DNA of 64,000 bases from Amaricoccus sp. (GTDB taxonomy: Bacteria > Pseudomonadota > Alphaproteobacteria > Rhodobacterales > Rhodobacteraceae). Below the pieces are notes generated by a model. That model saw only the letters and a program-made list of their open reading frames with translations, was not told the DNA's origin and did no database searches. Within the stretch, counting starts at the first letter, position 1; each line of letters opens with the position of its first letter. The DNA lies in NCBI GenBank assembly GCA_046348975.1, contig JAXMDF010000010.1:29013-93012 (forward strand), given 5' to 3'. This document shows, piece by piece, positions 1 through 64,000 of the stretch. The position numbers were made by a program, and so were the translations under genes.

Positions 1-200
1 TCGCCGAGGGGCGCGAGCCTCTCGCGATCCTCCGCGATACGGACGGCCCCGGGCTGCCGATCCGCCGGGACGCGCCGGACGATCCCGACCACGAGAACAC
101 CCTTGCCACGGCGCTCTTCACCGTCGAGGACCGTGGGATCGAGTGGAGGATCCATGACGATGCCGACGGACGGGGCGCCTGCACGGGAACGACCGCCTGA
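1..200 (+). CDS. 3' end of a probable C45-family peptidase (acyl-CoA:6-APA acyltransferase-like), partial
   Basis: The frame starting at base 3 reads ...GPGLPIRRDAPDDPDHENTLATALF...TTA*, resembling the C-terminus of bacterial C45 autoproteolytic hydrolases; TGA at 198-200. Confidence 0.5.
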   Translation, partial: AEGREPLAILRDTDGPGLPIRRDAPDDPDHENTLATALFTVEDRGIEWRIHDDADGRGACTGTTA

Positions 201-1077
201 GACCATCGAGGAGCTGCGCGCCCTCGCCGTCGCCGTCGCCCGCGGCGAGGCGGCGGTCTCGCTCGGCGCCAAGGCCCAGGACGCGCTCGGCCGCATGCTC
301 GACATGGTCGGCGACCCGGCCCTTCTCTCGATCACCACGCTCGGCGAGGCGCTCGGGGTGAACCCCTCGACCCTCACCCGCCTCGCCACCGCCCTCGGCT
401 ACCCGGGCTTCCCCGGCCTGCAGCAGGTGCTCCTCTCCGCGTCGATGACCGCCCCCGGCGCCTTCTACTCCCGCCAGGCCGCGTCGGCGCTCGGCGGCGG
501 CGCGTCGTCGCGGGCGGCGGCGACACGGCTCTGCCACGAGAACCAGGCCAACATCGACCGCTTCATCGACCGCTTCGACGAAGCGGCGTTCGACACCGCC
601 GTGGCGCTTCTCGTCTCGGCGCGTCGCGTCGCCGTCCACGGCATCCGCCAGTTCCATTCCGTCGCGAGCTTCCTCGTCTACGGCCTGCGCATGATCCGCT
701 CCGACGTCGCGCTCCTCGACGACGGCAGCCTCGGCGTCGCCGAGGGCCTTGCCGCGCTCTCGCCGGGCGACGTCCTGCTCTCCACGAGCTGCGCCCCCTA
801 TTCGACCCAGGTCGCCGAGGTGGCCGCCGTCGCGCGGCGGAGCGGCCTCGCCACAGTCGCCCTCACCGACCGGCCGACCTCGCCCCTCGTCGCCACCTCG
901 CGGGCGGCGATCCTCGTGGACCACGACTCGAGCTTCCTGTCGAACAGCATCGGCGCCTTCGTCGTCGCCGCCGAATGCCTGATCAACGCCTGCGCCGCCG
1001 CCGACCCCGAAGCGGCGCGAGCCGCCCTTCGCCAGCGCGACCGTCTCATCGAGGCCCTGCGCATCGAAACGCCCTGA
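154..1077 (+). CDS. MurR/RpiR family transcriptional regulator
   Basis: HTH (SITTLGEALGVNPSTLTRLATALGYPGF) plus SIS domain; GGAGGA upstream of the ATG at 154. Confidence 0.85.
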   Translation: MTMPTDGAPARERPPETIEELRALAVAVARGEAAVSLGAKAQDALGRMLDMVGDPALLSITTLGEALGVNPSTLTRLATALGYPGFPGLQQVLLSASMTAPGAFYSRQAASALGGGASSRAAATRLCHENQANIDRFIDRFDEAAFDTAVALLVSARRVAVHGIRQFHSVASFLVYGLRMIRSDVALLDDGSLGVAEGLAALSPGDVLLSTSCAPYSTQVAEVAAVARRSGLATVALTDRPTSPLVATSRAAILVDHDSSFLSNSIGAFVVAAECLINACAAADPEAARAALRQRDRLIEALRIETP

Positions 1078-1957
1078 CGGCCGTCGTGGCGCACTCACCC
1101 CCGGCACGCCTTCGATCTCGCGCGGGCACGCGCGGCATGTGTTCTGAATGTCCGCTTCTGTAAGGCTATATCAGTTATCAGAGCCGATCCGCAAACAGGG
1201 AAAGTACCTGCATAGCCCGACCGGCCGCGATCACCACGCTGCCCCGGCCCATGGCCGGGGCAGCGATGCTCGCATCCTGATTGTCGCTCTCGCGCATCCC
1301 GATCGATGCGCTCCAGCGCTCGGCTTCGAACCGGGCCGCCAAGGTCGGGGCGCGGTGCGACGCCGCGTTCAGGTTCGCCCTCGCTCAGGAACTCCGCGAG
1401 CGTCCGCATGTGACCAGTCCACTGGTGCTACCGGCGAGCGCCATCGACTGATTGCCGGGCCGGATCGAGCAGCGCCCGATCAACAGCGCCGAGCGCGAAC
1501 GGCGTGCACTGCTTCTCGCGTGCGAAGTTCATCAGTTTCAGGCTCTCTTCGGCCAGCCTGTCGCCAGCGCCGCAGTCGAGCTGTAGAGGCCGAAGGCGCC
1601 ATGCCGGTCGCCTGCAGCGTGGCGAGCGAAACCCGCGTCACGAAGGTCCAGCCGCCGAGCCCCGCAGCCTTCCCCCGTCAGCAGGTAAGGACCCCGCTCC
1701 ACTGATCGGCAGCCCAGTCAGCTGTCGCCACCGAGGTCAGCCGCCAGCGGCGCGTGCTGGTCGCGAGCGAGTTCGCGGCGTGCCCCGGCGTCGCGTCCGT
1801 GGGCCGCTGGCCGACGGACCAGGGCTTCGACGAGTGGATCGGTGTCGCGGCCGCGGGCCCGACTCTTCCCGCCTCTCTCGCTGAAGCCCGTCGCGCTGCC
1901 GCTTCCCCCAGCACGGCAAGGCGCCGTGACGGCCAAGCGTGGTCGCCGCCTTCGCAC

Positions 1958-3064
1958 CTACGCCGCGAGGGGCAGCTCCATGCGACGAGCGAACGCCTTG
2001 CCCGCCGCGTCGAACAGGTGGCAGTCCACGGCGCGGATCCCGAAGGTCAGCGGGCGGTCGGCCTCGATCGGCATCTCACCCGGAAGCACGAGGCAGAAGT
2101 TCTCATCCCCGCCGTCGAGCGGCGCATAGCCGATCGTCTGCTGGCCGAGCCGCTCGATCACCGACGGCGTCAGCGTCAGCGCCAGATCCGCCTCGCCCGC
2201 CCGCACGTGCTCGGGCCTGATGCCGAGGCGGAGCGGCTGCCCCGACGCGACGCGTCCCGGTTCGACCGGAATCGTGGCCGTTCGCCCGCCGTACTCCACT
2301 GTCACCCCCTCGGGGCCGGCCCCGACGCAGCTGACCGACAGCATGTTCATCTTGGGGTTGCCAATGAACTGCGCCACGAAGGCGTTATCGGGCTTGTGGT
2401 ATAGTTCCATCGGCGTGCCTACCTGGGCGATGTCGCCGCCCGAGAGCACCACGATCCGGTCCGCCATCGTCATCGCCTCGATCTGATCATGGGTGACGTA
2501 GATCATCGTGGCGCCGAGCTGCTTGTGCAGCTTGGTCAGCTCGATCCGCATGTCGGCCCGCAGCGCCGCGTCGAGGTTCGAAAGCGGCTCGTCGAAGAGG
2601 AAGATCTTCGGCTCGCGCACGATCGCCCGGCCAATCGCCACGCGCTGGCGCTGGCCGCCCGACAGCATCCCGGGCTTCTGCTGCAGCCGCTGATCGAGAT
2701 GCAGGATGCGCGCGGCGTGCTCGACCTTGCGGCGGATCTCCTGCTCCGGCTCCTTTTCCACCCGGAGCGGGAAGGCGATGTTCTCGAAGACGGTCATGTG
2801 CGGATAGAGCGCGTAGCTCTGGAACACCATGGCGATGCCGCGCTTGACCGGCGGCAGGTCGTTCACCCGTTTGCCGTCGATGACGATGTCGCCCGAGGTG
2901 GTGTGCTCGAGCCCGGCGACCATCCTGAGCAGCGTCGACTTGCCGCAGCCGGAGGGGCCGACGAAGACGACGAACTCGCCTTCGCGCACGTCGAGCGAGA
3001 CGCTCTTCACCACGTCGATGTGGCCGAAGCTTTTCACGATGTTGCGCAGGGCAAGCTCACCCAC
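1958..3064 (-). CDS. Sugar ABC transporter ATP-binding protein (MalK/UgpC-like)
   Basis: Walker A GPSGCGKS, LSGGQRQRVAIGRA, DEPLSNLD, YVTHDQ. Confidence 0.95.
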   Translation of the reverse strand: MGELALRNIVKSFGHIDVVKSVSLDVREGEFVVFVGPSGCGKSTLLRMVAGLEHTTSGDIVIDGKRVNDLPPVKRGIAMVFQSYALYPHMTVFENIAFPLRVEKEPEQEIRRKVEHAARILHLDQRLQQKPGMLSGGQRQRVAIGRAIVREPKIFLFDEPLSNLDAALRADMRIELTKLHKQLGATMIYVTHDQIEAMTMADRIVVLSGGDIAQVGTPMELYHKPDNAFVAQFIGNPKMNMLSVSCVGAGPEGVTVEYGGRTATIPVEPGRVASGQPLRLGIRPEHVRAGEADLALTLTPSVIERLGQQTIGYAPLDGGDENFCLVLPGEMPIEADRPLTFGIRAVDCHLFDAAGKAFARRMELPLAA

Positions 3065-3142
3065 GGGGCATCTCCTTCGTGGCTTGTCTTGAAGTTCCCC
3101 GTGGCGCGCGGCGCCGCGGGGATCGGAAGGCGAAGGGCGGGC

Positions 3143-4396
3143 CTACTTGTAGGCCTCGATCTCCGCGGTGGCCTTGTCGAGCGCGGCCTGAGGATCGGCG
3201 TCGCCGGTCACCACCGACTGCACCATGGCGATCATGGCGTTCTGGAAGCCCTTGTAGTCGGTCAGGAGCGGCTCCGGCCCGCCGAACTCGATGCCGTCGA
3301 TGAACGGCTTCCAGTAGGGCTTCTCGGCCACCATCTTGTCGACCGCCGCCGACGGCCTGAGCGGCGTGAGCCCGGCGACACCGGCATTCTCGTACTGCTC
3401 CTGGACCTCCGGCGAGGTGATGTACTTGGCGAACTCGATCGCCTTCTCCTCGACGCCCGAATCCTTGAAGACGGCGATGCTGTCGGTGATGAGCAGCGTC
3501 CCCGGACCCTTGGCCGAGGGGCCGAGCGGCAGCGGCGCGACGCCCCAGTTCATCTTGGCCTCATCGGCGCGGAACGCGGCGCCGACCGCGGCCTGGATCA
3601 TCGCGACCTTGCCGTCGAGCCAGATCGCGCGAACCTCGTTCTGCTCGTAGGCGGTCGGACCCTCCTCCGAGACCGGCACCATCGACTTGTAGCCCTCGAG
3701 CGCCGCCAGCACCTCCGGGCTGTTCATCACGATGTTCCCGTCGGCGTCGATGATCTGGCCGTTGTTGGTGTAAACCCAGTGCAGGAACTGGTGCATGGTG
3801 TTGTCGAAGGTCTTGGCCGAGAGCCCGAAGCCCGGGATGCCAGTCTTCTCCTTGATGACCTTGGCCATCTCGAGCTCTTCCGCCCAGGTCTTCGGCGGCA
3901 CCTCGGGATCGAGGCCGGCCTGCTTGAACAGGTCCTTGTTCCAGTAGAGCGCCTTGGTCGAGAAGGCGATCGGCACGCCCCACTGGGTGCCGTCGAAGGT
4001 CACCGTCCCGACGATGCCGGGATAGTAGGCGGCCTTCTCCTCGTCGGTCATCGGTATCTCGACGATGAGGTCGTTGGCGGAAAGCTCCTTCAGCGTGCGC
4101 GAGCCGACGTAGGCGAGCGCGGGCGGGCTGCCGGCGGCGGCGAGCGTCGTCGCCTTGTCCTGGCACTGCGCCCAGCCGACGAGCTCGGGCTCCACCTTCC
4201 AGCCCTTGTTGGCGGCCTCCCACTCGGCGATGTACTTGATGTGCACCGGGTCGAGCGTGTCGCCGCAGTAGATCCAGGAGATCACCTGGTCCTGGGCGAG
4301 CCCGGGCAGCGCGGTGCTCGCGAGCAGCGCGGCTGCGCCGATGAGGCTCCTGATCGGTTGGGTCAATCTAGGTCTCCCTCTCTGTTGGATCGTCAT
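3143..4396 (-). CDS. Sugar ABC transporter substrate-binding protein
   Basis: Signal peptide (..LIGAAALLASTALPGLA-QD), ALYWNKDLFKQAGLDP..PPKTW motif; the start overlaps the upstream permease stop (ATGA). Confidence 0.9.
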   Translation of the reverse strand: MTIQQRGRPRLTQPIRSLIGAAALLASTALPGLAQDQVISWIYCGDTLDPVHIKYIAEWEAANKGWKVEPELVGWAQCQDKATTLAAAGSPPALAYVGSRTLKELSANDLIVEIPMTDEEKAAYYPGIVGTVTFDGTQWGVPIAFSTKALYWNKDLFKQAGLDPEVPPKTWAEELEMAKVIKEKTGIPGFGLSAKTFDNTMHQFLHWVYTNNGQIIDADGNIVMNSPEVLAALEGYKSMVPVSEEGPTAYEQNEVRAIWLDGKVAMIQAAVGAAFRADEAKMNWGVAPLPLGPSAKGPGTLLITDSIAVFKDSGVEEKAIEFAKYITSPEVQEQYENAGVAGLTPLRPSAAVDKMVAEKPYWKPFIDGIEFGGPEPLLTDYKGFQNAMIAMVQSVVTGDADPQAALDKATAEIEAYK

Positions 4397-5349
4397 TGTT
4401 TCACGGCACCGGCGGTCAGCCCGCCGACGAGGTAGCGCTGCAGGAAGAAGATCACGATCATCGCCGGGGCGATGCCCACGAAGGACGCCGCCATCAGCTC
4501 GTTCCAGACCACCTCCTGCTTGCCGAAGAAGGCGAAGAGGCCGACCGGCAGCGGCATGAACTCGGCCTTGGAGTTGAAGGTCAGCGCGAAGATGAACTGC
4601 TGGGCGTAGGCGCCGATGAAGGTGGTGATCGCAACCACGATGATCCCCGGCATGGCGATGGGCAGGATCACGCGCCTCAGCGTGTAGAGATAGCCGGCCC
4701 CGTCCATGTAGGCGGCCTCGTGCAACTCCTTCGGGATGCGGATCATGTAGGTGCGCAGGAGCCAGATCGCGGAGGGGATGAGGAAAGCCACACCCGGCAC
4801 GATCATCGCCGCGTAGGTGTTGAGGAGCCCAAGGCTGCGCATCAGCCGGAAGAGCGGAATGATCAAGACCGCGCCCGAGAACATGTTGACCGCGAGGAAC
4901 CCCCCCAGCACCAGCCCCGCGCCCCTGAAGTCGAACCGCGAGAAGGCATAGGCGGCAGGGACGACGACCAGCAGGACGATGGCCGTCGCCACCGAGGAGA
5001 TGAAGATGCTGTTGAAGATGTAGCGCGCGAAGCCCGGGACGCTCTGCCACATGGTCACGTAGGCGGCGAAGGAAGCGTTTTCCGGGATGAAGCGGTAGGG
5101 CGAGGAGAAGAGCTGCGACAAGGGCTTCAGCGAGACGAGGAAGCCCTCGATGAAGGGGGCGAGCAGGAAGAACAGAAAAAGGAAGATCCCCGCGTAGATC
5201 GCCACCACCTCGTACCAGGCGTAGCGGTCGATGAGCGGCGTGGCTTCCGCCCGGCTCACCTTGCGGGGGAGCGCCGGCCTCGGCGCCTCCTCGGCCGCCG
5301 CGGTGATGTCGGGGGGAACCTTGCCGATCGCGTCACCGGTCACGCTCAT
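4393..5349 (-). CDS. Carbohydrate ABC transporter permease (MalG-like)
   Basis: Multiple TM segments, EAA loop IPKELHEAAYMDGAG, C-terminal FLQRYLVGGLTAGAVK. Confidence 0.93.
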   Translation of the reverse strand: MSVTGDAIGKVPPDITAAAEEAPRPALPRKVSRAEATPLIDRYAWYEVVAIYAGIFLFLFFLLAPFIEGFLVSLKPLSQLFSSPYRFIPENASFAAYVTMWQSVPGFARYIFNSIFISSVATAIVLLVVVPAAYAFSRFDFRGAGLVLGGFLAVNMFSGAVLIIPLFRLMRSLGLLNTYAAMIVPGVAFLIPSAIWLLRTYMIRIPKELHEAAYMDGAGYLYTLRRVILPIAMPGIIVVAITTFIGAYAQQFIFALTFNSKAEFMPLPVGLFAFFGKQEVVWNELMAASFVGIAPAMIVIFFLQRYLVGGLTAGAVKQ

Positions 5350-6230
5350 TTCCCGCCCTCCGGCTGGAGCCTCCGCGTCACCCGGAAGTAGGCGAGCGAG
5401 AAGAGGCTGAGGAAGATGCAGATCACCACCGCCCGCGCGGCGCCCTCGCCGTACTTCCGCGAGCCGATGGCGGTCTGGTAGGTGTCGATGATCATGGTGG
5501 TGGTGGCGCCGTTCGGCCCGCCCTGGGTCAGGATCCAGATGATGTCGAAGCTGTTGAAGGTGGCGATCAGCGAAAGCATCGACATGGTGATGATCGCCGG
5601 GATCATCAGCGGGAAGGTGATGCGGCGGAACCGGTACCAGCGCCCGGCGCCGTCGGTCCAGGCGGCCTCGTAGAGATCCTTCGGGATCGCCTGGATCGCG
5701 GCGAGGAAGTAGATCGTGACCAGCGGCACCCCGATCCAGACGTCGGTGACGATCGTCGCCCAGAAGGCGGTGCCGCCGTAGGCGAGCCAGGCCACCGGGC
5801 CGTCCACGACCCCGAAGCGCTGCAGCAGGCCCGAGATCATCCCGAACTGGCCGTTGTACATCCAGCCCCACATGAAGATGCCGATGGCCATCGGCACGAT
5901 CCAGGGCGGCATGATCAGGATGCGGAAGAGGTTCCGCCCCGGCACCGCCGCGTTGAGCAGTACCGCCCCGATCGTCCCGATGATCATCTTGAGCGCCACC
6001 GAGAAGAAGGTCCAGACGAAGGTCCGCCCGATGACCGTGGCGAAGGTGGCGTTGAAGATCTTCTCGTAGTTCGCCCAGCCGACCCAGTTCGTCGTCTTCC
6101 TGAGCGAGGCGTCGGTGAAGGAGAGGACCACCGTCTGGACCAGCGGCCAAGCGACGATGAAAAGCACATAGAAAAGCGCCGGCGCCAGGAACGCCCAGGC
6201 GATGAGAGCCGTGCGTTGCGTCCGCATCAC
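5346..6230 (-). CDS. Carbohydrate ABC transporter permease (MalF-like)
   Basis: EAA loop IPKDLYEAAWTDGAG, LTQGGP motif. Confidence 0.93.
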   Translation of the reverse strand: MMRTQRTALIAWAFLAPALFYVLFIVAWPLVQTVVLSFTDASLRKTTNWVGWANYEKIFNATFATVIGRTFVWTFFSVALKMIIGTIGAVLLNAAVPGRNLFRILIMPPWIVPMAIGIFMWGWMYNGQFGMISGLLQRFGVVDGPVAWLAYGGTAFWATIVTDVWIGVPLVTIYFLAAIQAIPKDLYEAAWTDGAGRWYRFRRITFPLMIPAIITMSMLSLIATFNSFDIIWILTQGGPNGATTTMIIDTYQTAIGSRKYGEGAARAVVICIFLSLFSLAYFRVTRRLQPEGGK

Positions 6231-7384
6231 GCCGCCTTCGCCGCGAGCGCGGCGTCGAAGCGGTCCCAGATCGGGCGCAGGTCCAGGACCTGGCGGGTCT
6301 TGCGCGCCTCGTCCATGGCAAGGGCGAGGATCCCGGCCTCGAGCGCGTCGAGCGGCGAGACCGGCAGCGGCCCGCCGCGCATCACGTGCTCGACCACCTC
6401 CTCGGCCATCCGCTCGTCGGCGCCATAGTGCTGCGAGAGCGCGGTGGCGGCATATTCCTTGTGGAGAACCCGAGCCTCGGTCAGCACGTCGGTCACGTCG
6501 AAGACCCCCCGGATGAAGTCCCCCTCCGCCTGGCCCCGCGTGCCGAAGATGGCGAAGCGGCGGAACTGGTCGGGCGCGTTCAGGTTGGTGTGGAAGTTCA
6601 TCCCCACCCCGTTCGCATACTCCACGATCGCGACCTGATAGTCGATGATATCGGCGTCGCTGTCGAACACCTGGTCCGAGCCGCTCCAGCCGGTCGGCTT
6701 GCGGTGGAAGAGCTCAAGGTCGTTCAGCCCCTCGCGCCGCGGGTCGTTCTCCGGCACGAAGGTCTTGCGCCCGCCGAAGCTCGCTACCCGCTCGGGGCGC
6801 GCGCCGATGATGGAGTTGTAGAGGTCGAGGTCGTGACAGCACTTCTCCAGCATGAAGCTGCCCGAGAACTTCTCGTAGCGCCGCCAGTCGCGCATGAAAA
6901 AGGCGCCGTGGTAGGGGAAGATGTGCTCGGCCGCCTCGATCGACACGATGTTGCCGAGCCGACCCTCGGCCTGTGCCGCGCGCAGGTCCCGGTACATCGG
7001 CGCATAGCGCAGCACCAGCCCAACGAGCAGCCGCTCCTGGCCATGCACCGCGAGGAGCCGCGCGAGCGCGTAGGTCTGCTCCAGCGAGGCGACGATGGGT
7101 TTCTCGGAGAAGACCCTGAGCCCCGCCTCGAGCCCCAAGCGGATATGGTCGAGGTGCATGTGGTTCGGCGAGCCGATCATCAGGAGGTCGAAGCTCTCGC
7201 CCGCGATCAGCTCCTCGGGGGTGGCGAACCTCCGACCGGCCGAGATGCCGCGCTCATCGAGCGTGGCGAGCCCGGCCGGCTGGGGGTCGACATAGCCCAC
7301 GATCTCGAAGTCTGGATCGATGGCGTTGAAGACGTAGCCCAGATAGCCCAGCCGGTAGCCGAGGCCGATGATGCCCACCTTCAT
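6227..7384 (-). CDS. Gfo/Idh/MocA family oxidoreductase
   Basis: MKVGIIGLG Rossmann start, SEKP motif, MLEKCCHDLD. Confidence 0.9.
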   Translation of the reverse strand: MKVGIIGLGYRLGYLGYVFNAIDPDFEIVGYVDPQPAGLATLDERGISAGRRFATPEELIAGESFDLLMIGSPNHMHLDHIRLGLEAGLRVFSEKPIVASLEQTYALARLLAVHGQERLLVGLVLRYAPMYRDLRAAQAEGRLGNIVSIEAAEHIFPYHGAFFMRDWRRYEKFSGSFMLEKCCHDLDLYNSIIGARPERVASFGGRKTFVPENDPRREGLNDLELFHRKPTGWSGSDQVFDSDADIIDYQVAIVEYANGVGMNFHTNLNAPDQFRRFAIFGTRGQAEGDFIRGVFDVTDVLTEARVLHKEYAATALSQHYGADERMAEEVVEHVMRGGPLPVSPLDALEAGILALAMDEARKTRQVLDLRPIWDRFDAALAAKAA

Positions 7385-7401
7385 GCTGCGCCCCCATTGT
7401 A

Positions 7402-7490
7402 ATGTAATTTATTTTCTCATCCTGGCGAGGCCTGACGCAAAAGTCAACATTTTTTAGCTGATCCAAGACAGCGCTATGTAATTCATTTTC
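7402..7490 (-). promoter_or_regulatory. Promoter with two operator copies upstream of the oxidoreductase/ABC operon
   Basis: ATGTAATTTATTTTC (7402-7416) and ATGTAATTCATTTTC (7476-7490) flank a minus-strand TTGACT (7442-7447)-N17-CAGGAT. Confidence 0.65.
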
Positions 7491-8406
7491 ATGCGCCAGG
7501 TCCAGCGGCGGCCAGCCCCAGCGCCGCCGCGCCGACTAGCCCAGGCTCCACCCGGCAGAGCGCCGGGACAACGAGCGGCCGGGTGAAGCGCCGCAGCGTC
7601 AGCGCCCTGACCGCGCCGTCGAGCGCCGCGATCAGCTCGGCGCTGCCGCCGAGGCCGCCGCCCACCGGCAGGATATCCGCCGCCGTCGCGTTGACCAGCA
7701 CCGCCAGCGGCGGCGCGGCGATTTCGAGCCAGATCTCGATCGTCCGCCGCGCCGCCGGATCGCCCGCGCGCCAGGCGGCGACGATCTCGAGGCTCGTGGC
7801 CGCCGCCCCGTTGAGGTCGCGGTGCAGGCGCTCCATTCCCCGCGCCGAGACCGTGGCGTCGAGGCACCCCGTCAGCCCACAGCCGCAGGCATAGCGCGGG
7901 ATCTCGACCGGCGGCTCGCCCGCGAGGCGCGCCGCCACCGGCCCGTGCCCCCACTCGCCGCCGAAGCCGCCCTCGGCGTTGATCAGCCGGCCGTCGATCA
8001 CCAGCCCGCCGCCCACGCCGGTGCCCAGGATCACCCCGAAGACCACGCGGTGCCCGCGCCCGGCGCCCACCGCGACCTCGGCCAACGCGAAGCAGTCTGC
8101 GTCGTTGGCGATGAAGACCGGCAGCCCCAGCGCAGCCTCCAGCCGCTCCCGGATCGGGATGCCGGTCAGGCAGGGCACGTTCGCCACCCGGCCGAGCCCG
8201 GTGTCCACGTCCACGATCCCCGGGATCGCCGCCGCGAGCGCCCGGGGCGGCACCGGGCAGTCCGCGACGGCGCGGGCCAGCACGGCGACGAAGGCGTCGA
8301 GATGCCGCGTCGGCGTCGGCACGCGCTCGAGCACCTCGATCTCCTCGACGCTGCGTGCGCGGCCGCCCTTCATGGTGGTGCCGCCGATGTCGAAGCAGAC
8401 AATCAC
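7489..8406 (-). CDS. ROK family sugar kinase (probable GlcNAc kinase)
   Basis: FDIGGT, NDADCFALAE, ILGTGVGGG, GEWGH, CGCGLTGCLD; the GTG start overlaps the nagA stop. Confidence 0.88.
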   Translation of the reverse strand: MIVCFDIGGTTMKGGRARSVEEIEVLERVPTPTRHLDAFVAVLARAVADCPVPPRALAAAIPGIVDVDTGLGRVANVPCLTGIPIRERLEAALGLPVFIANDADCFALAEVAVGAGRGHRVVFGVILGTGVGGGLVIDGRLINAEGGFGGEWGHGPVAARLAGEPPVEIPRYACGCGLTGCLDATVSARGMERLHRDLNGAAATSLEIVAAWRAGDPAARRTIEIWLEIAAPPLAVLVNATAADILPVGGGLGGSAELIAALDGAVRALTLRRFTRPLVVPALCRVEPGLVGAAALGLAAAGPGA

Positions 8407-9539
8407 GCCACCCGCCGCCCGTCGATCCAGGTGCCCCTGACCTCGAGCGCTGGCGAGAGCAACACCGCGTCGGCCTTCATCCCCGGCCCGAGGGCGCCCC
8501 GCGTCGCCGCCCCCACGGCTTCGGCCGGATAGAGCGCGGCCATGCGCAGCGCCTCCTCGAGCGGAAGCCCGAGCCGCTTCACAACGAAGCGCACGCTCGC
8601 GATCATGTCGATGTCCGCCCCCGCCAGCGTGCCGTCCGCCAGCGTCAGCCGCCCGCCGCGGCGGTAGACCTGCCTGCCGTTCAGCGTGAACCCCGGCAGG
8701 TCGGTCCCGATGGTCGACATCGCGTCCGTCACCAGGAAGATCCGCCCCTTGACCGCGCGCAGCGCGATCCCCATCGCCGCCGGATCGACGTGGAAGCCGT
8801 CCGCGATCAGCCCCGAGGCGATCCGCGGATCGTCGAGCGCCACGCCGACCAGCCCCGGCGCACGGTGGCCGAGCTGGCTCATGGCGTTGAAGAGGTGCGT
8901 CACCATCCGGGCGCCCGCCTCCACATGACCGCGCGCGGCGACGGCGTCGGCGTCGGTATGCCCGAGGCTCACCACGACCCCCGCCGCGGCCAGCGCCCGC
9001 ACCTGCTCCGCGCTCACGCTCTCCGGCGCGACCGTCGTCACCAGATGCCCGACCCGCCCCGGCGCCGCCGCGACGACGGCGAGGTCGGCGTCGGTCATCG
9101 GCCGGATCAGCGCCGGGTCGTGCGTGCCCTGGCGCGCCACCGACAAGTGCGGCCCCTCGAGGTGCAGCCCGAGGAGCCCCGCCTGCCCCGCCGCCCGCGC
9201 CGCCGCGACCGCGGCGATCGCCGCCGGCGCCGCCTCCGGACGGTCGGTGATCAGCGTCACCATGACCGCGGTGGTGCCCCCCGCGGCATGCGCGGCGCAG
9301 ATGCGCGCGATCCCCTCGGACGTGCAGTCGTTGTTGAGGAGCGCCCCGCCGCCACCGTTGACCTGCAGGTCCACGAAGCCCGGCACCAGCCAGCCCTCGA
9401 GCGACTCGACGCGGTCGTCCGCCTCGGGCGGCGCGATCTCCTCGACCCGGCCGCCGCGGATCCGCAGCGCGGTGCCCTCGTGCCAGCGGCTGCCATCGAA
9501 GATCCGCTCGGGCACGAGCGCGACGACGGGCTCGGTCAT
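8403..9539 (-). CDS. nagA: N-acetylglucosamine-6-phosphate deacetylase
   Basis: PGFVDLQVNG, HLEGP, THLFNAM, ADGFHV, VTDAM, TLAG motifs. Confidence 0.95.
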   Translation of the reverse strand: MTEPVVALVPERIFDGSRWHEGTALRIRGGRVEEIAPPEADDRVESLEGWLVPGFVDLQVNGGGGALLNNDCTSEGIARICAAHAAGGTTAVMVTLITDRPEAAPAAIAAVAAARAAGQAGLLGLHLEGPHLSVARQGTHDPALIRPMTDADLAVVAAAPGRVGHLVTTVAPESVSAEQVRALAAAGVVVSLGHTDADAVAARGHVEAGARMVTHLFNAMSQLGHRAPGLVGVALDDPRIASGLIADGFHVDPAAMGIALRAVKGRIFLVTDAMSTIGTDLPGFTLNGRQVYRRGGRLTLADGTLAGADIDMIASVRFVVKRLGLPLEEALRMAALYPAEAVGAATRGALGPGMKADAVLLSPALEVRGTWIDGRRVA

Positions 9540-9548
9540 GGCGCGAGG

Positions 9549-10637
9549 CTACCAGACCGTGCCCCGCGCCGCGACCGCCTCGACGCGGGTCACCGTCCCG
9601 CCCCGGTGGAAGACCATCCGGTCGAAGAGGTTCGAGACGACGCAGGTGTGGTTCGGCACGATCCGCACCATCTCGCCCACCTCTGGCCGCCGCCCCTCGC
9701 AGGCGGCGAGGTCCACGACGCCGTGCTCCTCTGACAGCGAGACGATGCGCGCACCGGGCAGCCCCTCGATCTCGCCGTGGTCGGCGAACCCGAGCAGGTC
9801 CGAGGTCAGCGCCTTGGAGCCCGCGTCGATCACCGCCCGATCCGGCGTCGGCCGCGAGACCACGGTGGCGAGGACATGCATCGCCAGGTCCTCGCGGCCG
9901 CAATGGCCGGCCCGCACCATCGATCGGTCGTTGTAGACGTAGGTGCCGGCGCGATGCTCCGTCGCCGAGGGCACGAGATGGGCGGAGAAGAAGTCCGGGC
10001 TGCCACCGTTCGAGCGCACCGGGCAGTCGAGCCCCACCGCCGCGAGCGACGCCATCGCGGCCCCGAAGAAGCTCTCCACCGCCGCCGCGCCGCCGACCGG
10101 CGGATAGGTGAGCAGCCCCTCGAACCGGAGCCCCTGCGCGGCGGCGATGGCGCGCGCCACCTCCACCGCCGCTTCCGGGCTCTGCACGCCGACGCGCCCG
10201 CCGCCGGTGTCGCACTCGACGAGCACCGCGAGCGGCCGCTCCGGCCCGAAGGCCGCGGCATAGCCTGCGACCGTCGCCGCGCTGTCGGCGATCACCCTCA
10301 GCCGCCGCACCCGCGCGTTCAATTCCGTGAGGCGCGCGAGCTTCGCCGCCCCGAGGACGTTGTAGGTGATGAGGATGTCGTCGAAGCCCGCGTCCGCGAA
10401 GGCCTCGGCCTCGGTCACCTTCTGGCAGTTGATCCCCACCGCGCCGGCGTCGAGTTGCGCCCGCGCCACCGCGGGGATCTTGTGGGTCTTGATATGCGGC
10501 CGGAATGCCAGCCCGTGGGTGTCCAGGTAGGCTTGCGCCCGGGCGATGTTGCCGGCGAGCCGGTCCTCGTCGATGACCGGCATCGGGGTCTGAACCGCCT
10601 CGAGGGGCGTGCCCGGCTCGGGCCAGGGAAAGGTCAT
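9549..10637 (-). CDS. DSD1/D-threonine aldolase-family PLP-dependent enzyme
   Basis: RPHIKTHK PLP-lysine motif, DAGSKALTSD, LSEEHG, VPNHTC. Confidence 0.9.
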   Translation of the reverse strand: MTFPWPEPGTPLEAVQTPMPVIDEDRLAGNIARAQAYLDTHGLAFRPHIKTHKIPAVARAQLDAGAVGINCQKVTEAEAFADAGFDDILITYNVLGAAKLARLTELNARVRRLRVIADSAATVAGYAAAFGPERPLAVLVECDTGGGRVGVQSPEAAVEVARAIAAAQGLRFEGLLTYPPVGGAAAVESFFGAAMASLAAVGLDCPVRSNGGSPDFFSAHLVPSATEHRAGTYVYNDRSMVRAGHCGREDLAMHVLATVVSRPTPDRAVIDAGSKALTSDLLGFADHGEIEGLPGARIVSLSEEHGVVDLAACEGRRPEVGEMVRIVPNHTCVVSNLFDRMVFHRGGTVTRVEAVAARGTVW

Positions 10638-12148
10638 CACGATGCCTCCCGTATAGGTTGCGGATCGGGTCCCGGCGCCGACTCCGTCCCGAACGGGTCG
10701 GGCGAGATCGGCCAGATGTCGCGGCGGACCTTGCGGTAGGGGTTGGTCGCCGGGTCGTTGGGATAGGGCCGGCCGGCCGAGCAGTAGACGATCTCGGCGG
10801 CGATCGGGGCGAAGGCCGCGTAGAAGTGGTTGGTCGACTTGATGACAAGGATGCGCACTGCCATCGGGTCGAGCCCGAGCGCGCCGAAAAGCGAGGGATC
10901 GAAGCTCTGCGCCCGGACGGTGTTGAGGATCACCTCGATCCCGGTGCCGACAAGCCGGATCCGCGCCGCGTCCCCGAAGGGCACCAGGCTGTCGCCGAAT
11001 CGCATCTCGGCCGACCGCACCAGCCGCAGCACCTCGACCGTCGCATCCACCGGATCGCCCGTGAAGGGCGCGGACTTGGCCCCGAAGCGGAGCGGGATCA
11101 CCGCGCCTTCGCCCGCCACCATGCAGAGTTGCACGGCGATAGGATCCCAGATCGTGCCGACGGCGACGCCTTCGGCGCCGCGCGCCATCAGCTCGCGCAG
11201 GATCACTACCGAGTCGCCCGCGGTGCCGCCGCCCGGATTGTCCCAGACGTCGGCGATCACCACCGGATGCGCGGCCGAGGCCATGGCGCGGGCGACGGCC
11301 TCCGTCTCGTCCACCATCGGCATCAGGTGCTTGCCGCGGTTGGCGAAGAGCTCCATCCCCAGCCGGCGGGCCAGCGCCTCGCCGTGCGCGGCGTCGCCAT
11401 CCGTGACCGCGATGGTCTTGGTGCCCATCTCCGCCACGTCGCCGGCCATGAAGCCGTGGATCACCGAGAGCGACAACACCTTCGGGTCGTCGCGCTCGAT
11501 CGCCATCAGCCGGTCGACGAAGCCGCGCATCGGCTGGCGCGAGGTCGGGAAGACGTCGATCATCCGGCAGTCGAAGACCGACATCACCGGGCGGACCCGG
11601 CCCTCCAGCGTCTCGACGGCGATGCGCCAGAGGTCTTCGGCGCGGTCGACGAAGTCGGTGTGCGGGAACTCCTTGAAGACGGTGAAGAAGTCCGCCGCCG
11701 CGACCCGCTTCGCCGTCAGGTGGCTGTGCGGGTCGAGCTCGGCGCAGACCAGCACCTCCGGCCCCACCATCTCCCGGACCCGCGCGAGGAGGTCGCCCTC
11801 CGGATCGTCGTAGCCGCCGGCGACCATCGCGCCGTGCAGGCCGAGCACCACGGCATCGACCGGCAGCGCCGCGGCGAGCTGGCCGAGGATCTCGTCACGG
11901 AGCGATTCGTAGGTGGCGCGGTTCACGATCCCCGCCGGGTCGGCCCAGGCGGCGGTGCCCTCGACCAGCGTCCAGCCCTTTTCGCGGCAGACCTCCCGGC
12001 CAACGGTGATCGGCGCGGTGCAGAGCGTCGGCGTGTCGGGATGCTGGCCGGGCGGGGCGTAGAGCGAGTCCTCGAAGCCGCGGCGGTCGATGCAGATCGG
12101 CGAGAAGGTGTTGGTCTCGGTGGCGAGGGCGGCGGTGAAGATGCGCAT
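10637..12148 (-). CDS. M81 family (MlrC-like) metallohydrolase
   Basis: ETNTFSP, LHGAMV, ELDPHSH, KEFPHTD, ADVWDNPGGG, VIKSTNHF. Confidence 0.9.
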   Translation of the reverse strand: MRIFTAALATETNTFSPICIDRRGFEDSLYAPPGQHPDTPTLCTAPITVGREVCREKGWTLVEGTAAWADPAGIVNRATYESLRDEILGQLAAALPVDAVVLGLHGAMVAGGYDDPEGDLLARVREMVGPEVLVCAELDPHSHLTAKRVAAADFFTVFKEFPHTDFVDRAEDLWRIAVETLEGRVRPVMSVFDCRMIDVFPTSRQPMRGFVDRLMAIERDDPKVLSLSVIHGFMAGDVAEMGTKTIAVTDGDAAHGEALARRLGMELFANRGKHLMPMVDETEAVARAMASAAHPVVIADVWDNPGGGTAGDSVVILRELMARGAEGVAVGTIWDPIAVQLCMVAGEGAVIPLRFGAKSAPFTGDPVDATVEVLRLVRSAEMRFGDSLVPFGDAARIRLVGTGIEVILNTVRAQSFDPSLFGALGLDPMAVRILVIKSTNHFYAAFAPIAAEIVYCSAGRPYPNDPATNPYRKVRRDIWPISPDPFGTESAPGPDPQPIREAS

Positions 12149-12159
12149 CGTCCTGTCCT

Positions 12160-12669
12160 TCAGTCTTTCACGTGCGGCAGGTAGCCCACGAAGCCGGCGA
12201 TCCGCCAGCGCCCGCCCGCCAGCCGGCAGATGTAGAGCGTCTGCCAGTTCATGCGGTCGAAGCCGCCGTCGGCGCGCCGGATGCCGCCGTCGAACCGCTT
12301 GCGCGCCAGCGCCGCCTCGCCGTCGACCTCGATCTCCTCGAGCCGCGTCGCGCGGAAGATCGCCGCACGCGCCTCCTCGGCGTAGTGCCCGGCCTGGCGC
12401 GCCGCCCTGGCGTCCTGCGCCTGGCGCAGCCATTCGTCGCGATAGGCCGCGAGCGTCGGGAACGAGAGCCGCCAGTCGTCCGGCGAGGGCAGGAACCGGG
12501 CGTTGAGCCCGGTGAAGTTGGCCTCGACGAAGTCGTCGGCGATCGGCCCCCAGTCGGCGGCGAGGAAGGCGTCGATGTCCCGGGGGACGAGCATCTCCCA
12601 GATGGCGCGGCGGGGCGCGTCGGCGGCAGGGAAAGGGTTGACTTCGGGGTCGCGCATCGGGGAAGCCAT
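12160..12669 (-). CDS. Conserved hypothetical protein (NTF2/SnoaL-like fold suspected)
   Basis: Host-like codon usage, first gene of the operon; RDIDAFLAADW and the C-terminal GRWRIAGFVGYLP resemble NTF2-like ends. Confidence 0.6.
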   Translation of the reverse strand: MASPMRDPEVNPFPAADAPRRAIWEMLVPRDIDAFLAADWGPIADDFVEANFTGLNARFLPSPDDWRLSFPTLAAYRDEWLRQAQDARAARQAGHYAEEARAAIFRATRLEEIEVDGEAALARKRFDGGIRRADGGFDRMNWQTLYICRLAGGRWRIAGFVGYLPHVKD

Positions 12670-12756
12670 GAAAATCATTTCGGCGGCGAGCGATTTTTCC
12701 TATGGATTGATCCTGCATCTTGTGGCGATATGTCAACCAGAAAGAAAATGATTTTC
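12670..12756. promoter_or_regulatory. Divergent promoter region with palindromic operator
   Basis: Perfect palindrome GAAAATGATTTTC (12744-12756) and the related GAAAATCATTTC (12670-12681) lie between the divergent operons, upstream of the RpiR gene. Confidence 0.65.
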
Positions 12757-12795
12757 GTGAGCGAGGCGATCAGGCCCGCGCACGAGAGGAGCGAC

Positions 12796-13659
12796 ATGGA
12801 CATCTTCAGCGCCCTCACCGACGAGGCGAACCGGCTGTCCGGACTGGAGAAGCAGCTCGCGCAAGTAGTGCTGAACGACGTGGAATTCGCCGTCAACGCC
12901 TCGATCGTGGACCTCGCCGAGCGCGCCGAGGTCTCGCCTCCGACGGTGACCCGGTTTTGCCGGCGGCTCGGCTGCCAGGGCTACCCCGACTTCAAGCTGC
13001 AGCTCGCCCGCTCCTCGTTCGTCGGGCTGCGCTACCTCAAGCCCGAATCGGAAGGCCGGACCCCGGGCGCGGTGGCCGAGGACATCGTGACCAAGGCGCA
13101 GAACGCGCTCTACCAGATGCACCAGGGGCTCGAGGTCGCCGCGGTGGAGAAGGCGGCGGCGATGCTGCGCGGGGCGGAGATGATCCACGCCTTCGGTGCC
13201 GGCGGCAACTCGTCGATGATCGTGCACGAGCTGCGGAACCGGCTGTTCCGCCTCGGCTGCCGCATCTCCGCCTCCTCCGACCACGGCATGAACCTGATGA
13301 TCTCCGCCGCGAGCGAGCCGGGCGACGTGGTCTTTGGCTCGTCCTTCACCGGCCGCAACGACGAGCTGGTGCGCTGCTTCCGCGTGCTGCAGGAGCGCGG
13401 CACCCCGACCATCGCGCTGACCCAGAGCGGTTCGCCGGTGGCGATGGCCGCCGACCTCGTGATCCACGTCGACCTGCCCGAGGGACTGAACATCTTCCGC
13501 CCGACCTCCACCCGCTTCGCCTATCTCGCGGTGATCGACATCCTCGCCACGCTGGTCGCCTATGCCGACCGCCCGCGCTCCGCCCGCCTGCTGCGCGGCA
13601 TCAAGGAGCAGCTCGTCCGCCACCGCGACAAGGACGACCGCCAGGTTCTCGGAGACTGA
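12796..13659 (+). CDS. MurR/RpiR family transcriptional regulator
   Basis: SIVDLAERAEVSPPTVTRFCRRLGCQGYPDFK HTH, SIS domain; AGGAG RBS. Confidence 0.92.
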   Translation: MDIFSALTDEANRLSGLEKQLAQVVLNDVEFAVNASIVDLAERAEVSPPTVTRFCRRLGCQGYPDFKLQLARSSFVGLRYLKPESEGRTPGAVAEDIVTKAQNALYQMHQGLEVAAVEKAAAMLRGAEMIHAFGAGGNSSMIVHELRNRLFRLGCRISASSDHGMNLMISAASEPGDVVFGSSFTGRNDELVRCFRVLQERGTPTIALTQSGSPVAMAADLVIHVDLPEGLNIFRPTSTRFAYLAVIDILATLVAYADRPRSARLLRGIKEQLVRHRDKDDRQVLGD

Positions 13660-13660
13660 G

Positions 13661-14461
13661 ATGACCGCATCCCCCTCGATCGCCGTCGTCACCGGCGGCG
13701 CCGGCGATATCGGCCAGGCCATCGCCCGGAGCCTCGCCGGGACGCACGCCGGCGTCGCGCTGGTCGACCGCGACCCCGCCGGCGCCGAGGAAGCCGCCGC
13801 CGCCATGGGCTCGCAGGCACGAGCCTTCGCCTGCGACATCACCGATCCCGCCGCCGTCGCGGCCCTCGCCGCCCGCGTCGCCGACTGGGGCCAGGTCCGG
13901 ACCCTCGTCAACAACGCCGGCGCCGCCCGCGCCCCGAGCCTCGGCGCCACCACGCTCGCCGACTGGCAGGCCGACCGCGCGCTGAACCTCGACGCCGCCT
14001 GGTACTGCTTCGACGCCTTCCGCCCGGCGCTCGAGGCGACCCGGGGCTCGGTCGTCAACATCGCCTCGGTCAACGGCCTCGGCGTCTTCGGCCACCCCGC
14101 CTACAGCGCCGCCAAGGCCGGCATGATCCACCTCACGCGGCTGATCGCCGTCGAGTACGGCCGCCGCGGCATCCGCGCCAACGCCATCGCCCCCGGCACC
14201 GTCGCCACCCGCGCCTGGCAGGCCCGCCGCGAGGCCAATCCCCGCGTCATGGAGGAAGCCGCCGCCCACTATCCGCTCGGCCGCGTCGCGACGCCCGCGG
14301 ACATCGCCGCTGCCGTCGCCTTCCTCGCCGGCCCCGGCGCCGCCGCCATCACCGGCGCCTGCCTCCCCGTCGACTGCGGCCTGACCGCGGGCGTCCCCGC
14401 GCTCGCGCGGACCTTCAGCCAGTCCGACGACTACGACCGCCCCGCCGCGCGGCCCGCCTGA
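13661..14461 (+). CDS. SDR family oxidoreductase
   Basis: TGGAGDIG, NNAG, YSAAK catalytic motif. Confidence 0.92.
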   Translation: MTASPSIAVVTGGAGDIGQAIARSLAGTHAGVALVDRDPAGAEEAAAAMGSQARAFACDITDPAAVAALAARVADWGQVRTLVNNAGAARAPSLGATTLADWQADRALNLDAAWYCFDAFRPALEATRGSVVNIASVNGLGVFGHPAYSAAKAGMIHLTRLIAVEYGRRGIRANAIAPGTVATRAWQARREANPRVMEEAAAHYPLGRVATPADIAAAVAFLAGPGAAAITGACLPVDCGLTAGVPALARTFSQSDDYDRPAARPA

Positions 14462-14504
14462 GCTCGCGCGCCGCGATCCCATCCCAACCACCGCGAGACG
14501 ATCC

Positions 14505-16415
14505 ATGCCCGCCTACCGCGTCGAGAACTCCTGGTCCCCCGATCCCGCTCCGGCCGGGACGCTCACCGTCACCCTGCACAACCTGAGCGACGAGCCCCTC
14601 GCCGGCTTCCGCCTGTCCTACACCGCGATCACCCGCGTGCTGCCCGACGCGCCCGCGCCGGAGAACGCGACCTTCCTCCGCCGCGACGCCAACTACCACG
14701 AGTTCGCTCCGCCGACGGGCCTGACCGTGCCGCCGGGCGGCGCCTGGACCTTCCGCGCGACCGGGCTCAACCGGGCGCCGGCCCACCGCCTCGACGGGGT
14801 GAAGACCGCCTACCTGACCCTCGCCGACGGCCGCCACGTCGATGCCGACACCGGCGACCTCGCCCTCGGCGCCGGCGTCCCCGACGCGCCGCCGGCGCGC
14901 CTGCCCGAGGGCCGCCTGACCCAACCCTTCGCGATCCTGCCCTGGCCCGCCAACGCCGACCTGCGTCCCGGCGACACCCCCGTCGCCCTCACCGCGGCCG
15001 AAGGCACCGCCCGCGACGACCTCCGCGCGCTCGCCGAGGCCGGCGCGCACCACCGCCGCCTCTTCGGCGCCGCCCCCGCCGCCGTCTCGCTCTCGCCCCT
15101 CCCCGGCGGCCGCCCGGTCGCCTTCGCCCGCGACCCGGGCCTCGCCCCCGGCGCCTATCGCCTGAGCTTCGCCGAGACGATCCGGCTCGAGAGCGCCGAC
15201 GACGCCGGCCGCCGCCACGGCCTCACGGCACTCCTGCAGATGCTGCACGGCGCCGCCGAGCGGCCGGAGACCTTCCGCTTCCCCGCCTCGGGCACCATCG
15301 AGGACGCGCCGCGCTACGGCTGGCGCGGCTGCCACCTCGACGTCTCGCGGCAGTTCTGGCCGGCGGACGACGTGCGCCGCTTCCTCGACATCCTCGCCTG
15401 GCACCGGCTGAACGTCTTCCACTGGCACCTGACCGACGACGAGGGCTGGCGCTTCGAGGTCCGCGCCTTCCCCGAGCTCACCACCACCGGCGCCACCCGC
15501 GGCGCCGACGCGCGGCTGCTGCCGCAGCTCGGCGACCCCTCCGCCTCGCGGCGCGCCTTCTACACCCAGGACGAGGTCCGCGCCGTCGTCGCCCATGCCG
15601 CCAGCCTCGGCATCGAGGTGGTGCCCGAGATCGAGACCCCCGGCCACGCCACCGCGATCCTCGCCGCGCTGCCGCACCTCGTCGACCCCGACGAGCCGGC
15701 CGGCAGCTACTTCTCGGTGCAGGGCTATCCGAACAACGCGCTCAACCCGGCGGTCGAGGCCACCTACGACGTCCTCGCCGCCATCCTCGACGAGATGGTC
15801 GAGCTCTTTCCCTCCCGCCGCCTGCACGTCGGCGGCGACGAGGTGGCGGCGAACTCCTGGCTCGCCTCGCCGCTCGCCCGGGCGCTGATGCAGCGCGAGG
15901 GCCTCGCCGGCACCTTCGAGCTCCAGTCCCACTTCATGCGCCGCCTCAAGGCGATGCTCACCGAGCGCGGCCGCGTCCTCGTCGGCTGGAACGAGGTCGC
16001 CCACGGCGGCGGCGTGCCGCCCGAGGACACGCTGCTGATGGCCTGGGAGAACCCGCAGGTCGGCATCGCGCTGGCGCGCGAGGGCTATGACGTCGTGATC
16101 TCGCCCGGCCAGGCCTATTATCTCGACATGGCCGCCTCCCCCGCCTGGCGCGATCCCGGCGCCGGCTGGGCCGGCTCCTCGACCCCGGAGCAGACCTACG
16201 CCTACGAGGCCGGCGAGAGCTTCCCGGAGGAGCTCCGTCCCCGGCTCCAGGGCGTGCAGGCCGGCATCTGGTGCGAGCACTTCCACGATCGCGACTACTT
16301 CAACGCCATGGTCTTCCCGCGCCTGCTCGCGGTGGCCGAAGCCGCCTGGACGCCGCTCGAGGCCAAGGACTGGCTCCGCTTCGCCGCCCAGGCGCGGCTG
16401 CACCCGAGGCTCTGA
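14505..16415 (+). CDS. Beta-N-acetylhexosaminidase (GH20)
   Basis: WRGCHLDVSRQF, HWHLTDDEGWR, PEIETPGH, catalytic HVGGDE; no signal peptide. Confidence 0.93.
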   Translation: MPAYRVENSWSPDPAPAGTLTVTLHNLSDEPLAGFRLSYTAITRVLPDAPAPENATFLRRDANYHEFAPPTGLTVPPGGAWTFRATGLNRAPAHRLDGVKTAYLTLADGRHVDADTGDLALGAGVPDAPPARLPEGRLTQPFAILPWPANADLRPGDTPVALTAAEGTARDDLRALAEAGAHHRRLFGAAPAAVSLSPLPGGRPVAFARDPGLAPGAYRLSFAETIRLESADDAGRRHGLTALLQMLHGAAERPETFRFPASGTIEDAPRYGWRGCHLDVSRQFWPADDVRRFLDILAWHRLNVFHWHLTDDEGWRFEVRAFPELTTTGATRGADARLLPQLGDPSASRRAFYTQDEVRAVVAHAASLGIEVVPEIETPGHATAILAALPHLVDPDEPAGSYFSVQGYPNNALNPAVEATYDVLAAILDEMVELFPSRRLHVGGDEVAANSWLASPLARALMQREGLAGTFELQSHFMRRLKAMLTERGRVLVGWNEVAHGGGVPPEDTLLMAWENPQVGIALAREGYDVVISPGQAYYLDMAASPAWRDPGAGWAGSSTPEQTYAYEAGESFPEELRPRLQGVQAGIWCEHFHDRDYFNAMVFPRLLAVAEAAWTPLEAKDWLRFAAQARLHPRL

Positions 16416-16416
16416 C

Positions 16417-17856
16417 ATGCCGCGCATCGCCGTCGGCGGCATCCACACCGAATGCTCCACCTCCTCCCCCGTGCTGATGCGGGAGGAGGATTTCCGCGTC
16501 CTCCGCGGCCCCGATCTCGCCGCCTCCGACTATTTCGCCTTCCTCCCTCGTGAGGGCGTCGAACCCGTCCCGCTCCTCCACGCCCGCGCGGTGCCCGGCG
16601 GCCCGGTGGCCCGCGCCACCTACGACGCCTTCAAGGCCGAGTTCCTCGACCGCCTCTCCCGCGCGCTTCCCGTCGACGGCGTCTACCTCGCCATGCACGG
16701 CGCCATGCACGTCGAAGGCATGGAGGACGCCGAGGGCGACTGGATCGCCGCCGTGCGCGCCGCCGTCGGCCCCGACCTGCCCGTCGCCGCCAGCTACGAC
16801 CTGCACGGCAACGTCACCCAACGTATCGTCGACGCCCTCGACATCTTCTCCGCCTACCGCACCGCGCCGCACATCGACGTGCGCGAGACGATGCAGGCCG
16901 CCTGGGAGATGCTGCTGCGCCGCCTCTCCGGCGACGAGCGCCCGGGCGTCGTCTGGGCGCCGGTGCCGCTCCTCCTCCCCGGTGAGAGGAGCTCGACCGA
17001 GGACGAGCCGGCCCGCGCGCTCTACGCCGGCCTGCCGGATTTCGACCGCCGCCCCGGCGTCTGGAAGGCGGACCTGATGATCGGCTACGTCTGGGCCGAC
17101 GAGCCCCGCGCCACCGCCGCCGCCGTCGTCACCGGCACCGACCGGGCCGCCGCGAGCGCCGCGGCCGAGGAGATCGCCGCCCGCTTCTGGGCCGCCCGCG
17201 ACGGCTTCCGCTTCGGCCCGGTCACCGGCCCGCTCGCCGAGATGCTCGACCGCGCCGCGGCCGCCACCACCGCGCCGGTGATCCTCGCCGATTCCGGCGA
17301 CAACCCCACCGGCGGCGGCGTGGGCGACCGCGCCGACGTCCTCGCCGCCCTGATCGAGCGCGACTGGCAGGACGCGCTCGTCGCCGGCATCACCGACGCG
17401 CCCGCCGTCGCCGCCTGCTTCGCCGCCGGCGAGGGCGCGACGCTCGACCTCCGCATCGGCGCGAGCCTCGACCCGGCCGGCGTCTCGGTCACGGTCCCGG
17501 TCCGGGTCCTGCGGCTCGACGATCCCGGTCGCGAACCGGAGCGCCAGGCGGTCGTCGCGATCGGCGGCATCACCCTCGTCCTCGCCGGACGCCGGCGCCC
17601 CTACCACACGCTCGCAGACTTCGCCCGCCTCGGCCTCGACCCGAAGGGCGTCCGGCTCCTGGTGGTGAAGTCCGGCTACCTCTCGCCGGAGCTCGCGCCC
17701 ATCGCCAACCCCAACCTCATGGCGCTGACCGACGGGGCGGTGAACCAGGACATCGCCAGCATCCCCAACCGCCGCCGCCGGCTCCGCCATCTCCCCTACG
17801 ACCCGAGCGTCCCGTTCGTCCCGCTGGCTCGCCCCTCCGCCCGGTTTGCCCGATGA
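16417..17856 (+). CDS. Second M81 family (MlrC-like) metallohydrolase
   Basis: MHGAM, YDLHGN, YRTAPHID, DSGDNPTGGG, VVKSGYL. Confidence 0.88.
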   Translation: MPRIAVGGIHTECSTSSPVLMREEDFRVLRGPDLAASDYFAFLPREGVEPVPLLHARAVPGGPVARATYDAFKAEFLDRLSRALPVDGVYLAMHGAMHVEGMEDAEGDWIAAVRAAVGPDLPVAASYDLHGNVTQRIVDALDIFSAYRTAPHIDVRETMQAAWEMLLRRLSGDERPGVVWAPVPLLLPGERSSTEDEPARALYAGLPDFDRRPGVWKADLMIGYVWADEPRATAAAVVTGTDRAAASAAAEEIAARFWAARDGFRFGPVTGPLAEMLDRAAAATTAPVILADSGDNPTGGGVGDRADVLAALIERDWQDALVAGITDAPAVAACFAAGEGATLDLRIGASLDPAGVSVTVPVRVLRLDDPGREPERQAVVAIGGITLVLAGRRRPYHTLADFARLGLDPKGVRLLVVKSGYLSPELAPIANPNLMALTDGAVNQDIASIPNRRRRLRHLPYDPSVPFVPLARPSARFAR

Positions 17857-18587
17857 CCCGCATCCTGCTCGAGGTCTGCGTCGACGATCCCGAGGGCCTC
17901 CTCGCCGCCCGGGCCGGCGGCGCGGACCGGCTGGAGCTCTGCGCGGCGCTGGGACTCGGCGGCCTCACCCCATCGCCCGCGCTCGTCTCCCTCGCGGCCC
18001 GCGAGGGTATCCTCGCCCTCGCGATGATCCGGCCGCGGGCGGGCGACTTCGTCTGGACCCCCGCCGAGGCCGCGGCGATGGAGGCCGAGATCGCCCACCT
18101 GCGCGCCGCCGGCGCGCGGGGCGTGGTGATCGGCGCCAGCCTGCCCGACGGCCGGCTCGACGGCGCGCTGCTGGCGCGGCTCCTCCGGGCCGCCGAGGGC
18201 ATGGACGTCACGCTGCACCGCGCGGTGGACCTCGCCCCCGACCCGGAGGAGGCCGTGGCGCTCGCGGCCGATCTCGGCATTCCGCGCATCCTCAGCTCCG
18301 GCGGCGCGGCGCGCGCGGTGGACGGCACCGACCGGCTCGGGCGGATGATGCAGGCGGCGGCCGGGCGGCTTGCCGTCATGCCCGGCGCCGGCGTCTCGCC
18401 CGAGACGCTGCCCGCGCTCTCGCGCCTGCCGCTGAGCGAGATCCACGCCTCCTGCTCGGAGCCGGTCCCCCCACCCCACGGCAAGGTGGCCGCCTTCGGC
18501 TTCCAGCCGCCCGGTGCGCGCCGCACCGACGCCGCGCGCGTCGCGGCCATGCGCGCGGCGCTCGACGAGGTGCATCGAAGGTCGTGA
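17853..18587 (+). CDS. cutC: CutC family protein
   Basis: LLEVCVDD, GGADRLELCAALGLGGLTPS, MIRPRAGDF, TLHRAVD. Confidence 0.9.
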   Translation: MTRILLEVCVDDPEGLLAARAGGADRLELCAALGLGGLTPSPALVSLAAREGILALAMIRPRAGDFVWTPAEAAAMEAEIAHLRAAGARGVVIGASLPDGRLDGALLARLLRAAEGMDVTLHRAVDLAPDPEEAVALAADLGIPRILSSGGAARAVDGTDRLGRMMQAAAGRLAVMPGAGVSPETLPALSRLPLSEIHASCSEPVPPPHGKVAAFGFQPPGARRTDAARVAAMRAALDEVHRRS

Positions 18588-18856
18588 AAGGAGGGCTCTG
18601 CGGAAGTCTTCCGGTCATCCCGGAGGGGCCTTCGCGGCCCCCGGGCATCGGTTGAAATCCGGTTAACGCCCGGGGCATGAATCAAGCGATTCCAATGGCT
18701 TGACCTACCTGCTCGACCCCGAGCACCCCCCGGGCAAAGCCACGCTTTCCGTGCGTGCCCGGCCTTTCGCAGAGGTCTCGAAAGATTGCTTTTCGAAGAG
18801 ATGCCCGGAATCTCACGCGGGAAACGGCGCCTGTTCCACGCACCGCGCCGCCCGGG

Positions 18857-19633
18857 TCAAGCCGGGTCGCGGCCGCCGGGATGCACCTCCTCGTAGTAGT
18901 CGCGCAGCCTCAGGCCCGCCGCCGCGCCGGCGTCGAGCACCGCCGTCGCATGCGGGTGGAACTGCAGCGCCGAGGCCGGGCAGATCGCCGTCACCGGCCC
19001 CTCCACCATCGCCGCCACCGCCTCCGCCTTGCCCCGGCCGGTGGCGAGGAGCAGAACCTCGCGCGCCCGCAGGATCGTGCCGATCCCCATGGTGATCGCC
19101 AGCCGCGGCGTGTCCTCGAACCGCGCGAAGTAGCGGCTGTTCGCCTCCCGCGTCGCCCGGGTCAGCGTCTTCAGCCGGGTGAGCGACGCGAGGCTCGACG
19201 TCGGCTCGTTGAAGCCGATGTGCCCGTTGTGCCCGATGCCGAGCAGCTGCAGCCCCACGTCCCCCGCCGCCGCGATCGCCGCCTCGTAGCGCGCCGCCTC
19301 CGCCTCCGGGTCGGCCGCGTCGCCACGTGGCAGTTGCGCCCGCGCGGCATCCATGTCGACATGATCGAACAGCTGCTCGCGCATGTAGCGCCAGTAGGAA
19401 CACGGATGGTCCGGCGCGAGCCCGACATACTCGTCCAGATTGAAGCTCGTCGCCCCGGCGAAGCGCGCCCGCCCCGCGCGATGCAGCCCGATCAGGCGCT
19501 CGTAGACCGCCTCCATCGTCCCGCCAGTGGCGAGGCCGAGCACCGTCTCCGGCGCGCGCTCCAGCCGCCCGGCGATCCTCGCCGCCACGTAGTCGACCGC
19601 CCCGGCGGCGGTCTCCAGGATCAGAACCTTCAC
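18857..19633 (-). CDS. nagB: Glucosamine-6-phosphate deaminase
   Basis: LGLATGGT, FNLDEYVGL, GIGHNGHIGFNEP, TMGIGTI; GTG start. Confidence 0.95.
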   Translation of the reverse strand: MKVLILETAAGAVDYVAARIAGRLERAPETVLGLATGGTMEAVYERLIGLHRAGRARFAGATSFNLDEYVGLAPDHPCSYWRYMREQLFDHVDMDAARAQLPRGDAADPEAEAARYEAAIAAAGDVGLQLLGIGHNGHIGFNEPTSSLASLTRLKTLTRATREANSRYFARFEDTPRLAITMGIGTILRAREVLLLATGRGKAEAVAAMVEGPVTAICPASALQFHPHATAVLDAGAAAGLRLRDYYEEVHPGGRDPA

Positions 19634-19643
19634 GATCGCCCTC

Positions 19644-20038
19644 TCAACCGAGCGGCTTGTAGGCCACGGCGTCCATCTCCACCTTGGCATCGACCATCAG
19701 CGCCGACCGCACCGTGGACCGCGCCGGCGGCGCGTCGACGAAATGCTTCTCGAACACCGCGTTGAACGACGAAAGTCGCGTGGATCGTCAAGCCAGCATG
19801 TCACCTTCACCACATCCGCCAGCGCGCACCCCGCCGCCTCCAGCACCCCCCTCAGGTTGGCGATCACCTGCTCGGTCTGCGGGACGATCCCGCCTGCGAC
19901 GACCTCGCCCCCGACTGTAGGCACCTGCCCCGACACATAGACGAAGTCGCCCGCCCGGACAGCCCGCGCGAACGGCCGCCGCTGCCCCCCCGCCTGCGCG
20001 TCGGCGATGTCGTAGCGGGTCAGACGCTGGTCTGGCAT
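19644..20038 (-). pseudogene. RidA/YjgF family protein with a 1-nt frameshift near 19772
   Basis: The N-half (VYVSGQVP..QTEQVIANL..VVKVTCWLDD) and C-half (FNAVFEKHF..PPARSTV..KVEMDAVAY) are in different frames; a single added T in the TTT run restores them. Confidence 0.75.
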
Positions 20039-20729
20039 GGTGGCTCCTGAAAGTAATCTTCAGGCCAGACTTTCATACGTCACTGCGCTTCGTCAATATG
20101 CGGGATCGTTTCGTGATCGTTTCGCGGTAGATTTGAAAAGAACTTCTAAACGCCTACGCGACAGCGACCCCACCGACGCTGCGAGCGCTCGCGGCGGGTG
20201 CGGGAGTAAGGGCTCGAAAAAACGCACCCTTGCCGAGAAGCGCGCCTATATCCGTGATCATCGGCCGACGTGCTCTTCATCAACGGGGCGAACCAGAAGT
20301 ATTCTCCGAGCCTCGAGCTCGCCTTCAGAGATCTGGCTCTGGCCCGCGCGTCACTGCCTCGGCCGGCGACACCAGGGCCGCACAAACAGGCCTGACAAGA
20401 CTCCGCTCTCGATCACGTGCCTAAGGATCAGAAATTCCTTGAAAATGGGAGCGACATCCACAAGAGAACACTTGATGCCAGTCCCCGTTGCTCCGCCAAC
20501 CCCCGACGCAACCAATTCTCCGCCCATTCTCGTAGTTGGATTTCGTTGTTTTCGATGGTTACAGCGGCAGGGCTGTTCACTTTGCGGCTCCAGAACAGCC
20601 CCGAGACCAGTCTCTGCGCGCCCGCACTCTCCGTACCTCTTTACCCCTGGTTGGAGTGGGCCCCTTGGGGCGGACAGGATGGTTGAAGGGAATTGACCGG
20701 TGCGCCGGGCTTTTCGAAGGATGGAAGCC

Positions 20730-21080
20730 ATGGTGAAGCACCGAACTCACAGCATCGAGTTCAAGCGTCAGGTCGCCCAGGAATTCCTGGCCGGCGAGAC
20801 GCTGCACGGGCTCGCGAAGCGCCACGACCTCTCGCGCAACCTGATCCGGGTCTGGGTCGGCAAGTACGAGGCCGGCGCGTTCGACGACGACGCGCGGGCG
20901 GCCGACCTGATCCAGGAGTATGAGGCGCGGATTGCCGCCCTCGAGCGGCTGGTCGGTCGGCAGGCGCTGGAGCTCGAGTTCGTAAAGGGGGCTCTGCGGC
21001 AAGGACGCCTGCCGAGAAGCGAGCCCATGTCCGTGATCACCGGCCCGACGGGGTCTCCGTCGCCGCGGGATGCCGCCTGA
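20730..21080 (+). CDS. IS3 transposase OrfA
   Basis: HRTHSIEFKRQVAQE...LAKRHDLSRNLIRVWV HTH plus leucine zipper. Confidence 0.9.
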   Translation: MVKHRTHSIEFKRQVAQEFLAGETLHGLAKRHDLSRNLIRVWVGKYEAGAFDDDARAADLIQEYEARIAALERLVGRQALELEFVKGALRQGRLPRSEPMSVITGPTGSPSPRDAA

Positions 21081-21873
21081 TGGAGATCGCGCGGTCGAGC
21101 TTCTACGCGGATCCTTCGCCCGGCGCCGACGATACGGCCCTGGTCGAGGCGATGCACGTCATCAAGGACGACTTCGAGGCCTATGGCTGGCGGCGCATGC
21201 AGGCGGCGCTTCGTCCGGCCGGATGGGCGGTAAACCACAAGAAGGTCAAGCGGTTGATGCGCGAACACGGGCTGAACCCGATGCAGCGCCGGCGCTTCGT
21301 CGCCACGACCGACAGCGATCACGACCAGCCGATCTTCCCGGATCGGACACGCGGGCTCCCGCCTTTCTCCGATCCGAACCGGCTCTGGGTGGCCGATCTC
21401 ACCTACGTCGCGATCGCCTCGGGCTTCGTCTACGTCGCGCTGATCATGGACGCCTGGTCGCGCCGCATCGTCGGCTACGCCATCGGCCGCAGGATCGACG
21501 CCCGGCTGACCCTCGCGGCTCTGGAGGCTGCGATCGGGACGCGGTCGCCGACCGCGGGCTGCCTCCACCATTCGGATCGCGGGTCGCGGTACGCGGCGCT
21601 CGCCTACCGCGACCGGCTCGCAGCAGCCGGCCTCGAAGGCTCCATGTCGCGCCGTGGCAATCCGTACGACAACGCGATGGCCGAGAGCCTGATGAAGACC
21701 CTCAAGGTCGAGGGCGTCTACCCGATGGATTTCGAGACCTTCGACGACGTCGCGGAGCAAGCCCCGCTTCATCGAAAAGTACAACAACCGGCGCCTGCAC
21801 TCGGCGCTCGGATACCGCAGCCCCGCCCAGTTCGAGGAGGAGAACGCCGGCACCGGTCAAAACCGCAGCCTGA
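21080..21873 (+). pseudogene. IS3 transposase OrfB (DDE), frameshifted near the 3' end
   Basis: WVADLTY, HHSDRGSRY, DNAMAES; the conserved tail YNNRRLHSALGYRSPAQFE is out of frame after ~21760. Confidence 0.8.
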
Positions 21874-21922
21874 AATCCGTCCGCCCCCAGGGGTCCACTC
21901 CAGGTAAAGGTGAAGAGGTTCA

Positions 21923-22060
21923 TGGAGTGGGTCCTCGGGACGGACAGATGTCAGGCTGCGGTTTTGACCGGGTGCCGGAGCGGGGGGGGGCCTCCTCGAA
22001 CTGGGCGGGACTGCGGTATCCGAGCGCCGAGTGCAGCCGCCGGTCGTTGTACTTCTCGAT
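21923..22060 (-). mobile_element. Truncated right end of a related IS3 in inverted orientation
   Basis: Starts with the TGGAGTGGG IR; the minus strand encodes IEKYNDRRLHSALGYRSPAQFEE. Confidence 0.85.
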
Positions 22061-22064
22061 TAGC

Positions 22065-22290
22065 CTACACAACAGTGGGTTGGCGAGGGCGAGGGGATGG
22101 ATTCTTCTGGGGGGCTCTTCCTCGCCAAAGGAGCGTCCACGCTGGGCAACGACCGGCGGGACACGCTGAGCTAGCTGACGCTGGGGCTGGTGAGTGCGCA
22201 GACGACGAACCTGAGCGTGCTGGCGGTGGCGCGCCTCGCCGGCAAGCACGGCGTCGACCTGCCGGCGCTACCAGCGGTTCTTCCAGTTCG
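22065..22290 (+). pseudogene. IS4-family transposase 5' fragment
   Basis: Reads RDTLS*LTLGLVSAQTTNLSVLA and, after a frameshift, ASTCRRYQRFFQF, like the N-terminal TVNL...S.YRR.QRFF of IS4 transposases. Confidence 0.55.
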
Positions 22291-22715
22291 CCGAGCCCGG
22301 CGAGGAATGGGCGGCGGCGAAGGCGGCCTCGACCTCGGCGCGGAGCGTCGACTGGCCTTGACCGCGAGCAGCCAGTCGGCACCCTTCCCGGTGATCGCCG
22401 CGGCGATGCGGGCATTGGCGGCGACGGCGTCGATCGAGACGAGGGCGCCCTTCAGCCCGTCCTCGGCGCCGAGCCGGTCGAGCAGCAGCGGGATGGCGGC
22501 GAGCTCGCTTCCCTTGTCGGGCGCCGCCTCCTGCGCCAGGATCAGGCGGGCAGTGGTGGCGAAGGCGGAGACGAGGTGCAGCGGCGCGGTCTCGCCTTCG
22601 CCGTCCCAGCGTCCGTGATCGCCGCTCCGGCGCGAGGTCTTGCCGTCGATGGCGACGAGGGCGGCCTTCCCAGGCCAGCTCTCGCGCACCCAGGCGGCGA
22701 AGGCGGCGGGAAAGA
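22290..22715 (-). pseudogene. ISAs1-family transposase internal fragment
   Basis: VAIDGKTSRRS, LHLVSAFAT, KGSELAAIPLLL, GALVSIDA, GADWLLAVK. Confidence 0.85.
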
Positions 22716-22768
22716 GCCCGGACAAGCCCCGGACGGGATGCCCGGTCCGGACTCTGGACCCGGCGCCG

Positions 22769-23545
22769 TCACATCTGCCGCTCGACCATCAGCTTCTTGA
22801 TCTCCGCGATCGCCTTCGCCGGGTTCAGGTGCTTCGGGCAGGTCTGGGCGCAGTTCATGATCGTGTGGCAGCGGTAAAGCTTGAACGGATCGTCAAGGTC
22901 GTCGAGCCGCTCCCCCGTCGCCTCGTCGCGCGAGTCGATGATCCAGCGGTACGCATGCAGCAGCGCCGCCGGCCCCAGGTACCGGTCGCCGTTCCACCAG
23001 TAGCTCGGGCACGAGGTCGAGCAGCAGGCGCACATCACGCACTCGTAGAGCCCGTCGAGCTTCTTGCGGTCCTCGACCGACTGCTTCCACTCGCGCTCGG
23101 GCTCCGGCGTCTCGGTCTCCAGCCACGGCTTGATCGAGGCGTGCTGGGCGTAGAACATCGTCAGGTCCGGCACCAGGTCCTTGATCACCGGCATGTGCGG
23201 CAGCGGGTAGATCTTCACGTCGCCCAGGATCTCGTCCATGCCGAAGATGCAGGCGAGCCGGTTCGTCCCGTCGATGTTCATCGCGCACGACCCGCAGATC
23301 CCCTCGCGGCACGACCGGCGGAAGGTCAGCGTCGGGTCGATCTCGTTCTTGATCTTCAGGAGCGCGTCCAGGACCATCGGCCCGCAGTCGTCCAGATCGA
23401 TGTAGTAGGTGTCGACCTGGGGGTTCCGCCCGGTGTCCGGGTCGTAGCGATAGATCCGGAACGCCCGCACGTTCTTGCCCTCGGGCCGTGGCCAGGTCTT
23501 GCCGGTCACCATCCGGCTGTTCTGCGGCAGCGTGAACTCGGCCAT
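22769..23545 (-). CDS. sdhB: Succinate dehydrogenase iron-sulfur subunit
   Basis: [37 protein letters not shown]. Confidence 0.98.
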
Positions 23546-23555
23546 CGTAACCTCC

Positions 23556-25364
23556 TCAGTAGACCCGGGCCTTGGGCGCGATCTTCTTCAGGTCGATCCC
23601 GCCCTTTTCCTGCGGCGTCAGCGGGTCGACGTGCACCGGCCGGTAGCGCAGGGTCACGCTGTCGTCCGGGTTGACCCAGGCGAGCGTGTGCTTGCGCCAG
23701 GTCTCGTCGTCGCGGTTCGGCCAGTCCTCCGAGGCATGCGCGCCCCGGCTCTCCTTGCGCGCCACCGCCGAGAAGATCGTCGCCAGCGCGTTCGGCATCA
23801 GGTTGGTGAGCTCGAGCGTCTCCATCAGGTCCGAGTTCCAGATCATCGACCGGTCGGTGACCTTGAGGTCCGCCATCTTGGCCGCGACCTTCTCCATCCT
23901 CTCGCAGCCCTCGGCGAGCACCTTGTCGGTGCGGAAGACCGCCGCGTCCTCCTGCATGGTCTTCTGCATCTCGAGCCGCAGCGCCGCCGTCGGCACCGAC
24001 CCGTCCGCGTGGCGCAGCCTGTCGAACCGCTCCACCGCCTTCTCCACCGACGCCGGGTTCAGCGGCCGGTTCGCCGTCCCCCGCTCCACCACCTCGCCGG
24101 CGCGGATCGCCGCCGCCCGCCCGAAGACGACGAGGTCGATCAGGCTGTTCGACCCGAGCCGGTTCGCCCCGTGCACGCTGGCGCAGCCGGCCTCGCCCAC
24201 CGCCATCAGCCCAGGCTGGATCCGGTCGGGGTTATGCTCGGTCGGGTTCAACGCCTCGCCCCAGTAGTTCGTCGGGATGCCGCCCATGTTGTAGTGGACC
24301 GTCGGCAGCACCGGGATCGGCGCCTTGGTCACGTCGACGCCGGCAAAGATCTTCGCCGACTCCGAAATCCCCGGCAACCGCTCGGCCAGCGCGGCGGGCG
24401 GCAGATGGTTGAGGTTCAGGTGGATATGGTCCTTGAGCGGCCCGACCCCGCGCCCCTCGCGGATCTCCAGCGTCATGCAGCGCGAGACCACGTCGCGCGA
24501 CGCCAGATCCTTGTAGGTCGGCGCATAGCGCTCCATGAAGCGCTCGCCCTCGGAGTTGGTCAGATACCCCCCCTCGCCGCGCGCCCCCTCGGTGATCAGG
24601 CAGCCGGCGCCATAGATGCCGGTCGGGTGGAACTGCACGAACTCCATGTCCTGCAGCGGCAGCCCCTGCCGCGCCACCATGCCGGCGCCGTCGCCGGTGC
24701 AGGTATGCGCCGAGGTCGCCGAGAAGTACGCCCGCCCGTAGCCGCCGGTCGCGAGCACGGTCATCTTGGCGTTGAAGCGGTGCAGCTTGCCGTCGTCGAG
24801 GCTCCAGGCCAGCACGCCCTGGCAGATGCCGTCCTCGGTCATCAGGAGGTCGGTGGCGAAATACTCGATGAAGAAGACCGCGTTGTGCTTCAGCGACTGG
24901 CCGTACAGCGTGTGCAGGATCGCGTGCCCGGTCCGGTCGGCCGCGGCGCAGGTCCGCTGCACCGGCGGCCCCTCGCCGAACTCGGTGGTATGGCCGCCGA
25001 AGGGCCGCTGGTAGATCCGCCCGTCCTCGGTCCGCGAGAACGGCACGCCGTAGTGCTCGAGCTCGTAGACCGCCTTCGGCGCCTCGCGCGCGAGATACTC
25101 CATCGCGTCGGTGTCGCCGAGCCAGTCCGACCCCTTGACCGTGTCGTAGAGGTGCCACTGCCAGTTGTCGGGCCCCATGTTGCCGAGCGAGGCGGCGATC
25201 CCGCCCTGCGCCGCCACGGTGTGCGAGCGGGTCGGGAAGACCTTGGTGATGCAGGCGGTGCGGAGCCCCTGCTCGGCCATGCCGAGGGTCGCGCGCAGCC
25301 CGGACCCGCCGGCCCCGACGACGACGACATCGAAGGTGTGATCGGTGAACTCGTAGGCGGCCAT
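23556..25364 (-). CDS. sdhA: Succinate dehydrogenase flavoprotein subunit
   Basis: [34 protein letters not shown]. Confidence 0.98.
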
Positions 25365-25375
25365 GCGGATCTCCG

Positions 25376-25753
25376 TCAGCCGAAGGCGATCTTGGCGACC
25401 GCGAAGATGCCGGTGAAGGCGAAGGCGGCGCAGAGGAGCGCGTTGGCGAGCAGCATCGCGACCCTGACCGGCTTGTCGTGGACGTAGTCCTCGATCACCA
25501 CCTGGATACCTTGCTGCAGGTGCAGGAAGCCGACCCCGAGGAAGAGGATCGCGACGACCGCGTTGAACGGATGCCCGTAGACCTCGATGACCCGCTCCCA
25601 CGGGCCCCCGAGCGCCTGGGCGAACGGGAAGACGAAGCAGACCCCGAGCGGCGCCAGCGCCACCGAGGTCAGCCGCTGGCTCCACCAGTGCCCGGTCCCG
25701 TGCCCGGCGGTCCCGAGCCCCTGCACGCGCTGCCTGTCAGTCTGAAACTGCAT
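25376..25753 (-). CDS. sdhD: Succinate dehydrogenase hydrophobic anchor
   Basis: [27 protein letters not shown]. Confidence 0.95.
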
Positions 25754-25768
25754 CGGTGGCGCCTCCCC

Positions 25769-26155
25769 TCAGATCGCGACGATCAGCGTGATCACGGTCA
25801 TGATCGCGGCCGCCGCCATCACCGCGTAGCCGGCGTTGCGCAGGCCGCCGATCTCGAGCGCGGTGCCGGTGTCCCAGACCAGGTGCCGGATGCCGTTGAA
25901 GAAGTGGTACCAGAAGGCCCCGAGCGACACGAGCATGACCAGCGTCCCGATCCACGAGGTCAGGAGCCCGTCGACCATGCCGAAGTACCCGGGGCTCGAG
26001 GCGGCCGCCAGGAACCACCAGACGATCAGCACCCCCGACAACCCCAGCCCGATGCCGGTGAAGCGGTGGAAGATCGACATCCGCGCCGTCAGCGGCAGCC
26101 GGTAGATCTGCAGGTGTGGCGAGAGCGGTCGGTTGCCACGGTTGACGTCAGCCAT
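25769..26155 (-). CDS. sdhC: Succinate dehydrogenase cytochrome b556 subunit
   Basis: RPLSPHLQIY, SIFHRFTG, HFFNGIRHLVWD. Confidence 0.96.
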   Translation of the reverse strand: MADVNRGNRPLSPHLQIYRLPLTARMSIFHRFTGIGLGLSGVLIVWWFLAAASSPGYFGMVDGLLTSWIGTLVMLVSLGAFWYHFFNGIRHLVWDTGTALEIGGLRNAGYAVMAAAAIMTVITLIVAI

Positions 26156-26290
26156 TCCCACCTCCGCGTTCGACCCGTTTCGTTAATGACACCGCTTGCC
26201 CGGCGATTGCAAGGCTCGCCCGCGCGCGCCGTCGGCGCGCCCCGGAAAGATTACGCCCCGGTTAAAGCCGCCGAGCAAAATCGTTCACTT

Positions 26291-27352
26291 TCAGTAGGTT
26301 GCATTTTCACCGATACCCCCCGCAGGCATCAGCACCCAGTAGTCGAGATCGAGCAGCACCTCGGGCAGGTACTTCCCCGCACCGTCGCGCAGCGCGAACG
26401 CCGGAGCGCCCGCCTTCGTCGCCACCGTCCTGAGCCGCAGCGCCCCGACGCCGGGAACGGCGGTCTCGGCCTTGTCGAGCACTTCCGACCAGGCGCCGAC
26501 CGTGTCGCCGGCGAAGCACGGACTGGCATGGCTCCCGCCGTTGATCGCCGCGACGAGCTGCGCGTTGGCGAGCCCGTTGAACGAGAGCGCCCGGGCGATG
26601 CTGATGACGTGCCCGCCGTAGATCAGCCGCCGGCCGTCGTCGCGCCGGGTGACGTCGAAGTGGAGCTTGGCGGTGTTCTGCCACAGCCGCGTCGCCAGCA
26701 TGTGCTCGGCTTCCTCGATCGTCGTCCGGTCGACATGGTCGATCCGCTCGCCGACCGCATAGTCCTCCCAGCGCCAAGGCTCTCCCGCCAGCGCGAAGTC
26801 GTAGCGCGCGAAGTCGAGCCCCGCCGGCACCGCCAGGTCTGACGCCGCCACCGCCGCCGGCATCTCCGGCACTACCGGCTCCGGCGCCGGCGCGCCCGCG
26901 TCGCGCTTGTGCACCATCACCCAGCGGCAGTATTCGAGTACCGCCTCGCGCCGCTGGTTCCACCCGGTCGAGCGTACCCAGACGACCCCGCTCCGCCCGT
27001 TCGAGGTCTCGCGCAGCCCGATGACCTCGCTCGTCGCCGTCAGCGTGTCGCCCGGAAACACCGGCTTCAGGAACCGCCCGTTGGCATACCCTAGGTTCGC
27101 GACGGCGTTCAGGCTGATGTCCGGGACGGTCTTGCCGAAGACGACATGAAACACCGCGATATCGTCGATCGGACTCCCGATCAGCCCCGAGACGCGCGCG
27201 AAGGCATCCGACGACCCGAGCGCGAACCGGGTCGGGTAGAGCGCGCAGTAGAGCGCCCGGTCCCCGTCTGTAACGGTCCGCGGCACCGCATGCTCGAACG
27301 CCTGCCCGACCCGGAAGTCCTCGAAGAAGTTGCCCGCCGAGGTCTTGGTCAT
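26291..27352 (-). CDS. mch: MaoC double hot-dog dehydratase, probable mesaconyl-CoA hydratase
   Basis: GNFFEDF, FGKTVPDISLNAVANLGY, WQNTAKLHF; position next to sdhC as in Rhodobacterales. Confidence 0.85.
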   Translation of the reverse strand: MTKTSAGNFFEDFRVGQAFEHAVPRTVTDGDRALYCALYPTRFALGSSDAFARVSGLIGSPIDDIAVFHVVFGKTVPDISLNAVANLGYANGRFLKPVFPGDTLTATSEVIGLRETSNGRSGVVWVRSTGWNQRREAVLEYCRWVMVHKRDAGAPAPEPVVPEMPAAVAASDLAVPAGLDFARYDFALAGEPWRWEDYAVGERIDHVDRTTIEEAEHMLATRLWQNTAKLHFDVTRRDDGRRLIYGGHVISIARALSFNGLANAQLVAAINGGSHASPCFAGDTVGAWSEVLDKAETAVPGVGALRLRTVATKAGAPAFALRDGAGKYLPEVLLDLDYWVLMPAGGIGENATY

Positions 27353-27912
27353 CCCGGGAACGGCGGGTAGCCGAGCCAGGTGTGGATGCCGACGATCACC
27401 GCGAAGACCACGGCCGAGATCACCACCCACCGGATGTCCCCGGCGACGGTGCCACCGGTCGGGCGCACCCAGGCAGGGCCGCGGGCGTCGATCGTCACGA
27501 TGTCGAGGACGGCCCAGAGCCCGAGCCAGCCGAACATGACGAGCGACGCCGCGTCGCCGTTGACCAGCAGGTGCGCGACGGCCCAGACCACGACCGCGGT
27601 CAGCATCGGGTTCCTGAGCCAGCCCTTCGCGCGGCTCTTCGAGTGCCCGAGGCCGAGCAGGAGCACGGCGATCACCATCAGCAGGTTGTTCAGGTGGATC
27701 GCCCACGGCGCCGGGTCGTAGACCGGCACGAAGGGCGCCCGGCGGAAGCCGACGATGATCAGGACGAGCCCGAGGAGGATCACCGCCGCCATGACCCCGC
27801 GTGCCGGCCCGGCGCCCAGCGACCGGTCGAGCGCCCCGCGCGGCCCCGGAGCCACCGCCTTTGCCGAATGCGCCAGGGTCCAGAGGATCAGCCCCAGGAT
27901 CAGCAGCGTCAC
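27349..27912 (-). CDS. NnrU family membrane protein
   Basis: LWTLAHS, RNPMLTAVVVWAVAHLLVNGD. Confidence 0.85.
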   Translation of the reverse strand: MTLLILGLILWTLAHSAKAVAPGPRGALDRSLGAGPARGVMAAVILLGLVLIIVGFRRAPFVPVYDPAPWAIHLNNLLMVIAVLLLGLGHSKSRAKGWLRNPMLTAVVVWAVAHLLVNGDAASLVMFGWLGLWAVLDIVTIDARGPAWVRPTGGTVAGDIRWVVISAVVFAVIVGIHTWLGYPPFPG

Positions 27913-28790
27913 GATGCGCCCTCCAGTGCCGCGATCGCCTCGGCGCGCGCCAGGAGCTGCCGCGCCGTCACCACGTGCAGGTTCTCGACGATCCGCCCGT
28001 CCACGACCGCGACGCCCTCGCCCTTCGCCTGCGCGTCCTCGAAGGCCGCGACCTGCTTCTCGGCCAGCGCAACGTCGGCGGCCGACGGGGCGAAGACCTC
28101 GTTGGCGACCGCGAGCTGATCGGGATGGATCAGGGTCTTGCCGTCGAAGCCCATCGCCCGGCCCTGCTCGCAGACGGCCCGGAGGCCCTCGGTGTCCTGG
28201 AAGGCGTTGTAGACCCCATCGACGCAGACGAGCCCTTCAGAACGTGCCGCCAGCAGGCAGATCCCGAGGCTCGCCAGGAGCGGCGTGCGGTCCGGCACGT
28301 GCTCGGCCCGCAGGTCCTTGACGAGGTCGTTGGTCCCGAGCACAAACCCCGCGAGGCGGGGATGCCCGGCCGCAATTGCCGCCGCGTTCAGCACGCCCCG
28401 CGGCGTCTCCATCATCGCCCAGAGCCGGCACGACTCGGGCGCGCCGTGCGCCTCGAGCAGGGCCGCCGCCCGCGCGAGGTCGCCCGGGCCTTCGACCTTC
28501 GGCAGCAGGATCGCGTCCGGGCCCGCCGCGCAGGCGACCGCGACGTCCGCTTCGCCCCACTCGGTGTCGAGGCCGTTGACGCGGACGAGCAGCACGCGCC
28601 CGCCGTAGCCGCCGGCCCGGACCGCCTCGGCGACGAGCTCCCGCGCCCGCGGCTTCTCGGCCGGCGCCACCGCGTCCTCGAGGTCGAGGATCAGCGCGTC
28701 CGCCGGCAGCGACCGCGCCTTCTCGAGCGCGCGCGGCCGCGAGCCAGGCATGTAGAGGACCGAGCGATAGGGGTGGGTATCCGTCGGCAT
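27909..28790 (-). CDS. CitE/HpcH-family CoA ester lyase, probable (3S)-malyl-CoA thioesterase Mcl2
   Basis: RSVLYMPG, DLEDAVAP, ETPRG, GTNDL, GFDGKTLIHP; synteny with mch-sdh. Confidence 0.85.
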   Translation of the reverse strand: MPTDTHPYRSVLYMPGSRPRALEKARSLPADALILDLEDAVAPAEKPRARELVAEAVRAGGYGGRVLLVRVNGLDTEWGEADVAVACAAGPDAILLPKVEGPGDLARAAALLEAHGAPESCRLWAMMETPRGVLNAAAIAAGHPRLAGFVLGTNDLVKDLRAEHVPDRTPLLASLGICLLAARSEGLVCVDGVYNAFQDTEGLRAVCEQGRAMGFDGKTLIHPDQLAVANEVFAPSAADVALAEKQVAAFEDAQAKGEGVAVVDGRIVENLHVVTARQLLARAEAIAALEGAS

Positions 28791-29034
28791 CGGCACCGGG
28801 CCATCTTTGCTGCGCCGCAACAGTCACTGGCGCATGCCCGGCTGAAACGCAAGAAGATTTCGTGGCGCTCACGCCGTTGCGCGCCGTGCGCAACCAGAGC
28901 GCGCATCGTTAACATTGCTTTCGCCAATTGGGATCAGAGTTAACGCATCGTTCGGATTTCGGCCGCCCGGCCGGCCCGGAAATCTTCTGCGACCCGGTCC
29001 CGCCCCGGCGTCGCCCCGTCACAAGGAACCGACC

Positions 29035-29355
29035 ATGCCCAAGCTCACGCTCCTCGTCCGCGTCGCAGTGGCGCTGGCGCTCCTCGCCGGCACACCGAGC
29101 GCGCAGGCGGGCGACAGCCAGGCCTGCGCCGACCGCGGCCAGGTGGTGAAGAAGCTCGCCGAGAAGTTCGGCGAGACGCTGAAGAGCGTCGGGCTGCACG
29201 CCGACGACGCGGTCATCGAGGTCTACAGTTCCGAGAGCACGGGGACCTGGACCATCCTCGTGACGCACACCGACGGCATGTCGTGCCTGCTTGCCGCCGG
29301 CCAGGGCTGGCAGCAGGACGTGAAACCAATCGACGCCCCCGGCAGCGACGCCTGA
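29035..29355 (+). CDS. Small secreted hypothetical protein
   Basis: AAGGA RBS, signal peptide, two Cys (CADR...SCLLAAG). Confidence 0.75.
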
Positions 29356-29440
29356 TCGAGGCCTCTCCGGGGGGCTGGCCCGGTCCGAAGCCGGCCGCAC
29401 CCCGCTTGTCTGCCGCAGGCCGGCGGTCTATGCCGGCGGC

Positions 29441-30475
29441 ATGCAGACGCTGACGATCCGCCGCCCCGACGACTGGCACCTGCACCTGCGCGACGGCGCG
29501 ATGCTGCAAGGCGTCCTGCCCGAGTCGCGGCACTTCGCGCGCGCGATCGTGATGCCGAACCTGGTTCCGCCGGTCGCGACGGCGCGCGACGCCGCCGCCT
29601 ACCGCGACCGCATCCTGGCGGCGCTGCCCGCGGGGCAGGATTTCACCCCCCTGATGACGCTCTACCTGACCGAGCGCACCGATCCGGACGACGTGGCGGC
29701 GGCCGCGGCGGACGGGCTCGTCACCGCGGTCAAGCTCTATCCGGCGGGGGCGACCACCAACTCGGCGCACGGCGTGCATTCGATGCGGGCGGTGATGCCG
29801 GTGCTGGAGCGGATGGCCGCGATCGGGCTGCCGCTCTGCATCCACGGCGAGGTCACCGACGCCGAGGTCGACGTCTTCGACCGCGAGGCCTCGTTCATCG
29901 AGCGCATCCTGGCGCCGCTGCGCGGGACGCTGCCGGACCTGCGCATCGTGCTCGAGCACGTGACGACGGCCGAGGGGGTGCACTTCGTCAAGGACAGCCG
30001 CAACGTCGGCGCGACGCTGACGGTGCACCACCTGATCCTCAACCGGAACCACCTGTTCGTCGGCGGCGTGCGGCCGCACTACTACTGCCTGCCGATCCTC
30101 AAGCGCGAGAAGCACCGGCTGGCGCTGCTGGCGGCGGCGACCGGCGGCGATGCGCGCTTCTTCCTCGGCACCGACAGCGCGCCGCACGCGCGGCACGCCA
30201 AGGAGGCGGCCTGCGGCTGCGCCGGGGTGTTCACGGCACCGGTGGCGCTCGCCTGCCTGGCGCAGGTCTTCGAGGAGGAAGGGGCGCTCGACCGGCTGGA
30301 GGGGTTCGCGAGCCTGCACGGGCCGGCGTTCTACCGGCTGCCGCCCAACGAGGGCACGATCACGCTCGAGCGCTCGGCCGGACCGGTCGCGGTGCCGGAG
30401 ACGGTCGAGACCGGGGCGGGGCCGGTCGTGGTGTTCGATCCCGGGTTTCCGCTGCACTGGCGGGTCGCGGGTTGA
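29441..30475 (+). CDS. pyrC: Dihydroorotase (homodimeric type)
   Basis: [36 protein letters not shown]. Confidence 0.97.
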
Positions 30476-30628
30476 GACGGAGGCGCGCGGGGTTGTCCGG
30501 GCCCGGGCAAACCGGCAAGTTGTTGATATGAAACGACTTCAGGCCCGGACATTTACCGGATTTCAACGATTGCCCGAGCCCCGGGGAGCCGCCTTCCGGT
30601 CCCCGGAAGAGGCCTGAGAGGAGAGGGA

Positions 30629-31324
30629 ATGTACGCGAACGGCTTTCCCGGCGACGCGGAGATGGCGCGGCTGACCGCGCGGATGCTGCTGGAGATCGAG
30701 GCGGTCAACTTCCGCCGCGGCGAGCCCTACAAGTTCACCTCCGGCCTCGCCTCGCCGGTCTACATCGACTGCCGCAAGCTGATCTCCTTCCCGGCCGTGC
30801 GCGCGACGCTGATGGACTTCGCCTGCGCCAAGCTGCTGCGCGACGCGGGCTTCGCGCGCTTCGACGCGATCGCCGGCGGCGAGACGGCGGGCATCCCCTT
30901 CGCCGCCTGGATCGCCGAGCGGCTGGCGCTGCCGATGCTCTACGTGCGCAAGAAGCCCAAGGGCTTCGGCCGCGACGCCCAGATCGAGGGCGCGCTGACC
31001 GAGGGCGCCCGGGTGCTGCTGGTCGAGGACCTCGCGACCGACGGCGGCTCGAAGCTGCGCTTCGCCGAGGCGGTGCGGGCGGCGGGGGGCGAGGTCGGAC
31101 ATACCTTCGTCGTCTTCTTCTACGGCATCTTCGCCCGCTCGGAGGCGGCGCTGCTGGAGCACGGGCTGAAGCTCCACTACCTCGCCACCTGGCGCGACGT
31201 GCTGGCCGAGGCGCGGGCGGGCAAGCACTTCGATCCCGAGACGCTGGCCGAGGTCGAGGCCTTCCTCGGCGCGCCGCTCGAATGGTCGGGAATGAACGGC
31301 GGCGTGACCGAGGTCGTGGGCTGA
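30629..31324 (+). CDS. pyrE: Orotate phosphoribosyltransferase
   Basis: [34 protein letters not shown]. Confidence 0.96.
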
Positions 31325-31485
31325 AGACCCGGCCGCGCGCAGGCCCTTGATCGGCCTGTGGGAAGAGTCGTAGTGTCCCGTGCCGCAAGGCAGCCTTCCG
31401 GGAGGGGCGTCTCGATACTCCGAGGGTCGAAGGCGCTGGAAGAGCGCTGCGATCCGCCGAATCCGTCGAGGCCAAGGGGACGACC

Positions 31486-33948
<2,463 letters not shown>

Positions 33949-33987
33949 CCTTCGACTGCCAATGAGAACAACGCGGGGGAAACGCCG

Positions 33988-36204
33988 GTGACGAAGGAGC
34001 CAGTGAAGCGCGGCCGGCGTGCGCGCCCGCCGATCGGCCTGATCGACATGCCGGAGATCGAGGCGATCGTCTCGGGCTCGCACGGCGACCCGTTCGCGGT
34101 GCTCGGCGTGCACGAGGCGGGCGACGCGCTGGTCGCGCGCGCCTTCGTCGACGGCGCCGCAGAGCTCGAGGCCTTCACGCTCGACGGGACGTCGGCGGGC
34201 ACGCTGGAGCGGCGCCACGACGCCGGCTTCTTCGAGGGGCCGCTGACGCTCAAGGCCCGTCAGCCGCTCAAGTACCGCGCACGAAACGCCGGTGGCGAGT
34301 GGTGGGTCACCGACAGCTATTCCTTCGGGCCTGTCCTCGGACCGATGGACGACTACTACATCCGCGAGGGCAGCCACCTCAGGCTGTTCGACAGGATGGG
34401 CGCGCACCCGATGCAGCACGAGGGCGCCGAGGGCGTCCACTTCGCGGTCTGGGCGCCCAACGCCCGGCGCGTGTCGGTGATCGGCGACTTCAACGGCTGG
34501 GACGGGCGGCGGCACGTGATGCGGCTGCGCCGCGACACCGGCATCTGGGAGATCTTCATCCCCGACGTGCATGCCGGCCTCGGCTACAAGTACGAGCTGC
34601 TCGGCCCCGACGGCGGCCGGCTGCCGCTGAAGGCCGACCCCTTCGCGCGCGCTTCCGAGCTCCGGCCGGCCACGGCGTCGATCGTCGCGCCCGAGCTCGA
34701 CCACGAATGGGGCGACAAGGCGCACCGGGCGTTCTGGGCCGAGGCCGACGCCCGCCGGACGCCGATCTCGATCTACGAGGTGCATGCCGGCAGCTGGCGG
34801 CGGGACGGGGAGCGGTTCCTCAGCTGGGACGAGCTCGCCGACACGCTGATTCCCTACGCCGCCGACATGAACTTCACCCACATCGAGTTCCTGCCGATCT
34901 CCGAGCACCCCTACGATCCGTCCTGGGGCTACCAGACCACCGGGCTCTATGCGCCGAGCGCGCGGTTCGGGCCGCCCGAGGGGTTCGCGCGCTTCGTCGA
35001 CGGGGCGCACCGGGCCGGGATCGGCGTCATCCTCGACTGGGTGCCGGCGCACTTCCCGACCGACGAGCACGGGCTGGCGCGCTTCGACGGCACGGCGCTA
35101 TACGAGCACGCCGACCCGCGGCAGGGGTTCCATCCCGACTGGAACACCGCGATCTACAACTTCGGCCGGCAGGAGGTGTTCAGCTTCCTGATCAACAACG
35201 CGCTCTACTGGACCGAGAAGTTCCACGTGGACGGCCTGCGCGTCGACGCCGTCGCCTCGATGCTCTACCTCGACTACTCGCGGCGCGAGGGCGAGTGGAT
35301 CCCGAACAAGTACGGCGGGCGCGAGAACCTGGAAGCCGTCGCCTTCCTGCAGGCGATGAACCGCGCGGTCTACGGCAAGCACCCGGGGCGCGTCACCTTC
35401 GCCGAGGAGTCGACCTCCTGGCCAAAGGTTTCGGCGCCGGTCTACGACGGCGGCCTCGGGTTCGGCTTCAAGTGGAACATGGGCTGGATGCACGACACGC
35501 TCAAGTACATGTCCCTCGACCCGGCCTACCGGAAATACCACCACAACGACCTGACCTTCGGGCTCCTCTACGCCTTCAGCGAGAACTTCGTCCTGCCGCT
35601 CAGCCACGACGAGGTGGTGCACGGCAAGGGTTCGATGATCGCCAAGATGCCCGGCGACGGCTGGCAGAAGTTCGCGAACCTCCGTGCCTACTACGCCTTC
35701 ATGTGGGGCTATCCGGGCAAGAAGCTGCTGTTCATGGGCCAGGAGTTCGCCCAAGGCCACGAATGGTCCGAGGAGCGCGGGCTCGACTGGTGGCAGCTCG
35801 ACCTCGAGCCGCACAAGGGGATGCAGGCGCTGGTCCGCGACCTGAACAAGCTCTACCGGGACACGCCGGCCCTGCACCAGCGCGACTGCGAGGGCGATGG
35901 CTTCTCCTGGCTGATCGCCGACGACCGGCAGAACTCGGTCTTCGCCTGGGTGCGCAAGGCCCCGGGGCAGCCGCCCGTCGCGGTGGTCTCGAACTTGACG
36001 CCGGTTCCGCGCACCGGCTACGGCGTGCCGCTGCCGCAGGCCGGCCGCTGGAAGGAGATCATGAATACCGACGCCGGCGTCTATGGCGGCAGCGGGATGG
36101 GCAACATGGGCGGCATCGACGCCGAGGAGCGCGACGGCAGCATCATGGGGCACCTGACCCTGCCGCCGCTGGCGACGGTCTGGCTGGAACTCGAAACGAA
36201 CTGA
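33988..36204 (+). CDS. glgB: 1,4-alpha-glucan branching enzyme
   Basis: [34 protein letters not shown]. Confidence 0.97.
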
Positions 36205-36245
36205 GGGCCCGACGGGCCGGAAACAGCGACCATTGGGAGGGTGAG

Positions 36246-42557
<6,312 letters not shown>

Positions 42558-42625
42558 GGCGGGCGCCCCGGGGGCTTAGATCCGCTCAGGGGTTGGAGCA
42601 AAACCCATCCGAATCAGGGGCAAGG

Positions 42626-44161
42626 ATGGATCGCCGCACCTTCGTCAGTTCCGCGGTCGCCGGTTTCCTCGGCGGCGGAGTCGCGATCGCGCGCCCGACA
42701 TGGGCCGACCAGCCGGCGCCGGCCGCCTGGAGCTTCGACACGGTGGTCGCCCGCGCCCACGACATGGCGGCGCTGCCCTACCGCCGTCCGCTGATGAAGC
42801 TCACCGAGCCCTTCGCCGACCTGAAGTACGACCAGTTCCGCGCCATCCGCTTCCGCGAGGACAAAAGGCTCTTCGCCGACGGCCGCCCGTTCCAGGTCGA
42901 CCTGCTGCCGCCCGGCTTTTCCTACCAGGACGCGATCGAGATCTACGCCGTCAAGGACGGCGTCGCCGAGCGCATCCCCTTCTCGGTCGACTTCTTCGAC
43001 TTCTCCCCCGACTACTTCCCCTACAAGAACGGCAAGGCGCCCTCGAACCTCGCCCAGGACCTCGGCTTCAGCGGCGTCCGCATCCGCAACGCGCTGAACC
43101 GCCCGGGCGTCTGGGACGAGTTCGCCGTCTTCCAGGGCGCGAGCTACTTCCGCGCCGTGGCGCATGGCGCGATCTACGGCCTCTCGGCCCGCGGCCTCGC
43201 CATCGGCACCGGCGGCCCCGACGCCGAGGAGTTCCCGATCTTCACCGCCTTCTGGCTGCAGGAGCCGCGGCCGGGCGACCGCGCGCTGCGGATGAGCGCG
43301 CTCCTCGACAGCGACTCGGTCGCCGGCGCCTTCGACTTCTCGCTCGCTCCGGGCGTCGAGACCGTCATGCAGGTGCGCTCGATGCTCTTCCCGCGCCGCG
43401 ACATCACCGCGATCGGCATTGCGCCGCTGACCTCGATGTATTTCTTCGGCCCCGACCGCCGCGGCAACATCGACGACTTCCGCAACGCCGTGCACGACAG
43501 CGACGGCCTCCGCATCGTCAACGGCTCGGGCGAGCGGCTCTGGCGGCCGCTCCGGAACCCGACCAAGGTCGAGACCTCGGCCTTCGCCGACGAGAACCCG
43601 CAGTCCTTCGGGCTCATCCAGCGCTCGCGCGCCTTCGGCGACTTCGAGGACGGCGAGGCGCACTACGAGCTCCGCCCCAGCGCCTGGGTCGAGCCCGACA
43701 CCGGCTGGGGCAAGGGCTCGGTGATGCTGACCGAGCTCCCGAGCGCCGACGAGTTCGCCGACAACATCGTCGTCTTCTGGCGCCCAGAGGCGCCGCTGCT
43801 GGCCGGCTCCCAGGCGGGCTTCAACTACCGCGTGACCTGGGCGCTCGACGAGGTCGAGGAGCTGCCGCTCGCCCGCGTGGTCTCGACCCGCAGCGGCCTC
43901 TCGATCATCGACGCCCGCGAGCGGGTCTTCGTCGTCGACTTCGACCTCGGCATGGTCGAATTCCCGAGCGTCGTCCCGCGCCTGCAGGCCAGTGCCGGCG
44001 AGATCAAGAGCCTCGACATCACCCGCCTGCCCGACGCGACGCTCGCCCGCGTCGCCTTCCACTTCGTCGCCGGCGACGCCCCGTCGGCCGAGTTCCGCCT
44101 CTGGCTCGACAGCCAGGACACCCGCGCCTCGGAAATCTGGCTCTACCGCTGGAGCGCGTGA
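42626..44161 (+). CDS. Periplasmic glucan biosynthesis protein (OpgG/OpgD family)
   Basis: Tat signal MDRRTFV, FQGASYFRA, YGLSARGLA, EEFPIF, VHDSDGL, DNIVVFW. Confidence 0.92.
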   Translation: MDRRTFVSSAVAGFLGGGVAIARPTWADQPAPAAWSFDTVVARAHDMAALPYRRPLMKLTEPFADLKYDQFRAIRFREDKRLFADGRPFQVDLLPPGFSYQDAIEIYAVKDGVAERIPFSVDFFDFSPDYFPYKNGKAPSNLAQDLGFSGVRIRNALNRPGVWDEFAVFQGASYFRAVAHGAIYGLSARGLAIGTGGPDAEEFPIFTAFWLQEPRPGDRALRMSALLDSDSVAGAFDFSLAPGVETVMQVRSMLFPRRDITAIGIAPLTSMYFFGPDRRGNIDDFRNAVHDSDGLRIVNGSGERLWRPLRNPTKVETSAFADENPQSFGLIQRSRAFGDFEDGEAHYELRPSAWVEPDTGWGKGSVMLTELPSADEFADNIVVFWRPEAPLLAGSQAGFNYRVTWALDEVEELPLARVVSTRSGLSIIDARERVFVVDFDLGMVEFPSVVPRLQASAGEIKSLDITRLPDATLARVAFHFVAGDAPSAEFRLWLDSQDTRASEIWLYRWSA

Positions 44162-44179
44162 GCCGCGCGTGGAACGCCC

Positions 44180-45058
44180 TCAGGGGCGATCCCAGGTCGG
44201 ATGGAACCGTCCCGCCGGCGACAGGGTGAAGACCTCGACCCCGGTCTCGGTGACGCCGACCGAATGCTCGAACTGCGCCGACAGCGACCGGTCCTTGGTC
44301 ACCGCCGTCCATTCGTCGTCGAGGATCTTCGTCTCCGGCCGGCCGAGGTTGATCATCGGCTCGATGGTGAAGAACATCCCCGGCTCCAGCACCGGCCCCG
44401 CCCCCCAGCGACCGTAGTGCAGCACATTGGGCGAGGCATGGAACACCCGGCCGAGCCCGTGGCCGCAGAAGTCGCGGACGACCGAGCAGCGGTGCGCCTC
44501 GGCGAAGCGCTGGATCGCGGCGCCGATGTCGCCGAAGGTGTTGCCGGGCCGCACCTGCCCGATCCCCTCCATCAGCGCGTCGTGGGTGATGCCGATCAGC
44601 CGCTCCGCATAGGGCTTGGGCGTCCCGGCGAAATACATCCGCGAGCTGTCGCCGAACCAGCCGTCGACGATCACCGTCACGTCGATGTTGAGGATGTCGC
44701 CCTGCTGCAGCGCATCGTCCAGCCGCTTCCGCTCGTTCTTCCCCGTCGGGATCGGGCTGCCCGGGATGCCATGGCATACCACGTGATTGACCGAGATGCA
44801 GCTCGCGTGCCGGTAGCCCTTGTAGCCGATCGTGGCCGACGTGGCGCCGGCCGCGCGGATCATCTCGTGGATGGCAGCGTCGAGCTCCAGCGTCGTCGCC
44901 CCCGGCGCCACCAGGGGCCCGACCCGGTCGAGGATCGAGGCGGCGAGCCGGCCCGCGGTCCGCATCCCCTCGAAGTCCGCCGGCGTATGGATGCGGATGC
45001 CGTCCCGGTTGAGGCGGCCTGGGAGGATATTGTCCAAGGCGGGTTCTCCCGACGTCAT
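44180..45058 (-). CDS. map: Methionine aminopeptidase type I
   Basis: CISVNHVVCHGIP, NIDVT..DGWFGDSSRM, CGHGLG, TIEPMIN, SAQFEHS. Confidence 0.96.
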   Translation of the reverse strand: MTSGEPALDNILPGRLNRDGIRIHTPADFEGMRTAGRLAASILDRVGPLVAPGATTLELDAAIHEMIRAAGATSATIGYKGYRHASCISVNHVVCHGIPGSPIPTGKNERKRLDDALQQGDILNIDVTVIVDGWFGDSSRMYFAGTPKPYAERLIGITHDALMEGIGQVRPGNTFGDIGAAIQRFAEAHRCSVVRDFCGHGLGRVFHASPNVLHYGRWGAGPVLEPGMFFTIEPMINLGRPETKILDDEWTAVTKDRSLSAQFEHSVGVTETGVEVFTLSPAGRFHPTWDRP

Positions 45059-45103
45059 GCCTTCGGGATGTAGCGCCTGCCCCCCGGTTTTGCAACGCAA
45101 CCG

Positions 45104-45808
45104 CTACCCCTCGAACGGCAGCTCCCGGTCGATCCAGATCCCCGTCGGGTCGATCCGCACCGCGTGCGCGAGGATCTCGACCCCGGCCGTCCGCGCCGCC
45201 GACGAGGCGGCCGCATAGGCCGGGTCGCGATCGGCCGCGAGCCGGAGCGACGCGCAGTCGGCCCGCTGCACCACGTAGAGCATCGCCGCCCGATGCCCGG
45301 CCGCCGCCACCGCCGCCAGCTCGCGCAGGTGCCGCGCGCCCCGCGCGGTCGCCGCGTCGGGAAACTCCGCCAGCCCCCGCTGCCGCTGGAAGTGCACGTT
45401 CTTCACCTCGAGGTAGGCGTCCGGCCGGCCCTCGCCCGACAGCACGAAATCGACCCGGCTGGCCTCGCCGTAGCGCACCTCCGGCCGCACCCGCGCGTAG
45501 CCGGCCAGCCGCGGGATCGCCTTCGCCGCCAGCGCCTCGGCGACCAGCCGATTCGGCAGGCTCGCGTCGATCCCGACGAAGCCCGCGCCGTCGAGCTCGA
45601 CCAGCCGCCAGGCGAAGCCGAGCTTGCGCTTCGGCCCCTCCATCGGCTCGAGCCAGACCGTCGTCCCCGGCTGGTTCAGCCCGGTCATGGCACCCGAGTT
45701 CGCGCAGTGGGTCGTCACCTCGCGGCCGTCTTCCAGCATGACGTCGGCGAGGAATCGTTTATACCGGCGCAGCAGCGTGCCGCGGACGAGCGGGGTCTTG
45801 AACAGCAT
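45104..45808 (-). CDS. sfsA: DNA/RNA nuclease SfsA
   Basis: RRYKRFLADV, HCANSGAM, SRVDF, LEVKNV, FPDAATARGARHL. Confidence 0.93.
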   Translation of the reverse strand: MLFKTPLVRGTLLRRYKRFLADVMLEDGREVTTHCANSGAMTGLNQPGTTVWLEPMEGPKRKLGFAWRLVELDGAGFVGIDASLPNRLVAEALAAKAIPRLAGYARVRPEVRYGEASRVDFVLSGEGRPDAYLEVKNVHFQRQRGLAEFPDAATARGARHLRELAAVAAAGHRAAMLYVVQRADCASLRLAADRDPAYAAASSAARTAGVEILAHAVRIDPTGIWIDRELPFEG

Positions 45809-45845
45809 CGCCCGACCCTGCGCCGCCGCCGCGAGGAGGACAAGC

Positions 45846-46580
45846 ATGCCGAACCCCACCGCCGCCATGCTGACGATTGGCGACGAGATCCTCTCGGGCC
45901 GCACGCGCGACACCAACATGCCGCACCTCGCCCAGGCGCTCGCCGCCAAGGGCATCGACCTGCGCGAGACCCGCACCGTCCCCGACGTCGAGGCCGAGAT
46001 CGTCGCCGCCGTCAACGCGCTCCGCGCCCGCTACACCCACGTCTTCACCTCGGGCGGCATCGGCCCGACCCACGACGACATCACCGCCGACTCGGTCGCC
46101 GCCGCCTTCGGCGTGCCGATCGACGTGCGCGAGGACGCCCGCGCCATCCTCGCATCGAACTACGCCAACCCGGAGCGCGACCTGAACGAGGCGCGCCTGC
46201 GCATGGCGCGCATCCCGGACGGCGCCGAGCTGATCGACAACCCGGTCTCCAAGGCCCCGGGCTTCAGCCTCGGCAACGTCCACGTGATGGCCGGCGTCCC
46301 CGCGGTCTTCGAGGCGATGGTCGCGGGCCTGCTCCCGCGGCTGACCGGCGGCCGGCCGCTCCTCTCCGAGACTTTCCGGGTGATGCGCCCCGAGGGCACC
46401 ATCGCCGGTCCGCTCAGGATCGTCGCCGAGGCGCACCCGGCGGTCGCGATCGGCAGCTACCCCTTCAGCCGGGACGGCGTCTTCGGCGCCAACCTCGTCG
46501 CGCGCAGCGACGACCCCGATGCGCTGGCCGCGGCGGCCGCGGCGCTCCGGGCGATGGCGGCCGAGCTCGAAGCGGGGTAG
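45846..46580 (+). CDS. CinA N-terminal-like molybdopterin-binding domain protein
   Basis: IGDEILSGRTRDTN, TSGGIGPTHDDIT, MAGVP. Confidence 0.9.
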   Translation: MPNPTAAMLTIGDEILSGRTRDTNMPHLAQALAAKGIDLRETRTVPDVEAEIVAAVNALRARYTHVFTSGGIGPTHDDITADSVAAAFGVPIDVREDARAILASNYANPERDLNEARLRMARIPDGAELIDNPVSKAPGFSLGNVHVMAGVPAVFEAMVAGLLPRLTGGRPLLSETFRVMRPEGTIAGPLRIVAEAHPAVAIGSYPFSRDGVFGANLVARSDDPDALAAAAAALRAMAAELEAG

Positions 46581-46681
46581 GTCGGGCTTGGCGAAAGCCG
46601 CCGCCCCGGCCCATCGCCTTGCCTCGGCGGCACTGCTCCCGCCATAGTCGCCGGCGAACCCCGCCCGGAGCCTCCGCCGCC

Positions 46682-48499
46682 ATGCACGGCCTCGACCTCG
46701 TCAACACCGCGATCATGGTCGGCGCCGCGCTGGTGCTGCTCGGGATCGCGTCGAGCCTGGTCGCGACCCGCTTCGGCGTGCCGCTGCTCCTCGTCTTCCT
46801 CGTCGTCGGCATGCTCGCGGGCCAGGATGGGCCGGGCCACATCGTCTTCAACAACTACTCGGTCACCTACCTTATCGGCTCGGTGGCGCTCGCCGTGATC
46901 CTGTTCGACGGCGGGTTGCGTACCCGGCTCTCGGTCTTCCGCGGCGTCGTCGCGCCGTCGCTGCTGCTGGCCACCGCCGGCGTGCTGATCACGGCCGCCG
47001 TGGCCGGCGCCGCCGCCTGGGCGATCTTCGCGCTCAAGCCCATCGAGGCGCTGCTGCTCGGCGCGATCATCGCCTCCACCGACGCGGCGGCGGTCTTCTT
47101 CCTGCTCCGGACCGGCGGGCTCCGGCTGCAGAGCCGGGTCGGATCGACGCTCGAGATCGAATCCGGCACCAACGACCCCACGGCCGTCTTCCTCGTCGTC
47201 GTGCTGACCGAGTTCATCCTCGCCGGCCCGCGCGCCTCGGGCTGGTCGGTGGTGCTCGAGATAGCCCAGCAGGGCCTGCTCGGCGCCACCCTGGGCCTCG
47301 CCGGCGGCCTTGCGCTCGTGGCGATCCTCAACCGCGTCGCCATGCCCGGCGGCCTGCACCCCCTCTTCGCCGTCACCGGCGCCATCCTGATCTACGCCGC
47401 CGTCTCGCTCGCCGGCGGCAGCGGGCTCCTTGCCGTCTACGTCGCCGGCCTCGTGGTCGCCAACCGCCCGACCCGCGCCTACCCCTCGATCGTCGGCTTC
47501 CACGACGCCGTGACCTGGCTCTGCCAGATCGTCATGTTCCTCGTCCTCGGCCTCCTGGTGACCCCGTCGACGCTCTGGAACTTCGCCTGGCAGGGCGTGC
47601 TGATCGCGCTGGTCCTGACCTTCGTCGCGCGCCCGCTCGCGGTCTGGCTCTGCCTTTCGCCCTTCGGCTTCACCCGCAACGAAAAGCTCTTCGTCTCCTG
47701 GGTCGGCCTGCGCGGCGCCGTCTCGATCTTCCTCGCCGCCATCCCGACCCTCGCCGGCGCGCCGAACTCGGGCACCTACTTCAACACCGCCTTCTTCGTG
47801 GTGCTGCTGTCGCTCCTCGTGCAGGGCTCGACCCTGACCACCGCCGCCCGCCGCCTCGGCGTCGCGCTCAGGCAGGTGACGCACAAGAGCAGCCGGGTCG
47901 AGATCGACATCCCCGGACAGAACGAGCAGGAGATCGTCGGCTATCCGGCGACCGCCGACACCCTCGTCCTCGGCCTCCACCGCCTGCCGGCCTGGGCCCG
48001 CGTCGTCATGGTCGTCCGCAAGGGCCACATCCTCGAGCCCTCGGAGGCGCTGCCGCTCAAGGCGGGCGACTACGCCTACTTCCTGATCGGCCGCGAGCGG
48101 CTGACCCGCCTAGACAGCCTGTTCCGCGAGAGCCCCGACGTCTCGCGCCGGCTCGGCCTCCTCTTCGGCGAGCTGCCGATCCGCGGCGAGACCAGGATCG
48201 GCGAGGTCGAGCAGTTCTACGACCTCGACTTCGGCGACCACCCGCGCGACATCACCCTCGCCGACTGGGCCGCCGAGCGGCTGAAGAAGCCGGCGCTCGA
48301 CGCGAGCCTCGCCGTCCCCGGCGGCAAGCTCGTCGTCCGCCGCCTCGAATCGGGCCGCATCGCCAGCATGGGTCTGCAGCTCGACGAGCTCTTCGAGGTC
48401 GAGCCCGACGAGCGCATCCTCGCCCGGATCGAGGAGGAGATGGACGAGCTCGGGCCGCTGCGCCGCTGGCTGCGACGGTTCCGCCCGGGGTCGGCCTGA
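46682..48499 (+). CDS. Potassium/proton antiporter (NhaP2/CvrA)
   Basis: ILFDGGLRT, ASTDAAAVF, EIESGTNDP, WVGLRGAV; C-terminal TrkA-C/CorC-like region. Confidence 0.9.
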   Translation: MHGLDLVNTAIMVGAALVLLGIASSLVATRFGVPLLLVFLVVGMLAGQDGPGHIVFNNYSVTYLIGSVALAVILFDGGLRTRLSVFRGVVAPSLLLATAGVLITAAVAGAAAWAIFALKPIEALLLGAIIASTDAAAVFFLLRTGGLRLQSRVGSTLEIESGTNDPTAVFLVVVLTEFILAGPRASGWSVVLEIAQQGLLGATLGLAGGLALVAILNRVAMPGGLHPLFAVTGAILIYAAVSLAGGSGLLAVYVAGLVVANRPTRAYPSIVGFHDAVTWLCQIVMFLVLGLLVTPSTLWNFAWQGVLIALVLTFVARPLAVWLCLSPFGFTRNEKLFVSWVGLRGAVSIFLAAIPTLAGAPNSGTYFNTAFFVVLLSLLVQGSTLTTAARRLGVALRQVTHKSSRVEIDIPGQNEQEIVGYPATADTLVLGLHRLPAWARVVMVVRKGHILEPSEALPLKAGDYAYFLIGRERLTRLDSLFRESPDVSRRLGLLFGELPIRGETRIGEVEQFYDLDFGDHPRDITLADWAAERLKKPALDASLAVPGGKLVVRRLESGRIASMGLQLDELFEVEPDERILARIEEEMDELGPLRRWLRRFRPGSA

Positions 48500-48762
48500 C
48501 GCCGCTGCGGCCCGAGCATGGTTAACGCCGCGGCGCCCCCAATATCGAGCGTAGCCGAGCCCGGCCCGAGGCAGAAGGCGCTTTCAAGGCAATTGGTTAA
48601 GCGGACTGCGTTCCCTGGGCCGCGGAGCGGTACCATTGTCATGCGGGCTCCGGCTGATCGCCTCGCGTTCCGGGCATCCCGGCGCCACCCTTGCCCCCGG
48701 CCGTGCTCAACGACAGCGTCGCCGTGCAAGGAAGTGGGCGAAGCGATCATCCGGCTCCCGTT

Positions 48763-49974
48763 TCAGGCCGCCCTGCGCGGCCGCCGGCGGTTGCGCGGCG
48801 CGGCGACCCGCGGCTTCGGCGCGGCGGCGGGGCGGGCGCGCGCCGGCCCCGGTGCGAGCAGCGTCGTGCGCGTGAGCTTCTCGATCGCGCGCAGCCGCTC
48901 GGTCTCGTCCGGGGCGCAGAGCGTGATCGCGATCCCGTCGGCGCCGTTGCGGCCGGTGCGCCCTATGCGATGTACGTAGCTCTCGGCGGCGTCCGGCAGG
49001 TCGTAGTTGACGACATGCGTCACGCCCGGCACGTCGATGCCGCGGGCGACGATGTCGGTGGCGACCAGCACCCGCACCTCGCCGCCGCGGAAGGCGCCGA
49101 GCGCCCGCTGCCGCGCGTTCTGCGCCTTGTTGCCGTGGATCGCCGCGGCGGCGATGCCGTCCTTCGCGAGGTTCTGCGCCACCCGGTCGGCGCCGCGCTT
49201 GGTGCGGGCGAAGACGATGGCGCGCCGCACCTCGGGATCGCCGAGGATCTGCGCCAGCCGCGCCCGCTTGGCGGCGGTGTCGACGGCCTCGACCCGCTGC
49301 TCGATCCGCTCGATCGTCGTCGCCTGCGGCGCCACCTCGACCCGCACCGCGTCGCGCAGGAAGCTCGCCGCGAGCCCGGCGACGTCGGCCGGCATGGTGG
49401 CGGAGAAGAGTGCGGACTGCCGGCGCGGGTGCAGCGCCGCGACGATCTTCCGCACCGGCTGGATGAAGCCCATGTCGAGCATGCGGTCGGCCTCGTCAAG
49501 CACCACCCAGCGGGTCTGGTCGAGCGCGATCGAGCCATCGTCCATCAAATCCGTCAGCCGCCCGGGCGTCGCGACCACGACGTCGAGCCCGCGCGCCAGC
49601 GCCCGCACCTGCGCGCTCCGCGAAGTGCCGCCGAGCACCAGCAGCGTCGCGAGCCGCGCGCCGCCCGCGAAGCTGCGGAACGCCGCCTCGATCTGCACCG
49701 CGAGCTCGCGGGTCGGCGCGAGCACGAGCGCCCGGCAGGTCTTCGGCGCAGGGCGGCCGCGCAGCTCGAGCAGCTGGTGCAGGATCGGCAGCGCGAAGGC
49801 CGCGGTCTTGCCGGTGCCGGTCTGGGCGATGCCGAGGATGTCGCGCCCCGCGAGCTGCGGCGCGATCGCCTGCGCCTGGATCGGCGTCGGGGCATCGAAG
49901 CCGGCGCGCGCAAGCGCGGCGGTGAGCGGCTCGGCCAGGCCGAAGTCCGCGAAGGTCGTGGTCGTCACGTCCAT
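48763..49974 (-). CDS. DEAD-box RNA helicase (RhlE-like)
   Basis: Q motif PTPIQ, AQTGTGKT, PTRELA, DEAD, SAT, HRIGRTGR, basic C-terminal tail. Confidence 0.95.
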   Translation of the reverse strand: MDVTTTTFADFGLAEPLTAALARAGFDAPTPIQAQAIAPQLAGRDILGIAQTGTGKTAAFALPILHQLLELRGRPAPKTCRALVLAPTRELAVQIEAAFRSFAGGARLATLLVLGGTSRSAQVRALARGLDVVVATPGRLTDLMDDGSIALDQTRWVVLDEADRMLDMGFIQPVRKIVAALHPRRQSALFSATMPADVAGLAASFLRDAVRVEVAPQATTIERIEQRVEAVDTAAKRARLAQILGDPEVRRAIVFARTKRGADRVAQNLAKDGIAAAAIHGNKAQNARQRALGAFRGGEVRVLVATDIVARGIDVPGVTHVVNYDLPDAAESYVHRIGRTGRNGADGIAITLCAPDETERLRAIEKLTRTTLLAPGPARARPAAAPKPRVAAPRNRRRPRRAA

Positions 49975-50221
49975 ACTCCTTCCCGCGCGGCAGGTCGCCG
50001 CGGGGAGATGCGCCTTCGTCAGGCGCAGGTGACGAAAACAATCCGAGGGGTTCGCGATGCCGGAGCCGGGCTCCTTGCGCCATCGCCGCGCAGCCGGGGT
50101 CGTCCCGGCGCACGGCCTACATAGGCGATCTGCTGCACCGCGGCAAGCCATACCGTCGCCCTCCCGATTCGCGCCGGGGCTTTATCCCCGGCCCGGAACC
50201 CGCTAGCTCTGGCGGCAGTGC

Positions 50222-50551
50222 GCGGGCATGGCGAAATCGGTAGACGCAGCGGACTTGCAGGACGAGTGCCCGCGGGGAAACCCGCGGGGTCATAGCCGCT
50301 CAAATTCGGGGAAACCTCACGGGCCATCGATTGCATGGCCGACCGGTGGCGATCCCGAGCCAAGCCCTCCGGCGGAGGGAAGGTGTAGAGACTAGACGGG
50401 CGGGGCCTACAGCCGGATCCGGCCAGGGCCAAGGGATAGTCCAGACCACGAACGCCTCCCGAACGAATCCGGAAGGCGGCGGCGGAAGCCGAAGTGGTAC
50501 GAAAATCCGCTTCCTTCGGGAGTGCCGGTTCGAGCCCGGCTGCCCGCACCA
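50222..50551 (+). tRNA. tRNA-Leu(UAA), intron-containing (exons 50222-50256 and 50502-50551)
   Basis: Acceptor stem GCGGGCA/TGCCCGC plus ACCA, D-arm GCGAAATCGGTAGACGC, anticodon stem GCGGA/TCCGC with spliced loop CTT|AAAA, long variable arm, T-loop GGTTCGAGCC. Confidence 0.93.
50257..50501 (+). ncRNA. Group I self-splicing intron (tRNA/IC3-like), 245 nt, no ORF
   Basis: Inserted after U of the anticodon and ends in G; P1 exon ACTT pairs with intron GAGT (U.G at the splice site); core elements AAATTCGGGGAAAC, GATCCCGAGCC, GTGTAGAGACTAGACGGG, AAGGGATAGTCC. Confidence 0.93.
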
Positions 50552-50620
50552 GTTTAAGGCTCTCTTCACGGAATCGCCGCCAGTCTCGCCCGCGTTCAAG
50601 CCAAGCGGAGGATTTCCGGC

Positions 50621-52048
50621 GTGACCAGTCTCACCAGCAGCGAGTTCAAGCTCTCCATATCGCAATACCTGCTCGGCCTGAACTACGACCCCCGCGTCGT
50701 CCTCAGCGTCACTCCCGACGGCTCGACGACCGCGATCCCGCTCAAGGAGCGGACCTCGTCCAACAACGCCGTCATCATCTGCACCAAGACGAAGACCTCG
50801 CTCTCGAAGACCCTGAACGAGGTGGCGCTCCTCAGCCCCTCGACCGGCGTCGCCTTCCCCGGCGCGCTGATCCTCGCCAACGAGCAGCTCATGGACGGCC
50901 AGCCGACGCCGATCTCGCTGCCGCGCGGCACCTGCACGCTGTCGATCGACCTGCCCGGCATGCGCGAGCCCAGCGCGCGGCTCGTCCCGACCGAATCGTC
51001 GGTCCGGGAGTTCGTCAACGCCAAGCTCGAGGCCTGGAACGCCGGCGCCGCCCACGAGGGCTACGTGAACGCGGCCCGCTCGATGCTCAACATCTCGCAG
51101 GCCTTCTCGTCGCAGCAGCTGTCGCTGGAGCTCGGCTTCAACGCCAAGTGGGCGTCGGGCAACGCCTCCGCACAGCTCTCGACCACCTCGAACACCGAGC
51201 GGTCGGTGGTCGTCGCCTACTACAAGCAGGTCTTCTACACCGTGACGATGAACACGCCGGAGAACGCCGCCGACGTCTTCGGCGACGGCGTGACGGCCGA
51301 GAACGCGATGGCGGCCTTCGATGCCAGGAACCCGCCGGCCTATGTCCGCAGCGTCGACTACGGGCGGATCCTGATGGTCAAGATGGAGACCTCGTCGGTC
51401 GACACCTCGGCGAACCTCAAGGGCGCCTTCGAGCACGCGACCTCGGGCGGCGTGACCGTCGGGGGCGAGCTGAAGTCGAAGTACGAGAGCATCGTGCGGA
51501 ACGCGACCTTCACCGTGCTCGCGATCGGCGGCGGCGCCTCTACGCCGGTACAGCTCTTCCACGGCGCGGCCGACGGCGAGATCGCCGGGCTCAAGGAATA
51601 CATCCAGAAGGACGCGACCTACCGCCGCGACAACCCGGGCCTGCCGGTCGCCTACCAGGTGGCGTTCCTGAAGGACAACCGCTTCGCGACCATGGGTTTC
51701 ACCACCGACTACACCGAGACCCAGGCGGTCCGCTACCCGAACGGCTTCGTCCGCGTGCAGCACTCGGGCGCCTACGTCGCGCGCTTCGAAGTCACCTGGA
51801 CCGAGGCCGACGGGCAGGGCGAGTTCAACCAGAACCGCCGCTGGGAGTCGGGCGACAAGACCGCCGGATACTCGCAGCAGGTCGACCTGCCCGGCGACGC
51901 CCGCAACGTCCGGCTGAAGGCCTGGGCCGCGACCGGGCTGATCTGGGACAAGTGGGGCGAGATCTTCAACGTCGCGCTCGAGGGCCCCGACAACAGGACC
52001 TATCGCGCCAAGGGCACGACGCTGAACCGCAGCTGGGACCACGGCTGA
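50621..52048 (+). CDS. Cholesterol-dependent (thiol-activated) cytolysin family protein, 475 aa
   Basis: LNYD, FPGAL, SIDLPG, YKQVFYTV, PPAYVRSVDYGR, IGGG, PGLPVAY; domain 4 HSGAYVARF..W, undecapeptide-like AATGLIWDKWG, GTTL; GGAGGA RBS at 50607-50612. Confidence 0.93.
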   Translation: MTSLTSSEFKLSISQYLLGLNYDPRVVLSVTPDGSTTAIPLKERTSSNNAVIICTKTKTSLSKTLNEVALLSPSTGVAFPGALILANEQLMDGQPTPISLPRGTCTLSIDLPGMREPSARLVPTESSVREFVNAKLEAWNAGAAHEGYVNAARSMLNISQAFSSQQLSLELGFNAKWASGNASAQLSTTSNTERSVVVAYYKQVFYTVTMNTPENAADVFGDGVTAENAMAAFDARNPPAYVRSVDYGRILMVKMETSSVDTSANLKGAFEHATSGGVTVGGELKSKYESIVRNATFTVLAIGGGASTPVQLFHGAADGEIAGLKEYIQKDATYRRDNPGLPVAYQVAFLKDNRFATMGFTTDYTETQAVRYPNGFVRVQHSGAYVARFEVTWTEADGQGEFNQNRRWESGDKTAGYSQQVDLPGDARNVRLKAWAATGLIWDKWGEIFNVALEGPDNRTYRAKGTTLNRSWDHG

Positions 52049-52267
52049 CCCTGAGCTCGCGCGAATCGATGGCCGGAGGCCCGACATCTCCGGCCAATTT
52101 GCGATTGGCGCGCGGCACCGGGCGGTGATGACGACCACATCTCCTCCACAGCCCTCCAAGTCCCTCTCCTGGCGGGAAATCCGACCGGCGGTGCCTCTCC
52201 TGCGGCCGAGCCAAGGTCTCGGCCGACCCTTCAGAGCGGAAAACGCCGCAACGCCCGGCGTACGTCA

Positions 52268-52323
52268 TCAAGACGCACGATCTTGAAAATCAGGCTCGGA
52301 TCGCGTACATCTTGAATACGTAC
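52268..52323. promoter_or_regulatory. Putative autoregulatory operator of the TA pair
   Basis: Inverted repeat TCAAGA-N7-TCTTGA (52268-52286) and paired GTAC boxes (52304-52323) just upstream of an RHH antitoxin. Confidence 0.5.
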
Positions 52324-52334
52324 CATCTGCGAGG

Positions 52335-52622
52335 ATGACGGAGATGCCCCAAGCTGCCGTAGATGACAACAAGCGCATGAATCTGCGCGTTTCGCCGGAG
52401 ACCAAGGCCAAGCTGGTGCGCGCTGCCGCGCTGCGCAACACCGACTTGACCAACTTCGTGACCCAGTCCGCCTTGCGGGAAGCGGAAGCCGTCATCGAGG
52501 CGGCCGAAGTCGTTCGCCTGTCGGGGCGCGATCACGCGCGGGTGCTTGAGCTGCTGGAAAATCCGCCCAAGCCCAACGCAAGGCTGCGTGCGGCCATCGC
52601 AGCGTTGCCCGACACCCTATGA
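52335..52622 (+). CDS. DUF1778 (TacA/AtaR-like RHH) antitoxin
   Basis: KRMNLRVSPETKAKLVRAAAL, FVTQSALREAEAVI, LENPPKPNARL; the ATG at 52344 is an alternative start. Confidence 0.9.
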   Translation: MTEMPQAAVDDNKRMNLRVSPETKAKLVRAAALRNTDLTNFVTQSALREAEAVIEAAEVVRLSGRDHARVLELLENPPKPNARLRAAIAALPDTL

Positions 52623-53146
52623 CGCTTCCCGCCTGGAAAGAGGAAGCCATCGCGAAATCGCACGATCGTCAGTCCTTCGACTGCGGCGATCCGGCGATGA
52701 ACGACTTCCTCCGGCGCTATGCGCGCCAAAGCCACGAACAGAATGCCTCCAAGACCTTCTGCGCGATCGACGTCGCAACGCCCAATCGCGTCCTCGGCTT
52801 CTACACCATCGCTCCGTCCGCCGTGGCGCACGAGGTCGTGCCGGCGTCAATGACGAAGGGGCTGGCGCAGCACGAGGTTTCGGGATTCAAGCTGGCTCCG
52901 ATCGCAACCGATGTCACCGTCGGCGGTCAGGGCTTGGGCGGGCAACTTCTCGCGGCCGTGGCGCTGCGCTGCCTGCGGATCGCGGCCGAGACCGGCGGCG
53001 TGCTGCTGATAGTCGACGCCAAGGACGAGCGTGCCGCGCAATGGTATGCCGGCTATGGACCCGAGCCGTTGGAAGATAGGCCGCTCACCCTGGTCATGCC
53101 GCTGGTCACCTTTGCCGCCGACCTCAAGGCCAAGGGCCTCCTCTGA
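52619..53146 (+). CDS. GNAT acetyltransferase toxin (TacT/AtaT-like)
   Basis: HDRQSFDCG..MNDFL, GFYTI, GQGLGGQLL, VDAKDERAAQWY; ATGA overlap with the antitoxin. Confidence 0.88.
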   Translation: MTLPAWKEEAIAKSHDRQSFDCGDPAMNDFLRRYARQSHEQNASKTFCAIDVATPNRVLGFYTIAPSAVAHEVVPASMTKGLAQHEVSGFKLAPIATDVTVGGQGLGGQLLAAVALRCLRIAAETGGVLLIVDAKDERAAQWYAGYGPEPLEDRPLTLVMPLVTFAADLKAKGLL

Positions 53147-53572
53147 CCGCACGCGGCCCTCCGCTGCCGTCCGTCCATTCATGTCCTTCCCGAGCGAGAC
53201 CCATCCGAATGCTGGCCGCCGCCGCGGCGTGGCCAAGCCCGGCCCGCACCGAACCGTGTTGGGCCTGAAGCGTCGGAAGGCGGGCGGCGCACGCTGATCC
53301 TCGTGTTCGATCTGCAGGCCCGCCCGCGCGATGCTGTGCCAGCGGCGGTGCCGCCGGACCCGGTCGACGAGCCCACCCTGGAAGTTGCAGCGACGCCCAT
53401 GCCGATCCCGGTGGCAGCGGAGGCCGACCGCTGGTGCTGCGCCGACACCCGCTCCGGCGCGGTCACCGCCGCCAAGGGCTCCACGCTGGCGGCAGATATG
53501 ACGGGGGCGGTTGGCCTGCGTCCGGGGTGGACGCAGGCCGGGCCGCGGTGGCGACCTTCCGGCGGGCCGCGG

Positions 53573-54205
53573 TCAGAAGATGAAGTCGGCGTTCCCGAAG
53601 TTCGCGAGCTCGGCGTCGCTGACCACGATGACGGTCGAGTCGAAGGTGAAGCGCACGTCGTCGCCGACCTGCCGGCCGGCGGCGAGCACTCGGCCCGGGC
53701 CGAGGTCGAAGTCCTCGAGGTCGATCCGGTCGACGCCGTCGGTCCAGTCGGCGATCCGGTCGGTGCCGGTGTCGTCGTCGTCGAACTCGAAGATGTCGGC
53801 GCTGGCGCCGCCGAAGAGGGTGTCGTTGCCGGCGCCGCCGCTCAGCGTGTCGCGGTCGAGCCCGCCGTAGAGGGTGTCGCTGCCGGCGCCGCCGTCGAGC
53901 TCGTCCCGGCCGCTGCCGCCGCTCAGGAGGTCGTTGCCGGCCTCGCCGTCGAGCTCGTCGTTACCGTCGCCGCCGTAGAGCCTGTCGTTGCCGGTGCCGC
54001 CGTCGAGGTCGTCGTTGCCGAGCGCGCCGAAAACGAGGTCGTTGCCGGCGTCGCCGTCGACGTCGTCGTGGCCGCTGCCGGCGTAGATGCTGTCGTTGCC
54101 CGCGCGGCCGCGCAGCGTGTCGTTGCCGGCGAAGCCGTACATCAGGTCGGAGGCCGGTCCCCCGTTGAGGATGTCGCGCCCGTTCGTTCCGTTGATCGTC
54201 GCCAT
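53573..54205 (-). CDS. Small RTX (hemolysin-type Ca2+-binding repeat) protein
   Basis: More than ten GGxGxDxLx-type nonapeptides, DRIADW.DGVDRIDL, C-terminal DFIF typical of type I secretion substrates. Confidence 0.88.
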   Translation of the reverse strand: MATINGTNGRDILNGGPASDLMYGFAGNDTLRGRAGNDSIYAGSGHDDVDGDAGNDLVFGALGNDDLDGGTGNDRLYGGDGNDELDGEAGNDLLSGGSGRDELDGGAGSDTLYGGLDRDTLSGGAGNDTLFGGASADIFEFDDDDTGTDRIADWTDGVDRIDLEDFDLGPGRVLAAGRQVGDDVRFTFDSTVIVVSDAELANFGNADFIF

Positions 54206-54307
54206 GCTGGCTTCCTTCTTCCTTCGGGAGCGCACCGTGCGCCCCTCGCGGCGCACTTCTGCAACATCCGGGCTGACGCGGTTCTGACGCCGGGCGTCAG
54301 GCGGCCG

Positions 54308-55654
54308 TCAGGGAAGCGGAACGGCGGGGACCGCGAGGAGGACCGCGAGGCCGGGGGTCCGGTTTTGGACCGAGAGGCTGCCGCCGGCGGCCTCGGCGAC
54401 GTCGCTCGCGATCGCGAGGCCGAGGCCGGCGCCGGGGCCGGCGGTGTCGAGGCGGGCGCCGCGCGCGGTCATGCCGGCGAGGCGCGACTCGGGGATGCCG
54501 GGACCGTCGTCGGCGATCTCGATCTCGAGCATCGGGCCGGCGCGGCGGACGGCGACCGCGACGTGGGTCGCGGCGTGGCGGGCGGCGTTCTCCAGCAGCG
54601 CCCCGAGCGCCTCGGTGAGGTCGTCGGCGTCGACGCGGGCGCGGAGCGCGGGGGGCGCCTCGACGGTCCAGCCGACGCGGGCGCCGTCGGTGGTGCGGCG
54701 GATGACCGCGAGGAGCCGCTCGACGACGAGCGCCGGCGAGGAGGCGACGGCGCGGCCGGCGGTGGCGAGGCGCGCGCGGGCGAGCTCGCGGTCGACGTGG
54801 CGGCGCATGGCGTCGGCGATCGACTCGATGCCGTCGGCGGCCTCGGTGGCGCCGGCGGCGCGCAGCCGCCCGGCCTCGCCGATCAGCGCCTGCAGCGGGG
54901 TCTTGAGGCCATGCGCGAGGTCGCCGGCGCGGGTGCGGGCGCGGCGGGTCTCCTCCTCGCGCGCCTCCACCAGCGCGTCGACCTCGGCGGCGAGCGGGCG
55001 CACCTCGGCGGGGAAGTCCTCGCCGAGCCGGCTGGCGGCGCCGTCGCGGATCGCGGCGACGCGGGCGCCGACGGTCGCGAGCGGGCGGAGGCCGACCCGG
55101 ACCTGCAGCCAGCCGGCGACGGTCAGGAAGGCGGCGAGGAGCGCGAGGTAGGGCGCGAGGTCGCGGACGAAGGCGCGGGCGGCGTCCTGGAGCTGGGCGT
55201 TCTTCAGGCCGACCGCGATCCGCACGCCCTCCGGGGGGAAGCGCGGCGCGTAGACGGTGCGCTCGAGGACGAGGAGCGGCGCGCCGCCCGGGCCTGGGGC
55301 GAGGTGCTCGTGCGGGCGGCCGTCGCGCGGTTCGCCCGGCGGCAGCGCGATCGCGCCGTCCCAGAGCGAGCGGGAGGCGAGGGGGCCGTCCGGGGGCTCG
55401 ACCTGCCAGTAGAGGCCCGAGAGGGGCTGCAGGTAGCGCGGGTCGCTCGGCGGCGAGGCCATCCTGAGCCCGCCGGGGCCGGCGTCGAGGCCGGCGGCGA
55501 GCTGGTCGAGGTCGGCGGAGAGCTCGACCAGCGCGAGCCGGCGGACGTGGCGCTCGAAGAGGAGGTCGAGGCCGACGGCCGAGAGCACCAGCGAGGCCAG
55601 CACGGCGAGCGCCCCGGCGGCGACGAGGCGCAGGCGGATCGAATCGAGCTTCAC
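54308..55654 (-). CDS. Sensor histidine kinase (PhoQ/QseC-like)
   Basis: Two TM segments, H-box DLAHGLKTPL, LLENAARH, ADDGPGI, GLGLAI. Confidence 0.93.
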   Translation of the reverse strand: MKLDSIRLRLVAAGALAVLASLVLSAVGLDLLFERHVRRLALVELSADLDQLAAGLDAGPGGLRMASPPSDPRYLQPLSGLYWQVEPPDGPLASRSLWDGAIALPPGEPRDGRPHEHLAPGPGGAPLLVLERTVYAPRFPPEGVRIAVGLKNAQLQDAARAFVRDLAPYLALLAAFLTVAGWLQVRVGLRPLATVGARVAAIRDGAASRLGEDFPAEVRPLAAEVDALVEAREEETRRARTRAGDLAHGLKTPLQALIGEAGRLRAAGATEAADGIESIADAMRRHVDRELARARLATAGRAVASSPALVVERLLAVIRRTTDGARVGWTVEAPPALRARVDADDLTEALGALLENAARHAATHVAVAVRRAGPMLEIEIADDGPGIPESRLAGMTARGARLDTAGPGAGLGLAIASDVAEAAGGSLSVQNRTPGLAVLLAVPAVPLP

Positions 55655-55664
55655 CCGCGCGCCG

Positions 55665-56330
55665 TCAGCGGTCGGCGGCTTCGAGGAAGTAGCCGAAGCC
55701 GCGGCGCGTGCCGATGATCCCGGGGCCGAGCTTGCGCCGGAGCCGGGCGACGAGCGCCTCGAGCGCGTTCGCCTCGCGGGCGTCGTCGTCGCCGTAGAGG
55801 TGCTCGAGGAGCTCGGTCGGCGCCACGACCCGGTCGCGGTGCAGCGCGAGGTAGGCGACGAGCCGGTACTCGAGCGGCGAGAGCGCGAGCGGCACGCCGT
55901 CGAGCGACGCGGTCATCCGGTTCGCGTCGATCGCGAGGGCGCCGATCTGCTGGGTGGCGGCGCCGCGGCCGGCGGCGCGGCGGACGAGGCCGCGGGCGCG
56001 GGCGACGAGCTCCTCCATGTGGAAGGGCTTCGGCAGGTAGTCGTCGGCGCCGGCGTCGATGCCCTCGACGCGCTCGGTCCAGGCGCCGCGGGCGGTGAGG
56101 ACGAGGACGGGCGTGTCGCGGCCGGCGCTCCTCCAGCGCTTGAGGACGGCGAGGCCGTCCATGCGCGGCAGCCCGAGGTCGAGGACGATCAGGTCGTAGT
56201 CCTCGGTGTCGCCGAGGAACCAGGCCTCCTCGCCGTCGCCGCAGGTCTCGACGCGGAAGCCGGCGCTGCCGAGCGCCGCCGATAGGTCGCGCAGGATGCG
56301 CGGGTCGTCCTCCACCGCCAGCGCGCGCAT
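55665..56330 (-). CDS. OmpR-family response regulator
   Basis: VEDD, LDLGLPRMDG, GADDYLPKPF, RLRRKL, TRRGFGY. Confidence 0.95.
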   Translation of the reverse strand: MRALAVEDDPRILRDLSAALGSAGFRVETCGDGEEAWFLGDTEDYDLIVLDLGLPRMDGLAVLKRWRSAGRDTPVLVLTARGAWTERVEGIDAGADDYLPKPFHMEELVARARGLVRRAAGRGAATQQIGALAIDANRMTASLDGVPLALSPLEYRLVAYLALHRDRVVAPTELLEHLYGDDDAREANALEALVARLRRKLGPGIIGTRRGFGYFLEAADR

Positions 56331-56629
56331 CAGTCGTCGCCATCCTCGCCGATCGAGACGATCTCGCCGGTCACGGCGTCCGCCACCGCCTCGAGCAGGC
56401 GGCCGTCGGGGGTGATCAGCTCGAACTCGTAGACGTACTTGCCGTCCGCCTGCTCGAATTCCACCTCGATGACGCGGGCGTCGATGCGCTTCTCGACGAG
56501 GTCGAGGATGGTGACGAGCGGCAGCACCTCGCCGCGCTCGAGCGCCTCGCGCGCGCGGGTCATGTCGTCGAGCCCGGCGGTGGCGGGGCCGGCGGCGAGG
56601 AGGAGGGCGAGGGCGGCGGCGCGGCGCAT
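56330..56629 (-). CDS. PepSY domain secreted protein
   Basis: Signal peptide, GEVLPL, VIEVEFE, YEFELITPDGR, DAVTGEI; typical first gene of PepSY-RR-HK modules. Confidence 0.85.
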   Translation of the reverse strand: MRRAAALALLLAAGPATAGLDDMTRAREALERGEVLPLVTILDLVEKRIDARVIEVEFEQADGKYVYEFELITPDGRLLEAVADAVTGEIVSIGEDGDD

Positions 56630-56670
56630 GGGCCGCATCATGGCATGCGCCCGCTGACGCGACGCTGACG

Positions 56671-58392
56671 TCACGCGCCGCCGGTGCCGGCGAAGCGGGC
56701 GGCGAGGGCGGCGCTGCGGGCGTCGTCGAGCTTGGCGAAGAGGACGGCGGGGACGTCGAAGCCATGGCCCGGCGAGAGGGCTTGCAAGGCTGCTGCGACG
56801 TCGGTCGGCCAGGCAGCCTCTTCGAGGCGGAGGGCGGCCAGCATCGCGTCCGAGGTGTCGGGGAGGAAGGGGCGCGAGAGGGCGGCGTAGAGGCGGATCA
56901 GGTTGAGCGCGAAGCGGGTGATGGCGGCGGCGCGGGCGGGATCGGCCTTGATCGCGGTCCAGGGGGCGGCGGATTGCAGGTACTCGTTGCCGGCGACCCA
57001 GATGGCGCGGAGCTCCTGGCTGGCCTTGCGGAGCTCGATCGCATCCATCGCGGCCTCGTAGGCGGCGAGGCGGCGGGCGATGTCGGCGGCGACCGCGGTT
57101 TCGGCCTCGGTCCATGCGCCGCCCTCGGGGACGGCGTCGCCGAAGCGGGCGGCGGCAAACTTGGTGACGCGGCTGACGAAGTTGCCCAGCACGTCGGCGA
57201 GGTCCTTGTTCACCTGCGCCTGGAAGCTCTCCCAGGTGAAGTTCGAATCCGACCCCTCCGGCACGTTCGCCATCAGCCACCAGCGCCAGTAGTCCGACGG
57301 CAGGATCTCCAGCGCCTGGTCCATGAAGACGCCGCGGCCCTGGCTGGTCGAGAACTTGCCGTTCTCGTAGTTCAGGTAGTTGAACGACTTGATGTAGTCG
57401 ACGAGCTTCCACGGCTCGCCGGAGCCGAGGATGGTGGCGGGGAAGCTCAGCGTGTGGAAGGGGACGTTGTCCTTGCCCATGAACTCGACGTAGGTGACGT
57501 CGGCGGCGCCCTCGTCGGTGCGCCACCAGCGGCGCCAGTCGGCGTCGGTGCGGCCCGTCGCCTCGGCCCATTCGGCGGTGGCGCCGATGTACTCGATGGG
57601 CGCGTCGAACCAGACGTAGAAGACCTTGCCTTCCATGCCGGGCCAGGGCTCGGTGCCATGCTTCACGGGGATGCCCCAGTGGAGATCCCGGGTGATCGAG
57701 CGGTCCTGCAGCCCGTCGCCGTCGTCGAGCCATTTCAGCGCGATCGAGGTGGAGAGGACCGGCCAGTCGGTCTTCGACTCGATCCAGGCGCGGAGCTCGT
57801 CGCGCAAGAGGCTCTGGCGCAGGTAGAGGTGCTTCGTCTCGCGGATCTCCAGGTCGGTGGAGCCGGAGATCGCCGAGCGGGGGTCGATCAGGTCGGTGGG
57901 GTCGAGCTGCTTGGTGCAGTTCTCGCACTGGTCGCCGCGGGCGCGCGGGTAGCCGCAGTTCGGGCAGGTGCCCTCGACGTAGCGGTCGGGCAGGAAGCGG
58001 CCGTCGGCCGGGGAGTAGATCTGCCGCTCGACCACCTCCGATATCAGGCCGTTGTCGGCGAGCTTGCCGGCGAAATGCTGGGTCAGGGCATGGTTCTGCG
58101 GGCTCGACGAGCGGCCGTAGTGGTCGAAGGAGAGGCGGAAGCCCTCGACGAGCTCCTTCTGGATCGCCCAGAGCCGGGCGCAATAGTCCTCGACCGGCTC
58201 GCCGGCCTGGGCGGCGGCGATCTCGGCCGGGGTCCCGTGCTCGTCGGTGGCGCAGATCAGCAGGACTTCATGGCCGCGCGCGCGCAGGTAGCGGGCGTAG
58301 ACGTCGGACGGCAGCTGGCTGCCGACGAGGTTGCCGAGGTGCTTGACGCCGTTGATGTAGGGCAGCGCGGAGGTGATGAGGAAGCGGGCCAT
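56671..58392 (-). CDS. metG: Methionine--tRNA ligase
   Basis: [23 protein letters not shown], Zn knuckle CPNC..CENC, YVWFDAP, KFSTS. Confidence 0.97.
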
Positions 58393-58460
58393 GGGGTCCC
58401 CGGTTGGTGGTTCGGCCGAGATAGGCGAAATCGCGCCGGCTTGCCAGTGCGCGGGCGGCG

Positions 58461-60263
58461 TCACGTGCGCGCGGCGGCGCGGGATTGCGCGAGCTCGCCC
58501 TCGAGCTCGGCGATGCGGGCGCGGAGCGTCGCGTCCTCGATCTCGGCGTAGCCGGCCTCGGCGCTCCGGGCGAGGCGGCCGAGCAGCTCGTGCTCGGCGA
58601 GTGCCAGGTCGGTGCCCGACTCGTGCTCGCCGTAGAGCGCCAGCGCGTAGCAGCGGCGGGCGTTGGCGACCGGCGCCGCCAGCACCGGCCGCGCCAGGTC
58701 GCCGGGCAGGCCGTCGCCCGCAGCCTGCCCGATTCGATAGGGCTCGGCCGACGGGCCGGGCGGGATCAGCGGATGGTCCGTCCCGAGCAGCTCGAGGTCG
58801 CCCGGGCTCCAGCCGGCACTGGTCCGGCGTCGGAAGCCCGCCTCCTCGCCGCGGAAGACGGCGGCGGAGGCGAGGCGCAGGGCGTGCATCGGCGCCTCGA
58901 CCAGCGCCCGGTCGATCTCGTCGAGGGTCGTCGCGCGCTCGATGGCGGCGCCGGCGGCGGCGAGCTCGTGCTCGGCCCGGCGCAGGCGGAAGTCGAACAG
59001 CCGCTCGGCGAGCTCGGTCGCATATTCGTGCAGCCGGGCGAGCAGGTAGACGAGGGCCGAGGCCACCAGCAGCCAGGCCCATTCGGGCATGCGGAAGTAT
59101 TCGTCGATCACCTCGAGCTGCCGGTGCAGCAAGAGCACCGGCAGGCTCAGCAAGAGCCCGAGGACGGTCGCCCGCCTGAGCGGGATCGCGACGCTGACCA
59201 CGGTCGGGCGGCGGACGGCCTCGACGACGAAGAGGCAGAGGATGCCGTTGACGGTGTAGAGGGCGCCGGTGAGCTCGTCGAGCGCCGGGCCGTCGTCGAT
59301 CAGCCCGTGCAGCAGCGAGGTCTCGAGCAGGAGCTCGGCCAGCAGGTAGGCCGGGAGGCCGATCAGCGCACCCCAGATCACCCAGCGCATCCGCTGGTAG
59401 TCGCGCGGCGAGAGCAGCCCGCGGCGCCCGATCAGGATCGCGACGACGGCGACGCCGACCGCGAAGCCCATCAGCGCGGCCGCGCGCATCGCGAGCTCGG
59501 CCGGGCGGCCGAAGAGGCTCGCCAGCGTCATGAGCGAGAGCAGGAGCAGCGCGGCCGCCAGCCAGGGCAGCGCCCGTTCGAGCCGCCGCCAGCGGCCCTC
59601 GGTGCGGTCGACCGGCGCACGCAGGGCGAAGAGCAGCAGCCCGGCGTAGCCGCCCGCCTGCAGGAAGCAGGACGAGACGTGCTGGGCGAGCAGCGCCCAG
59701 GGCCATTGCTGCAGCCAGGCGTAGAACAGGAAAGCCTGCCCGGGGTTGAAGAAGACGCAATAGGCGAAGAAGCCCCAGGTCATCGGGCCGGGCCGGGTCC
59801 AGACCAGCCAGGCGGAGCCGAGGACCACCGCGACGCCGGCCGCCTGCTGCAGCAGGACGATGGCCCGCAGCAGCCAGTTCGACGGGCGCGGCTCGGCGAC
59901 CAGCGTCACCGTCCGCGCCGGCCGGTCGCCGTCGGCGGCGAGCGCCAGGACGACGCTGCGGCCGGGGAGGAAGAGGTTGACCCCGCCCCAGAGCGCGAGC
60001 GTCGTGGCGCAGAGCTCGCTGTCGACGGTGGTGCAGCGCATGGCGTCGAAGTCGAGCCGGTCGCCGGCGCGCAGCCCGGCCCGCCAGGCCGGCGACTGCG
60101 CCTCGGTGTCGAACGGGCCCTGCACCTCGAAGATCCGGCCGTCGGCGTCGGCGGTCAGGCCGAGCGACGCCAAGGGATGCACGACACGCAGGAAATCGGG
60201 CGCGATCATCGCGATCGCGTAGAGGGTCAAGAGCAGCAGGATCAGGCGGCCGCCGGGCCGCAT
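58461..60263 (-). CDS. Hypothetical multi-pass membrane protein (PDZ-like extracellular segment, GAF-like C-terminus)
   Basis: [14 protein letters not shown], about eight hydrophobic helices, [16 protein letters not shown]...E.ELL, terminal coiled coil. Confidence 0.7.
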
Positions 60264-60412
60264 GCCGTCGCGCTCGCCGATCGCCCGCCCTCCGCTCGTG
60301 CCGGTCGCGCGAGACTAGGCGGGGCGGCCCGGCTTGTCACCGTCGGGCCTTGCCGCCCGCGGCGGTTTGGTGTGACCTGCGGTGCCGGCGGACGGCCGGC
60401 GGGGGGAGTGCG

Positions 60413-60922
60413 ATGGCGATCACGCTTTACGACGTTTCGGTGCCGGTGTTCCTGCGCGGATTCGAGCGGCTGTCGGCGATACTCGACAAGGGGCGGGCGT
60501 TCGCCGAGGCCGGCGGGATCGCGCCGGAGACGCTGCTCGGGGCGCGGCTCGCGCCCGACATGCTCACCCTCGCCGGGCAGGTGCAGCGGGCGAGCGATAC
60601 GGCGAAGTTCGCGATGGTGCGGGTCGCAGGCGTGGAGAACGAGGGCTTCGCCGACGAGGAGAAGAGCTTCGCCGACCTCGCCGACCGCATCGCCCGCACG
60701 GTCGCCTTCCTCGGGCGGGTGCCGCGGTCGGCGCTCGACGGGCGGGAGGACACGGTGATCGAGGCGCGGATCGGCCGGGCGACGGTGCAGGTCACCGGGG
60801 CCGACTACGTGCTGAAGTTCGCGCTGCCGAACTTCCTGTTCCACGTGACGACGGCCTACGACATCCTCCGGCACGAGGGGGTGACGCTCGGCAAGGGCGA
60901 CTATATCGGACCGCTCGGCTGA
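60413..60922 (+). CDS. DUF1993 family protein
   Basis: ARLAPDML, ALPNFLFHVTTAYDILRH.GV.LGKGDY. Confidence 0.9.
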   Translation: MAITLYDVSVPVFLRGFERLSAILDKGRAFAEAGGIAPETLLGARLAPDMLTLAGQVQRASDTAKFAMVRVAGVENEGFADEEKSFADLADRIARTVAFLGRVPRSALDGREDTVIEARIGRATVQVTGADYVLKFALPNFLFHVTTAYDILRHEGVTLGKGDYIGPLG

Positions 60923-60933
60923 GGGGGCGCGCG

Positions 60934-61608
60934 ATGCGGACGCAGCCGGTCTTCCTCTTCGACCTCGACGGGACGCTGGTCGACAGCGTCTACCAGCACG
61001 TGCTCGCCTGGAAGGAATCGCTCGACGCCGAGGGCATCGACCTCTCGGTCTGGCGCATCCACCGCCGGATCGGGATGAGCGGCGGGCTCTTCTCCAACCA
61101 GCTCCTGCGCGAGACCGGGCTCGACTACAGCGAGGAGCTCGCGGAGCGGCTGCGGCATGGCCACGCCGAGGCCTACCGGCGCTACCGCGACGCGATCCGC
61201 CCGCTGCCCGGCGCCCGCGAGCTGCTCGCCTGGCTGACCGAGGCCGGGATCCCCTGGGCGATCGCCACCAGCGGCCGGATGGAGACCGCACAGGTCAACC
61301 TCGCCGCCCTCGGGGTCGACCCGGCGGTGACGCCGGTCGTCACGCGCGACATGGTCCGCTACGCCAAGCCCGACCCCGACCTCTTCCTCGCCGCCGCCGA
61401 GCGCCTCGGGGCGCCGATCGAGTCGGCCATGGTGGTCGGCGACGCGATCTGGGACATGCTCGCCGCGGTGCGCTGCCGTGCCCTCGGCATCGGCCTGCTG
61501 AGCGGCGGCTACGGCGCGGGCGAGCTGCGCGAGGCGGGCGCGATCCGCGTCTTCGACGACCCGGCCGACCTCCTGCTCCACATCGACGAGGTCGGCGGCC
61601 GGCGGTAG
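60934..61608 (+). CDS. HAD family hydrolase
   Basis: FDLDGTLVDS, IATS, KPDPDLF, VGDAIWD. Confidence 0.92.
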   Translation: MRTQPVFLFDLDGTLVDSVYQHVLAWKESLDAEGIDLSVWRIHRRIGMSGGLFSNQLLRETGLDYSEELAERLRHGHAEAYRRYRDAIRPLPGARELLAWLTEAGIPWAIATSGRMETAQVNLAALGVDPAVTPVVTRDMVRYAKPDPDLFLAAAERLGAPIESAMVVGDAIWDMLAAVRCRALGIGLLSGGYGAGELREAGAIRVFDDPADLLLHIDEVGGRR

Positions 61609-61614
61609 CGGCGC

Positions 61615-63150
61615 TCAGGGCAGCGTGACGGTCGCGCCGAGCGTCTCCTCGGCGAAATCGCTCACCAGCACCCTGACCGTCAGGTCCCAGCGGCCGGCGT
61701 GCGGCAGCGGAAACGGCCCGGCCCGCCAGCCGTCGCCGTCCCGGACCGCCTCCATGCGCAGCGGCTCGACCCCGCGCCCCGGATCGGCGAGCGCGACGGT
61801 GACGCCGAGCGGGTCGAGCGGTTCGCCGTCCGCGCCCATGATCGCGATCGCGACGGTGTTCGGGCCCGGCCTGCCGGGCGACAGCGTGGCCATGGCCATC
61901 GCCGTCCTGCCATGCAGGTGCGCGGGGATCTCGAGGGGCCGCAGGTCGAGCGCCCGCGGCGGCGGCGTCAACCGGAACCCGCTTGCAAGCGCGAGGATCG
62001 CGACCGCCAGGACCAGCTCGGCCGCTATCGAGCGCCGCAGGCCCTCCGGCGCGTGCGGCGCACCGCGGGCGATCGCCGGCGTCAGCCGCAGGCGGTTGAG
62101 CGCGGCGAGGGCGAGCAGCGGCAGCACCAGCGCGAGCTTGGCCGCCAGCAGCCGGCCATACGGGGTGTCCAGGAGATCCGACGGATGCCGCAGCTCGAGC
62201 AGCGCGAGGGTCGCGCCGCTGGCGACGAGCCCCGCGACCAGCGGGACGGCGATCCGCGAGAAGCGCCGAAGCGCCGGCAGCAGCGCGCGGGCGCGCGTGC
62301 GCTCGGCGAGGCACGGCAAGGCGCCGATCCAGAAGACGAAGGCCGCGGCATGCATGGCGACGGCCGGCGCCGCCAGCCAGCGCGGCGGCGCGTCCGCGGC
62401 GTGGCCGAAGAGCGCGAAGGACAGCGCCGCGCACGCCCAGGCGAGGACGGCTAGGACGAGCCCGCGCCGGCGGAGGGCCGCTGCCGCCAGGAGGCCCGCC
62501 GCCGCGGCGGCAGCGGCGCTCCCCGCGAAGGGGCTTGCGAGGACCGACCGCCACGGGGCGGCCGTCACCAGCGCTCCCGGCGGGACGCCGAGGAGGTCGA
62601 TGCCCTGCAGGCCCGACGCCAGCAGCGCGAGGGCGGGCGCCGCGAGCGCCGCGACCGATGCGAGCCGCTGCGCGCGCGGCGCGGGCCCGAGCAGCCGCAC
62701 CGCGACCGCGCCGCCGACGCCGAAGACCAGCGCCAGCGTCAGCAGGCCGCGGCCGAGCGCCGCCGGCCAGGCCGACGGCGCCGCCGGCGCCGCCACGGCC
62801 GTCGTCGCCGCGCCGATCGAGAAGCTGTAGCTCGCCCCGACCGGATGGCCGTCGGCCGAGACGACGCGCCAGCTCACGACCTGGGTGCCGCGGCCGGCGG
62901 CGGCGGGCACCGGCACGAGCAGGCGCGCGCCCCGGGCCGTCGGGACGACCTCGACCGGGTCTCCCGCGGGGGGGAACCAGCGGACCGCGAGCGGCCCGAC
63001 CGGCTCGCTGAACGTGAGCGTGACCGCGGCGGGCGCCGTCGGCACGACCGCACCCGCCGGCGGGTCGGTCGCGACGAGCTGGGCGTGCGCCGAGGCGTCG
63101 CCCGCAGCGAGGACCGCTGCGAGCAGGACGGCGGCCGCGAGGCGGCGCAA
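61615..63150 (-). CDS. CopC-CopD fusion copper uptake/resistance protein (YcnJ-like)
   Basis: Signal peptide then HAQLVATDP, WRVVSADGHP; CopD TM region with GHA, AMH..AFVFWIG, YGRLLAAK; TTG start. Confidence 0.9.
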   Translation of the reverse strand: MRRLAAAVLLAAVLAAGDASAHAQLVATDPPAGAVVPTAPAAVTLTFSEPVGPLAVRWFPPAGDPVEVVPTARGARLLVPVPAAAGRGTQVVSWRVVSADGHPVGASYSFSIGAATTAVAAPAAPSAWPAALGRGLLTLALVFGVGGAVAVRLLGPAPRAQRLASVAALAAPALALLASGLQGIDLLGVPPGALVTAAPWRSVLASPFAGSAAAAAAAGLLAAAALRRRGLVLAVLAWACAALSFALFGHAADAPPRWLAAPAVAMHAAAFVFWIGALPCLAERTRARALLPALRRFSRIAVPLVAGLVASGATLALLELRHPSDLLDTPYGRLLAAKLALVLPLLALAALNRLRLTPAIARGAPHAPEGLRRSIAAELVLAVAILALASGFRLTPPPRALDLRPLEIPAHLHGRTAMAMATLSPGRPGPNTVAIAIMGADGEPLDPLGVTVALADPGRGVEPLRMEAVRDGDGWRAGPFPLPHAGRWDLTVRVLVSDFAEETLGATVTLP

Positions 63151-63160
63151 GCGGCCGCCC

Positions 63161-63682
63161 TCAGTCGTCGCCGCCCTTGGCCGGCAGGATCTTCACCCCC
63201 GGGGCGGGCATCTCGAGGCTGTCGGGATCCTGACCGGCGGCCGGGATCTCGATCCAGCGCTCGGTCTTGTCCCGGCATTCCTGGATCACCGGGAAATGGA
63301 CGATCGTCCCCGGCGCGAAGGCGTCGGTGAGCGTGCCCCGGAAGACGAACTCGTCGTAGAAGGCGTCGGGCAGGCTGCCCGTCCAGTCGATCTCGGTGAC
63401 GCCCTCGGTCATCGGCGTACCGTAGTAGTCGTAGCTCTTCGCGTACTTGCCGGTGACGGTCTCGAGCTCCCAGCCGGCCTTCGGCATCGGCTTGACCGCG
63501 ATGACGCCCTCGGGGATCTGCACCCGGAGCTTGAGCGTGGCTTCGCTCTCGCAGCCGTGGGGCACGCGCAGCACGGCCTTGTAGGTCCCGGCCGGAGCCT
63601 CGGCGGTCTCGAGCGTGACGTGCGCCTGAACGGCACACGGAGCCACGACGGCGACCGCCGCGGCGAGAATGAGCTTCTGCAT
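63161..63682 (-). CDS. YcnI (DUF1775) copper-binding protein
   Basis: Mature N-terminal HVTL, RVPHGCE, KPMPKAGW, FPVIQEC, WIEIP...PAP. Confidence 0.9.
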   Translation of the reverse strand: MQKLILAAAVAVVAPCAVQAHVTLETAEAPAGTYKAVLRVPHGCESEATLKLRVQIPEGVIAVKPMPKAGWELETVTGKYAKSYDYYGTPMTEGVTEIDWTGSLPDAFYDEFVFRGTLTDAFAPGTIVHFPVIQECRDKTERWIEIPAAGQDPDSLEMPAPGVKILPAKGGDD

Positions 63683-63761
63683 GCTTCCAATCCCTGCTGG
63701 CCGCCGGCGCCCGGCGCCGCGGCTGAATGAAGACGGCCGTCCCCGCCGGGACGGCGCGGGC

Positions 63762-64000
63762 TCAGAGAGTGGACGCGGGAGGCGCGCGGGCGTGGGAGCC
63801 TGCGAAGCCGGCCTGAAGCCGGAGCGAGGCCCGCTCGACCGCCAGGTCGGCCATTTCCGGCGCGCCGATGCGGGCGAGCGTCGGAAGGGTGGCCCAGGCG
63901 ATGCCCGGCGCCGCCATCAGCACGCAGGCCAGGCAGTCCGGCATGGCGACATGCTGGTCGGCCGGGCCGTGGCCCATGTCCATGCCGTCGTGGCAGGGCG
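63762..64000 (-). CDS. DUF2946/CruR-like small protein, 5' truncated by the window edge
   Basis: His/Met-rich stretch, DCLAC (CxxC), C-terminal HARAPP. Confidence 0.7.
   Translation of the reverse strand, partial: PCHDGMDMGHGPADQHVAMPDCLACVLMAAPGIAWATLPTLARIGAPEMADLAVERASLRLQAGFAGSHARAPPASTL

What the first reader, a model, noticed from the sequence alone, without database searches (positions are those of the whole stretch)
50222..50551. Group I intron in tRNA-Leu(UAA) of an alphaproteobacterium
Seen: a tRNA split at U^AA by 245 nt that fold as a group I ribozyme: P1 ACTT/GAGT with U.G, P2 CCCGCGGG-GAAA-CCCGCGGG, P3 CCGCTC/GGGCGG, P7 GACTA (50390-50394) / TAGTC (50437-50441), ACCAC/GTGGT near the terminal G, and no homing endonuclease ORF. 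Known: this insertion site is typical of cyanobacterial and plastid trnL(UAA), and tRNA group I introns are only sporadic in proteobacteria. Inference: a laterally acquired, GC-rich and possibly highly stable ribozyme. Decoding of rare UUA codons would depend on splicing if this is the only UAA tRNA. Annotation pipelines often miss such genes.
Basis: partly seen in the sequence, partly recalled or inferred. Interest (0 to 1): 0.8.

Follow-up and report, generated by a model that had tools for sequence, protein, structure and literature searches.

The report
Ordinary intron-split leucine tRNA gene
This alphaproteobacterium's leucine tRNA gene for the rare codon UUA is split by a 245-base group I intron that likely cuts itself out of the RNA; it is real but ordinary, since the same kind of intron sits at the same spot in many related bacteria.

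Summary
Real, but a known class. A 245-nt intron (50257-50501) splits tRNA-Leu(UAA) at U34^A35, and the joined exons give a canonical 85-nt tRNA. Every core helix forms, with the P1 U·G pair, the P7 G-binding pair and the terminal G. Across 56 relatives 96.8% of cells pair and 25 of 59 pairs covary. Rfam RF00028 hits at E=1e-6, but below its gathering score. This is the classical 'Leu.3Ug' IC3 class (Williams 2020). It is patchy but common in Alphaproteobacteria: 15 of 55 genomes of the genus and 23 of 400 others of the class. It is the only UUA-reading tRNA found, and no genome of the genus showed both forms. It sits at the native locus with no integration scar, groups with congeners' introns, and is only 51-55% like cyanobacterial ones. 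So it is likely an old gain, inherited since. At 67% GC it is below the genome's 71%, and its folding is unexceptional. Side results: phage tRNA-Leu genes carry same-site introns, and some longer ones hold HNH genes. The scan noted this intron class before on other DNA (e1-2076968, e1-5257861, e1-070221). Splicing itself is untested.

The parts
50181..50209 (+). Likely promoter of the tRNA gene (TTTATC, 17 nt, TAGCTC); inferred
   Evidence: CTTTAT in 10 of 11 and GCTAG in 11 of 11 type-A genomes at this spacing (read); the E. coli-consensus scan found no site
50222..50256 (+). 5' exon of tRNA-Leu(UAA), ending at U34
   Evidence: identical in all 11 type-A genomes
50257..50501 (+). Group I intron, 245 nt, 67% GC, no ORF of known family, IC3-type
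50253..50267 (+). P1 with the U50256·G50264 wobble at the 5' splice site, extended by G50257-C50263
   Evidence: U·G in 56 of 56 rows; the extension pair forms in 105 of 108 GTDB introns
50269..50288 (+). P2 hairpin with GAAA loop
   Evidence: 6 of 8 pairs change on both sides
50296..50403 (+). P3 pseudoknot arms (50296-50301 / 50398-50403) enclosing P4 (50306-11 / 50353-58), P5, P6 and P6a
   Evidence: Rfam alignment; P3 pair C-G 32 / U-A 24, P5 pair C-G 33 / G-C 23, P4 invariant
50388..50442 (+). P7 (G50390-C50441 = predicted guanosine site) enclosing P8 and P8a (50404-50430)
   Evidence: P7 pairs in 56 of 56 rows, one pair A-U 46 / G-C 10; P8 3 of 4 pairs covary
50445..50501 (+). P9.0, variable P9.1, P9 hairpin with GNRA loop (50480-50491), terminal G50501
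50502..50551 (+). 3' exon of tRNA-Leu(UAA), from A35 to the encoded CCA

Best explanation
The cell's native tRNA-Leu(UAA) gene is split at U34^A35 by an ORF-less group I intron of the classical IC3 tRNA class, which likely splices itself out of the precursor to give the only UUA-reading tRNA found in the assembly. Shown in sequence: exons, splice-site U·G, P7 G-C pair, terminal G and all core helices. Inferred from the established group I mechanism: free guanosine binds at P7 and attacks after U50256; G50501 then takes the same pocket, and the 3'-OH of U34 attacks after it, joining U34 to A35. P1 is short and a P10 pairing looks weak here, so the anticodon stem likely aligns the exons. The intron is likely a neutral passenger, kept intact because the tRNA is needed. 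It was likely gained once in an ancestor of this part of the genus and inherited since. Between lineages such introns likely move by replacement of the whole tRNA gene.
For: Exons join to a canonical tRNA. RF00028 E=1.3e-6. Covariation in P2, P3, P5, P6a, P7, P8, P9.1 and P9. Williams 2020 lists Leu.3Ug among four classical classes, all IC3. Sole copy: 15 of 55 genus genomes have the intron, 26 of 55 an intron-less gene (24, 2 more), 14 neither, none both. In four type-A genomes at 91-92% completeness, 0 of 29 CTTAAAA sites is a tRNA-Leu. UUA is used in real genes, for example transketolase codon 382. Native locus: the neighbours upstream here also lie within 1.5 kb upstream in 20 of 24 intron-less genes and 5 of 14 other intron-bearing ones, and no half-tRNA scar was found. 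Inheritance: the 11 type-A introns plus one outsider form a 99/97 clade; all 10 type-A hosts with rpoB fall in a 100/100 clade of 14; their mature tRNAs match ours at 80-84 positions. Whole-gene replacement: congener G022's exons match those of another family (G051) at 84 of 86 but its intron-less near kin at 72-73 of 86; exon and intron identity correlate over 44 alphaproteobacterial rows (rho 0.39, 0 of 999 permutations).
Against: No splicing data: the RNA runs held only relatives, and the one exon-to-exon joint had another organism's exon letters and could come from an intron-less gene. The Rfam score is under the gathering cut-off (32.8 < 50). The assembly is 83% complete and lacks several other tRNAs, including Leu(CAA), so a second gene cannot be excluded. 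Three intron-less and one type-B genome sit inside the host clade, which needs losses or replacements; type-A hosts as one clade is neither found nor rejected (p-AU 0.077). The intron tree rests on about 220 columns: one clade of all 15 genus introns (p 0.159) and type A joined with cyanobacteria (p 0.372) are not rejected. Shared ancestry alone also makes exon and intron identity correlate.
Confidence: 0.88

Rival explanations
1. The split gene is a replacement tRNA carried by an integrated island that cut the native intron-less gene, as earlier scan notes reported for other alphaproteobacteria.
For: The DNA downstream varies: the flanks fall into many unrelated groups across the genus. Here a cytolysin-family gene and a TacA/TacT-like pair follow, with a mild GC dip to 65-68%.
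Against: No 5' or 3' half of any tRNA-Leu(UAA) elsewhere in the assembly. No integrase was recognised among the neighbouring ORFs (8 scanned; the rest read by eye). The promoter-like motif and exons are shared by 11 genomes with different downstream DNA.
Confidence: 0.04
2. This lineage gained the intron recently by homing, driven by an HNH endonuclease from a phage or another bacterium, and the ORF was then lost.
For: Same-site introns with HNH ORFs exist: 10 of 10 hand-picked long loci are tRNA-Leu(UAA) genes with 678-761-nt introns holding such ORFs (one rests on unpublished genome G465). 8 of 8 ORFs scanned hit HNH or HNH_3 at E<0.01, 5 above the cut-off. 103 of 120 viral loci are short same-site introns.
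Against: No phage row lies in the 85-row clade that holds this intron. A pattern for this intron type found 0 viral contigs. One such HNH protein had no match in 55 of 55 genus genomes (single query, no positive control). None of the HNH-like loci carries an alphaproteobacterial title. Type-A introns are 81-93% alike, which means old divergence.
Confidence: 0.04
3. The intron cannot splice alone and needs a host protein, or it serves as a switch that limits UUA decoding under some conditions.
For: The base before the wobble G is C here, so it cannot pair with the first A of the 3' exon; 93 of 108 GTDB introns have U there. UUA is very rare: 105 of 95,615 Leu codons, in 96 of 2,524 ORFs. A DEAD-box helicase gene lies next to the tRNA.
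Against: The core is invariant and fully paired. Of 20 UUA-bearing ORFs scanned, those named are mixed housekeeping genes, not one regulon. The helicase neighbour was seen in only 2 of 15 intron-bearing genomes. 26 congeners have no intron.
Confidence: 0.04

Closest known systems
[quoted passage not shown]
   Same: Same host tRNA, same site after U34, U at -1, terminal G, no ORF, size in the usual range.
   Different: Only 51-55% identical to 14 cyanobacterial introns against 59-83% to 30 other alphaproteobacterial ones. P7 reads GACUA/UAGUC where the cyanobacterial rows have GACUC. P1 is extended by G-C, which leaves little room for P10.
Proteobacterial tRNA-Leu(UAA) introns: Beggiatoaceae and Thiomargarita (PMC4853749, passages); the proteobacterial Leu.3Cg type (Williams 2020); a gammaproteobacterial case (Vepritskiy et al. 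2002, recalled, not held)
   Same: Same tRNA interrupted in Proteobacteria, and reported missing from automatic annotation.
   Different: Different class of host; ours has U, not C, at -1. Williams's per-phylum table is an image I could not see, so alphaproteobacterial Leu.3Ug counts in print were not checked.
Azoarcus pre-tRNA-Ile(CAU) intron (IC3; PMC13168695, passages)
   Same: Compact proteobacterial tRNA intron with the same helix set (P2-P9, P9.0) and no ORF.
   Different: Different tRNA and site; ours has longer P5 and an extra variable P9.1 arm. No sequence comparison was run. The thermostability of the Azoarcus RNA cannot be carried over (z = -1.14).

Membership tests
Group I intron | U at -1 in a U·G wobble in P1 | tested here: met
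   U50256·G50264; 56 of 56 rows
Group I intron | Terminal G before the 3' splice site, exons join in register | tested here: met
   G50501; joined exons = 85-nt tRNA-Leu(taa)
Group I intron | P3-P7 pseudoknot core with the G-C guanosine-binding pair; P4-P6 domain | tested here: met
   two-sided changes in P3, P5, P6a, P7, P8
Group I intron | Guanosine-dependent self-splicing | not testable with these tools
   No RNA of this organism found
Rfam RF00028 Intron_gpI | Score at or above the gathering threshold (50 bits) | tested here: not met
   32.8 bits, model positions 50-157 of 253, E=1.3e-6. Williams 2020 notes the model has no bacterial seeds and worked from 18-20 bits.
Leu.3Ug class (Williams 2020) | tRNA-Leu interrupted after the third anticodon-loop base (CUU/...g/AAAA), U at -1, terminal G | tested here: met
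Subgroup IC3 | Assignment by a subgroup-specific covariance model | not testable with these tools
   No subgroup models held. Assignment rests on Williams's statement that the four classical tRNA classes are IC3 and on the compact anatomy.
Mobile (homing) group I intron | Intron-encoded or adjacent homing endonuclease | tested here: not met
   0 of 4 frames or ORFs hit Pfam; the related HNH query found nothing in G000
Island-borne replacement tRNA | Fragments of a cut native tRNA flanking the element | tested here: not met
   No tRNA-Leu(UAA) half elsewhere in the 83%-complete assembly

The most novel reading that the evidence does not exclude
This ORF-less intron is the settled end of a large homing system aimed at tRNA-Leu(UAA) that is still active. 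Phage tRNA-Leu genes carry same-site introns in large numbers, some of them, and some in bacteria, hold an HNH endonuclease in the P1 or P6 loop, and phage-delivered endonucleases would explain the patchy spread through Alphaproteobacteria. A 2014 review stated that all phage introns then known lay in protein genes.
Probability: 0.2. Interest if true: 0.5.

Novelty: new member of a known kind. Interest (0 to 1): 0.2.

Why it matters
Modestly. It restores a tRNA that standard annotation drops, so the genome does have a reader for UUA. It also corrects the textbook picture of the tRNA-Leu(UAA) intron as a cyanobacterial and plastid trait: about 6% of sampled alphaproteobacterial genomes match it. 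The genus, with 15 intron-bearing and 26 intron-less genomes and two intron types, is a handy natural set for studying gain, loss and whole-gene replacement. The phage-borne and HNH-bearing versions found on the way are more interesting than this locus.

Tried and rejected
Rfam at gathering threshold: no match in the window. Default ARAGORN: missed the gene. ARAGORN with introns on the genome gave one more Leu(taa) call with a 1,920-nt insert (C17) among many implausible split calls; I took it as noise, as BLAST of both exons finds only this locus. Exceptional stability: rejected, 28 of 200 shuffles fold as well. Island replacement: no scar; the best other hit, 17 nt on the opposite strand about 15 kb away, matched other genomes' tRNA ends. 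G015's apparent intron-less junction is not a tRNA. RNA evidence: five runs with shares of 0.05-0.06; four were laid, all contigs from relatives, no use for or against. Phage carriers of this intron type: 0 viral contigs with the type-specific pattern; 3 partial, 71-74% matches in cultured-phage records. GcrA as a class marker: not found. The first rpoB tree had a very long outgroup; it was rebuilt without G038, G015 and G065, and G066, G010 and G030 had no rpoB match; only 30 genomes were searched for rpoB. Intron tree: L264 left out as identical to L158, identical rows collapsed, phage rows thinned from 83 to 31. Papers not held: Vepritskiy 2002, Paquin 1999, Paquin 1997, Rudi 2002, Ikawa 2000. 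No paper on introns in phage tRNA-Leu or on HNH genes in tRNA-Leu introns surfaced in the listings; the library lacks most subscription journals, so this does not show absence from print.

Full report
Observation. The sequence is as described. The 5' exon runs 50222-50256, the insert 50257-50501 (245 nt, 67% GC, last base G) and the 3' exon 50502-50551. Default ARAGORN and Rfam at gathering threshold both miss it. At E-value threshold Rfam Intron_gpI matches 50296-50403 with 32.8 bits, E=1.3e-6, the only match in the genome. The host is an alphaproteobacterium by its two-piece tmRNA and ChpT; GcrA was not found. The assembly is 3.69 Mb, 71% GC, 83% complete.

Anatomy. All 13 helices I drew pair in this sequence: P1 with U50256·G50264, P2, P3, P4, P5, P6, P6a, P7 with the G50390-C50441 pair, P8, P8a, P9.0, P9.1 and P9. 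On a MAFFT alignment of 56 same-site introns (56 of 98 candidate rows, those from the genus or titled Alphaproteobacteria, three of these left out), 96.8% of cells pair and 25 of 59 pairs change on both sides, against 87.1% and 17.6 in shuffles (0 of 500 as high) and 31-45% with slid partners. Examples: P3 C-G 32 / U-A 24; P7 A-U 46 / G-C 10; P5 C-G 33 / G-C 23. P4 is invariant and so says nothing either way. Kinship inflates such counts, and the structure was taken from this sequence. Overall folding is not special (z = -1.14). None of four overlapping frames or ORFs hits Pfam. One small variant: the first intron base pairs with the base before the wobble G (105 of 108 GTDB introns); here that pair is G-C, whereas 93 of 108 have U there, able to pair with the first A of the 3' exon. 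P10 therefore looks weak in this intron.

Is it the only UUA reader? In this assembly yes: 0 of 212 YTTAAR sites form an intron-less tRNA-Leu(UAA), and both exons BLAST only to this locus. The assembly lacks other tRNAs too, so I checked the genus. Of 55 genomes, 15 hold the intron, 26 an intron-less gene (24; G008 and G028), 14 neither, none both. In four type-A genomes of 91-92% completeness, 0 of 29 CTTAAAA sites is a tRNA-Leu. UUA is rare, 105 of 95,615 Leu codons in 96 of 2,524 filtered ORFs; 36 ORFs have it beyond codon 60. I scanned 20 of those 36: named ones include transketolase (above cut-off) and, below cut-off, fatty-acid oxidation, TrkH and acyl-CoA ligase families. Splicing is therefore likely needed for normal growth.

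How common. 108 of 120 loci were recovered as short split tRNA-Leu(UAA) genes. By my reading of record titles, 45 are Alphaproteobacteria, 17 Acidobacteria, 14 Cyanobacteria, 12 Gammaproteobacteria and 20 others; the pattern's fixed gaps bias these shares. In an even draw from the class, 23 of 400 other genomes match (not each checked as a tRNA). So the intron is patchy but not rare.

History. In a 154-row tree the intron lies in a clade of 11 genus introns (type A) plus one outsider, inside an 85-row, mostly alphaproteobacterial clade with no cyanobacterial or phage row. A 60-row tree gives type A 99/97; identity to our intron is 81-93% within type A, 72-79% to the genus's four type-B introns, 59-83% to other alphaproteobacteria and 51-55% to cyanobacteria. 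AU tests on this short alignment reject neither one clade of all genus introns (p 0.159) nor type A with cyanobacteria (p 0.372). On rpoB (24 genomes), the 10 type-A hosts fall in a 100/100 clade of 14 that also holds three intron-less genomes and one type-B; all intron-bearing hosts as one clade is rejected (p 4e-6), type A alone is not (p 0.077). The gene sits at the native locus: the cinA-like gene and the antiporter gene upstream here (the name cvrA is my reading, not a call result) lie within 1.5 kb upstream of 20 of 24 intron-less genes and 5 of 14 other intron-bearing ones; G066 shares our DEAD-box helicase neighbour, and the other 8 show neither within that short flank. Exons travel with introns: G022's mature tRNA matches one from another family at 84 of 86 bases but its intron-less near kin at 72-73. 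The simplest reading is an old gain of type A with later losses or replacements, and separate arrivals of type B by whole-gene replacement. An earlier scan note suggested island-borne replacement tRNAs; I found no half-tRNA scar here.

Mechanism. Shown: the sequence elements above. Inferred from the established two-step group I pathway (described in Williams 2020 and Hausner 2014): guanosine binds at P7 and cleaves after U34, the terminal G replaces it, and U34 is joined to A35. That the anticodon stem helps is inferred from the short P1 and from the title of Zaug et al. 1993, seen in a reference list. Untested: splicing itself. The RNA runs held only relatives.

Comparison with what is known. 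Williams 2020 (bioRxiv 10.1101/2020.01.27.920355; whole text read, table and figures are images I could not see, supplements closed) names Leu.3Ug as one of four classical classes, all IC3, together 3,453 of 5,292 introns, and reports 72 Leu.3Cg introns in Proteobacteria. PMC4853749 (passages) reports an intron-split tRNA-Leu(TAA), missing from annotation, in Thiomargarita and a Beggiatoaceae genome. [quoted passage not shown] PMC3984707 (passages and section 11) states that phage introns then known were all in protein genes. Also seen: PMC11835236 (part 1 of 4), PMC12350094 (passages), PMC13168695 (passages). Vepritskiy 2002 and Paquin 1999 are recalled only. Williams's table may already list alphaproteobacterial Leu.3Ug counts.

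Side results. Among the 29 viral and GTDB loci not recovered, many had long inserts. Ten picked by eye are tRNA-Leu(UAA) genes with 678-761-nt introns holding an ORF in the P1 or P6 loop, sense or antisense. One of the ten, L343, comes from unpublished genome G465; without it the count is 9 of 9. All 8 ORFs scanned hit HNH models, 5 above cut-off. These do not link to our lineage: no phage row in its clade, 0 viral contigs of its type, no HNH match in the genus with one query. Earlier scan notes report similar things.

Verdict. [quoted passage not shown] Interest 0.2.

Noticed in passing
window 50621-52048 (+): Intact gene of the thiol-activated (cholesterol-dependent) cytolysin family (PF01289 E=2e-86, PF17440), 70 nt after the tRNA with no terminator found between. 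Seen in the 1.5-kb flank only here and in G066 (98% identical). Looks like a pore-forming toxin homologue in an environmental alphaproteobacterium; no obvious signal peptide by eye.
   Followed up: partly
window 52335-53146 (+): TacA-family antitoxin (PF08681) followed by a probable GNAT toxin (no Pfam hit; named from context), with lower GC3 (0.79-0.81) than neighbours.
   Followed up: partly
   Followed up: partly
L343-L352, e.g. L347:1006-1470 (-), L352:1698-2174 (-): tRNA-Leu(UAA) introns of 678-761 nt with an HNH-family ORF in the P1 or P6 loop, in either orientation, in five bacteria and five viral contigs. L343 is from unpublished G465.
   Followed up: partly
L011, L013-L016; L012; L017, L019: Related introns in other tRNAs of the same order or class: best read as tRNA-Lys(UUU) after base 35, tRNA-Lys(UUU) after base 34, and tRNA-Thr(GGU) after base 36 (alternative cuts were also returned). 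The six same-order genomes show two or more intron-like matches each.
   Followed up: partly
L342:2001-2299 (NC_004464.2): 1,270 plasmid records hold a match, the best about 74% alike over the whole split tRNA-Leu; in the one record opened it is unannotated and lies near aac(3)-IId. Already noted by the scan (e1-070221).
   Followed up: partly
window 48763-50151 (-): A DEAD-box helicase gene sits head to head with the tRNA gene here and in G066 only; a role in splicing is possible but unsupported.
   Followed up: partly
NC_048021.1:41895-42116 (hit H26): Gordonia phage Daredevil has an unannotated 71% match to the 5' exon and intron core: a possible intron-split tRNA in a cultured phage.
   Followed up: no
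L310 (G020:C29): Congener G020 has a second, divergent intron-less tRNA-Leu(UAA) in AT-rich DNA.
   Followed up: no
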